Assembly (NCBI GenBank): GCA_964304625.1 | Contig: OZ199839.1 | Span: 201,970 to 265,969 of the forward strand | Direction of reading: 5' to 3' | DNA length: 64,000 nt | Source of the DNA: Kudoa neothunni | Lineage: Eukaryota > Animalia > Cnidaria | Shown here: piece by piece, positions 1 to 64,000 of the stretch | How the letters are laid out: each line of letters opens with the position of its first letter | Position numbering within the stretch: position 1 is the stretch's first letter | Notes under the pieces: generated by a model | Told to the model about the DNA's origin: nothing | Database searches by the model: none | What the model saw: the letters and a program-made list of their open reading frames with translations, nothing else | Made by a program: the position numbers and the translations under genes

Positions 1-1031
1 TAAATAATACTTTTAGTTATGCTTTAGTTTATAAATTTTTTGTAGTCAATTTTATTTTGTAAAAAAATAGTTTATATACATTATCATTAAAGTTTAAACA
101 TTGAAAATATCTTTGTCATAATATTGAACTTTTTTTAGTTTTACTGCATAGTCATTCTTGTATAAAAAATCAAAGGAATAACATAATTTATAAAAATAAT
201 TCGCAAGTATCTCATTTTTTAAAACTAAAAAATATTATTAAAATACAATGTTGGTGAAATAGTCTAACACAGACTTTATGTCACCGTTTCATTTGATTCG
301 AATTATATATTTTTATTTATCATTTATTTAATGTTGTTAACATTAGAGATTTATTTATATGTTTTCTTGTGGAAAAAACGTAATCTTCAGATGATTAGTA
401 GAATCGGTACTATTAATTAATAGAGGATTATTATTTGATTATCCATTGAATTTTCTTCGTAAAATAAGTCTTTATATGTAACTTTTAACATTGATTAGCT
501 ATATATTCATTAATTAATACCGATGTTCTTCTATTGTTTTTAAATTCGTAAATGGTATATTTTACTTAAATATTTATTTTATATATAAAACCGCGAAGAT
601 TTAAGATTTGAATTACGTAAACATCCACATAAAAGTTGACCTTTTTAAATTTATTGATCTAACTTCACATTCGCATATTTTTCTAAATTAATATAGCTAA
701 TGTAATAATTTAATCAATAGTTTCTTCCATATCGGTATTCAATTATTCCTGACTGGCCTGTCCTTATATTGGCGGTAAATCCAGTTCTAACCGATTGCAT
801 TGGATGATTAACCCTTCCGGACGAAGCGGGGTAGGTAGTTCATGCACCCCAATGTATGCATTTGTTGAAATTTTCCTCTTTAAATTTTAAAGAACTTTAT
901 TTCGCTTCAAGTAATCTTCCAACATAATTATTGCTTCTTATTCTTGTAAATAATATTTTTATTATAAAAAAACGTCCAAACAGATTTTAGAATATGAATA
1001 AAAGGCGAATGAGCCCAATAACAGTTAGTTT

Positions 1032-4000
1032 TTAACTCTCACCGACGGAGCCCTATGGGTTATCGCAATAATAAGAGATTATCAAGAAAGTCGCGCGATT
1101 CACGTTTTAGTTATCCAGTTTTGTAAGTGTATGCCAACATATGAAAAATTTTGCAAAAACTTAATATTTTCATAGAAAAAAATTCCCCAAGAAGATAATT
1201 CAGATGCATCATTTTATGAGGATTGTGTGGAATATCCTGAGGACTTGGAGAATCAAAAAATGAACGATGACGACAATGATGGGAACCCAATTGAAATATC
1301 GACGTCTAAATCAGGATTTCAGTGGGAGTGTGGTTTAAAATTCAAAACAAGCATCAGTTTCCACAATTTTGTCAACTTTAATTCTGGCCCTATCGATGAT
1401 GCAAGCAATATCTCGGATATTATGTCATCAGTCATGCTGTTTTTTTTCTAATTTTGCATTAAAAAATACTATTGTATACGAATAAGTCTCGGCAATCCGT
1501 CGATCGTTATAACAGCACAAATGCAATAACAATGGAGGAATTGATTGCAGCTGGACGTGGTAATGGATCCAGAGCGGGGGTTATCAATGTGGGTTCCATA
1601 AACCTACAGTGATAAGAAAAATTTAATAATAACGCACGAAATCTGTACAGATTTTATCGTATGATGTCAGCGAATTTTCATTGATAGTTATGTTGGGTCT
1701 CGAGCCTTCCACGAATTGGCGCCAAAACGGAATCCCCGTTGCGGCAACAATTGGAAACCATGTCCTTCTTTATTCAAAGAGTATTTGGTCCCCGTTTCTC
1801 CATGAATTACACCACTTTCACCATTCCTTCGATTTGGTGAAGAAACGTGGGACCAATCTGCCCCTCAACATTGACCACATTAAGAAACTATCTTGCCATC
1901 GAAAGCGATGGTGCAATTTGTCAGAAATGAAGGCCGGACAACATCGGGATTTAGAGCCCCTCACCTTATTTTAACTAATGCCATATCTTGCTAGGACACT
2001 CTTTCATGCTTTTTCAATTAACTTTGTGTTTTCTTTTGGCGTTTGGCGCGTATATAACAAGCTAAAGTTTGCAACACTGGTGATGGCTGGCTTTTGTCGG
2101 TTAACTACGCACCAACCCACATGCAGGAAGATTGTGCTGCCGTGCTAATAACAAATATTTCTTCTATTCAATAAATTATTTTAACTACTTTTAAAGATAT
2201 ACGATGGATAGTTGGTTAAAAAAGATAAATAAAATAACATCTAAAGAAGACAATGAAACGAATATGCTTGCCAACAAATGATCTGCAAGGACTAATTTGA
2301 AAACTATGGAATACATTCCGTTTTATTCTGAACAGCAACCAGCCAAGAAAAACCACAAATACGATCCTCAATATATGTCATGACTTTACTGGTACTAGCG
2401 ATGAAGAAGCTCCTGACTCAATTTATTTACTTTGCCATACAAGATTAGCTAACAGTTTGCTGCCACCAGCAAAGTTGAAAATGCAACTGAAGCGTCATAT
2501 AAAGCTTCTTACCATATTTCTCTTCATACCGAAACTCACACTATTGGTGAATCATTGATAAAACTTGTGTCGAAAAATGTAGTTTCATGTATATTTGATG
2601 AAAAGTCTGCTCAAAAGGTTGAATCAATGTCTCTATCCAAGGATACGGTATCGAGGTGTATTGTTGATATTTCTGATGACATTAAAACGGAGCTTATTTT
2701 ACAATTGAATGCATATGGTGCTTACGCTTTGCAAATGGATGAATCTACAGATGTGGCTGGACTAACAATTCTACTCGTGTTTGTTAGATATGACTTCAAA
2801 AAACAATTGAGAAACATTTTCTTTTCTGAAAAAGTTTACAGCTTCGTACCGAAGGAAAAGATACATTTTATTGTGTTGATAATTATATAACAAAACATAG
2901 TATCGGCTGGGATAAATGCATTTCAGTGCGCACCGATGGAGCGAAGGCTATGATGGGAAAATTATCTGGCATTGTAACTAGAATAAAAAATTTCTCAAAA
3001 AACTGCAAGAATAATCACTTCATTCTTCACAGATACGCATTAGTGGCAACAAGAATTTCTGCTTCGTTAAAAATGGTTTTGGCGAAGTTGTGCAAATGAT
3101 CAATTTTATAAAAACTCGGCCATTACAATCAAGCGATTTTTCTTTTACATACAGAGGTTAGGTGGCTTTCAAGAGGAAATATAATGGTGAGAATGGTTGA
3201 ATTGTCCGAGAAATTAAGAAATAATATAGCTCTATCTCGTAAGTTGAAGTTCTGGCTGTTTTCCACTTCTTACTAAATTTCTACAAGAGTCTGAAATGGA
3301 ATTAGACACAGAGACGCCTGATGTAATTAAAGATCATCTTAACAGTTATGAATATTTCTTATTGAATATTTTCCTAACTTGGAGTGCAAAGAATATTATT
3401 GGGTACAAAATCCATTCACAATAAAAAAAACCAACAGGATTTCTAACAGAGGATTACGAGAAATTAATTGAAATCACATCCGATATTCAGTCAAAAGTTA
3501 AACTTGAAGAATATCCTAAAATATCTAAACAGACCATAAAAATACTTCCACCCTTTGCAACAACATGTTGGTGTGAATCAGGATTTTCGAGATATGCTGG
3601 CACGAAAACTAAGTATCGAAGCAGACTGGATGCTGCCCAGATATGAGAATCCAATTATCAAATATAAAACCAACTTTTCAGAGGATACTTAAGTCAAAAA
3701 AACAACTGCATTTATCTCATTAACATTTTATATTCCAATATATTGTGCTTTTTAAATTGTTTCTTTATTATAATATGTATTTTCTAATTCAATTTCGATA
3801 AATGTTACAAATACAATATTCTATTTACTATAATAAATATCAACCCATTAAATTTTGCTGAACAAATATTATAAGATAATTTAGACAAGGGTTCCATTCA
3901 AAAAAAAACTATTCGCCTGTTACACATATAACGATTGATGAGCGAATGGTAGGTTGTCGCTGACGTTAGTATGTCATATTTACTGAACGTTCAGCCATAC

Positions 4001-4340
4001 ATTGGAAAAATCGGAAACGTCAAAGAAAGTAAACAAGATGAAAGGTTTGTCAAGGATCTCATTAGTCTGTTTTATGGTAGTGGACGAGGATTAACCACCG
4101 ACAACTTTTTCACTTCCGTTCCTTTGGCCTTATTTTCGTTGTAGAGAAATACAACGTTCACTGGGAAGCTAAGGAAAAATAACAGATATATACCTGAAAT
4201 ACATCGAAACAACGCTAATCGTAATGAACTCTCCTCAAATTTTTGTTTCTGTGACAACTTGAAAATTGTGCCGTATGTTTCGAAGAAGAGTCATAATGTT
4301 TTTCTATTATCCAATGAATTTAAAGACAGTTAGGTTGAAC
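1032..4340 (+). mobile_element. Degenerate piggyBac element with a transposase pseudogene, interrupted by nested insertions
   Basis: TTAA-CTCTC terminus-like sequence at about 1032. Acidic N-terminal fragment with SKSGFQW at 1227-1451. After the insertions, 3905-4330 reads YSPVTHITIDERMVG, GRGLTTDNFFTSVPLA and TFTGKLRKN, which are piggyBac DDD-domain motifs broken by frameshifts and stops. Confidence 0.75.
2200..3900 (+). mobile_element. hAT Buster/Charlie-type (ZBED5/SCAND3-like) transposase pseudogene
   Basis: Fragments HTIGESLIK, SLSKDTVSRCI, ALQMDESTDVAG..LLVFVRY, TDGAKAMMGK, HTEVRWLSRG and PFATTCWCESGFS, with multiple frameshifts. Confidence 0.9.
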
Positions 4341-4344
4341 AACC

Positions 4345-4853
4345 ACAAATTCGTTATTTATGAAACATATATAGATTTTTTATCCCATTGAAAACCATTA
4401 ATAGAACTTATAAAATATACTTATCAAGTTATATACGTTAAAACTCCGCAAATAAGGAGTGTGTTTAAACAGACACCCAAACAGAAATGCCAACCTTATA
4501 TATAAAGATAGATAGAAGCAGTTAATGAACATATGATGGAGCATATAAAGGAGATAGTTAACTTCAACCGACCATAACCATGAAATAAGCAGGTGCTAAT
4601 CCTATAGTTGAACTCATTTAATCCGAAAAACTAACTTTAAATCGATAAAATCACCATTTCATAAATACTTTTTGGAAACTTTCGTAGTTCGAAAACAATT
4701 AAACAATTTTTTTAAATATCGCAAATTTATAAAAATTTTATATATGACTCTCTACAAGGAAAAAATTATCTGCACATGCGTACTTAGGGGCATACACACA
4801 CAAACAAACATACCGACAGTCCTCTTTTATATATATAAAGGATTTCATATCTA
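4345..4853 (-). mobile_element. Non-autonomous Helitron-like repeat with a composite 5' portion
   Basis: Minus strand starts ATCCTTTATATATATAAAAGAGGACTGTCGGTATGTTTG, typical of animal Helitron 5' ends. A diverged inverted copy lies at 41932-42400. Confidence 0.55.
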
Positions 4854-4879
4854 AGATCTTTTTGGTAATGGTAAAGTAT

Positions 4880-6150
4880 GCGGCAACTAAAAACGTCCTC
4901 TCGCGAATGTTTTTCGAATTTCTTTTTTTACGATTATCCATAATAAAATAAAAAAATAAGGAGAGAGAAAATTTAGCTTAAAATAATAACTTCTAAATTT
5001 TAAGAATTTTTCATCCGAATGCTGTCGGATACACTTGCGATCTCCATCTTTTTTCCAACAAACATTAAATTGTTGTCTAATTTGTTTTGATAATCACTCA
5101 TGAAACTGGATATTCTTCATATGTTTTAGCATATAAACATAAATTTTACATTGTCAGATTTATCTATACATGTTTTATTAGTTTTAATTGTGAATAGTTT
5201 AAAAACGAGGACAACCACGTTCTCTTAAAATGAATTTTCTTAATATTTTTAGGACTGATGAGTGTTTTTTAAATAAATAAACACTATATTTTAGATGAAC
5301 ATTTGATTTCAATAGGTAAATAATTAAAGTTTGATTATATGAAGTTATTATTTTATTAGAGGAATTTTTACGTGTGTTTAGTATAACATTCGACAAACTT
5401 AAAAATGTTGTTAATAAAATTCCAAAAATTGTCATTTCTATACATTTATTAGTTTTAGTCAATTATATGTGTACCTTTAAAATAATAACCTTATTAAAGA
5501 CATTAAGTTTACACACAGTAATATTCTCAATTCGTGTATTTCCCCCAATTTGTTATTACTAATTTTCGACATACACAAAAACTTACAAAACAATAGAAAT
5601 ATAGCCTAATATTTTTTTTGAATATATTACAGATATAGCAAGGTGAAACAGTTTTATATTGTCATTTTCAAACATTATGTTTCTGAATTTTAATAATAAA
5701 AATTTAATTAATTCTTAATTTTTAACAATAAATTAAATTAAAAAAATTATAAACTAAAAAAAATTGTACAACATCAGTATCTATTTTTTAAAGTTCGAAA
5801 ATTATTTTCATTATAATGAAAAATGAGATCTTTTTGTGAGACACGCAATAAGTTTATATTTAAAGTTAGTCCATATAAAATTGTTATATATCAATAGTAA
5901 AAAATCTAATTAGTAATAATAAATAATTATTGAGTTAATAACTAATAGAGAAACTAAAAAAATTCAATGCTTATTGAAAAATATGAAGATTATACGTGTA
6001 TCCGACCGAGTTCGGATGAAAAATTCTTAAAATTTAGAAGTTATTATTTTGAGCTGAATTTTCGCTCTCCATATTCTTTTATTTTATCATGGAAAATCGT
6101 GAAAAAAGAAATTCGAAAAACATAGGCAAGAGGGTGTTTTTAGGTGCCGC
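4880..6150. mobile_element. Non-autonomous DNA transposon with about 155-bp imperfect TIRs (Merlin/MULE-like)
   Basis: 4880-5035 is the near reverse complement of 5995-6150. The interior is AT-rich and non-coding; no clear TSD. Confidence 0.8.
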
Positions 6151-6677
6151 TGCGGCGTATCCACATATTAACAATAGCGCGTAATCGTGCGCCAACGCTA
6201 TGGTCCATAGTCAAATAATAAGGTCTCGCCACTTTTAGGTTTGAGGGTCATGGGTTCGACCTTCGTCCGTTACACCGCGTACTTTATCATCATCATCTTC
6301 GCACACGAAACGCACGAATGATTTCGTTCGTGTTTATAATTATGAAGAAAACTTCGTTCGCTCATGACTCGAATGGACATTGTTCGTTAAGAATGTTTAT
6401 GGACTTGATTCAGATGTCAGCGTTGAATGCTTACAATATTGTCGAAAACTGAAGATAAATTCCTATATTTCCAAGATTAAATGGTTCTCCTTGGAAACAT
6501 ATGAACAAATGTCCTTTGATCACTTCTTTGGATTAGATATTGGATTATTATATTACAATATCCACTTTTATTCGCAGTTTCCCAATCCTTGATTAAAAAT
6601 AATAGTAAAGATTTGCTTAATTTTCGTGTTTACTGACGATAACATTCACAAAAATGTATTTCAATAGCGATTATTAA

Positions 6678-6904
6678 CCCTCAAAGGATAACCTTGGGCT
6701 CCACGCGCCCATCTTTATATTCTTTTGTTTATAAATTTTGTTGTTAAGCATGTTATATTTTGTGCATATTCGTCAGGATTTCATCTACATTTTGGAAAAA
6801 GCATTATCTACCAACCGACATAATAAAATTAGATAAAGGTTTGGCGAAATTACACAAAATAATAGGAGGGTAGATGCGCGAATCCAATGGTTAGCCGTTA
6901 AGGG
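6678..6904. mobile_element. piggyBac-derived MITE
   Basis: TTAA|CCCT...AGGG|TTAA with imperfect TIRs containing GGGCTCCACGCGCCCA. Related ends occur at 19825-20075, 39121 and 46750. Confidence 0.8.
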
Positions 6905-6934
6905 TTAAAAGAAAAATTATAATATTATTTAGAA

Positions 6935-7630
6935 TCTATATATATATTAAGTTGTAGTGTCCGTGTGCACTAATCTCCTCCTCATACAGAGACTTTCTTT
7001 AGTATTTAAGATTATTTTTGTACTTTAAAAAATACAAAATAAATTAAAAAAATACAACGGGGTTGTCTGCTTTCTTATAAAGTGATGAATTAGTAGTGTA
7101 AACTTTTTGTAAACAGATTAGAGCAGATGATAATGAGATTAATTTATCATATGGTTTGCTAATAGGTTCAGTGATATGCGTAGATAACTTTAATTTATAT
7201 TATTTAAATACAACTGAAACTTTTAAAGTTTACTCTTTTCTACTTTTGAACGTACTTAAGACGATCTATAACATTCGTTCGTGCGAAGGCGGGAACTCGG
7301 TGTAAACGAAGATTTGTTGTTTAATCGAGAGATTAATCTGCATGAATAAATTATTTACTTTGCACGTTTGATTAAAGATAAAAAGTTTTAATTATTTTTT
7401 AAATAAACATAAAATGATGTTAGAACGTTATAATTAAATGAAAATAAATCCAATAAAGATTAAAGTGAAGATGATCGGATTATTGCTGCTTATTTCGATC
7501 AATAATGTAGTCAAAAGAACGCTAAAATAATGATAATTGACTTTGAACTTAAAATGACCTTGGTCTACTCAAGGCTTTAATCTGCGTGGCCGGACAAGAA
7601 AGCCCACGCAAAGGAGGGCTTTTGCGCTAG
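6935..7630 (+). mobile_element. Complete non-autonomous Helitron
   Basis: Inserted at A|T. Starts TCTATATATATA, has a 3' hairpin AAAGCCC...GGGCTTT and ends CTAG. Confidence 0.75.
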
Positions 7631-8907
7631 TAAAAATATGAATCAATGTATTTATATTTTTATAACTTAGAGGATAAAATTTGTGTTTTTAAGATTATAT
7701 TTAATGTTGCAATTCCTAAAATTGAAAATTATTTGTTTATAATAATCAATAATCGGCTCATACGATCATATCAGCTGCCGACCCCTGTATTAAACATGTC
7801 TTAAATAGAAATCTGATGTTGTATAAATTTATACCGCATTTTTAAAGAAAAACGTTAATTTTGTTTTCTGCGTTCACAATTACTCCCATACTTAGTGTGG
7901 GGTACCAATGTTAAAACGCATTATATGCAGTGTTTTGTAATATGAACCGCCTAAATTCAAACAATTCTAAACTTTAAATAACGAATTACTGATCACAAAG
8001 AAAATTTGTCATATTAAATCTTTGGATAAAAGGTTACAATTATTTGGAAATATTACAACTTCAAAGCTCTGTCTGTCTGTATGTTTAGAAAGAAAGATAT
8101 TGATTTATTACAATAATATTCATATTCAACCATTAGGGAATTTTTCATATTATAATGATGCTTATTTTCTCCATAAAATACCAATGTTATTATTTGATAA
8201 CAAAATAAAAGATGGTCCTTTATTAAATTATGTTAATGCATTAACCAAACATAAGTTGGCGCTGTCATGGTAACGACACGATTACAATAATCTGTTTTAT
8301 TAATTTATGAATAATCAATCTATTTGGATTTTAAAATATTAAATCATTTTCTGTTTTAATAAGTTAAATATAAAACCAGGCTATTAAAATCAGAGTCATC
8401 TCAATAACCACCATCTTAACAAACAGATCAATATGGTTAATCATCTTAAATTCACAGGATTAACATTATTAAAAAAAAGTATTTGTCGTAAAAATGATAA
8501 CTCTGGATCGTATCTAATTAAAATAATTAGCTCACTCAATAGACTAAGATTTGAAACCAGGAAATGATTAAAATAGTCCCTAGCTCGAATCGAAATAATC
8601 TTTCGTATAGTTGAAAATAACATAGGATTGTTTGAGAAAAATTTTGCCTGTACAATCTTGTAATCTAGTGATAAAAAATTTATAAAAAGATTATAAAAGG
8701 CTTAATTAAGTTAGCAAAGGATTAAAAAAAATTAGTTTGAATCACCTTTTTATAGAAGACCCCACATTCAAAGTGATAGAATATCATCAATAAACGTGTG
8801 GGTTAAGTAGTTTAATTCGTTTAGGTGTTAAATTGGAGTTATTGTTTGTGTGTGTCGGATTTGTTACCTAAGGAGATTGATTGGCGTCCCTACGGAGGTA
8901 ACTTGAA

Positions 8908-10294
8908 ATGAAGTTGGATCGCTGTGTTCGGACGTTCATAACTGAAGAACAGGTCAACACTGAAAATCTAGACTATCTAGGTATACTATCTAGAAAATTG
9001 GTCATACATGTAGGCTGGCAACGATAAAAACATAACAACCGGTTGTTGATAATCTATAGCAATTGGCCTAAGTTTGAACAACAACCTAAATATAAATGAT
9101 ATTTTTAGAAAATATCGAGTCCTGGGAATGCAAATTTGGCGAAAAAAGTCGTATTCACGAAATAGCGAGTTCATTAGGATTGACACAAAATGCGAGGGTA
9201 AGGAGCGATGGGATGTGATAGGCCTTTTAAATTTGTTAGGCTGTGCGTCCTAATCATAATATGAACTCATCCACGGGAAACAAGGAGAAATCCACACTGT
9301 TTACTGACCAAATAAAGAAATGGATGATGGCCACATCTAATGCAGATCTTGAAACTGTAAAGGATCTTGTGGGGAGTTATCCTGATCTTATCAATACAAA
9401 GGATCCACTATGGGTATGGTTAATTCTTATTTTTTCCATTTGTTAATATTAATTTTTTAGGGAGTAATTTCAACTATTTTTATGATACTAGTTAATTAAT
9501 ATTTATATATCTTTAGATGGTAAAATTAATTAATTGATTTAAATTGAAACAAAAATTGTAGACAGCATTGCATTGGGCTATTAGAAATGACGATTATTTG
9601 ATGGTGGAATATCTGTGTGATCACGAGGCTGATATAAACAAAAAATCTGTATAATATGATTATTGTTTAGTTTGTATTTTGAATTAATATTTAGTTTACG
9701 GTAAGTTATTTGTGGAAGATAGTTTATTGGGATTAATTTGATTGTGGATTAAGGGGGAAACCCCACTGCATTTAGCCGCTCGGCTGAGCCGACCAGTTAT
9801 TTTTCGTTATCTCACAACTTTTTCAAGTAACTCGATTCATTTATATGATTTTATGTAGCTTACCATTTGTAGATTTGGATTACAGTACTCTGGATAATCG
9901 AGGCCATAAGGCGGAGGTCATTTGTACAAAACACAACACCAACCGATTTAAATATTTCCAAATGCTCTGAGGATACCAATTCTCAAGTGTCGTCAAACTT
10001 TGAAATTGATCTCTCTGAGATATATTCTAAAAGTTCTACTTATTTTGACCTTAGATATTCGCCCGAATGTTCCAAATCTCGTTTGATAACGGTGGTCAGA
10101 GATTTAAAAGTTATGGATTAATTTTTATTTGAATGATTTAAAGATGGCAAATGAAAACCTCAACCACTCACAAACAATCTAAACCATCCTTACAGTTACA
10201 GTACACGAAAAGTGTGGATGATCGAAAGAATGGAGGCTTCAAAGGCTTGTTTAATAGATACCGTGAGAAATTCACCAAAAAATCCACCATATGA
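8908..10294 (+). CDS. SOWAH-like ankyrin-repeat protein, paralog 1 (spliced, with microexons; 5' and 3' exons tentative)
   Basis: Spliced translation KKWMMATSNADLETVKDLVGSYPDLINTKDPLW-G-M-TALHWAIRND...ADINKKS-FT-GETPLHLAA...LDNRGHKAE. GT-AG introns of 42-53 nt in the core. Confidence 0.75.
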
Positions 10295-10575
10295 TGTTAA
10301 CTGATTTTTATCTGCTTATACTTTTACAAATATATAGCTGTGGTGGTTTTCTTCTGCATTCGACTTATTAGAACATAGTTGCTAACTCCCTTTAATGTCG
10401 TTTATATAAGATTAATAATTAGCACTAACATCCTATCACTGGTTGTTTGATAGATCATCACACTGCGGTTTGTAGTTAAGGTAGAGGGATATAATAAATT
10501 GTATTTGGAGCCTTCACAGATCGAATTATTATAATTTAATATATTTGATAGTAGTTGGAATTATATATAATTAAA

Positions 10576-11535
10576 ATGAACACTGAATCACAAGTTAGTC
10601 TCCTCACAGTAAAAAGTAACTCCAGGAATATGCTAGCTACTATATCAATGGAATCAATATTTTCGAAAAAGGTTTATTTTACAGCTAATTGATATAAACT
10701 TGTTTATTGCATCTAGCTCAACATGCTGGAGTATGGGGAGAGATACGATTTTCTGGACAAAAAATGGATGGTGCTTTGCGCCGAGAACGACATCAAAGAG
10801 GTGAGAAATTTCCTCACTATTTATCCCGATTATATCAACTTCAAAGATCCTGTGTGGGTGAGGTCTAATAATAATAATAATGTATTTTAATACAAAAAAA
10901 TAAAGGGAGTATTTCTTTTACTATTTCGACAGCTTTCACTTTTATAGATGGTAATATAATGGTTCACTATATTATTTCATTGTTATTCTGCATAGACTAT
11001 TCTCCATTGGGCTGTGAAGGAACACAACATTGAACTTGTTCGAATGCTACTTCTTGCTGGGCTGATATCAACCCAACTGATGTAGGTACCATTTTGAAAC
11101 GGAATAATTGTAATAATAATTTTTTTTATAATTTAGAAACAAGTATTTTGTATCAACCGTTGAACGTCTATTTAGATACATGTCTAGGGAAGAACACCAC
11201 TTCATTATTCTGTCATTTATAGATTCCAGGAAATAGAAGAAATTCTGACGTCCTCACCTGGTATATCAATTAAAAATTGATAATTAATGAGTCAAAAATC
11301 TAAATTATTTAATGTTATCGTAATGAAAATTTTTGGATAAACGATAAAATTATAGATTGTGACTCTCGAATAGAAGATTTCAACTCAAATAAACCGAAAC
11401 AATACTCACAACTGAGAAAAATGTCGACTAAAAGTTATTACTGTAACATCCCACTCTAAATAAACCAAAGGGACGCCACAAAAAACTGAAGAAATTCTGC
11501 AAAATACTCTCCCTACGGAGAAGTCAAACAAATAG
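10576..11535 (+). CDS. SOWAH-like ankyrin-repeat protein, paralog 2 (one apparent 1-nt frameshift at about 11060)
   Basis: KKWMVLCAENDIKEVRNFLTIYPDYINFKDPVW-G-M-TILHWAVKEH...-KQ-GRTPLHYS, with the same core intron positions as paralog 1. Confidence 0.72.
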
Positions 11536-11925
11536 ATATTGACTATGAGAACTTATTAAATTAAATAAGTAGGAAACTTAATAATTTTATGAGAAAAAGT
11601 TTGTTGAATCCCTCTGATATCCAGATTATTTTTAAATACAATGTTTTCCCGAATATAAGACAGGTCGTATAATATATTTTGGTTTAATAAAGAGCATTAG
11701 ATCTTTTTTTAAGTAGGTCTTATATTTGTGTCAGGAAAAACTTTCTATGTATTATTTAGCTAATGTAACTGAATTTAATTTTTTTTTTAAATAGATAGAA
11801 CAATATTTTTATTATTATTAATTACTCGAAAAATTACATTGTTGGAGATATTTTGGTCATATAATTCAAAATATCTAGACTTTTAGTATCTTAATAGTTT
11901 ATATTTTCGAAGTAGATCTTATAAT

Positions 11926-13110
11926 TAGGGGTTGCAATTTGCGACGACTATAATTATTTTGAGTGGCTACCAGTTAAAATAGAGATGAACCGTTAAAATG
12001 AAGCATCGAAACCATTGAAGCGCGTTCTTTTAGAATTTTTATAATTTAATTTCGAAAATCTTGGTTCTAAAGCGATAGATAAATGGGTAATGCCAACAAA
12101 TTCAACGAAAGTTTTGACAACAAGGAGAAAATATTGGATTTTTCCCTCCAGAAGTCTATAGTGATAGAAGGATGATTTGAATCCTTAAGCGCCTTACGAA
12201 GGAAATTGTATTCATCTCTAAGGATAACTTTGTCTTTAGTCCCTATTAAATAACAAAGATCATCAATATGTACATTTTCAATTGATAATGGCGTTGCTGG
12301 ATCAATGTTTTTTATTGTTTTAAAGAAAATGGCTGATGGAAAACAATAATTAATTCTATTTGATATAAAACCCAGGAGTTTTCGATGATGCTTCCGCGAA
12401 AAGATTCATTTTATGATAAAATTAGTTCTAATCTCAAATGGAAGAAATCCAAGATTATCTTTGTGATCATTCCAAAATCATTATCATTCAGTCAATTATA
12501 GTTGAGAAAAAAAATTATCGTTTGTTTCAGTATGTTCCGAAAATTCAACCAACGGCGTAAGTTCATCAATTAACACAGTGACAGAAAGAAATAAGACATT
12601 GACATTTTCCAAATTCTACAGGTTTAACTTCATTAGAAAATCAACAACAGCTGGGTAATATTCTTGTATTTGCTTTAAGCAATTGTATAAGCTATACCAA
12701 ACGGATATCCGTGACACGAGGAATTTCTTTGACTTTTTCAAAATTGTTGTTCTTGAGATGAATCAGAAATGTTCTCTTTGCATTTCTATTCTTTGACAGA
12801 ATAGATGAAAACTTCATGCAGAATTATTTAATATCCAAGAAATATTTGTCTGCAGCTTTTCGGACAGCAATGTGGATACATTTCCTTCAAATCTTTGATA
12901 AATTTTTTCATATATGACGTTGTAAGCTGTTGCTGTAAACAACGTAGCGAAATCCATATAACGCTTAGTTTTCAAATGATACTTTGGCTTATTTTTGAAG
13001 TATTTTAGGGTTCAATTATTTGTGAGGAAAATGTTTTTTAAAATAAGAGATTTTTAACTTTAATTTAAGCAGTAGTGAGTGATATTACCGATGTAAAAAT
13101 AAGGTAATGG
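11926..13110 (-). mobile_element. Degenerate hAT transposase relic
   Basis: Minus-strand fragments CIHIAVRKAADKYF, WYSLYNCLKQI and a dimerization-domain-like LSKLSLNLLALP...RFSKLN. TAGGGGTTGCA terminus-like sequence at 11926. Confidence 0.55.
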
Positions 13111-15192
13111 CTGTTGTGAAACTTTGCTGGTAAATTTTAATATTTTCAATAATTAACAATAATAAATAATAATGAGCTTTTAATATTTCTAAATGACTTT
13201 ATGTATGATATTTAAAATTTTAAACCATATTCCTAGATTTTCGGAGCATTTTATTAAACATGTTCCAACCTTAAATACTTCGATATAGATATCATATTCA
13301 CATTTTACGTAATTAATTCTTATTAAATAATTTAACAAATTAGATTATTTTTTGACATAAATAAATTTTTAACTCATTTTTGTATATATTAATAGTATTA
13401 ATTACGATGATAATTGTTGGGTATCGTGACCAGCAGTACGGTATCTGTTGAAGAAACCAAAAACGATTTCATGGGAACCAGAATTATCAGACGGACGTAC
13501 TCCGACCTCCAATAAGTGAGTAATGCAGTTAATTACAACATGGCACAATTAAAACCTGGGTAAAAATCACATAGAAATACCCAGAGGTGAATATACACAT
13601 ATTCGGCAATCGGGTGTAGGACCCGCCTCTTGGATACATTACTTTGGGACAACATTGAATCAGTTTTTGGCGCCCCTCATCGCATATAACGTTGCATTTT
13701 TGCATAAATTAGCATTCCTTTTTTTGAGTCTCCTCAATTGTTTTCTTTCTACCGCGTTCACTCGAGGATACAACAACAGTCACTAAGGTGTGATTCAATA
13801 ATCATTTTATTTCTATTTAATTATATTTGAACATCAAATTCATGTAATTATTAGTAATTTCACGTTGGCTGAAAATTTACGATTCAGAGTTAACGAAAAG
13901 TAATAAATAATTACGAAATAATTGTATTTTATACAATTTGGATACAGAGCACATCTCAACCCATTTTATGATGGCTATATGTGCATTTCCAAATAAAATA
14001 TGGAATAATTTTAAACGGTTTTATTCTTTTCTTTAAGAAACGAAACGAATGACTTCAAATTATCATCATTTTCATCACAAAAAAAAAAGGCTACACGGAT
14101 CAACCGAAAAATACATTATGTGGTAGTCACGTGATCTAATGAATTAATAATTTCACTATAAAATAAAAAATAAATTATGAAAATTTCCCATCGTTATTAT
14201 GATAAAAATATTATACTAAATAATAAAAATTACGAATCTAGCTAATTAATAAAATTCCTCATTATCGGTTACATTAATTGTATTAGATTTTCTTGTTTTT
14301 AATTTTTTATCTAATGTGTGATTCGAATTCTTGTATTAAAAACGATTGAAAAAGTGAGATTTGTTATCAAACGTATATACATATGCTACTTCAGGTGTTA
14401 TTATGTATCACAGGAATTGGTGTTATTTTATGGTGTTATAAAAAGTATGGTTGCCTCTCTTCTATTAAATGAAAAAGAAGCTATCATTACGTTAGAGAAA
14501 AAGAATTAAAGGAGATAGAATCAGCTTTTGTCATCTGATCAACACCGGAAAATTGACAGGGATGTCCGGCGAGGGGACTGTGACTCCGGAGGTCACGAGT
14601 TCAAAACCCTTATCGATACTATTTGCACGACCATTGTTTCTATAGTACGGGCTACAATTATTCAATTTATTTGTGTTTTCGGAATGTATGCTCATTATTG
14701 ATGCAACAAAACTGCAGATATATAATTCGGTCCGATCCAATGAGGAAAGTCCATAATAAACAAAAATACTGAAAGGCTAAGGAACCATCGCCATCAAAAA
14801 AATAAAGTTTGAGATGACATGGTTAGCGGGTTATATTCTCACATACTGCGAACGAAAGATTAAGTTAGAAGTTACATCATACAACTGCTTGCAGTATTTA
14901 GTGCGTTTGTGGATACAGCTAGACCAGACATATCCCCACTGTCTATGACAAACAGCTAACTTCACAAAATGATCTAAATATTTTCAACCTAAAAGATTGC
15001 TTTCAGCTGATTTAATCTGTTAAATATGACTGCAAACATGGTATGATGCGGTGCACATCTCTACTTATTATCAATTATTATTAACACTAGAAAATGCGAA
15101 AAAACAACACAAGACTACCATTATACATAAAACACAAAACAGAGCCAAAAATCGGTGGTAGACCAGAAACGTTTTATAAATACTGTAGAAAA

Positions 15193-18100
15193 TCATTTTG
15201 CCAAAATCTCAAGGATTTCATCTTGATTAAGCGACTCTTTCAATTCGAGTTGTTTCACCAACTAAAAAAAGTATTATTAATGCATAATAGAAACAGATAA
15301 TAATCAATTACCTGGAAATATTTAACTTCATTATCGGTGATAATTTTGAGAGTCTTTTTGTAGGCCTCTTCTATCAACTCTAATACGCGTGAATCCAATT
15401 TGGTGGCCAATGATTTGTCGAACAAATGAGCATGACCGATATCGGGAACCAAACTATTTTCCAACGAAGGAAAACAGGCATTTTGCATAACTGTATTGTC
15501 CATACCATAGACACCAATCTAAAAGAATTGGTATTAATTGATTTTTTTGACGGTAAAACTAGTTGATACATATGAATAGGCGAGTCTGGTAACTTTCTGT
15601 AGATCGTCCATTGCGCCGGTTGTTATTTTACCGATAAATTTGTGTTCCGCTACTCTTCCTCCAAGTAGTGCAACCATTTGTGACATCAGCTAAATCACGT
15701 TATTACAGGCGTATATTAGTGAATGCGAAAAAAATTATAAAAGTTTTGATAAGAAAAATAATTAATTTTTAGACAGCGGGATGAAATGAGATAGCAAGAG
15801 AAACGCTCACCTCACGACGAGTGACCATGTATTGATCTTTGGGTATGAACAAGTTGTAACCAAGCGCTTTACCTCTTGGAACAATAGATATCTATACGCG
15901 CATTTAGACGATAACACAATGAAATCGAAGAATAGACAAACCTTTCCAATGCGCGTAGGATCAGCTCCAAAATAACTAGCAATAGCATGACCGGATTCGT
16001 GGATCGCAATAGTATGCTTCTCTTCTGGGGAATATTTTTTGAGATTGCTACTGCCAGCAACAACCCGATCAATAGCGTTATCAAAATCGCTCGGCTGCAC
16101 AAATGTAGCGTTGTTTCTAACAGCCAACATTGCAGCTTCATTACAAATATTAGCTATATCAGCACCACTGAAACTTGCAGTAGAATCAGCTAGTCTTGAG
16201 GCAAGTTGTTTCAGTTTAGTAGTATCATTTCGGTCGATAAGTTTTATTTGTTTTAGGTAGTGTTCAAACAGCTCCTCACGACCTTTCTTATCAGGTTCGG
16301 TCAAATGTATGTGTCGATCAAAACGACCAGGGCGAAGTAATGCCTTGTCGATGGAATCAAGTCGATTTGTAGCCGCTATGACAACCACTCTACTGTCGGT
16401 TGTAAAACCATCCATCTCAACTAGAATCTGATTGACAGTGGAATCGTTTTCGCGATGACCAGCCAATGATTTTCCCTCGCGACTTGTGGCTATGGAATCG
16501 ATCTCATCGATGAAAATAATGCATGGAGCGTTCGATTTTGCCACCTTGAATAAAGATCTAATGTGGTAGGCCCCCATTCCAACCAAACTTTGAACGAAAT
16601 CCGAACCAGTTGTCTGATACAATGGTACACCACATTCATTGGCTAATGCTTTAGCAAGGAGTGTTTTACCAGTACCCGGAGGGCCATACAATATGGCGCC
16701 CTAACAAGAAAAATTTTACTGATTTATACAATAATCTTAAGCTAATTTAGTGATTGTCTAATGGAATGGTATAACTTAGAATATTGTGACGGTTTGTACA
16801 AAATAAACCTTTAATTGCATGTCAACATGGACGAATGCCATTTATTCTTTCTATATCTCCTGTTTATATAGATATTTCTATTTCTATAAATGGATAATTT
16901 TTCGTTTATTTTAATGTTCCAAAAATGATTTAATATTAAATGATGCCATGAGCATGTGTTTTATTTAATCTTCGTACCATCCACTTATCGGTTACATATA
17001 CGATCGAACCTAGATTATCCGGAAGATATTTTAAATTTTATTTCGATTTTATTGAAATTACGTCTCGATAAATGTTCGATTATCTGGAATCTCGGAAACC
17101 GTAACAACTATTTAATCATAATTTGGGATAAAAATACCGCCAATCACCGTACGACATATAGCGCATATAGCAATGTAATATTTAACCCTTTCGTACCCCA
17201 ATTTTTTATTTTATTTCATGATTTTTTATATATATTACAGGAACTCAATATTTTAAATTGTATGATTTTATTGTGATAGAAATTAATTAGACGTATAGTT
17301 TCAGCTGTTTTTAATGTGGGTACTAGAGTGGACATTTGGCATGAAAGGGTTAAAACAAAAATATTTATAGGTTAATTGTTTATAAGTTTTTCTTTAAAAC
17401 CTAAGTTAAGCACTCAGTTCTTATATAAATTTCGACTATATCTGAACATATGCTCTTATGTATATTAAACAAAAATTAATTATCGATTATTTAAAAAAGT
17501 ATACTGCTCCTCTCCCATAGTTGTGTATTGTTTTTGGTTTTACCTTCCGAGCGCTTCAAATTCGACTATACACTTATACACTTAGTGCTTTTGGGATCTA
17601 TTAGACCCACTTTTTTCTTTAATATTATGAATGTAAATAATTTTTAAAATTTCATCATGCAAAAATAAAAAAATTCTATCGACAAAATAGCACAATATTG
17701 GCAAAAAACATGATTGGCGAAAGTTTTCCGATACCACCCAAATAATGTTTAGGGCTTATATATTCTTGTTAAATAAATTTTTACGAAATATTATTTGAGA
17801 TTAACTCTCGAAAATATTAAAAATAATATTTTATCAATTATTTCATATATAATTAATTAGATTAAAGCATTACGACACAGCAAATAGTTATCAACAAAAT
17901 GGACTAAAAAGGTCTCCAACGTTCAACTTAATCACCCCTACAAATTTAAACATACGAATAACAGCGCGCGCAAAAATCTTTTTATTTAAATCCCTTTGGT
18001 TTGTATTTCTAGACTGCACACAATTATCATTGCTGGCTCGTAATATTAAAACTGACCCATACAAGTTTAATCTTAGGAATGGGACGCACGCGCAAATCAA

Positions 18101-19546
18101 TATTTGTATTTCATATGATTTATTTGAATGTGCTATTTTTACTGTATATGTTTCAGAATCTGCTGCCGTTAATTTATTCGGGCTCAATATCACATACATA
18201 TGACAATAAATGATCCACAATAGTCGTAATAATTAGCATTCCAAAAGTTTAATCTAATTTATATTCGCGCATGCGCGGGTAGTGAAAAATTTCGATTTAA
18301 AATTCCCGCCTCGCAACATTTTACGAATAAAATACAAATAAACTGCACAAATAATTTTATTTTATTGGACACTTGAAAGTGTAGATGGATTTAAATAAAA
18401 AATAAAACTCAACTAAAATTAATCCCCCCAAGAGTTATTTCAAAAATTAATGGCCATTCGAATTTAATAATAATAATAATTATGGTATTATTAAATTGTA
18501 AAAAAATGTTAATACCTTTGGAGTTTTTGCTCCCATTTTTTTGTAGTACTCGTTGTTGGTAAGAAAATCCGAAAATTCCTTCACCTCGATTTTGGCTTCA
18601 TTGCATCCAAGCACATCACTAAATTTCACGTTGGTTTTGGTTGGTTGGTACATTGGATTTTCGGAGAAACGGCCCTATAACATAAAACACATCGATTACA
18701 TTCGGAATAAATCAAACAGCCAAGCTACAAGTATGTCTTGAAATTTGAATGCACTTTTCGTCCTCGGGAAAAACATGAACCCCAATATAATTCCCATTAC
18801 CATAACGGAATAGTACAAATAACTTAAAACCATAGAAACCGCTGTTGGTCTAAATCAATATCAATGTTGACATCGACAAAAACACACATCACATACAAAC
18901 TATTATCGTTATAGACAAAGCTCAAATTCTTAAGGAGATCCACTTGTTCGTTGGCCATTTGGAAAATTTTATCGTAAAAGCTGTTCAAACTGCCCAAACT
19001 GATGGGTATCATTTCGCCCATTCGAGACGATAACGCGTCATTTACAACAGCGAAGCATTTACCAGAAGAACTGTTTATTATCAATGTGACTTTTCTACCT
19101 TTTCGAATGTAATCGTCGACAAAGTTTGTCCATGTCATTTCTTGTTGATCGGCATTATCTCTGAGCGAATTCAAAAATCCAAACACACCAGCCCCAATCA
19201 TAACAACAAGAAAACGTCCTATTAGGGGCATTTTTTCACGAATTTTCTGTTGTGGTTCATCGAATTCATCCTTGTTGTAATCTTGGGGTTTGTCATTATT
19301 ATTGCTGCGATTTGTGGTAGTTTTATCATTTGAAGATTGATTTTTTGTAGAAAAATCTTTCTTGTCTTTGGTCTCACTGCCGGGAACATTATTTTGAATT
19401 CGATTTTGACTACATTTCACATAGCGACTTATTCCAATCACATATTTATCTGTTAGATATGAGGCTGTGAATAGATTGGGCTGGGGTTTATATTGCAAAT
19501 TTTTTAAATGGTGCAACCATTTTGTTGTTGAACTCAATCTGAGCAT
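15193..19546 (-). CDS. AFG3L2: Mitochondrial m-AAA metalloprotease (AFG3L2/paraplegin family), spliced
   Basis: Basic presequence, TM segments, Walker A GPPGTGKT, Walker [16 protein letters not shown]...[10 protein letters not shown] and HESGH zinc motif. A 1815-nt intron spans 16701-18515; stop at 15193-15195. AFG3L2 versus SPG7 is not resolved. Confidence 0.9.
17186..17349. mobile_element. piggyBac MITE in the AFG3L2 intron
   Basis: TTAA|CCCTTTCGTACC...GGCATGAAAGGG|TTAA. Confidence 0.8.
17541..17890. mobile_element. Terminal fragment of piggyBac family B
   Basis: Colinear high similarity to 57072-57410 (CCTTCCGAGCGC...AGTGCTTTTG). Confidence 0.8.
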
Positions 19547-19728
19547 AAATAATAATGCGTGTTAACGTCTAGCGGCGTGCGCAGTATACAATGATAATTT
19601 GTTTTAGCATTTGTTGGATATTTTTGGATTTTTCGTACAAACTAAAAATTTCTTTGTGTCCATATTCAATTTAAGTTTTCGAATGTCCCCAAGGTAGAAT
19701 TGTTCAAACTACAAAAACAAATAACTTT

Positions 19729-19740
19729 TGCGCATGCGCA
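19729..19740. promoter_or_regulatory. NRF1-type palindrome TGCGCATGCGCA upstream of AFG3L2
   Basis: Exact NRF1 consensus about 185 nt upstream of the ATG, in very AT-rich DNA. Confidence 0.55.
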
Positions 19741-19824
19741 TGCTTGGATCCTCGTTAAGGTGATTTAAATGCATTGTCTTTTTAGGACTTGAAAGAATAA
19801 CTTAAGGAATTTTAAACTTATCTA

Positions 19825-20075
19825 GCCCTTAAAAGCTAACTCCGAGCTCCGTTATACCGCTTTTATATTATCTTGCGTATACATTTTATTGCTAAAATAG
19901 TTATATTTTGTGTAATTTTGTCAGAATTTAATTTACAATTCTGTAAAAATATTACCAATTTACTGATACATTAAGTTGAATCAAATTCACAGCAAAAATA
20001 CACATAATATAACAATTTTCATGACAAAATAATAAATAGATGGACACGTAGAGCTCAAGGTTAGCTTTTCTAAGT
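19825..20075. mobile_element. Degenerate piggyBac MITE (family of 6678-6904)
   Basis: CCCTTAAAAGCTAACTCCGAGCTCC ... GAGCTCAAGGTTAGCTTTT ends and a similar interior. Confidence 0.6.
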
Positions 20076-20239
20076 GTACTTTAGCGTACTTTAGTTGAAG
20101 ATAACTTTTAAATTATTCCGGAAATGATAAAGTAAAAAAAACAACCTTTTAACGTTATATAACTATTTAAAGCAATATCTTCAAAAATTCTGCTCTTAAT
20201 AAATATAAATCAGATAAATCGTTACTATACTTTCTAAAG

Positions 20240-21689
20240 CAGTGTTTCTCTCCAAATTTTACAATCGTACTCCCATGCCAATATCCATGTGAAAGTCAAG
20301 GCTTAATTTTACTTATTATTTAAATGCGAAAATAATAATACCAGTAAAAACGGTTTAAAATTATACGTTCTATTATTTTAAATGATATTTTAATTTTCTG
20401 AATTATTTTTAAAATGAATTAATTGAAAAAGAAAAACTTATCTTTTCCTCCCTCATAACATGACATGACATGACATGACATAACATAACATAACATAACA
20501 CTCAACAATTGAAACTATTATTAATTCCCGCTTGAAGATACCATTTTTATGTAAAGTAATAAATAATTCTAATTAAAAAATGTTATCACACTTATATCGA
20601 AATAGTAGAAAACAAATTTATATAAAAGTAATATTAAATTATGGTGATAAAAAATATAATCACTCGATTAAGTTCTGTATTTAAAGGAGAAATTTAAAGA
20701 AGTCAAATAAATATATCTAATTCATATACTTCATAAAATAATCACCATTTCGAGAAAATATTATTTGGAATCTAATTGATCTGACGACTTTCTCGGTTTT
20801 GCAGGTTTTTGATAAATAATTCAATGCGTGGCACATTGTTACTCAATGATACTTGCAAATCGTGTGTGTGTGTGTGGGGGGGGGTTCGGGTAATTTTCGA
20901 TACTTTTTATTAGTATACAATAAAGTCGAGAAGCCTGCTCATATACAATCTTGTGCTAGATAAATCCAACGAATTCATTATTCTATATTGGGTCATATCT
21001 TAATTTAAACTTTGTGGCAATGGGTTAAGAAAAATTCAGAAAATTCAAAACAGATTCCTTCTTAATGTACCCGAATATAAATCATTTATATACTCTGTTA
21101 AAATTGACATTCATTTGTTTAAATATATAAATGAATTATCCTATTTTTGTTGTACCAACATTTTTAAAGACAAACTGGCCAAAATTCATGTCAGAGACTT
21201 CGTACAGATCCCAGCATAAAACTTAAAATGCAACATAATAAGGAATATACAATTAAATGATGGATATCGAATTTAGACAGGAAAAAATGTTCGAACCACA
21301 TCGTGGTTTTATTTGTAGTGGTATAAGCTTGTTCTAAGTAGATAAAATGCTGACAACCTAATTAGATTTTAAGCATATAAATATGTTACCTTAAAAGATT
21401 ACAAAGTTACGATTTTACATGAAAATATCTAGTGCTAGACTTTGTATGTTTAATAGGCTTAATATAAACTATTACTTTACTGAGCCATTTTGTAGAATTA
21501 GGTAAAATAAACAAATTGGTAACAAAATAACCAATAAGATTATTACACACATTACGTCCTTACATGATTTAAACGGGGACTAACGAAAATTACGACATGA
21601 ATATATTAAGACTAATTTTTAAGTTTATTCTAGAACGACTCCCGCATCGCCAATAGCAGCTTTTCTTCACCCCCTGTAGGAAAACACTG
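20240..21689. mobile_element. hAT Charlie-type non-autonomous element
   Basis: CAGTGTTTCTC...GGAAAACACTG termini. Flanks TTCTAAAG and CTCTACAC resemble a degraded nnnTAnnn TSD. Confidence 0.55.
20454..20500. repeat. (CATGA)n/(CATAA)n pentanucleotide microsatellite
   Basis: Read directly from the sequence. Confidence 0.9.
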
Positions 21690-23180
21690 CTCTACACTAA
21701 CCTTGTTGTAGTTTCGATTTATATGGGATGAATTTTTGTTGAACTATTTTTTATAAATTTAATTCGTTTTGATATGTAATGGTAAATCAAGTGATTAAAA
21801 ATAATGAACCAAATAGGATTAAAACTATTAAAAAATAATTATTATGTCTATCAAGATGCGTGCGTTTTTTACAATTAATAAATAAATTAATTGTAAGAAA
21901 TCTTTTAGCTTTTTGGCATTTATTCTTACTATCAGGAAAAATTATTCAAATTTGTAATGAATGATTATGCGCTTATTTTATGGATCATAATTATCTTCCG
22001 CTCAAAGTAAGCACTAATCAGGAAATATTTTTAGATAGGCATTCCTAGCAAACCTCAGCTGTAATAAATAAAATTTCACATAGAATAGGGGAAAGAAATT
22101 TCGTGCACTCGAGGCCCTAAACAATTATATTTTAATTACGAGCTAAAAAAATTAGGAAAATTTTTAATCCTCTTTTTTCTAAAACCATTGCTATTATTGT
22201 TATTAAACTCTTGTTGACATCGTTATTTTAAAAGTCGCCCCATATTTTCATCATAAGAATAAAATTTTGAAAACAAAAATTTCAAAATACGTGATATAAT
22301 TTTGTAAGAGAGTATTCAAAATCATTCGATGAGGAGAATAGATAACCTAAAACAATGTTATCTCGATAGTCCTTATTATACATAAGTTATAATGTGGGTT
22401 TATTCCCTGTTACGATGATAGACGAGAATCAAATTATGTAATACAAAGGTGATTCTCAATTAATTTAATTTAAAAAAGAATGGATAAAGTGAAAAATTTG
22501 CTCAATAAGACCCCATATCCGTATTCTATTGTTTTAAGCGATTCGGCTATTCGCAAAAAATTATAAATTATTTATTGATTTAATCGCAGCGGTGTAGATC
22601 GGCATAATTATCACTCGGGTGCAGTATCACAGTGATTCTCTGTTTGGTGCGGTGCTTGGGAGTCACTAATTTTGAAAAATTTTTGTATTATCAAATGTGT
22701 GAATTTTTTCTGTGCACCTACAAAGACAAAAGGCTGGTGGTGGACGTGTCTAACTACTTGAGACGAAATCACGCTCCAAACGATACCTTCACCAACAATG
22801 AAGATGTAAATTAAAAAATTTTTAGTTTAAATACCTGTAATGTGCCAGATGTCTCTCTTTATCAATACGATTTTTAATCACCTCTTCCATGGGGGATTAA
22901 ATATCTACCTCATTGATTTATTTCCACGCTAAAATCATTTTCGGCTATTTAACATTTTTAACATTACAAATTATGCAATTACATCTATAATAATTTTTTT
23001 ATTATGCTCGTTGGACAAATTTTTTTTAATTAATTAGTATTTTCGTTTCTATTGTATTGGAAATATAACCAGATATTTCGTTGTAGAATATAACAACTGG
23101 ATGGGTTAAATTATGAATTCTTTGTTAATAATAGCAACAACACCAATTGCAACATTAATAAATAATCTGCATCATAATAG

Positions 23181-26100
23181 GTGGAATTGGGAGATATCGA
23201 GTTTCTAAAAGATGCTAAACAACGACTTTGTAACGTGTTGCAAGATATTTTGGACGCCAACAATAGAGATAACACTAACGAATTATTCATTGAGGTGATT
23301 CTATCCAAGGAACTCACTCAAAATCAATACCAACAACCCATCACAGACGAATGTTTGAGATATGTTGAAGAGAAAATTAATGTGAAGATGAAGTACTTAC
23401 AGAAAAAGTCTTCTAATTCGAACGGCATTCACACCAATCTGCAATATTTGTGCCAGAAGAATCAAAATACTACCAATTTCTCAGAAGTGAGGTGAGTTGA
23501 AGTGTGTAATTGTTCAAATTCACACCATCTGTTATGTAGAGTGGCGGTTGTTGGTAATGTGGACGCGGGAAAAAGTACCCTGCTAGGTGTGTTAAGTAGG
23601 GATTGCTTGGATGATGGTCGAGGAAGTGCAAGGGTGCGTGTTTTCCGACACCAGCACGAAATCGATTCAGGAAGAACCAGCTCCGTTGGAACAGTTGTGG
23701 TTGGATTCGATAACGAAGGAAATATTGTCAAACGCTCCCACCAATCTCACACTAACAAGGATCGAGCAAACTATCGAGATGTTTGCATGAGTTCATCAAA
23801 AGTATATTCACTAAAGTTTAATTCATTACAAGTTGGTCTCAAATTCTATTGATAGGTTGTGCTGTTTGTGGATTTGGCTGGACATGAAAAATATCTAAAA
23901 ACCACAATATTCGGGCTGCTTGGTCACTATCCTGATTATGTGCTTCTTGTTGTTGGTGCTAACATGGGCACTATTGGTATGACACAAGGTAACGCGGATG
24001 ATACTTTGGATTGTTTTTAATGACTTTTTTCAAATTTCTCATCACTAGAACATCTCAATCTTTCAATATCGATCAATCTGCCTACATTCATAGTTGTCAC
24101 CAAAGTTGATATCTGCCCTCCAGATGTTTTGACAGCAACCAAAAAAAGTATCTCCAAACTAATCCGAGATACCAATAGAAAGGCTTATCTCATAAGAAAC
24201 GAAAGCGATGCCATAACAGCGGCTGTTAATTTTAATCTGAGGTAAATTGGGTGTTATATTTTGACTTAAAGCGGCCGGCCCGGTCGACTAATAATTTCAC
24301 TAATTTTTTTATTTAGGATGTGCCCAGTATTTTTGGTCTCTAGTGTGACCGGAGAAAGCATTGACACGTTGAAGGTGTTTTTGCAGCTTCTTATTCGAAA
24401 AACAACTTCTTCCAGTTGTGATCAACCCTCGTTACTTCATATAGATGAGGTGTATCGAGTGCCGGTATTTTTGCTATATTATGCTTTGAGGCCTTTTTAA
24501 AAATAGTCCCCTCTTTCGAATCGAATATGGGATGAAAATGTTTCCATTCCTTTTAATAATAAATTTTTTTCATTATTTATTGTAACAATTTTTTAAAAAT
24601 TATGGTAACGATTATACTGAAATAATATTTATAAATTCAAGAATAAATAAAAGTAAATAATCATCTTTAATCTTATTCACTGTGATTTGAATTAGTTCAC
24701 CCGCGACCGCCAGGAGTTTATTCTCTTTATTTGCAACATTAAGTTGATTAATCCTTAAATTTCAAGCTGAGTAGTTTGTTATAAAGTTGAATGAGTTAAA
24801 TTCACTTAATAATAGAGGAGTTGTGTATTGGACCAAATATAATTGACACATGATGTGTTTAGATCTACAATTAATTTTTTGATACATAACCGCGTTTATT
24901 TGGATTTTAAATAATTGAATAAGGCGCTTTATTAAGAATCAACCAAATCTGTAATCAATAAATCTGAACCATATGGATTAAAAATTGAGTTCATGCGTGT
25001 GTAAATGATATTTACTATAGGGCTTGGGTTTTCCCCTAGTTCTTGGGGGTTTTTTCATTTTTTACAAAGTCTTGGGTTTTTATTGGAAACCTGTAAGCAT
25101 TGAATAATAAGACAAGTTTTTTATGTGCCGCATTAATATTTATATTTTTAATAACGTATCCTATTCAGATTATATCATGCAGGGTTTAAACGGTTACGAT
25201 ATTGAATGACGACACTTTAGATTGTTTATCGTGACACGACTGCATAATGACTTAGTAAACATTGTCGCACGTTATTAGAAAATATATTTTGAACTGTGAA
25301 GCAATTAATTTTGAGCATATTAATCTATCTATACTAGATATTAAGTATGAGTTAGTGTTCCCGCCAAAAAATTGCAATAATAGGAAAACAAATTTAGATT
25401 TAATATCCGAAGACGTAATTATAGAATCGAAAGAAGTTCAGAAACTTTAATGGGTACGATTCTACCTTTTGTTGTACTATAAAATAACGTTTTTCTCGAC
25501 CTTTGATTTGTTTACTTTAACTTTGGTTTTTCTAAAACCCCGCTGGCAGCCCTGATTTACCATAGATCCTGTACAGATCATACACAAACTTTAATAAATA
25601 TAATTCTATTGGCCGTTGAATCCAAATACAAATTTTTCAAACTTGTATGACTGCTAAAAGTTTCATTACTTGCTGCTGATACCGATACCACCACATTGCG
25701 CACAAATCTTTATTGGGGATTTTAAATATGTGCGAATTCGATTAATTATCGTCTATAAAATTCAAAAAATTATGAATTGCAATAAGAGCTTAACAGTAAT
25801 TATTTAAAAACAATTTAAATTAGATGAGGAGGGATAGACCTTCGAATTCTCCTCTAATGATTGGGAGGGTGAAAAATTTGTTCGAGTATTCTTTTCTATT
25901 AAATAGAGAGTATTAAGTTTATTAAATAAGATAACTTAAATTATACTTAAGACGCTAATAGATGTTTTAAATAATTTTGTGCGTTTAATATATTTTTTTG
26001 TTTTTCGTAAGTGAAATATGGAGGAAAAATGTTAAAATAATAACCTATTGATCAGTATTATTAAATTCGGATCTATTCGAAGAAAAATTATGGAATTAAG

Positions 26101-27276
26101 CAATTTGTTTAGAATATTAAATTATATTGTTAACCTTTTTTATGCATCAATAATTTTCGACGAGTATTGAGTATTTATCAAAATATAGGATCGGTGTGGG
26201 GCTGCATTATTTATAAGTTGATGGAATTTTTCATTTTTGAAATCTTCTCTCTCCTATTTTGTTTATGAATGAAAAAATAAAGATTTTGTAATCAATAAAT
26301 AATTGATGATATAAATAATTGCTTCAGAAAAATATTCTTTTCGAATTTTATGCGCAGAATTTAACATAACAACCCCCAAAAATTCCTTATTACTTTGATT
26401 TTACTTAAAAGTTTCATTTAAAAGCAAAATATTTTGTTTCTAATAAAGAAATTCATTTGCTACCCCAGAGTATCTCGAACTTAGAATGGTATCAATTTTT
26501 TCAAAAGTTGTAATACGTCATGGGGGACTAAACTTAAAAAGAGGGCTTCAAGCACTATAAATACGTTAGAGTGTTAAATAACATACTGAGTTAATTAATT
26601 TATTTTACTTCTTGCATAGGGAGTTGGCAGTGTAGTTGGGGGATTTGTGAAAAAAGGTGTTATTACATCCGGTCACACCTATCTACTTGGTCCCTTTGGC
26701 GCTGAAGGAAAATTTGTACCAAGCACTATCAAATCGATACATCGTCAACGAATTCCAGTGGATAATGGTTTGGCAGGTCAATCAATTAGTGTTGCACTTA
26801 AAAATGTAACTCTCAGTCATACCCACATGTTATCGTTGCTGCAGTTACAATTACTTTTATTTGTTAGGTTAAACGATCCGAACTCCGTAAAGGAATGATT
26901 ATTGCGTGCAAATCAAGCAATCCTGTCGCTTGTTTCGAATTTACTGCCCGTGTTTCTATAATGCACACCTCAGCTACCATATCCGAGAAGTATTGTGCAG
27001 TGGTTCACGTTAGCACTGTTCGACAAACAGCAAAAATTATCACAAAAGACAAATCCAAAATTTTGAAAGGAGGAGATGAGGCTGTTGTCACGTTTCGTTT
27101 TATGCAACGACCCGAATTCGTTGAAGTAGGTAGTCGTTTGGTGTTCAGAGAAGGAAAAATGAGAGGCCATGGTGTTGTTCTCTCTACGATTCCTATCGGT
27201 ATTAATTTTTGCAACTTTAACAGTTGTTTTATATACCAATAACTACTATATAATAGAACATAAAAATCCAAAGTAG
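23181..27276 (+). CDS. GTPBP1: GTP-binding protein 1 (translational GTPase), spliced; first exon not located
   Basis: [49 protein letters not shown] and C-terminal beta-barrel domains with FREG. A 2155-nt intron spans 24465-26619. Confidence 0.9.
24475..26559. mobile_element. TIR element filling the large GTPBP1 intron
   Basis: TGCTTTGAGGCCTTTTTAAAAATAGTCCCC at the left end is an imperfect inverted match to GGGGACTAAACTTAAAAAGAGGGCTTCAAGCA at the right end. Confidence 0.6.
25018..25554. mobile_element. hAT-like MITE nested in the intronic element
   Basis: TAGGGCTTGGGTTTT ... AAAACCCCGCTGGCAGCCCTG termini. Confidence 0.45.
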
Positions 27277-27997
27277 CACCAAATCTAATCTAAATTACAT
27301 ACTCGTTTGGTTCTATGATTGTTTCTACTCAGTACCACAATTATTTGATGTGTGGGGTAGTAGTAGAGTAGATGGTTACTTGGATGAAATTCAACTTTCA
27401 AATTATGATAATATAAAAGTTGTTTGAATTTTTAAATTCAAATACTGGGAAATTGTACGTTTACTCATGTCTCATGTACACCACCTATATAAATAATCAT
27501 TGAACATTTTTTCTCTTATTTTTCAATTTTCAAGATAACTTTGTTTTTTATGTAATCACAATTAAATAAAGAATTTCACTGAGAGTTCATAATTCGCCCA
27601 GCTCTTGAAAAAAGTTTATGTATTTTTCGATAAACATTATAGCTCTTAAGATCGCTTGATTAACAACTAAATTTTGAAGACATTTGTAATTTCAATATTA
27701 TTTTAATTTTCAACGCATGAAGTTAAAAATCTAAACCATTTTAATGATATAATGCCCCATTTAATTTATTTCAATATGATTTAGATTATTGTTGAAAAAT
27801 ATTGAAAAATTATTACTTTTTACTACTACTACTAATAGCTTATTTATTTTGTTATACATCAATTAGATAAACAACATCCTTATGGAGTTTAATTAAACTA
27901 CAAGTTAAAAAGAATCTTCGATGTAAGGCCACTTATTTCACTTCAATCCCTTCCGCCTGAGTTTAAAATCTTTATCTAACCATCAAATAGTTTTTTA

Positions 27998-29766
27998 CAG
28001 TCGAGATTGGATAATGCGTGATTTTACCTTCAATATATGGAGGAAAGAGTGTGACATTTTCGAGGAAATTAGAATAATACGTTGTTTAATCTCAATAAAA
28101 ACAATCAAAGGTGCCATAAAAATGACGGTTGAAAAATTTATCCTAATTGATATGCTTAATTTTGTTATTTTTGTTATATCTGAATGTATATCCTTTATAT
28201 ATATTCAAGGACATTCAATGCCGGCAGGATTCCTTCTCATGAAATCAAGCTGAAATATAAACGTTGCAAGAAATAGGAGAAGCATTTAAATACAAGATTC
28301 ATCGGCACAGGTGAAGAAGTTTATCCAAAATCGCACGAATGATCACATTATTTCTGGAGATTTATTCTTAAAATGTTTATTATCATTGCGAAAAATAATA
28401 AAGATCAAAATTATAAAGAAAGTGGGGGAAATATTGCGAAGTTTGAAGTAAGTTTAGAATCATTTTTAAACATATTCATGGCGAAGCTGCGAGCAGTATT
28501 CTTGCATCTATTGAAATAACAATGTGATAAACATCTATAGCCCAAGAGACATAATAAATATTAATAATACCGCTATGTTTTATGAGCAGTTACTTATTAA
28601 AGGAAGGAGAGTGACATAAAGGATAAAGTTAACCATAAAAACATAACGACATTGGTATCACACTTTTTATGTGGAGAAAATTTGCCATTATCAATAATTG
28701 GAAAAGACTGAAATCCTAGGTGTTTCAAGGTCAAGGGATTAAAACATACACTATGAGTATTGTGCTCCTAAAAATTCTTCGCTGATTTTGACCATATTTT
28801 TCAGGCAATGAACAAGATAAATTCTAAAATAGAGGCAAAGAACATACAAATGCTAATCTTGCTGAGCCAGTGCCCAGCACATCCAAAAGAAATCTGTTGT
28901 CATGGCAATATAAAGACTTTTTTTGACTAAAAATACAACATTTATTTTCCAACAAATCCATCAAGGGTTGATTTCATTGTTTTAAAATTAGAAAAAAAAT
29001 AATGTGTACTCATATGATATTATTTGATGATTCATCAACTGCTAAATACACTTTACTTGACGCAATTTTAACTCCGAAAAACGTGGAGCTGCATCACAAC
29101 AAAAATTATTGTGAATATTTCAAAAAATCTAATATATTTTATGAAAATAACAGCTAGTGCGAACATTTAAAATTATATCTATTGTGTTATGACAAGGAGA
29201 CGGAAAGGGAAGATAAAAATGATAAAAAAGTCCAAATTAAAACCAAACTTTTAACCTTTTTATTATTGATAAAAAACAAGGAAGACTATCTTTAATGATG
29301 GTAGCTTTCTTAAATGTAAAAATGAAAAAATGAAAATTACAATTTGCATCAACCACAAAACCCCAATTCAAAGTGAAATAGAATCTGATGATGTACAAAC
29401 TACAAACAAAAGTTTCGATAAAATATGTTAGATAGGCGGTAAGTATATTAAGCAAAGCATTTATTCAAGAAGCTGTATCTTTAATCTTAGTTCTCACATC
29501 AATAATGAATCAAATATTTAAATTATCATCTAAAAATGACACTAATTGGAAATTATTTCATTTATTTATAAAAATCGACATTTTTATTCTTTTTGACTTG
29601 AAATAATTTTCTTATATGTAAGATAATTAATTAAAATTGACTAGAACTAAAATAAACGTGTAAAACAAGTTTAAATAAATCATGTTTTCCCCCACGCGCA
29701 GGCGCGGCTCGATATTGAGTAATTTTTTCGCGGCCCCACAAATTACGCAATATCCAATCTCGACCG
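27998..29766 (+). mobile_element. pogo/Tigger (TIGD-like) transposon, transposase decayed
   Basis: TA|CAGTCGAGATTGGATAATGCGT ... ACGCAATATCCAATCTCGACCG|TA. Fragments HIHGEAAS, YSPRDIIN and GENLPLSIIGK..NPRCFK. Confidence 0.8.
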
Positions 29767-30243
29767 TACATTGTATAGGAATAATATTAATAGAATTATA
29801 GTATTGTATTTTCGACAAATAATCAACGAAATAAATCATGAAGAATCATGTTCGTAAATAATAATATATAAACAAATATCTGTCAGTTAAAGCTTTAAAA
29901 CATTTTATCTGAAAATCAAGCTTTTCTTATCAATTTATTTCATTATTTCAATATTTTTTTATTTAAAATCTAATTCAATTCCAAAATAAAAGAATAAACT
30001 TGTTTTAAATAATTTATGGCGGCGATACACCAAATCCTAATGAGTTTCGTACACGCTCTGTGTGATAAGGTTGGTAGTCGGTAGGGATCAAAAAACGCTC
30101 ACAATATATTCGCCAGGAGATTTCGATTGAATCTGTGTTACGCAACAGCTTCAAAATACGATACCGCACGACTTTATCATTTAAATTAATGTCAGCTCGC
30201 ATGCGTAAGCACAACGCGTCGAACATTGCTTGAATAATATTTG

Positions 30244-33200
30244 ATGTACCGACTGCATTTTGGTAAACAAAATCCTAAATTTCTCAACAACTTACAGAGA
30301 GTAGATAAATCTATCGAACTATGTCCTAATCGTTGATTAGCAATGCCGATTTGTTGAAACAACCACTATGGAAACATTTAACAAACATCCCCTATCGAAA
30401 GAACAAATTCAATCGAATAAATTTCTATCAGCTGAGGTTAAAGTAATAGTGGATTAATAGTGCGGATTTTATCAAATTCAATCTTCTGTATCAAGTACAA
30501 CATTGGAAAATACAATCAAACTCCAATAGCTAATATTCCTGTTGACAGTCCAATGACACATGGCATGATTTGTCTTCAGGCGGGGGCTAGAAATGAGCCC
30601 TCAAATTATCTGGGAGTCTCTCACATTTTAAGCCATTCAATTCTCAATGTACGTGATCTAATGGTGTGATGTGAGTTAATGTGGTGGGGGGTGTTAATAG
30701 GCCACAAATAAAACTCTTGTTACAGATGTGGTACGCTCACTACAATCATTGGGTGCTGATATAAAGTTGTTGATTGGTTAATAAGTGGATAATCTAATTG
30801 GCATTTGTGTAGATGTTTGAATGATCGAGATTCTGTGATGGTTTACCTAAATGCACATCCCGACCATATGTATGTGTGAATTTTTATTCCATTATCCAAT
30901 CGTTTTTATTCCACTTGTTCTATATCAATTAGGGAATATTGTTTAAACACTATCTACGAAGGTCTATACAACAATGCGAACAAATACCGAGAATTTAAAT
31001 ATTCGTTTGATTCGTGTCTCATTGATTACGACAATTTCAAAGAGAACTTTCCTCACGCATGTACACTTTTAAATTTGTTGTCATTTTTACAATTAATTCA
31101 CCATTAGATCTAATGGAGTATGTGCATAATTTCGCATTCAGGTAATTTCTAGTGATGTGGTGTTCAAAATGTGTACCTCCATTAAAAATTTTCATGTTTA
31201 AGGGATGGTCTCGGAAATTCGTTATACTTAAATCCTTCCGTTATTTTACGAGTTGAAGATTATTTTGATATGGTAATTAGCTCGGGATTCTCATTATTTA
31301 ATTAAATTACTTAATCTATCTATCTATCTATCTATCTATTGTAGATGAATGATTACCGTCGTCAAGTATTCACCGGGAATGGCTGTATGGTTTCAATAGG
31401 TAATTTTTGGTGCATTTGTTATTAGAAACTGTTGTGTCATTGTTTTTATTGACTGACAACTTAATTATCAAAATTCGAAGATTCGCGGGAATTAATCTTT
31501 TGCGCATGTTGTAATAATTGTTACGTAAATTACTGCGAAACCAACCTATATATTCATAAATAAATAAACGTACGTAAAAAAATATTGTGACAACTTGATT
31601 ATTGATTAACTTGGGAAGCATGTTTTTCTAGCGGAGATTATTGGCATGGCAAATTTTAATCCTAAGTTACATATGCGTATATGCGCATGTGCGATGGTAA
31701 TTTTTAAGCCCTGAAACCTTTATTTACAAGTTGTGTATGGTTGTGGTTTTTTAAAATCTGCTATATTTGATTATTTATGGTCCACTGCTTCGCTCTCAGA
31801 CCTCAGAAATTAATATAATCAAAATTGGCTACAGATGAACACTATTTATTGCACCAATAGTCATTACTTTAAATATAATAAAAACTAGCCGTTTTTGAAT
31901 ATTAGTTTCCGAGCCAAAGACCACGTTCTATTTTTTACAGTCCTACTCTAGCTTATAATCTAATCTAGATTAGTTGACGAGGTTTACTTCAATTTTCACG
32001 GTTTTGTGCGCTTATTAAGTTGATATAAAAATTTGTGATTTAACCCTCCAATTCACGAAAATTTACACCTTCCAAGTAAAAATGGAGTAGAAATTTTCCC
32101 TAAATTTGTTGGGACCAAAACTGTTTTAAATATAATGTTTTATAATCTTGATTGGTTTTAATAGATTCTATCGATTGCATTTTGAGTAAATCAAGAAACA
32201 TTTTTATTAAGCTAGTATTGCGCATGTGCACAACAAGACTACTGTTTTATCAGCAGTAAATCTCTTCTTTATTATTTAAAGATGTTATTTTAATGTTGAA
32301 GAATTTTTAAATGTTTATTGTGAACTAATCGATGTAATATTTATACAAAAAATAACAAGAAAACGGTGTTATTTCTTGAAAAATGTTTTTACAACAAAAC
32401 GTCACGCAAACGTCAAGTTTATGGACAGTTTTTATGTCGTACATTTGGGGATTGAAGATTGTCAGAAATATGTCGTCCATCGAGTTAATATTCTATTTTA
32501 TGAAAGTGAAGACACCGAAACGATTATTCTAGATGTTTTGAGGTGATGTTCGAGTAGATTGTGCAGTTTAAGTCTCCCGTAATGTTCCATTTTTGTCAAT
32601 AAGACAATCGGCCTGGAAATATATCAAAATTTCATTTATCTGAAGTTTTTTCATTAATATACCGTAATGAGTGTAGTGTCCGATGAGTAGGAATCTGAGC
32701 AACTTTTAATGCGTTCACACGAACCCGTTGCGCACAAAACGATAGGAGAACATGAGCACATGAGGCTAAATAATAGTATTTCTCGATTTATTCAAAATCT
32801 AATCGATGCGATTGACTAATACCGTTCAAAATTATATAACTTTCTTTTTAATCGTTTTGGTCAAAATAATCTGGGTATATTTCTGGCCCATTTTTATTTG
32901 GAAGGTATTGTTGAAGCAACTTTTTATTGTTAATTGATACACCCTTTTATTCCTTTTATCTATACTACTATAAAAACAGCAGCTACAAGATTACATTGAA
33001 TTTGGATCTTTTATCTTTACTTTATTGAGTAAAAAATGACTTCAAACATCACGTAATATGTGGTAGAAATCTACCACATATTATTTAGAGGGTTAATATC
33101 TATATTTGATTGAAATCTTGTGCTAAAATATTCATTTTAACACAAGTTAATTCATTTGGGGGGTTTCCTATCGAAATTACTAATGAACTGTTATACCAAA

Positions 33201-34865
33201 AATGTTTTTGCAATTAAACGTCCTGAAATTTAGTATTAGTTTTTAAAAATAATACTCGATTTATAGGAATTAAAATTTAGATTTTATGATTTTTTGTATG
33301 AGTATATTCAGTAAAATTATCGCGTTTTTAAAATAAATTATCTGCTGATTTTTTGTTGATAACTGGAATTGTATAAATTTAAGTGTAAACGTGTGTGCTT
33401 ACACAAAGTCTAAAATAAAATACTCGCAACTTAAATGTAATTACGGGTTTATATTGTTATTTTTACGAAAAAATGAATTTTAGTAGAGTTAGATGAAAAT
33501 TATGTTATACATTTAAATGTAAAATAAACTTTGTTTACAATAATATAAATGATTAAAGAATTCAAATTGAAAAATGGATATTACCATTTATTATTAGTAT
33601 GTTAAAATAATAATTAATTCTGAAAAATATTTAAGAAGACGAACGATGTTAAGACCGCGTTACTATTTCTTTGAGTACATTATTTAAGTAGATAGTAAAA
33701 TTATCTCTTCTTTTTGTTATTTCGTGAGAGTAATTTAATTTATTTCTATTTGAAAATAGTTAAAACGTGATTGTTTAAAAATTAATTTCACTACATAGAC
33801 TAACTCTACTAATTTTGATGATTAGCTATATTAATTTTTAATCAAAATTTATTTGAAGAAGCTCCATACAATTTATTGACATAGACAAATTAAGGTTGCA
33901 TTGATGTAATTCCTGATCTCGCGTTTTACATGAACACGGCCACCGAAGAAGATAGAAAATTGTATTCGAATCCTTTGTATTCCTCCAATACAACACCCAT
34001 CTTTTACGGCGGAGAACTACGTGTGCCTTACCATCACAGAAGAACTTATGTCGCTCTAACATATCCTGGATCGGCGTAGATTATATTAACTTACTGATTA
34101 GAGTGTCTTTCACTACCTTTATAGGAGATATGGCGAAGAATATTGGTTGTTTTTATTGTTACAAAAATTTTTAGCGGATCCATCCGATTTTACCTATTTC
34201 CCTTGTCCTAGTTACACTCTGTAGTTATCATTATGCTTTTTAAATGCGAATCTACTTTTTGTTGATTAGACTTGATAAATTGATCACTCAACAAGACTAC
34301 TACGATGGTTATCAAGTATTATTGAATTGAAATGGCATTCTTTGTAACATTTTTCACTCCACATAGACCGCCATCGGATTTAATATTTGCTACAAAGACA
34401 CTGGTTTATTTGGTATAAGTATGGCCGCTTTCCATGATAACATCCATCAGGTATTTAAAAAAATTAGTTGATCTATTGATTTTACTTTAAATAGCTCGTA
34501 TTGACGGTAACCCAATCGTTGAACAAATTAAAAGATAACCCAGTAGTGTCGGACGAGTCGTTCAGATGTGCCAAGTAATAATGTGTTCGTGTTTTTTTCT
34601 TATTTATTTTTGTAGGGCAGCTGCCAAACTTGAATTCTTAAGTAATATGGAGACCAAAGAGAATTTTCTGCGTGATTTATCCTTCCAATTGTGTAACGGA
34701 GACGGTCAATACATTCCACCTGCCAAACGAATGAGTGCTATTGATAAAATCGGCAAAAAACAATTTGAAGAATTTATCAAAAAAACTCTAAAGAAGAAAC
34801 CTGTTTTTGCTGTACTAGGCGATATTCGCAAAGTTCGCCCTCCTTCAGAATACATTGATATTTGA
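30244..34865 (+). CDS. UQCRC2: Cytochrome bc1 core protein 2-like (non-catalytic M16 family), spliced; start tentative
   Basis: AGARNE..YLGVSHIL, GLGNSL, FYGGELRV, YKDTGLFGI and PVFAVLGD. No HxxEH and no MPP-alpha glycine-rich loop was seen. A 2495-nt intron spans 31400-33894. Confidence 0.72.
31314..31338. repeat. (ATCT)n microsatellite in a small intron
   Basis: Read directly from the sequence. Confidence 0.9.
32044..33092. mobile_element. piggyBac-derived element in the UQCRC2 intron
   Basis: TTAA|CCCTCCAA...TTAGAGGG|TTAA, with subterminal palindrome TAATATGTGGTAGAAATCTACCACATATTA. Confidence 0.65.
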
Positions 34866-35855
34866 ATTTTAAGCGGTCTTATCAGCAATGATTGGAGGAT
34901 TGTTTTCAAGTGGTCGTTTAATTAATGACCCACTCTTTGTTTCGACTATTTTTTCAAGTTATTTCAAAATTTTTTCTTATATACTCTCACGATATTAAGA
35001 AATCTTGAAATTATTTGTTTTTTAATATTGAGGTTGTCGTTTTCAACGAGTTCTTGCATTAATTACTCGATGGTGTTTAACGACCAGATACTTTTATCTG
35101 TTTGTGTTTAATACAATTTTAAATACGATTGTATTAAAATATTATTTAAATTTAGTTAGAATGGGCGTGTTTCTTATAATTTTGAAATTTTTTTTATTAT
35201 TTAACGATCTTAGAATCCATAATTCATGTTTTGATCTATAATTGGGTGGTGAATAAGCTGTTTTTACAGCGCAATAGAGTTAACGCTAGAAAATCTGCAA
35301 CTTTCAGTCGTTGTTATTCAATCAAGCTATATTAAAGAAAGAAAAGCACTTGTTATAAATTTTCTAAGAATAATAAATAGTCGGAATATAAATATAAAAC
35401 TTCGACATAATTATATCGATAATTGCATACTTTCGTATTTTAGTATGTCTAATATAAGTAATGTATTCTTTGTATTTAATTAAAAATCGTGAGTATGAAT
35501 GTGTACGGTTGAATTTTATTTATTTTAGAAGAATTAAGCAAAATGATTTTAAAAAATTACTACGGTTTGTAATGGTTTTTACATTATAATGAATGTTGAT
35601 TTAATTTTTATTTTATTTCGCCATGACCTATTTTTAAACTGATCCTCATCATGTATAATATTTTCAATTACACAACTTAAAATGAGTCTATCCCATTTTC
35701 TTTGTTTCATAATATGGTTCTAATAATTTTATTCTCCCAAATATTGCATTTCCATCAATTTTTACTGAGTTTTTTTGTTTTTTGACACCGAAATTATTCT
35801 TCAGAGTGACAAAAAAATATTTACTATATTCCGTTTATTTTCCCTTTTATTATAC

Positions 35856-36362
35856 CATGGGTCAGCAACCTACGACCCGTCAGTTATCTCTGTCCGGCAC
35901 GCCATGCATTGAATGGCATAAAATTTTTTCTTAATATCTAAAATACCAAAATTATTTTTAATTTCTTTCTATACCGTTTTTCTAAATGTTAATATGTTGT
36001 CGATATAAACACTTTAGCCAACTAAAATTCATTTTCATTAAAAAAGGAAAACCAAAATAAATATGATTGTTAAAATTATTTCTTTTAAGTTAAAAATATT
36101 TTTAAAAAGGCATATAGGTACATCTCATGCTTGCATCGTCCAATAAATTGTTCGTTCATAAGTTAAACACGAGTTGATTATATTGGAAATGAAAATTATT
36201 TGAATATAATACAATTGATTTGATCTAATTTTATAGTTTAAATGATTTTTATAAATTCTTATGTATATATTTAAATTTGAAATTCGAACTAAGAATAATT
36301 TAAAATATTTATGGATTAATTTTAATACGGCCCGTCCCACCCAAAAAGGTTGCCGACCTCTG
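35856..36362. mobile_element. hAT (Buster/Charlie) MITE
   Basis: CATGGGTCAGCAACCT...AGGTTGCCGACCTCTG with a perfect 8-bp TSD TATTATAC. Same family as 46174-46720. Confidence 0.9.
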
Positions 36363-36577
36363 TATTATACGACGGAGGAAAGATGGAATGAGTGTCTCGC
36401 CATTTACTGGAACTCACGGTATGGACGCTACTATTATGTTAAGCATCTTTATTCAGTATTAATAGCTATGGTTAGAGTTTACATTGACTATATTGTATGA
36501 TGCGCCGAAATTTATAGCCTAATTCAATAATCAGGATAAAATTTAGACGTTTGAACCATCTGGGGCGTATTTCTATA

Positions 36578-38586
36578 GGCAGTGGCTATTGCAACGGATC
36601 CGTTTAATCCGCATGCTCGGACTGTCTATTGCAACGGGAGGAAATAACTCGAAAACTAACATGTCTATAAAAATTTCAATTTCGTTTTTATAATAAATGA
36701 TTTTTTCGCCAAAAAGTTAAACCATTATAAAAGAAATCCAAGATAACAAATTTTCGCATTTTATGGCAATGAATTCAGAGGTTAAAAATTATTTTTAAGT
36801 CCTTAATTAGCGATTTATAATTTATAAATAAAATTATCTTTTCCATAATTCAGATTAATATAAATTGTTTCAATTAAAGATCCAAATTCACCGGACTTGC
36901 GCATGAATGAAGAAGCACCGCTATATCGCTAAAGACAATAATAATGCACTGTTAACATATCGTGTAAAATGTTAGATCTTTTTATTTCGCGATCCTAATT
37001 TTCTACATATTAAATGATCTATCTTTTCGCTATATAAAGATACAAATTAGCTTTATTATACCGCAATTTATCTAGGCATTAATAACATGAAGAAAATTTT
37101 TGATTTCCATCTATTAATTGCTTTATTTATATAATTAATTGTTTTATTATTTATTCTGCTTTCTTTTTCTAGGACGCCCAACACTCATTACTTTAGAGCA
37201 GGGGCCGGCAACCCTATTAGGTTGCCGGGCCGGATAATCATGTCAAACTAGGAGGAAGGCCAGAATATATTTAAATCCAGTAGATGTAATAAATTTTTCA
37301 CAATACAATTGAAAATTGGATTAGTAAATTTATATTTTGAAATTTAAAATAATATATTTTTATCTTAACGAGAAAAAGAAACAACGAACGTGAATGTTCG
37401 ATACTTTTATGAAGGAATTACTGGTTTTATACAATTTTTAATTTCATAATTTACCTGATATTTTTGGTGCTGAATTTAAACGTTTATATATTCAAATTAT
37501 TGTTCTAAATCGTAAAGAGCAATAATTAAACGTTTCCATTAGCTACAATAAAACTAATATCGTACAATCAGTAAAAATAAATAAGGAATTTACTCGGGGA
37601 AAAATTTTAATTTTTTTTAAGCACTTTTATGCTTCAAAAAAGGGAATAATACTTAAGTAACATAGTTCACATTGCTATTAAGCTTATCTATATGCTGAAG
37701 AGATCGAATTTAAAAGTTGGGGAAATTATATAAGCACCGTCAAAAAAATTAACTATATCAATAACATCCTTTGCAGGCCGGATGAGGAAAGCTCCCGGGC
37801 CAAATTTGGTCCGGGGGCCAGTCGTTGCCGAACTCTGTCTTAAAAGGATCTTGATTTTATTATGATAATCATATTTTTGTTTTTATGTAGAGAATTATTA
37901 CCCATTACCCTCAAATTATTGCTACGTAACATCGAATCAAGGAAATGACACATTATTCCTTAAAAACTACCATATCTTTAACAAACAATCTATTTTTAAA
38001 GTCCTATATATAGTATAAATAAATCTAACTCGAAATCATAGATTCGTGTTTATTTCGTAGATTGAGACATAGCTTTAAATACAATGAGTTGTACATTAAT
38101 ACACATTATTCATATTATAAATTTTGAGAAAAAAATAATTAATTAATGTGTTAATAATTCTCCATAATAGCATGTATCGAATCAGAGGGATGTTAACCGA
38201 CGAAAGAACCAGTACCACTAGTTAACTAAATCTTACGTAATGGCGCGGACTCCTGAGCGTGGTAATTCATACTATAGAAAGCATACGATTTACATAAAAT
38301 TTTTGCAATTATGAAAGTTTATTGTCTTAGAAAGCTCTTTTTAGTGTTCCTACGATCTATCAAATCAAAATGACATTATGAAGTTACTTAATTTTCAATA
38401 ACAACCTTGAAAATTCCACCATATTATATTTCCCCAAAAATTTGAAATTATTTGGAGAAAAAATCATTTATTATAAAAACGAAATTGAAATTTTTATAGA
38501 CATGTTAGTTTTCGAGTTATTTCCTCCCGTTGCAATAGACAGTCCGAGCATGCGGATTAAACGGATCCGTTGCAATAGCCACTGCC
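36578..38586. mobile_element. Non-autonomous TIR element with perfect 130-bp TIRs (Merlin/MULE-like)
   Basis: 36578-36707 is the exact reverse complement of 38457-38586. GG termini and an internally repeated CTATTGCAACGG. Flanks are ATTTCTATA and ATTTCT(CTCT)ATA. Confidence 0.9.
37199..37837. mobile_element. hAT MITE nested in the 130-bp-TIR element
   Basis: CAGGGGCCGGCAAC...GTTGCCGAACTCTG termini with GGGCCG subterminal motifs. Confidence 0.75.
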
Positions 38587-39120
38587 ATTTCTCTCTATAT
38601 GCATATAGATATGTGTCTGCGTGTGTCAGCAAGTTTGCTATTTAGAAAAAGTTAACTCCTTATTGAATGTATTTTGGTATCTTTTAATTTTAAAAACGTT
38701 AATAAGTCTTTTTGTGTTAACATTTTAGTTTATCAAATTTTTATGACTCATACCAATAGAAATAAATTAATTGGGGGAACACGAAAAATATCAAGTTGAT
38801 TCGTGCATTAATACCTAAGAGCACTGTGAATGTAATTATTAATGGTTATCTTAAAAGGATATAAAGTGAGATCATTTTCCATAATTCCTAATATTAAAGT
38901 AATATTACATAACGTGATATTGTATAGAATCTTTCATCTGCATATTTGTGCCCACAGGCGCCCTCGTGACTAATTTTGTTTTTTGACCAAAATGGTTTTA
39001 TTTGAGCTCGAATCATTATGGATACTAGGAATTCTTGTATTTTTCTTATAATGAGCATTAAATCATTTCTCATCCTAACAAGTTATGTTTTAATTAATAG
39101 ACAGCAATTTTCCAGAGATG

Positions 39121-41420
39121 ATTAAGGCTTTTAACCCTAGGCTCCACGAGCCCATTTCCGAATAAGACTGGCTTTACATTCGTCAATTTTAATCATTTTT
39201 ACCCTTGATTTCACGTAAATTCATAAAAAGTTGTTTTCTATCATTTTATATCATATCTGATTTTTTTCTCTATATTAAACTGTTTGAGATACACATGAGC
39301 TTATTATTAAGTAAACAAATAACAAACTTGGCCATTTTTAATCCCAGATATTTACTGGATTCTCCCAGCACATCGTATTGTCCATCAATAATGACTTCTT
39401 GTGATGCAGAAAGTATATCCTAAATTGAAATTGAAAAGTTAGTGCAGATAGAAAGGGAGCCTGAATTTTTTAATCCTAAATTATTGAGTAATTTCAATTT
39501 TGAAGGATTTTACATTATATTTCTGTATATAGATGATAGTGACATTACAAACGAACTCATCCTAATGGATGAAAATAGTATAAGTTCCACTTCTTATACT
39601 TCAAAAGACAAATCTTTAATCTGATCTCCAAAACCCTACCTGGACGAATTGCCAATCAAGATATTATCAATAATGACCTAGAGGAGGGAAAACCTATTGA
39701 AACATTGAACACAACAACAATATTGAGATCATTTTCGCATTTTATAAGAGAAGAGATGCTCGAAGAATTTTTATCGTTCACAAGCCGTAAAGGTTTTGAA
39801 AAATATAATGATTCATGGAAACGCCTAGATTGCATCTAATTAAAGCTTTTGTAGGATTGTTGTTATTGGCTGGTGCCTATAAATCAAACCTAGAGTGTAC
39901 CAGGATTCTGAGGCATGAAATTCACGGAAGACCATTATTTCGCGCCACTATGAATGAAATGAGATTTCAAAAAATCTTAAATCGCTTGTGCTTTGGTGAA
40001 TATTGGAAGCGTAAAAAGCTCCCAAATTCAGCTGATTAATTTTCCTCATCAATAAACTGTCTGGAAATTTTTCTGAAATCTGTAGGAATAATTACATCCT
40101 TGGACCTAATATGACCGTAGATGAACAACTATATCCGTTCAGAGGGCTTGTATCATTTCTTGTTTACATGCCAAAAAACCATCCAAATATGGGTTAAAAT
40201 TTTTGGTCGTATGTGATGGTCAAACACGTTACGTAGCCAATGTTTTACCTTACTTGGGTAAAATTGATGAGTGCGCCGTCAAACAAATCTAAGTTTAAAA
40301 TAGTCATTGACTTGACTCAACATTTGTTGGATGCGGGAAGAACTATTACATGCGATAATTATTTCAATTCCTGGAAATTAGCCCTATATCTACGATATCT
40401 ACGAGAAAGAAAAACGTCCATTCTTGGCGCGGTGCGCAAATGTCGAACATTTATTCCACCTGAATTTTAACCAAATAACTCTCGGAAGATATTTTCATCC
40501 TTATTTGGTTTCTATAAGTCATTTATCCTAATTTCTTACTTACAGAGGAAAAACAAGACTGTAATAATTCTTTCTTCGGAGCATCGTATTCCAAATATTA
40601 GTTCAGAGTATCATCGTAAACCAAAAGCAATCTTGGATTATAATGTACAGAAATGTGGTGTTGACACTTTGGATCAATGTATTTCCACGTACATATGTAA
40701 AAGAAAATGTAGAGGGTGGCCGTTCGCTGTATTTTGTCAAATACTTGATATAGCTGCGTTCAATGCGTTGGTTGTCTTTATTCACGGAAATCCCAATTAC
40801 TGTGATACAAACGAGTCAAATCGTCGCCAACAATTTCTCATGGATTCGTCCACGTCATTAATTAAGCCCGAGCAGGAAATGCGATATAAAATTGCATTTG
40901 TTTCTAGCCAGACTGTTATTAAAAGAACAATGGAAATAGTTGGTTTCGAATTTACAAAAAAAGTAATCCTCCAGTAGAAAACCAAGAAAATAATCAAAGA
41001 AAAACATTATTTGTTTGAACTGTGACTCACAACAAAAATAATTTAAACAAATTTTTTGCCTATTGTTTTTTATTGAACGTTATGTGAATGTTTATAGCGG
41101 TTGGAACATAAAGTATAAATGAATTTAAAATAAATAATTATTAATTTTTCTGTCTTAATAGAAATGCTGTTTAGAATACAAATAAATTGAAGCTGCCATC
41201 GAATAAATACATTTTAATATTCCGAAGCAATATAATAATTCTTTTTAAGTTTTTTTGCTACGCGTAATAGTATAGTTTATCTTAATACCTTTTTATTCTG
41301 TTTTGTTTATATATCATATATAATGTGACTTTCTAATAGTAGAGTAGTTAATATAAGATTGAATTATAATACTACATTCAACGTAAGTTAATCCCTGGGC
41401 TCCAGGAGCCCAGTTTAGTG
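39121..41420 (+). mobile_element. piggyBac family A element with a transposase pseudogene (about 39340-41030)
   Basis: PLFRATM, NMTVDEQLYPFRG, SKYGLK, ITCDNYFNS, DYNVQKCGVDTLDQ and GWP motifs with stops and frameshifts. GGCTCC-GAGCCC terminal motifs at both ends. Confidence 0.9.
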
Positions 41421-41421
41421 T

Positions 41422-41610
41422 TTAACCTTCCGAATGCTTTTGGAGTCTATTAGACCACAAGTCATATTAAAGATTAGTTTTGATCCTCTTCCAATTATCT
41501 AAATTTTCTAAAACTTGGTCTATTCTTATAAAATTTCTTACATTGTGTACCTGCCAAATAAATGCTGAGTTATCATTAATGAATGAAAAATAAAATAAAA
41601 AACATTTATT
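41422..41610. mobile_element. Terminal fragment of piggyBac family B
   Basis: Reverse-complement match to 58770-58957, starting TTAACCTTCCGAATGC. Confidence 0.75.
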
Positions 41611-41859
41611 TACAGAGATTTTAGTGTTTGAGTACGAATTTTGGTCAGAACCAAAAAAGTGCCGCGTTCAATTGAGAAACCGTATGCATTGGAAGTCACA
41701 TGATGTAATAATATTATTGCCAGCGCTAATCTGCATACAAAAGTTTTCTCTACCAATTCACCACTTTGAGCACATGCAGAGCGCTTCGATATATTTTTGT
41801 AGTTAATTTTGTATTTTTTAAAGTATATTAAAATAATCATTAAGTAGAAAAGTCTGTAT

Positions 41860-41931
41860 AAGAATATGAATTCACGAACACACACACTGAAAGACACACG
41901 GACACTACGGCTTTATATATTAGGAAGGAAT
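41860..41931 (-). mobile_element. Helitron-like 5' end
   Basis: TCCTTCCTAATATATAAAGCCGTAGTGTC, matching 46950-47030. Confidence 0.6.
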
Positions 41932-42400
41932 AAAAGAGAACTGTCGGTACGTGTGTTTCCTAAGTACGAAAATGTGTCAATTTTTTCATTATTGAGGTAC
42001 ATTTATGAAACGTTAAATGATTTGTAATGTGGGGGAAAATCTATAATTTGTTATTCTACTATCAAAAATTGAAAAAGCAGTCTGAAAATATTGATCTTAT
42101 CGGTTTCAAGTTTGTTAAATGGATGACACAATTTCGAAAATAGGATTGAAAACTGTTGATTTCGGAGTTACAGTCGGTTAAAATTAACATTTTTCTTATA
42201 TGCTTCAATATATCGTTAATTTAACAACTTTTTCTATTTCATTATATAAATAATGGTAATGCCCATTGTTAGTTTGTGTAAACACACTCCTTGTATTGGG
42301 ACTTGAATATAATTGACTTACTAAGTAAATTATCAAAGTTCTATAGACGGTTTAAATAACATAGAAAGATGTAAATTCGATAAATTAATGACGAATTGGT
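41932..42400 (+). mobile_element. Diverged copy of the 4345-4853 Helitron-like repeat
   Basis: Shared blocks CTGTCGGTA, CCTAAGTACG, GTCGGTT and TAAACACACTCCTT in the same order. Confidence 0.6.
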
Positions 42401-43668
42401 AGCGTATGTTATAATCTGATAGATTAAGGCCTTTTATATTGGGACTGGATCATCAAATTTCGTTGAATCGTCCTTTAAATTTAACTTTGAGCAAATAGAT
42501 TTAAGGTATACGTTAAAATTATATTTTGTATAATTTTTCAAAATATTTTTGTTGATATTGAGGGTCTACTCAGCAGTTTTCATTGAAGAGTGTATAAAAG
42601 TATGTCGGATAAAGGAATATTAATTTGAGCAGTACAAATTAATCGCCACAAGTCATACTCGAATTATGCTGTTCTTGCTATTTTTACGATCTCCCTAGAA
42701 TGATCTTAATTTTAATTGTGCTTATCACAGTCGTTAAAGAGTGATATTAAAAAAAGTTTGTATAACTTCTTCTCTGAGTTAATTGAAATGATTCGTATAT
42801 TTTGTCAATCTTTAAACGTAATCTTCTATAATAAATTGTTCTGAATAACATACAAGGCTGGGAAGTTCCCGCTAGTTCGAAATATATATATATATATATA
42901 TGGGGTTTGTTGATAAAAAATTTTTTATTATTTGGCTAACGTTAAATTCTATTTAACATTTTTATCCTTAAATAAGATTATGCTTATAATTGAATTTTAC
43001 TGAAAAAAGTGTTGGTTCTAAACAAATGATATTCCATATTTTAGTTTAAATTATATTAAATCTAAAATTATTGTGATTTAAAATATTTATTAGAATTATG
43101 TTATTTATCTTATCTATAAATAATATTGTTTTCACGGTGCGAAAAATTAGTTTTAATAAATATATTTAAATAAACCACATATAATTAGCTTCGATAAGAT
43201 AGATAATATCGTTTATATGACAAAAAGTTTAGTTAGGGTACTATGATTTGTTGAATCCATTCAGTGGAATAAAGGTATTCATCTCTCATTGAAGGTATAG
43301 TAAAGTTATTAAGACAAAGATAAACATTTTTTATCGAAATAAATTGAAAAAATAAGTAAATAATGTAATAAGATTAAACATATTGAGTGATATCAATAGT
43401 CAAGGATGATTATTCCACGTTGTTCGGCGACAACGCTAGGTTCCATTAAGTTTGGACGTACTTCGTTCTATACTTGCAGGTGTTGAAGTGTCTGTCTATC
43501 ACCGAATTGAATTATATTAGCGAAAAATGACTGCAAACGACAATTTATAAGTTTCTAACTGAGTTATAATTATGATGAAATTTGATAATGTGTAATTATA
43601 TTCATTATATTAGTTTTAACAATCGATTCAATTCTAATTATAATTATTCGAAAGTTTACGAAACCAAA

Positions 43669-45640
43669 ATGATTACATTACAACTAGTGTTACTATTTTC
43701 AAGTAATAATTGTATATTTCATTGTAATTATTTGGTTAAAATCAATAGTAAGATGCTTCGCATACATTAATTCCGGCTTTTTGGATGATTCGTTTCGAAA
43801 TGATCAAAACCTCAAACTAAATGGTGACAGAGATTATGTTACAATTCATAAAATCAAGTGTACGTATAATCAAAATATGCCCTTTAATCAATATAAGGAA
43901 GATAAATACAATTATGATACAGAGGAGAATAAAATTTGTGATATCATCAATTTACGCATACTAACAGAGAAAAAGCTGATCAAACCTGAAACCGTTTTTC
44001 CGAAAGAAATAAGTTTCTTCTCGCAAATGACCTCAACCTTTAAATTCTTGAAAAAGTCACAGTTTGTCACTGAAAATTTCCCAGTTACCAAAAATGTATT
44101 AAACAGTTATTATAATCAACTTGATCAATTAATGTCGGAAGTTTCTCTTTCCAAAACCGCTTTGAACAAATTGAAAAATGATAACAAAAATTTAATGAAA
44201 AGAGTAAGTAATGCTATTGTGGCTGCATATGATTTGAGGGATAAAAAACAAGAATTGAAAAGATATTTTGAATCAATCAAAAAATCGATAGAATTTTGTA
44301 AAGGCGAACATAAAACTGACTATCTTGGTTATAGAAATATTGTTAGCAGTTTTAATTTAAAAAACAAACTCGACGGATTGTTTAATGAGATGACTCGTAT
44401 TATAAGAAATATTCACAATGTCTGTGATGAAACAAAAAGTGTTCCTCGAGCGGATCCTGTAATTTCCGAGACGTATTCAAAATTTGTTGAGATAGTTAAC
44501 AAACTGAATAATATTCGCAGTGGTGTGCAACAAAATATTGAAGAGTTGAAAAAGAAAATCCGAATGTATGAAACATGGAAAAATGAAATTACGGGAGTTC
44601 AAATATTGAGATTCAATGATGAAATGAATAGAATAAGGAATTACATTGGGGTTGTTGATAATTTACATGCTACGGTTGAAAGGGAAACTAGCACAATTCA
44701 AGGACTAATTTCCAATGTGTCTCAACAACTTGTTCAATTTCCTTCGGAAAGTCGAGGGGTGCTCGAAATAACTATCACCCTATTGAATAAACATTTAAGC
44801 GACCAACAGAATGTGAAAAGCCGTACCAACAATATAAAACAACTAGTTGAACAGTTGGATAATCCCATTACAGAGATCAAATCAAAGCGTGCCGAAATTC
44901 TTAACCAAATAAATGTTTCTATCGAAAACATGAAATTAGCCGTTGAAGTGCTTGAAGTTATCAGAGACATAGAAAACAAACTCTCTCTTACATATGAGCA
45001 TCACAGTTTAGTGAAGTTGAGAGCTTACAATAGATCTCCCGGGGATTATTCAGCCGATGCCGATGCAGAAAGTATTACCAAGTATGTGGAGCTTTTCAAA
45101 CAAAAGAAGAATCTAATTGAACAAACATTAATTGATACCCATAGCCACCATATGGATGTCAATACATATTATAATCATTTGATAGACAATGGCAAAAAAT
45201 TGGAGGAGCAATTCAACTCACATAAATCTAAATCAATCCCTGAACTAAACGTTGTTAAAGATATTCCAAAACTAGAAGCTGTTCCAGATCTGTTCACAGA
45301 CGACGACGGAGATGTAACGGGAGAAGAGCCAAACACTGAGGAAGGATTAACACCCCCAGAAGGAAACAATCCTAAATATACTATACCTAAGAAAAAGAAT
45401 GCAGACCCTCAAAATTCGGTCCCAATAAAAGAAACTAATCAGAGGGAAATTTCTGATTACAATCAATCCTCTGTAACTCCAACAATACAATTGAATAATG
45501 GAAAGAGTCAAACCAATGTAACTGCGTTGTCTAGTGTGATTGTGGTGGTAATAATAGCCTTGGTTGCTGGAGGTTTCGTTTACCACAGATCGTGGAGAAG
45601 ATCCCGTGTCTTCATGAAACATCCAAATGATTTGGCCTAA
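43669..45640 (+). CDS. Orphan type-I membrane protein (signal peptide, long coiled coil, P/T/E-rich stalk, TM, short tail), about 641 aa
   Basis: Exon 43669-43702 plus intron 43703-43748 gives MITLQLVLLFSIRCFA in frame with the 619-aa ORF. C-terminal TM SSVIVVVIIALVAGGFVY is followed by basic HRSWRRSR. Confidence 0.82.
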
Positions 45641-46173
45641 TTTTGGTTATAGTTTAATTTAATAATATTACTTTTGGTTTAGCAATTATTTATTTTTATT
45701 TTTTTCAAATGTTTTTTATTGCATAAAAATATTATAAATACTCGAAACTTATTAATATATGGATGCGAATTTTTATTATTTCTAAAACGGTCTAGTAAGT
45801 TTAAAATCATCATCATTTTTTTCCCAACAAAAATTTAATTATATATATTATGTGATTTTTAATGTCAGATAATGGGACTCATTAACACAAATAAGAAATT
45901 ACCTTTTAAGGGCATAAATTACTAGATAAAAATTATGATCAAAATAATAATAAAAACAGATCAAATATTTGTTTGATACATTAACTGAATATTAGAATAT
46001 ACATTTAACAATTATTTTAAATATACTTAACAATTATATGTCATCAAATTATTTTTAGAATATGCAGATTAATTTGTTAGCGTAGACATATTTTTTATAA
46101 TTTCATCTGTAAAAGATGTGTTTAATATTTGTTCATTTTAACAATATTAAGGCGAACACATAATATACTAGAT

Positions 46174-46512
46174 CAGGGGTTGGCAACCTTTTTGAGTGAC
46201 GGGCCGAACAGACATACCCTAACCCTAATGTGGACCGTATTAAAGTAATCTACCGAACTTTTAAATTATTCATAATCCAAATATTGGATTTAATTGTAAA
46301 AATAAGAATTTATAAAAGTCATTTAAATAATAAAATTACGTCAAATCAAAAGTATTAAATTCAAATAATTTTCCCTTGAGGTGTGATAAACTCGCGCTAA
46401 ACTTATGAATGAATAATTTATTGGACTAGATCAAATAACTTAACATGTACCTATATGCCTTTTTAAAAATACTTTATACTTTTATCGAAATAAGTTTAAC
46501 GTTATTTTGGCA

Positions 46513-46543
<31 letters not shown>

Positions 46544-46720
46544 CGGCTTTCTTGTTTAATGAAAATGAATTTTATTCGGCTAAATTGCTTACATCGATAA
46601 CATATATACATATGGAAAAACGATCTAGATAACAACTTAATAAATATTTGGGTATTTTAGATATTAAGAAAAATTTTTACGTCAGTCAATGAATCGAGGG
46701 CCGTAGGTTGCCGAACCCTA
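46174..46720. mobile_element. hAT (Buster/Charlie) MITE
   Basis: CAGGGGTTGGCAACCT...AGGTTGCCGAACCCTA with a perfect TSD TACTAGAT. Inverted relative to 35856-36362. Confidence 0.9.
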
Positions 46721-46749
46721 TACTAGATGATACTAATGAATACGCAATA

Positions 46750-46920
46750 TTAACCCTTAACCGATAGCATTGGGCTCCACGAGCCCAAAAATGTGATAAA
46801 ATTCGAAAAATTCCATTGTTGAGTGGAGTTTTTATTGAAATTTCACGTAAATTCCTAAAATCGGTTTATTTATGTTCCTGAAAATTTTTTAACAAGTTAT
46901 TTTTTATTTTTAAACCATAT
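46750..46920 (+). mobile_element. Left end of a piggyBac family A-like element
   Basis: TTAACCCTTAACCG...GGGCTCCACGAGCCCA and ATTTCACGTAAATTC, shared with 39121-39240. Confidence 0.65.
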
Positions 46921-46939
46921 TCAAGTCATAATTTATTAA

Positions 46940-47030
46940 TCTATATATATCCTTCCTAATATATAAAGCCGTAGTGTCTGTGTGTCTGTCTTTCAGTGTG
47001 TATGTTCGCTAATTCATAATCTTTTATAGC
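46940..47030 (+). mobile_element. Helitron-like 5' end
   Basis: Matches 41860-41931 in inverted orientation; the 3' end was not identified. Confidence 0.55.
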
Positions 47031-48707
47031 AACGCTTCCCAATTCATTTTAGTTTCTGGACCCCTACCACTTACGAGAACTACTCCGCGCCCCTTCTCAA
47101 AAAAGGGATCTAAAATGGATTTATTTTTAGGTGGGTAAAATATTTTTATTGAAATAATATTAAAAAGACTAAAACCGCCTATTTTAACAAGGAAATGAAT
47201 GTGAATAAAATAAATAAAACTGACAATAAATTCATTGTTTTGAATTTTTTTTCTTGTCGTATTTGGACAATAATTGGGTCAAAATAGAACTCTTTATGAG
47301 ATAAAGTTATAACTAAATCGTAGTTTGTAAAGGTACAAGGTATTAATGTTTTTATGCAAAATAACAGATATGAATAGTTGAGCTTACGAGAAATTTTGGA
47401 CCTTGTAGTTTAATTATAAATTTAAAAATTTAATGAGGAAATTAAATATGGGATCCAATCTCGAGTGTACAATTTTAATTTATAGATTTTTTGAGTTCAA
47501 ATTGACTTTAATTTAAAGTATAAAAATTTAAATAACATAACCTTGACACTAATCAAAATTTAATTGTTAATTGCCATATAGTTTCGTTAAACATAATAAA
47601 TAATACAATTTTTAATAATTAATCAATTTAAAACCTTTTATATGTCGTTTATCTTTCCCATTAAAAAGTAAATACTTCAAAAATTTTTACGTTGTTCAAA
47701 TTAAAATTTAAACTAAATAATTTATTTACGAATGAAATAGGAATAAGTTATCATTTTTATTTCATATACTAGTAAATAATAAATAGTGGATTGAAAGAAT
47801 AAATTAATCTTCAGTAAAATTCATCATATGACTATTTATTTAACAGCCTTATTTCAGCTTCGTTTGGGAACGAATCATACATGATATATTGTCGAGAGAG
47901 ATTCTGAATATTTGGAATCGATACATTATGTACAAAGCATGCTCAGCCGTCCAATTTTTTTGTTGACTCTACACGTGAGTTCCGGGCCGCCGGTAACTGT
48001 CTCGCGGACCCTCAATCGGGAAGCCCTGATTTATGTCAACAGGAGAATTTAAAAAAATAATTATTGTAATATACAATAATTGCCAATAAAATCTCTCATT
48101 TAATCTACTTATCTTTAATTGATTTATAAAAAATTTCGAACAAAATTAATTTATCCGAATTCTAAATCATGGAATCCTAAGTAAAGAGTAAGACTTAATC
48201 TTTAAAGCTCTCATCTCATAAAAATTTTTTGAAAAATTACTGCTATTAAATTAATAATATAATAATACCAGAATGAAACATCTTGTTTAGAACACTGAGT
48301 TGTAGACAATATTTCATATTTAACTTACGCGCACGCGCGAAAATGCTGGGAGTTTTTATTTACTTATCAGTATATAAATTTAAATTTGTCGTTTACTTAT
48401 CAGATCTAAAAAGTAAATACTCAATTTCGTAAATTCCCAACACAATAAAAAGGCGAATTAATAAAATGAACGCAATTAAATTTAAATTGGGTGGATCTAT
48501 TTCCCACTTAAACTCCACTTCAAACGTAAGCAGTTATAATATCTCTAGTGAAATAACAAGATATAAAAAAGGCGCTAGATTTATTTTATGTAATCCCACA
48601 CATTTCGTAACGGATATCGATTGAGCGCGACAATCTTTGGTGAAACGTTAAGGGTATTGAGGTTGTTGTGACAATTTCTAATAGATCATTATTGATTAGA
48701 ATTAAAA

Positions 48708-49397
48708 ATGTCTTCTGACAGTATCGATGAAAACGATTTTCAATTGAATATACCTACCATACATAGTGGTTCAAAATCACCTCACAAAAGCAGAAAAAAC
48801 AACCAAAGTGCTTCATCTAGTCCTTATAATGGAAGCAATAGTGATTCGGCTGACGAGAAAGATTTTCAACGATCCTCAAGTGATTCTATGAGCGAGTTTT
48901 CGGATGACGAAGAATTCAAACAACCCAAGAAAGGTCGAGGAAGGGGGAAACCCAAAGCTTCACAGTCAGCTGCACCAGCTACAAAGAAAGTTGCTGCAAA
49001 AAAGGCTCCAGCCAAGAAACAAACGACAGCAGCAACCAAAGTTACCAAACCTACAATTGCTAATATAACTCCTGTTAGGAATGTGCGAAGAAATGTAGCT
49101 TCAAAATGTTTTGACCATAGATGTTTCATATTTCACTTAGACTCAATCATATAACGGCTCAGATTGCCCAACGTCGATTCATAAGCCACTTCATGAGACT
49201 TTGAAGCTGTATTCTCCGAAGGTGGGGCTTTCAAGAAGAGGTATTATCTACGTGCCTTATAGCTGCATGGCTAATAATAATTTGATCCGATAGTTTCGAC
49301 TGAGGGAGAAACGGGATCGCTGTTATTGAGTGGAAGATTACGTCAAGGATTGTCAAAATTATCCAAGCCGAGGGAGTCCTTACATAAACCAACCTAA
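48708..49397 (+). CDS. RAD51AP1-like disordered chromatin protein (exons 48708-49094, 49141-49240, 49294-49397)
   Basis: Acidic, Ser-rich then Lys/Ala-rich region with KKGRGRGKPK. The spliced C-terminus GRLRQGLSKLSKPRESLH resembles the RAD51AP1 motif LRLGLSRLARVKPLH. Confidence 0.6.
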
Positions 49398-49555
49398 TTA
49401 CAACCTATAACTACATCAATCATTAGGATTGGATTGAAGGAATTTATATATTTTTGATTTGAGACTTTTTTGTAACTTGCCGCGATTAAAACAACTGCAT
49501 AATGACTAATATAAAAACTAAGTATAGTTTTTGGCGTGTCAATTAAACAACTAAA

Positions 49556-50489
49556 CTAACTATGTATGGACAACACTATAAGGTATTGAGCGAGGTAATA
49601 GGTGATCATGACGGCCTGGTTGGAATAATGGAAACCTTCAGAGAACATCGAGATGCCAAGTATGGCGTCTGAAATGAAGAACAGGGTTGCTCCTAATTTG
49701 GCCCACATGTAGTATGAACGAGATGGCATTGAATAGCAGTTGTATAGAGTGATTAGAACCATGAAACAGTAGCAGTAGGCCGCCGTTTTAAGATAGGCTT
49801 CGCGTATTTTCCTAAATAGTAAAGTTAATTTAAATTTAGCCAATATATTGTATTGAGCTTGTTAAGCTTTAGAAATTAAATCTTTTAAAATGGTTATACT
49901 GTAAGTTATTGATGTTTCTTATCACCAACATACCTAATAACAAAGAAATAGGATGCCAATGATAGGGGAACAAAAATCAGGAGAATGGAACTCCGTGATA
50001 AATAAAATGTTTTCGATTGAGTGTAGAATGCATAAGCATAGAAACAATGCCCAATTCCAAACGAAATCATTCCCACTAAAAATCTACTCATCTTTTGCCT
50101 GCTATCCACAGCCAACAGTCCATCACCAATTACACAAAATATCAATGCAACTAAAATCCAATAGGAGAAATCAGTTCGGTAGGTTTTATCTAAAATGGAA
50201 TTAACTTATTGTAACAATGGATATGTGACGATACAAAATAATTTAGTATAGCTAATAAGCACCAAAATAGGAAGACATTTAACTAAAAGGTGAAAATAAG
50301 ATGTGGCCACATTGTTTATTGGTCGAAAGTTGAAAAACATGATGATCGCCAATAGAAACCCACATGAACATAACGTATGAGCAAAGTTCTATCGAAAGAA
50401 AGTCAATTCATGCATCCAATTAACCATATTACTCCTATATGTGAGGATGTAACTGGAAACAAAATTGATGGACTTAAGGCAAACCACAT
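49556..50489 (-). CDS. TMEM86: Lysoplasmalogenase (TMEM86/YhhN family), spliced
   Basis: IGDGLL, FLVGMISFGIGHCFY, GATLFFISDAILG and VMITYYLAQYLI are YhhN motifs. Start at 50489 is tentative. Confidence 0.85.
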
Positions 50490-52128
50490 CCTTTTCAAAA
50501 AATATTTATTCACTTAATAGCATTAGAACAGTAAGACTTATACTTTAATCCGAGTAGAATGCACCAGTAATTTTTTAACGGAGGAGCTAAAGATGTAAAA
50601 ATGTTATATGTTGTTTATTTGATCTCCATGGGTGCTTCCCAAAGTATGTAAATAACAATTTAATTAGAGCTTTTCTCAAAGAATAGTATCAACATGGCAA
50701 CCCTACGTAAAATAATGGTATTGTTTTTTTATTCGACTAAAGAGACAAAAATTGATAAACCTTTTTGAATTCTTAACATCGAAGATTCTCTCGCCCATAC
50801 ACACATATTTACATAGACACACCTCTTTAATCATCTTTAAATAATTTTAACAATTAAACAAGAAGTCTGCATCGTCTATTGTTTGCATTATTGAGTAATT
50901 ATTATTATTATTATTCTTATTATTGAATTTAACGAATAAAATAATGAAAAATATCTGTTATTTAAATAGATTTCGTAGTGTGGACTCATATGTGTATTTG
51001 ATTTTATAATTTTTATCTTTCATTTTTCATAAAACAGGATTCTAAATTTAATTATAGATTCGTTTGGAGATTTCTAAACAGATCTTTAAACTACTATTCT
51101 GTCATTCATTAATCTTTTTTTAGTTTGATTTAACCGGTAGTCGTATAAACTTCAGTTATCCCAACCAACTCGGGACGAAATCATTTCAAGCTGATTTCAA
51201 TCTATTGCAGAAATCTTGCACACCCATATTGACCAATCATATACCAGGTTATCCGCACTGATTTAAGGGCCAAGAATTAATAAATTTGAAAAATCCTTCA
51301 CATAATAACAAATTAATGGGCTGAACATCTGACTTAGTTAGTGTAATTTTCCCTCTAAAACTCGAAGATGAGGGTGATTTAATTTATCTCGAGTGGAAAG
51401 AAACCTGAGAAAAAATTAACATAAAAGTGAATAATCTCATAGAATAGGATTTGGGCTTGGCTTTTGAACATCCTTCGTCAAACATCGTATTGACGATGAC
51501 TGCACAATTCTACCCTCAAAACTCTCCTCAATTTATCAAAAAATTATTTCCGTGTTCATTTAAGATTAATTTATGTAATGAATTCATTGTTCGTCTTATC
51601 AAAGAAAAACCAGGACCATCACTTTTTCCAAACGAAAGGTTTTATTTTTTAACCTCTTCCTGCCCAATGTTCATTTAAAATTTAAATGAATTCGAAAAAA
51701 ATTTCACCTCCATGGAGTTCTATTTTAAATATTTTTTCAAAAAGAGTTTTAAAATGTTACACCGATGTTTATCTACTGAAAAAATAAAAATAATTTCAGC
51801 AAATTAAAAAATTTAAATACACACTACAAAAATTCGAATAGTTCTATTTAAAACAATAAAATTTATTTTTTTGCATAATCGTCATACATTTTATACTTAG
51901 TTTTGTTAAAATATAATTTTTCATAGTTTAAACGGTCCATATATACATTTGAAAAGTTGAGAAATTAAGTTAATCAAGTTACACAAGGATTTTTGTCGAG
52001 AATTTTCTAAAAATATCATTATTAATAATAATTTATAATTGTACAATAAACCTATCTCAAGATAAAAAATATATATACTAAAACACCATCTGATGTAAAA
52101 ATATTAAAAGTTTCAGTTATAAATATTT

Positions 52129-53176
52129 GGCTATTCTTTACAAAACGGGACTACAGTCTGAAACTTTCATCGCGCGCCCGGAAAATAGAAAACTTCAGGA
52201 GGAATTTTGATTTGGAGAATATTGATTCCATCAATATGATGGAATATGCATTTTTTAGGATTGACACAATTTATACCATCAAAACATTGCAGAATCTTGG
52301 TCTAATTTCATCAGAGAAAACGTGTATTTGTGGGACGATGATGCATCTCATATCAAATAAAAGTTGCCAAGATCTGTTTTTCTTCCGATGCCCGGGTTGT
52401 TTGAAGAAGCAAAATCTACGAGTTTGATCAATATTTCAGCATTCTAAACTGCCACTGTGGAAACTATTTGTATTTTTCCTCGTAAAAATTCAATTCAGCA
52501 AGGTTACCTACGAAGAAATACAAAGGCACGTCGGAATCCTCTCTTCAAAAGCAATATGTGATTGGTCTGAATTATTAAGGAGTATTATCACATTGAAGAT
52601 TACTGACGAGAGAAAAAAAATTGGCGATGCAAATGTCGTTGTCCAGATCGATGAAACTGCGGTGACTAACCGAAAATATAATGTTGGTAGACTGTTAAAA
52701 ACCCAGCAATATTGGATTGTTGGTGGTATAGATGAGGAAGGTGAATGTTTTTTTGAACTGACGAAGAGAAGAAACAGCTCTGTATTGGAAAAAATTATTC
52801 TCGATAATGTTGAAGAGAATTCTGTTATCTGGGCTGATAAATGGAGAGGCTATAATCACCTGAACGATTTAGGATTTTTTCACGATACAGTCTGTCACAA
52901 ATATTCGTTTATTTCTGGTACTGGTGTACACACAAATAAGATCGAAACTACGTGGGGAGGATTTAAAAGGAAGTACCGAAATATTACAAATAAAAATGAA
53001 GAGTCATTATATGACTTCATTTCGGATCATATATTCCGTAAAAAATATAGAGGCGTCGAACTTAGCACTTTCTTTAAAGAAATTATGAATAATTATTTAT
53101 TATAATTTATCGTGTTGTTGTTTCGCGATTTCCTCCGAAAGTTTCCGACTGTAGTCCCGTTTTGTAAAGAATAGCC
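52129..53176 (+). mobile_element. Merlin (IS1595/IS1016-related) DNA transposon, full length, with one in-frame TGA
   Basis: 40-bp TIRs GGCTATTCTTTACAAAACGGGACTACAGTC with one mismatch, and an 8-bp TSD AAATATTT. CxC..CxxC zinc ribbon; DDE motifs VQIDET, IWADKWRGY and HTNKIETTWG. Confidence 0.95.
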
Positions 53177-54611
53177 AAATATTTTTGTATATGGAATAGT
53201 TTTGAAAATGCAAAGTTTGCACCCAAGTTGGCGCACATGCGCAAATAATCGATCGATGTAAGCATTTTGATTATATTAAGCCATTCTTTAAAAATCATGT
53301 AAGAAGTAAATTTTCGATTGATTTTAAAGACCGCAGAAAGTTTTTGTTCGGTTATGATATATATGAACAACATTTTTATTTAATTTAATTTGATAATTAT
53401 GATTGATAAAGTGTTTTTTGATAATTTTTAATTTTTATATAGTTATATATAACTATTTTTATGTAAAATTTTATCACAAGACTATAAACAAAATATTCAT
53501 ATTAAGCTAATTATAGCTTTAAAGCTGACTTACATGATTTCTTGTTTGAACTAAAAATGTAAACTATTATTTTAGATAATATTTTTTATTAATTTATTCA
53601 AATGGTAACTATTCACCGATGCATTTAGTATGAAAATGATAAAAATAACGTCAAGTTACTGCATGAATCGTATTTCACGATATGTAAAAGTGCAAGATTA
53701 ATTTTTAACATTACGTATGCATTGAGCCACCCTGAATTATAGAACACCTGTTAGAAAGTCATACTGTTAGCCAATGAGGTAAACTTGGGCCGATCAAAAA
53801 TTCGACCTACCAAAATTCCAATGCCCAACAGAAATTTTAGACTAATGCTTTGAAGAAACGTACAAATTATAAATCTCAAAAAACACACCATTAATTTGGC
53901 TTATTCAGAATTCGTCGTGGGCCAACAAATACTTACTTGCGGGCAAGATTAAGCCTTGGTTCTTGCCCCCAGTCCTAAGGTGGATGAGATCTACCATTAA
54001 AACAAAAGTTATAAAATCAATTTATAATATTTTAAAAATTTTTTTATAAAAATAATTTTTGTATTCAACAATTAGTTTGAAGATAGTTTTCTGGAGACAT
54101 TACGAAACAATCTCAGGATATTCAGATTAAACCATATAAGATAAGTCAGAATGAAGAATGATAAACCTAACACTAATCAATGAAATTTGATTGAAAAAAT
54201 ACTATTATTAATTTATTATACCAAACACATATTTTCGTATAATTCATTACTTTAGATTTATTAGGCTTGTCTAATATGCCTAAATATCAGGAGAAAACAG
54301 GAAATCCTTTAGGATCAATCCATCTGTTCTTTTATAAATAAAAAAATAATTGTACTGATTATTTAAAACCATAAAATTTTGTAAATCAACGTTTAATGGA
54401 TAATTTTGTAAATAACCCCGAAATAATGCATTTTAATTTAAAAATACATATTCGTATTTATCGCTCTAAACAATAGAAAATAATATTAAGGAAATTTTAA
54501 TTATATATAAATTATAATAACTATGGAATTTAGTTAAAATGTTTGAAAAAAAGCAAATTTTAATATTTCGATCCCCTACGAAACTTGCCGAAAATTAAAC
54601 CAACTCCATGC

Positions 54612-56274
54612 ATGATTCGAAATATTGTTTCAACAAATTTGGTACGATAATTGATATTTTGACGATTAATAAAACGTTTAAAGTCTAGATTATTTTTTAG
54701 AAGTCTTCATCTTCACGAATATCAATGCAAAGATCTTTTAAAAAATCACGGAGTCAATACTCAACGCTATATGCTAGTGGAAAATAAATTAGACAGTGTT
54801 GAGCCAATAAAAGCTCTTTCTGGTGTGTTTTAATTTGGAACTTTCTAAAATAAATTTCTATTGCAGGAGTTAAAAATTTTGTAGTCAAAGCTCAAATTTT
54901 AGCGGGTGGGAGAGGTAAAGGTATTTTCAGCAATGGCTTTCGAGGTGGCGTTCATTTATGTGACAAGTCTTTTTTCATGTGTATTTCCAATTTGTATAAG
55001 AATTGTTTAGCGAGGATGAGGCATTAGCAATTGCAAACTCAATGCTTTTCAATACACTTATCACCAAGCAAACCAATAAAGAAGGTATTGTAGTGAACAA
55101 AGTAACTCTTCATATTGCATCTAATAATGGTATCAAATTAGGTGATGATTGCGGAGTCATTGGGAATAGATTCAGAGAAATATCTTGCCATTTTGTTGGA
55201 TAGTTCGTCGAATGGTGCTGTGCTAATGGGAAGTCCAATGGGAGGTATAGATATAGAAGAAGTAGCTGTAAAATATCCTGATTCGATCTTGAAAGTATGA
55301 GCTTATTGAAGAGGTTGATTGATTAATAAATAAGTGTGTGCTACTTTCAGATAGCTCTTGATATTGTTGATGAAAAAATCACCCAAAAGGCAATTGAGAT
55401 GGCCAAGTTTCTCGAATTCGATGAAACCCGCATCGATCAAGTTGTCCCTGCTTGTCATAATCTTAAGGTATTTATTGGTTTTTAGTGTGCCGAACAAATT
55501 GAACGCCTCTACAAATTGTTCAATGAGATAGATGCCACACAGATTGAAATCAATCCTTTTGCTGTTGCATCCTGTTCTGGCCAAGGTTTTTTGTCATAAG
55601 CGTTGGTTTTATCGTTAACTATGTTGAGTGTAGTTGTTTGTTTTGATTGTAAAATAAATGTGGATGATAATGCTGAATATCGTCATCCTGATCTGTTTGA
55701 AATGGAAGACAAATCCCAGTTGAACAAACTTGAGGTTCGTGCCAAATCCAAAGGATTGAACTACGTGCTAATGGATGGCAATATTGCTTGTGTGGTTAAT
55801 GGTGCAGGTCTGGCTATGGCTACAATGGATTTATTACATTTTTATGGAGCTAAGGCTGCCAACTTTCTTGATCTCGGTGGTAGGATTACTGTGGATGGAG
55901 TTGTTGAAGCACTTGAAATAGTTTCCAATGACACCAAAGTACATACAAACCTACTCCATAAACAATTGTGTGTAGGTGTTCTATTTGATGGGGTTCACAT
56001 AGGTTGATAGGATTTTTATCAATATTTTTGGTGGAATTGTTAATTGTGCAGTGGTTGCTGAGGGAATTATCAAGTTTTATTCTGATAATCCAAATACATC
56101 GCTTAAAGTTGTCGTTCGAATCGAAGGTTTTTTCATGTTGGTCTCTTAATGATACATGAGATTGTAGGCACTCAAGCTGATTTGGCGAAGAGCTTACTTT
56201 CCACTTCAAAATTCTCGTCCCATATCACCATTGCTAATGATCTAAATGATGCAGCTGAAAAAATCTGTAGTTAA
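54612..56274 (+). CDS. SUCLG2: Succinyl-CoA ligase beta subunit, mitochondrial (GDP-forming type), spliced
   Basis: Presequence [73 protein letters not shown] and NIFGGIVNC. Confidence 0.9.
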
Positions 56275-57071
56275 CCATTGGTTCATTACACAATTTCCTT
56301 GATATATATTCGTGTTATTTTTTCTATTTAAGAATAATTTAATAAAAGACAATCTTTTAAGATATTTGTGTTAATACTATTTGTACTCAACTGTGTTATC
56401 CTTTTAGGTCATTTTGGTTTATTCTGCCTACACGTTAGAGGTTACTTTAAAATTTAACAATATTTATTCACGACAAAATAAATCTTAATAACAAATAGTA
56501 ATAATTAACTTATTTAAACAAGTTAGAATAAACTAAAAAATTGTGAAGGTCTTGTTTATTGGTTATAAATTGTAAATTGTAAATTATAACTTATAATTTA
56601 TAATTAAGGTTATATCAATTTGTCCAAATCGTATAATTTTTAAGATATTTTTGGTTTTAATAAAGTAAAATTTTATAATAAACTCTTAAAACTTTGTTTG
56701 CTACCGAATTCATGCGTCTGTCACAACAATTGTTGGTTATTTCATGGCAGTGTCTATTGGCTCAGCAGATTAACATCGTGTGTTTTTTAAATTCACTTTA
56801 AGTTGATATATCATTAAATTTAACATTATAAATAATATTTCAGTGATAAATGTATTTAGCAATTAGGTTTCATTGAAGAATACGTAGGAGGACCTTATTT
56901 AGAGAAGGATAGCATCAAGAATTTTACGGTTAAACTTATGAAACGTTTTACCCTCACATAGAATGTTATATTTTTGAATCAAAGAATTCGTCAAGTTTAA
57001 TCTTTCATAAAAATTTAAAATTCATATTTACATGTTCTGATGACTTAAATTTGTGTTATATTGACCCTTAA

Positions 57072-58953
57072 CTTTCCGAGCGCCTCAAAATCGACTATAA
57101 ATATAGTGCTTTTGAGGTCTATTACACCCCACTTTTTATTTAATATTATGAATTTAAATAATTCTTAAAACTTCATCATGCAAAAGTAAAAAAATTCTAT
57201 AGACAAAATAGCACAATATTGGCAAAAAACATGACTGGCGAAGTTTTTCGATACCGCCCGAATAATGTCAAGGGCTATACATTCTTGTTAAATAAATTGT
57301 TACGAAATACTATTTTGGAATAACTTCCGAAAATATTGAGAATAATATGTTATAAATTATCTCATTTATAAATAGTTAGATTAAAACTTTACGGCGCAGC
57401 AAAATAGTTATCTTATTATTATCTGTGAGTTTAAGTGATCAGTAGTATCATTATTTATATCAGATCTTCAACAATATCGATGATCCACCTCTAATTAAAA
57501 ATTTATTATCTACGACAAAACCAAAATCTCATTCCGTAAAAATATGAAAGTTGTAATGTAATCTATACATTTATTTGTGTCCAATGTACTGTTAAAACAA
57601 GCACATTCGGAATGTTCTTCACAGCAATGTTTCTTACATATAACACATATATGTATTTTCTTACGATTACTGTTTCTTGGGCTTACGGCACACAGCACAT
57701 TGTTTACGGGACTTTTTGGAACAATATCAGTGCTATTTGGAATTCCTGCCCTTAATTAAGTTAAAAATTTAGCGCCAAAGAACCGCCGAAGAAACGGAGC
57801 ATGCTGGCGAGATTCTCTAAAAATTAGGCTTATTTGACTTTTCCATCATTGAATATGATTTTGTACAAGAAAAACCAGTTTAAGAGATTTATGTCGATAT
57901 TATAAAATATAACTGTTGGACCGCGTATTGAATATCTTTTTAAGCCTGTGGAGGTGAAAATCCGATCAATCATATCAATAGCTCATTTAATTTTGTTATA
58001 ATAATTTATGCTACCAGGCTTCTTTTTTTTCATCATTCAGTATATTTATATAAGCTGTTGAATTGGCTAAAATTAACAAATCCTTATTATTTCAGTGACT
58101 TAAAAGTCTGTAATTTTCTTTCCATTAAGCGGAAAAAGTGTGCTAAACGACTCCCTTGTTTTATTTTTTTCATTATACGCGGAGCATTCCTCTTATTACC
58201 TCAAAGTGTTCCAACCATGGTAAGAACCATTTCCAATAGCTGAAAGCTCTTTGCAACATTGATTATAAGATTATAATAACGAAAGTTAAACATATTGGCA
58301 TTACACACAACATTTCTGTAAAAATTGTCATCCAAAAATATGTCAAAAAATCCGTTATATGAAAGATTCTCTGACTTTCAACATTCTTATGGTCAGAGGC
58401 CTTCCTTAGAAAGCTTTCTTTTAGTATTTTGGAGGTTTATAAAGCTTCTGCAGCCCCAGATAAGGTTGTTGTCATAATATACAGATAAATTAGCGGCTGA
58501 ATCAATAAAATCAGAATAATCAATGATTTCACTGAAGTCGGAATTATAATCAGCGGAATATATTTCGGTAAAGGCCTCCATGAAGATAAATTTCCGCAAT
58601 AAGCAGCGCGATTCGTGTATAGTCGTATAAAATTGGTGGCATGTATATCTCACTTTTCTCTTTATTTCGTCTATAGATTTTGCTAATATTCTCAATTCCA
58701 TTTTATTATAATTTTATACATAAAATGATAAAATTAAGTTGTGAGGTTTATTGGACCCGAACAGCACCAAGTTTATAATTTTTATTTTATTTTTCATTCA
58801 TTAATGGTAATTCAAAACTTATTTGGCAGACATACAGTGTAATAAATTGTATAAGAATATATCGAGTTTTAGAAAATTTATATAATTGGAAGAGGTAAAA
58901 ACTAATCTTTAATATGGTTTGAGTTCTAATAGACCCCAAAAGCACTCAGAAGA
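57072..58953 (-). mobile_element. piggyBac family B element with a decayed transposase
   Basis: TTAA flanks and asymmetric terminal/subterminal repeats (AGTGCTTTTGRGGTCTATTA). Minus strand has LTMVGTL, IDMIDR and a C-terminal Cys-rich domain CVICKKHCCEEHSECAC. Confidence 0.85.
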
Positions 58954-60466
58954 TTAAAGAGTATCTACAACTAACTGTGACCAAATAAATTTTACTCTAT
59001 TTTCAAAAATAAGAAAATATTATTCACATCAATCCGATATTTAATCTCACTAAATTAGTATTAATTAGCTAGTTTGCACAATGCTTAACATACAAATAAT
59101 TCATTTGATCCAACAGAAAAATAGTTTAACATATTCATATCTAAACATTCATAAAAATTACATTAAATATTTAAGTAAAATAAACATTTGTTATTATTAA
59201 TCAAATAGGGTAATTATACATCCTCCTTTAATTTTCAAAGAAACTATATTAATTGAGCTTATATAATTTATATATCGTTGTTTACATTTAAGATATCATG
59301 ATTATCGTCCACAACTTTTTAAATATATTACATAATTATAGAAACTTATTAAGATTTTAGAATTCCACCTAAAATGATATTTTGGAACAAATCCGTCTTA
59401 TAATAACTAGCTCTGTTTACAAAAGAAAGAGTATTTACTCGAATACTTCAATCACTGAATAATATTACAGACATAATTTCATTGGACACTGTAATACTCG
59501 ATCACATCATTCTGGTGCGTTCTCAATGGCTTTGCATTTTAGTGTGGAAATATTATTTTTGTCTCGAAATTCAAACTGTTAGATTCCCAACTCAAACTTA
59601 TAGAAGCGACAAAACGTATCAACGACATTAGAAAAACTGTACTCATTAGTGCTAATATCAATATCTTCTACACTACTTTCGATGCTGTTCATTGCGTACG
59701 TATAACCTCGCTATCCTGTGTACAAGTTCCAAAAAATACAACAATACAATGTAAAATTAATAACCAAATCTGAATAGCATAATCAAGCTACATCGGTAAT
59801 ACACCCAAGCTGGAGCATTTAACATATTAAATGTATGTTTTTAACGTTTAATACAACAACCATAAAACATCCAATCTTATTCTATCTTTCACAAGACAAA
59901 AAGAGCACACAGAACAAAAAAAATTTCTGCCGGGCCAATAGACGTAGCCTTATTGTATATGTAACAATCAATTTACAGTATTAATTTGAATTATCACACA
60001 CATCATAGAACAACTATTGATTATTAGATTTTATTTTAATCGACCAAGAATGTCAATTAAAAAACGAACACAGTAAATCAAATCATTTTGCTAACTAAGT
60101 CAAGTGCGCAGACTCGGGACGGAAATTTTCAACTTTAGAGCACCTTATATAATAATGCATTAAGTGAGTTATATTCAGCTATGGAACTCCACTACAGAAA
60201 CGCAAATATTAAAAAATACTTCCCCTATTTTACAAATCAATAATAAACAAACTACGAAATACCATTTAAGTTTCAATATTATACAAATGAATTTAAAAAG
60301 AAAAATGACTTCATGATTATATTTTCCCATTATTATTGTTATTATTATTGTCATAACCGTGTAATCGCTTGCATGTGTATGAGAATAATGACTAAAGTGA
60401 CGATCGATCCCGTTGTCCACCGATCAACAATCTAAGCGTGGTTCGTGTTATCAGTCGTCAGAGAGA

Positions 60467-61285
60467 ATGTCTTCCGGTGCTCCGCCTAAATCTGCCTTGT
60501 TAGAAGCTGTACAGAAGGTAATGTGTTATGGAAATTTTCGGCGTAGTTTTTATCGGCTGAATTGTAGAAAGTTACCAGCGTTCAGAAGAGTGGTGTGCTG
60601 CCATCTGAACTACCTTCGGTTCGTGTATTGAATATCAAAGAAGTTAAACTCAATAGTGGATTGGCTCTTGTTGTGTTTATTAATGCTACAATCTTGAAGA
60701 AGCTTAGAAATTTTAGAGTAATTATTATGCGTCTCGTTGTAGTTTGATTTTATTAATGTGTGTGGTTGTGTAGAGCAATATCATCGATGCACTGAAAGAC
60801 ACCTACCAAAAACCAGTTTACCTCATTGGAAATGTAAATATTTAGTTATGATTGATGTAGTCGATGTGTTGTTGTAGAGAAAAATCATGCCTAAAGCTGC
60901 CAAAAGATCACAATTTGCCAAAGTTAAACGCCCCTACCAGTATCTATCGTTTTAACTGTCATCTCAACATGAATTATCTGACCACATACTCACCCCATTC
61001 CTATCTAGTAACACATTGACTGCTGTACATGATGCAATTCTCGAGGATCTCATTTTTCCTTCCGATGTTTTTGGTAAGCGCTCTATTCACAGACCTGATG
61101 GTTCTGTGTTAACCAAAGTCTATCTGGATCCAAAGGCTAAACTTGAGGACAAAATTTCCCATTTCCGACCTGTTTATAAGCAATTGTGCAACAGAGACGT
61201 TCACTTTGAGTACCCACTGCATGACTGCCCGATGAGACCTGTCAGTCGCAAGAAGGCTGGAGCCAACCTTTTGAAACGACACTAA
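60467..61285 (+). CDS. RPS7: 40S ribosomal protein S7 (eS7), divergent, spliced
   Basis: KIMPK...KRP...TLTAVHDAILEDLIFPSDVFGKRS..PDGS.LTKVYLD. Confidence 0.88.
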
Positions 61286-61714
61286 TTACCGCTGATGGTG
61301 GTATTATCATTACTACCTCGGGAAAAATATTGTTTTAGTTGTCATAGTCTCTCGAATAGTTGATTTTTGGTTTATTATCGTGCGTTGAAATTGTTGTGTT
61401 GGTAGAATAAATATTTTGGATTTATTACACTAATTTTTTTCGTTACTCTCTCCTCTCCTCTCCGTTCAGTAAGTAGTTGAACGATCTCACCTATTTTCGG
61501 AAATCTTAATTTAATGTAAATGATTGACGAGAGTTAGGCCTCTATTAAAATAATTTTAAATTTTATTATTATTAAGTCTGAGATAGAGATTATTTTTACC
61601 TCTAATTTTGGCCGCCGAAATGGTGATTACCCGAGTTTTCCGCATTTTATACCCTTCAGACACAATATTTTGAATGCGCGCGTGAGAAATAAAATTCTGC
61701 TAGATTCTTAGATA

Positions 61715-63479
61715 CAGTCGTGTCTAAATATTGCTTAATAACTTCTAATCTAACATTTCCTGCAAAATTACTCATCTACTTTATAATTTTTTATTAATTT
61801 ATTGATAATTTCGCGTAAAACATCCTTAACTTGATGTACAGAAAATAATTCAATAGGATTCTCAATGACATACGTTTTTTCGCGGATTTATAAGATTTTA
61901 GACTTGGAACGTTGTAACGATTTCATCGTTGTGTATGAGATCAGGATCTTCCCTCCAAAGAGTAAATTTACTTTGTTCATCTTAAATTAAATGTAAAATT
62001 TCATTTTCATCCAAAAATATTATCTACACATATGAATATCCAAATTTTTCTATTAATTACTTTATAATGTTATTTTATCATCACATTACTTTAAAGTTTT
62101 ATCTTGCTAGTTTTTCAATGAAATTGAAGAAAAAAATCAGTTATTTTTGTTTGAAAATAGGCGGTTTATTAATTCAGTTACTAATTCTTTAACCGTAACC
62201 ATTCCCAAATCAATTTTAACGTATTAAAGTAATCGAATACGGCATATTTAAATATTTTTGGATATTCCTCTCCGAATAACACATTTATGCATAATATTTT
62301 TCTCTAATTGGCTCCACCACACAAGTAGAGTTTTGGATAGAAGTAGGATCTGGATGTTTTTGAAATTATCGATCGATTAAGGACAATATGAGCACCGTTA
62401 TAATGAAATAAAAACCTTCCTGTTTTCATTTATGAACCTCCGGTTCATATCTTTGAGGTCTGATAAAACATAGATGAAAATAATCACACATTCATTCGCG
62501 AATGGCACTAAACTTAAAGCTATTTAATACTCCTAAAACAGTGATTTTTCCTAAAATTTTATTATTATGTGTAATTGAAATTTATATTGGGACATTGTGG
62601 AAGTGATAAACATCGTGGCACGCTTTTGAATTGTTTTTCACGCTTACATTGTGCTAATTTTTAATAGTGGACGTACGCTGTATCAGCTGTTCATAAAAAT
62701 GAGATGTCGCATCAAAATTTAATATGTATCCGGATTGTATCTTGACAAGATCGCGGGAAAATTTCTCATCCATAGGTAAATATATATAAAATCAGCGCTC
62801 TCCTTCTCCGTGCAATTTGAGTTTTTCAGGACGTAAGCCTTCTGCAATTATTAAATTAACCCTCGTTTCCGTTAAAATCTTTTGTTCAAATATCTTTGGC
62901 AATAATACAAGATTATTTGATCATTAAAAAGTTAGATAATAGTTTTTTTCTCGCATTGAAACTACCCAATTGTAAAAATTATTTTAATATCTATATTTTC
63001 CGGACTTAAATATTTTTCAAAATTTTGAAATGTTTGAATCTATGGTTTCATCTTGTTTAGAAAAATTTCTGAAAAGATTTAAATAACCTATTTTGAATTA
63101 TCGAACAATTTTGAAGTCAATATAAATTGGTCATCTGAAACGTTTTACCGTAATATCATTAGCACACGATATAGAGTTAAAAAAATTATAGTGATCAATT
63201 ATTTTTGTTATACCTTCATAAGGTATTTGAGAACTTGCAATGCTTGATTGAAGGTTTATAGTGCATCCATCAGATTAATGGGATTAAAATAAAAACGTGT
63301 TACGCAATAGCGAGACACAAGGTTTCTTCTAATTTGCTTTAGATACGCTTGTTTAAAATTTTTGTTTTTTCGTATAATTATCCATTTAAGAATACTGGAT
63401 ATGATTTTTATGTTTCATGTAGTGAATTAAAGCACATAATGCTAATAAAACTAAATTGCGCGGTATCGAGGCACAACTG
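61715..63479 (-). mobile_element. pogo/Tigger transposon relic
   Basis: TA|CAGTCGTGTCT ... AGGCACAACTG|TA. Minus-strand fragments KLKLHGEGE and ILNFDATSHFYEQL. Confidence 0.7.
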
Positions 63480-63661
63480 TATGTTAAAATGAGCTAAGTA
63501 TTAATTCGGAGACAATTATCAATTATTTTATTAGAAATAAAAATGGAAATTTTAAAGTTTAATTTTGTAATTTTTTTATGATAAAGTGCCCACTTGAGAG
63601 AATTGAAACAAGGAGGAACCTGATAATATTAAACTCAACAATCATACAAGTAAAGTTTGAG

Positions 63662-63665
<4 letters not shown>

Positions 63666-63693
<28 letters not shown>

Positions 63694-63697
63694 AATA
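63666..63697. repeat. (AAT)n microsatellite
   Basis: Read directly from the sequence. Confidence 0.85.
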
Positions 63698-64000
63698 TAT
63701 TTGAATACGTATTGAGGATATCATTCTATCAAGACTATTTGATACACACCCAACAATGGTGGGAGTTTTTAAATTATCTAATGAGAAATTTCGCCGATAA
63801 AAAGAGTTTTTGATTATAGTTAAAAAATATTGATTAAATTCGACATTAAACCCTTATGTTATATAATATTTCTAAGTCATAAATAATTGTTATAAATTTG
63901 ATATAAAATATTGTCGTTATTACTATGCATGTGTATGCCATTTACGTAAATTAAACTGTTTCCAAAAGTTACACAAATTTATTATATTTTTAACTTATTT

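Follow-up and report, generated by a model that had tools for sequence, protein, structure and literature searches.

The hammer of evidence on a small ankyrin-repeat gene family of the myxozoan Kudoa neothunni falls on two consecutive exons of a single codon each, which, judging from the genomic sequence of three diverged paralogs, are very probably both part of the main mRNA, constitutively included and joined stepwise through recognition across the introns. In these short genes (named here A, B and C, with a duplicate copy), the hairpin before the second repeat would be encoded as W/G/M/T, with three phase-0 introns lying in three consecutive codon gaps and leaving between them two exons of one codon. 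Such exons would be structural parts of the protein rather than a regulatory switch, supplying the conserved Gly found two places before Thr in the ankyrin motif. A pair of neighbouring 3-nt exons comes near what splicing can physically handle and, if included in mRNA, it would provide the first microexons described in a myxozoan, as far as literature searches reach.

Layout of the gene family

The window analysed here is a whole stretch of 64,000 nt of K. neothunni DNA with a G+C content of about 30%, where gene A is followed 1.4 kb downstream by its tandem paralog B (microexon span 10858-10995). A sequence-only reading had proposed for gene A the exons GGA and ATG, with GT-AG flanks and introns of 47, 53 and 42 nt, and its coordinates turned out to be exact on re-reading the DNA (Table 1). 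Both exons are internal, do not exceed 27 nt and have canonical GT-AG borders on each side, which places them among microexons by size. The surrounding introns, all GT..AG, are 83-86% A+T, and the GGA and ATG units are the only ones of the form AG-N(1-12)-GT in the 148-nt span 9414-9561. The candidate frame further upstream (9096-9197) gave no Pfam match.

Table 1. Features of the ankyrin-repeat genes (window positions unless another locus is given)
Gene	Feature	Position	Strand	Remarks
A	Candidate further-upstream exon	9096-9200		…SRIHEIASSLGLTQNAR; by eye R3H-like
A	Upstream exon	9240-9413	+	degenerate first ankyrin repeat, ends KDPLW; last codon TGG
A	Intron, 47 nt, phase 0	9414-9460	+	GT..AG
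A	3-nt exon GGA (Gly)	9461-9463	+	
A	Intron separating the two 3-nt exons, 53 nt	9464-9516	+	
A	3-nt exon ATG (Met)	9517-9519	+	
A	Intron, 42 nt	9520-9561	+	
A	87-nt exon, starts TALHW	9562-9648	+	ankyrin repeat from T, Pfam Ank positions 4-31
A	6-nt exon (Phe-Thr)	9695-9700	+	flanking introns 46 and 53 nt; gives 33-residue period
A	Exon, starts GETPLH	9754-9826	+	Pfam Ank positions 2-21; 3' end inferred
A	Probable next exon (LDYSTLDNRGHK...)	9873-9970	+	inferred boundaries only
B	Upstream exon, ends KDPVW	10723-10857	+	38% identity to that of gene A
B	3-nt exon GGA (Gly)	10906-10908	+	after 48-nt intron
B	3-nt exon ATG (Met)	10948-10950	+	introns 39 nt before, 45 nt after
B	Ankyrin exon (TILHW...)	10996-11081	+	86 nt; one G short in G run near 11058
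B	6-nt exon (Lys-Gln)	11137-11142	+	
B	Last exon, starts GRTPLH	11188-11280	+	runs to stop codon
C	6-nt exon (KN)	L005:2010-2015		

The same order is found in paralog C, on contig C3, which reads KDPLW, 46 nt, GGG, 96 nt, ATG, 113 nt, ACLHW. In their flanking exons, B and C share no more than 27-38% identity with gene A. The introns of A and B, compared one to one, show no more similarity than shuffled sequences, a comparison made for this pair, the introns of C having different lengths. The Gly codon is GGA, GGA and GGG in A, B and C, respectively, and the Met codon is ATG in the three, so the sole change is synonymous. A layout common to such diverged genes indicates that the splice sites and the two codons have been kept while the surrounding sequence changed. 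As to its origin, the layout may derive from intron gain at neighbouring codons or from the capture of intronic AG-NNN-GT units. Thirteen of the 15 introns counted measure 39-55 nt; the published assembly of K. neothunni (40.2 Mb, N50 of 12.0 Mb, three chromosomes and a circular mitochondrial contig, 30.41% G+C) has a median intron of 49 nt (PMC12239612).

Another copy of genes A and B lies 32 kb upstream, within a 99.8% identical block of at least 29.6 kb (window 365-30000 against C2:170000-200000), which may represent either a recent duplication or a leftover, unpurged haplotype. This second copy does not count as independent evidence for the layout.

The ankyrin hairpin and the probable inclusion of both exons

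The 87-nt exon of gene A matches the Pfam Ank model (PF00023) with 31.1 bits, above the cut-off of 21.1, and the distance from Thr to Thr is 33 residues with the 6-nt exon and 31 without it, so that both the domain match and the period are those of an ankyrin-repeat protein. Since the match of this exon starts at position 4 of the model and that of the next repeat at position 2, which is its Gly, the 87-nt exon comes without the G-x that the triplets encode. The intron before Gly occupies the same place in both repeats, and the next hairpin contains a 6-nt exon in all three genes (FT, KQ and KN in A, B and C). The proposal of the sequence-only reading that the one-codon exons would supply the G-x preceding T-x-L-H is thus backed by the three diverged paralogs, by the Ank match from position 4 and by the shuffles described below.

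Comparison with natural repeats gives a more nuanced picture. Gly stands two positions before Thr in 26 of the 35 natural ankyrin repeats retrieved, and it is obtained at that position only if both 3-nt exons are included. The modelled D-P-L-W-G-M-T exceeds by one residue the commonest natural spacing, D-x-x-G-x-T (27 of 35 repeats), and judged by length alone a single 3-nt exon would be the better fit. On the other side stands ANKEF1, the best PDB match of the upstream exons, albeit a weak one (E=0.035). In the numbering of ANKEF1, the distance that separates Pro (in D-P) from Met (in M-V) is 18 residues, and the model gives 16, 17 or 18 with none, one or both exons; this distance needs both of them, the match being weak and the correspondence of the Met read by eye. 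The hairpin longer by one residue fits ANKEF1 in this respect, whereas the Kudoa proteins are short and do not reach its length. SOWAH and ANKRD40-type ankyrin proteins have a D-x-x-x-G-x-T/S hairpin motif, and SOWAH is a putative label for the gene; SOWAH proteins carry an N-terminal winged-helix domain. None of the searches retrieved a SOWAH sequence. Protein searches were performed exon by exon: the upstream exon of gene A retrieved only generic ankyrin proteins among 1.84 billion representatives, and neither a three-exon alignment nor the last exon of paralog C gave any database match.

These same data bear on the possibility that the 3-nt exons are real but alternative, with much of the mRNA skipping one or both of them and the hairpin length tuned by stage or resulting from noisy splicing, which we regard as improbable. 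All four splice paths stay in frame, so frame alone does not force inclusion, and a form with a single 3-nt exon would show the commonest D-to-T spacing of 5; moreover, long introns exist in the K. neothunni genome and the acceptor of the Gly exon of gene B is purine-rich. Against it, forms with a single 3-nt exon have the Gly of position -2 displaced or missing. The genome gave no match at E<=1 to the SRRM_C domain (PF15230) of the known animal microexon switch, a weak argument given the exon-by-exon search and the fast evolution of this genome, and it does contain a gene with multiple FF domains of the PRP40/TCERG1 type. The presence of the latter together with no detectable SRRM_C is compatible with constitutive, unregulated inclusion, and no proof of it. 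A point against the inclusion of both exons in the main mRNA is that myxozoans have been reported to retain introns often (PMC12239612).

Proposed recognition across short introns

In constitutive inclusion of both exons, the major spliceosome would recognise each short AT-rich intron across the intron itself, a mode for which exon length does not matter. During splicing U1 pairs over the last three bases of the exon and the acceptor complex reads AG plus the following base, so a 3-nt exon is too short to seat the upstream acceptor complex and the downstream U1 together. Because these binding sites overlap, the removal of neighbouring introns would have to proceed in turn, and at each step the tiny exon would become part of a longer one. 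With only one codon on each side of it, the middle intron leaves no room for exon definition, and the order in which the introns are removed would have to be constrained. Recognition across the intron is the default in animals for introns near 49 nt. In this line, microexons of C. elegans with introns near 49 nt need no help from PRP-40, which was read as default intron definition (PMC8378409).

The idea of a strict intron definition, as advanced by the sequence-only reading, went too far: the ATG exon of paralog C lies between introns of 96 and 113 nt, and an FtsH/AFG3-type AAA protease gene of the window (15196-19546, minus strand) has an intron of about 1.8 kb. For the same reasons, the argument that a single intron of 148 nt would be too long was dropped. 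A relative whose protease is 79% identical, with a short intron at the place of the 1.8-kb one, was found in Logan run SRR33849685, which probably holds DNA of a related myxozoan. No ortholog of the ankyrin genes from a second species was found; the 2.3-kb contig of this relative stops short of them.

The AG-NNN-GT units could also be regarded as recursive ('ratchet') splice points whose three bases are not kept in the mRNA, and it is true that the internal acceptor-donor pairs are conserved while the intron sequence is not. This is very improbable, since in known recursive sites AG is directly followed by GT and the introns that contain them exceed 10 kb (PMC13149111), whereas here we find three bases and spans of 138-261 nt. 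Moreover, the bases that follow are GG or AT, so no donor would be rebuilt at the junction, and the codons are conserved as Gly and Met.

Equally hard to sustain is a relic layout, in which dying paralogs, be it some of the copies or all of them, no longer make spliced mRNA. It could be argued from the 1-nt deletion in the G run of the window copy of gene B, frame-shifted near 11058, and from the 5' end of gene A, which was not placed. However, the upstream duplicate of gene B is intact, with an ankyrin exon of 87 nt in open frame, and in the stretch compared the window and the upstream block differ by homopolymer indels only, a pattern to be expected when long reads are of low coverage. To maintain splice sites and frames between introns that have lost all similarity would furthermore need a long period of selection.

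Chance occurrence of AG-NNN-GT words within one ordinary 148-nt intron has a negligible probability. Such words are common genome-wide (about 2,000 with a 3-nt spacer and 1,900 with a 4-nt spacer), but three diverged paralogs have an ordered pair encoding the same amino acids, and chance as its origin was largely refuted by 20,000 dinucleotide-preserving shuffles per span, in which no intron could be shorter than 30 nt. The succession of AG-GGN-GT and AG-ATG-GT appeared 0 times for A, 0 for B and 3 for C, a frequency of at most 1.5e-4 per paralog, with B and C as the real tests of chance because the copy of gene A was chosen after the fact. This figure, the three paralogs and the synonymous GGA/GGG change together characterize a conserved microexon pair. 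Any two 3-nt units were obtained in 0.12% (A), 0.15% (B) and 1.1% (C) of the shuffles. Beyond what the shuffles required, the donors are GTA[AT] in six out of six cases, compared with 19% of the GTs of the window, and the acceptors are TAG in five out of six, compared with 28% of the AGs. One 6-nt unit is not rare in shuffles (4-19%), so the support for this exon comes from the 33-residue period and its presence in all three genes.

Known microexons and extent in the genome

Exons of 3 nt and adjacent microexons are already known in fungi, plants and animals, and the Kudoa pair is an extreme variant of them. In the intron-rich fungus Coprinopsis cinerea, long reads confirmed 27 exons of 3 nt, distributed over 26 genes, and exons of 3 nt or less are known in 89 genes, which, as in Kudoa, are ordinary coding genes where annotation had missed them; the sections consulted describe no two successive 3-nt exons (PMC12230235). 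The gene models of fungi could well contain pairs of 3+3 nt. Plant microexons of 1-15 nt are conserved, mostly included and required for protein domains, as is probably true of the Kudoa pair, and comprise 1-nt exons and a validated adjacent pair of 5 and 12 nt in rice, the accessible sections of that work describing no 3+3 pair (PMC8831610). By analogy, the Kudoa exons appear to work like these constitutive fungal and plant microexons.

Among animals, C. elegans shares with Kudoa its microexons within introns near 49 nt (PMC8378409), but there the microexons of this bilaterian are single, whereas in Kudoa two one-codon exons share one intron. The neural microexons dependent on SRRM3/4 in vertebrates and other bilaterians can also be of 3 nt and keep the frame; they are tissue-regulated cassettes, in contrast with residues of a conserved motif in a genome with no SRRM_C detected. 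The MEG genes of Schistosoma, another animal parasite, also carry runs of tiny exons, mostly multiples of three, but they amount to 10-20 per gene and account for the bulk of a secreted protein, with introns of 0.1-5 kb, a signal peptide and variation by exon skipping (10.1101/2023.06.21.545858). Each of the Kudoa genes differs from MEGs in having three such exons, introns near 45 nt within a range of 39-113 nt, and an ankyrin domain. Word searches, with an incomplete coverage of the literature, found no report of a 3+3 exon pair or of any myxozoan microexon.

The gene models of K. neothunni were built from protein hints, with very few RNA reads mapped (PMC12239612), and exons of this kind are therefore likely to be missing from them. 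A genome scan suggested by the sequence-only reading revealed no large hidden class of 3-nt exons. The AG-short-GT pattern was found 2,036 times with a 3-nt spacer and 1,909 times with a 4-nt spacer, the former not being the richer relative to reversed controls, and the strict tandem 3+3 pattern occurred at 8 places, gene A and its duplicate accounting for two, compared with 3 in the 4+4 control and 19 in the reversed one; some dozens of cases would escape a count of this kind. On present evidence, the layout is confined to this small family, with one further gene as a possible addition. This candidate lies at C3:3203877-3204057, where an ankyrin exon (Pfam Ank 4-32) is followed by some 40-45 nt, AG-ATA-GT, an intron-like stretch of 39 nt and AG-CAC-GT. 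The strict tandem match after this exon (C3:3204005-3204057), known from coordinates and a short match only, suggests a second putative 3+3 pair (Ile, His) in another ankyrin gene of C3, at the place where A-C have one 6-nt exon. This gene gave no match to the upstream exon of genes A-C.

A broader and rather unlikely extension is that splicing in myxozoans relies so entirely on intron definition that their genes regularly carry unannotated chains of one-codon exons, some of the short deletions and lost motifs reported for myxozoan proteins being in fact missed microexons. In a more practical sense, three natural paralogs with introns of 39-113 nt offer a compact and portable minigene to study intron definition and the order of splicing in an animal.

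Other features were observed in the same DNA. At C2:5425800-5426748 only the 3' part of the small-subunit rRNA gene was found (model positions 1158-1823), with an abrupt end next to AT-rich DNA; the search used a stricter mode and may have missed further copies. Decayed transposase-like stretches occur at window positions 2300-4330 and 52593-53105, which by eye look hAT/ZBED-like, piggyBac-like and Merlin/IS1595-like. Finally, an open frame of 619 amino acids (window 43781-45640), whose body is coiled-coil-like and whose C-terminal part has a hydrophobic segment, resembles an orphan surface protein.

Follow-up and report, generated by a model that had tools for sequence, protein, structure and literature searches.

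Gene structure at the locus

Two members of an ankyrin-repeat gene family, paralog 1 (P1) and paralog 2 (P2), were identified on the forward strand of the window, by which we mean the whole 64,000-nt stretch of DNA that was analysed (G000:C2:201970-265969). P1 sits 1.4 kb upstream of P2. The window belongs to the genome of the myxozoan cnidarian Kudoa neothunni, and the assembly that we searched comprises 40.26 Mb in 4 contigs with ~30% GC. The published K. neothunni assembly is described as 40.2 Mb in three chromosome-scale scaffolds with a GC content of 30.41% and a median intron of 49 bp, with a (TAAACC)n telomere on one end of a chromosome and with residual haplotypic duplication (Weber et al. 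2025, PMC12239612). In the assembly searched here, a telomere-like (TAAACC)n array was seen at only one contig end (G000:C2:12039536-12040071), which fits the published account (PMC12239612). Its annotation relied solely on protein hints, as the number of RNA-seq reads that could be mapped to the parasite was too small (PMC12239612). Exons of 3-6 nt would not be modelled.

The preliminary description of this locus had placed three very small exons in P2, at 10906-10908, 10948-10950 and 11137-11142. All three were found at those positions, and each is bounded by a canonical AG acceptor and a canonical GT donor. The predicted parts of P2 are as follows, with positions counted in the window:

10576-10671 (+), first coding exon; ATG at 10576, in-frame stop upstream, GT donor at 10672
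10717-10857 (+), exon ending in KDPVW with ankyrin-like capping helices; phase 0 end at TGG, donor gtgagg
10858-10905 (+), intron of 48 nt, 17% GC, GT..AG
10906-10908 (+), predicted 3-nt microexon GGA, coding for the Gly that is invariant at position 2 of the ankyrin profile; ag/GGA/gt
10909-10947 (+), intron of 39 nt, GT..AG
10948-10950 (+), predicted 3-nt microexon ATG, Met at ankyrin position 3; ag/ATG/gt
10951-10995 (+), intron of 45 nt, GT..AG
10996-11081 (+), large ankyrin exon, 86 nt in the window; Pfam Ank match on the first 22 codons
11082-11136 (+), intron of 55 nt, GT..AG
11137-11142 (+), predicted 6-nt microexon AAACAA, Lys-Gln; ag/AAACAA/gt, restores the 33-residue ankyrin spacing
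11143-11187 (+), intron of 45 nt, GT..AG
11188-11260 (+), 73-nt exon with G-x-TPLH, second ankyrin repeat; phase 1 end, Ank profile matched from position 2
11356-11459 (+), last exon; the open reading frame reaches 11542 in the frame of the sister copy described below, with a 1-nt difference at 11444

P1 carries its small exons at the same protein positions, as had also been proposed. Its predicted parts are as follows:

8908-10121 (+), whole gene, nine exons, in frame from the ATG at 8908
8908-8980, 9109-9197 and 9240-9413 (+), exons before the microexons
9461-9463 (+), predicted microexon GGA
9517-9519 (+), predicted microexon ATG
9562-9648 (+), large ankyrin exon, 87 nt, Ank match of 31.1 bits
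9695-9700 (+), predicted microexon TTTACG
9754-9826 (+), 73-nt exon
9873-9970 (+), last exon, to 10121 in the sister-copy frame

Several other features were observed in the window. A dispersed repeat of ~350 nt occurs twice (17539-17892 and 57068-57412) with 85% identity, and a large exon on the minus strand (15810-16691) encodes an AAA+ ATPase domain with its lid, together with the beginning of a peptidase M41 domain, as in FtsH-type proteases. A 619-codon open reading frame lies on the plus strand at 43781-45640. Its only Pfam signal was a weak, sub-threshold match resembling ATG17, and a protein search detected no homologue of the 619-aa product. An Rfam search of the window found nothing.

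Two further family members share the layout

Four members of the family with the microexon layout are known in the genome, and the other two, P3 and P4, lie on contig 3:

L005:1480-2625, P3, corresponding to G000:C3, about 3,287,815-3,288,960; found by a six-frame search of the assembly with the exon that ends in Trp (the W-exon)
L047:848-1383, P4, corresponding to G000:C3:3203647-3204182; found by scanning the assembly with the Pfam Ank profile

In P3, the order is an exon ending in K-D-P-L-W, then GGG, ATG, an 87-nt exon, AAGAAT and a 73-nt exon, with introns of 46, 96, 113, 41 and 45 nt between them. The last exon of P3 has ~150 codons and is basic and Ser-rich, without a Pfam match. P4 has an exon ending in F-E-W, then GGG, ATG, an 87-nt exon, ATA, CAC and a 73-nt exon, so that the site of the 6-nt exon is split in two (ATA and CAC) and the gene has four single-codon exons. 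The P4 introns measure 30, 39, 44, 45, 39 and 56 nt. The first of these, only 30 nt long, opens with GG rather than GT, inside a run of four G.

The sizes sum to the same total in every member. P1, P3 and the sister copy of P2 have 3 + 3 + 87 + 6 nt and P4 has 3 + 3 + 87 + 3 + 3 nt, which is 99 nt in each case, or one 33-codon ankyrin unit cut up identically in 4/4 genes. The first residue of this unit is the Gly of G-x-T-x-L-H-W, and its last is the one that precedes the Gly of the next repeat. The introns inside it are phase 0 throughout in all four genes, most are about 40-55 nt long, and the exon that follows the unit is 73 nt in every gene.

The proteins themselves have diverged considerably, as the preliminary description had stated of the large exons. 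Over a gap-free core of 90 residues the family proteins are 20-40% identical, and the W, G and M residues are invariant; the P2 exon at 10717-10857 is 38% identical to its P1 counterpart. The Gly codon is GGA in P1 and P2 and GGG in P3 and P4, a synonymous difference. The Met microexon is always ATG and stands in the context tag/ATG/gtaa in 4/4 paralogs.

The reading frame of P2 is broken in the window and intact in a sister copy

One defect of P2 was overlooked in the preliminary description. In the window, the exon at 10996-11081 is only 86 nt long, and the open frame of the spliced model is therefore lost within it. Its first 22 codons (T-I-L-H-W...) and its last seven (A-D-I-N-P-T-D) are one base out of frame with each other, and the shift lies at a run of G at 11056-11058.

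A sister copy at C2:169635-201769 is 99.8% identical to window positions 1-32129, and the two copies are separated by 200 N. An alignment of these 32 kb has 30 gap openings and 15 mismatches. The sister copy has GGGG at the G run, which gives an 87-nt, in-frame P2 exon. Three 1-nt indels between the copies fall in coding sequence, at window positions 9916, 11058 and 11444, and at all three the sister copy has the longer open reading frame. The 1-nt differences at 9916, 10067, 10097 and 11444 alter the C-terminal frames of P1 and P2; those at 10067 and 10097 cancel out, and both copies end in the same frame. Either true allelic variation or errors in the consensus could explain these four differences. 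No difference between the copies affects the microexons or their splice sites.

The sister copy is most likely an unmerged contig overlap or a haplotig. Since the P2 exon has 86 nt in the window and 87 nt in the sister copy, the frameshift in the window is probably a consensus error, and we take the window copy to be the less accurate of the two. P1 probably runs on to 10121 and P2 to 11542. In this region, the assembly contains a 32-kb duplicate that was left unmerged and in which 1-nt differences break reading frames.

Splice sites, introns and the ankyrin repeat

AG and GT stand directly around every microexon in P1, P2 and P3 and at 5/6 sites in P4. Across the family, 24 of 27 donors start with GTA and 22 of 27 acceptors were counted as TAG, with 2 of the other 5 truly being TAG as well. 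The introns that adjoin microexons (n=21) have a median length of 45 nt, compared to 45.5 nt for the other six introns of the family. Without the microexons, the introns would instead be 148, 138, 261 and 119 nt and 105, 106, 92 and 146 nt. Similarity between introns at matching positions of the paralogs is at the level of shuffled sequences (z from -1.7 to 2.1), in agreement with the earlier statement that they are dissimilar. The family introns are single-copy in the genome, and an introner or transposon origin was rejected on this ground.

The microexons were then compared with the Pfam Ank profile (PF00023). The 87-nt exon of P1 scored 31.1 bits and the large exon of P2 scored 21.5 bits on its first 22 codons, against a cut-off of 21.1 bits, and an Ank scan of the genome lists exons of P1, P2 (in the sister copy), P3 and P4. 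In the 87-nt exon, the alignment to the profile begins with the Thr of T-x-L-H (position 4), and in the 73-nt exon it begins with the Gly (position 2); the microexons thus fill exactly the consensus positions that are missing. W-G-M corresponds to profile positions 1-3, with the Gly microexon supplying the invariant Gly, and the 6 nt bring the Thr-to-Thr spacing of successive repeats to exactly 33 residues. The reading frame and the ankyrin motif are maintained through the microexons; the break in the window copy of P2 lies elsewhere, in the 86-nt exon.

A multi-repeat ankyrin gene at G000:C1:3649355-3650679 is built of exons of ~99 nt that each encode a single repeat. The introns of this gene are placed immediately ahead of D/N-G-x-T, one codon off the W/G border of the family.

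Chance expectation and searches for related genes

The probability of finding the small exons by chance was estimated by Markov-1 simulation of three stretches between the W-exon and the 87-nt exon, with all sub-introns required to be at least 30 nt. An ordered AG-GGN-GT ... AG-ATG-GT appeared in 0, 1.5e-5 and 8.5e-5 of the simulations for the three stretches, and the chance frequency of the GGN/ATG pair is therefore at most 1e-4 per gene. An in-frame ag/N6/gt by itself is not rare, being present in 4-16% of simulated stretches. Since the 6-nt exon is unremarkable alone, its support comes instead from its position and from its conservation in four genes. We also enumerated every GT-AG path that contains no more than two internal exons and lengthens the coding sequence by 6 nt. 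Exactly one such path exists between the W-exon and the 87-nt exon in 4/4 genes, and it always encodes Gly-Met.

Across the genome, the pair of motifs at a spacing of 30-60 gave 15 matches, compared to 17 for a reversed control. Five of the 15 are members of the family: P1 and P2, each found twice through the duplicate, and P4. None of the remaining AGGGNGT...AGATGGT matches in the genome is then followed by an ankyrin exon. The background of the pattern thus amounts to ~10 matches in 80 Mb, both strands counted.

Searches outside the genome returned no orthologue. A profile of the W-exon compared against 1.84 billion proteins found only generic multi-repeat ankyrin proteins, a word-index search with the P1 exon gave no candidate, an Atlas search returned generic Ank clusters only, and none of the 86 matches in a metagenome scan for the pattern was related. 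The sole single-stretch match, P0033, was rejected as an unrelated ankyrin gene from a marine metagenome with a phase-1 intron in its Gly codon. A comparison with SOWAH genes had been proposed. Pfam searches of the family exons reported only Ank at E up to 10, with the exons searched singly and hence at low sensitivity for SOWAH, and the W-exon profile, also a single-exon search of low sensitivity, pointed for this question to generic multi-repeat ankyrin proteins only. In a literature search of limited extent, we found no paper that ties myxozoans to microexons and no case of 2-4 consecutive single-codon exons conserved across a paralog family.

Interpretation and alternative explanations

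These small exons are quite likely to be genuine coding microexons of a four-member ankyrin-repeat family in which one 99-nt unit is cut by phase-0 mini-introns, as judged from the genomic sequence. The layout is common to four paralogs despite introns that cannot be aligned and proteins that are only 20-40% identical, which indicates that the layout is older than the split between these genes and has been maintained by selection. The preliminary description had argued for purifying selection over chance from two genes, and the argument is strengthened by the two additional paralogs with the same layout, by the synonymous GGG and by the unique Gly-Met path in all four. The invariance of ATG at an ankyrin position that normally varies may be due in part to selection on the splice-site context tag/ATG/gtaa.

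Chance co-occurrence of AG-NNN-GT in AT-rich introns could account for a solitary 6-nt exon, given the simulated frequency above, and it would have to produce the GGN/ATG pair in four genes against its rarity in each one and against a background of ~10 matches in the genome. The probability of this explanation is close to nil, and chance is effectively refuted for the 3+3 pair. Another reading is that the 7-mers are intronic signals, such as G-run enhancers and decoy or ratchet sites, within one long intron, and that the large exons are joined directly. G triplets act as splicing enhancers in short introns, and both AGGGAGT and AGGGGGT contain one. This reading leaves unexplained why the trinucleotides supply the missing ankyrin consensus residues and why the sum is 99 nt in 4/4 genes. 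It also replaces sub-introns of a length typical for the genome with composite introns of 2-5 times the median, and a zero-length recursive site needs an AG that abuts a GT, whereas here 3 nt lie between them and no GT is regenerated. We regard it as very unlikely.

It is quite unlikely that P2 is a decaying pseudogene whose microexon-like motifs are relics no longer under selection. The 1-nt deletion in the 87-nt exon of the window copy would fit such decay, as would the second 1-nt difference in the last exon of P2. At both sites, however, the sister copy, which lies just before the 200-N gap, is in frame, and all P2 splice sites are intact. The predominance of 1-nt indels among the differences between the copies is typical of consensus error at a contig end, and P1 has the same kind of defect in the window at 9916. 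On this evidence P2 is not a pseudogene, and its frameshift in the window would represent a consensus error, or an allele, at a thinly covered contig end rather than the death of the gene. The microexons could also be real and yet be cassettes, included in only some transcripts or life stages, with isoforms that have or lack the Gly-Met hairpin residues. Because all the introns are phase 0, skipping any or all of the microexons keeps the frame, and inclusion is thus not necessarily constitutive; most known animal 3-nt exons are in fact alternative, for example those of cytohesin-1 (PMC6314551) and RPS24 (PMC11162997). Skipping would, on the other hand, drop the invariant Gly at ankyrin position 2 and break the 33-residue spacing, and the sequence has no sign of regulation. 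We consider such cassette use unlikely.

If the microexons are genuine and constitutively included, each mini-intron would be recognised as a unit by intron definition, which is usual in genomes with mini-introns. Next to a 3-nt exon, the footprints of the two splice sites would overlap and could not be occupied at once, so that the flanking introns would have to be removed one after another. Following the first removal, the microexon would be the tip of a larger exon of normal size. The outer two introns look like ordinary borders of a repeat unit and the inner three or four like additions, and the extra introns may have been gained right beside the borders of an ancestral one-repeat exon. 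It is moderately likely, from the gene structures compared here, that several single-codon exons in a row (two in each of three genes, four in the other) are spliced constitutively by the myxozoan spliceosome, that these runs arose as introns were gained again and again within 3-6 nt of introns already present and that they have been kept since before the old radiation of the family.

If this is true, introns would be packed around coding exons more densely in this family than in any other known animal case, and annotation with protein hints would systematically miss such exons in Kudoa genomes. With a length of 3 nt, an exon reaches the physical limit of spliceosomal processing. If constitutive, the assembly of one 99-nt unit from four or five exons, up to four of them single codons between introns of ~45 nt, would be a natural system in which to study ordered splicing by intron definition and the smallest possible exon size, as well as a clear case of intron gain clustering beside existing introns. 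It would also serve as a warning that gene models of compact parasite genomes built without RNA evidence can lose residues critical to a motif.

Comparison with known systems

In form, the exons resemble the coding microexons of plants, which are 1-15 nt long, constitutive, conserved and usually unannotated (Yu et al. 2022, PMC8831610). Like these, the Kudoa exons are tiny, fixed in size and phase, conserved across homologues and located inside protein motifs. Adjacent microexons also exist in plants, as with the 5-nt and 12-nt pair of a rice gene (PMC8831610). The present case differs from the plant one in having 2-4 predicted consecutive single-codon exons in one 99-nt unit, in an animal (a myxozoan cnidarian) and with separating introns of only about 40-55 nt.

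Exons of 3 nt have been described in animals for cytohesin-1 (PMC6314551) and MAP4K5 (PMC8632122), and RPS24 has a 3-bp exon within a trio of microexons (PMC11162997, PMC12686416). As in those genes, one residue is added and canonical splice sites stand on both sides. The known animal 3-nt microexons are single, mostly alternative cassettes between long introns in genomes that use exon definition, whereas the Kudoa exons are paired, lie amid mini-introns and seem to be required for a canonical fold motif.

Recursive splicing and [D1,2] stwintrons (PMC9024468, PMC12403724) are similar in that neighbouring reactions would have to be sequential, as their sites overlap. They differ from the Kudoa arrangement, which has neither a zero-length AG/GT ratchet nor a donor split by a nested intron. 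AG and GT are separated by 3 or 6 nt at the microexons, no GT is regenerated after ligation of the upstream exon and, unlike in recursive splicing, the 3 nt stay in the predicted mRNA.

The outer introns (W/G and x/G) are 99 coding nt apart, as in ankyrin genes with one repeat per exon, and this spacing matches the other ankyrin gene of this genome as well as the unrelated metagenomic eukaryote gene. In contrast to such genes, the unit is interrupted here by additional introns, three or four in number, all of them within 3-6 nt of where it begins or ends. Two to four consecutive, conserved single-codon exons would be an extreme new form of known microexons.
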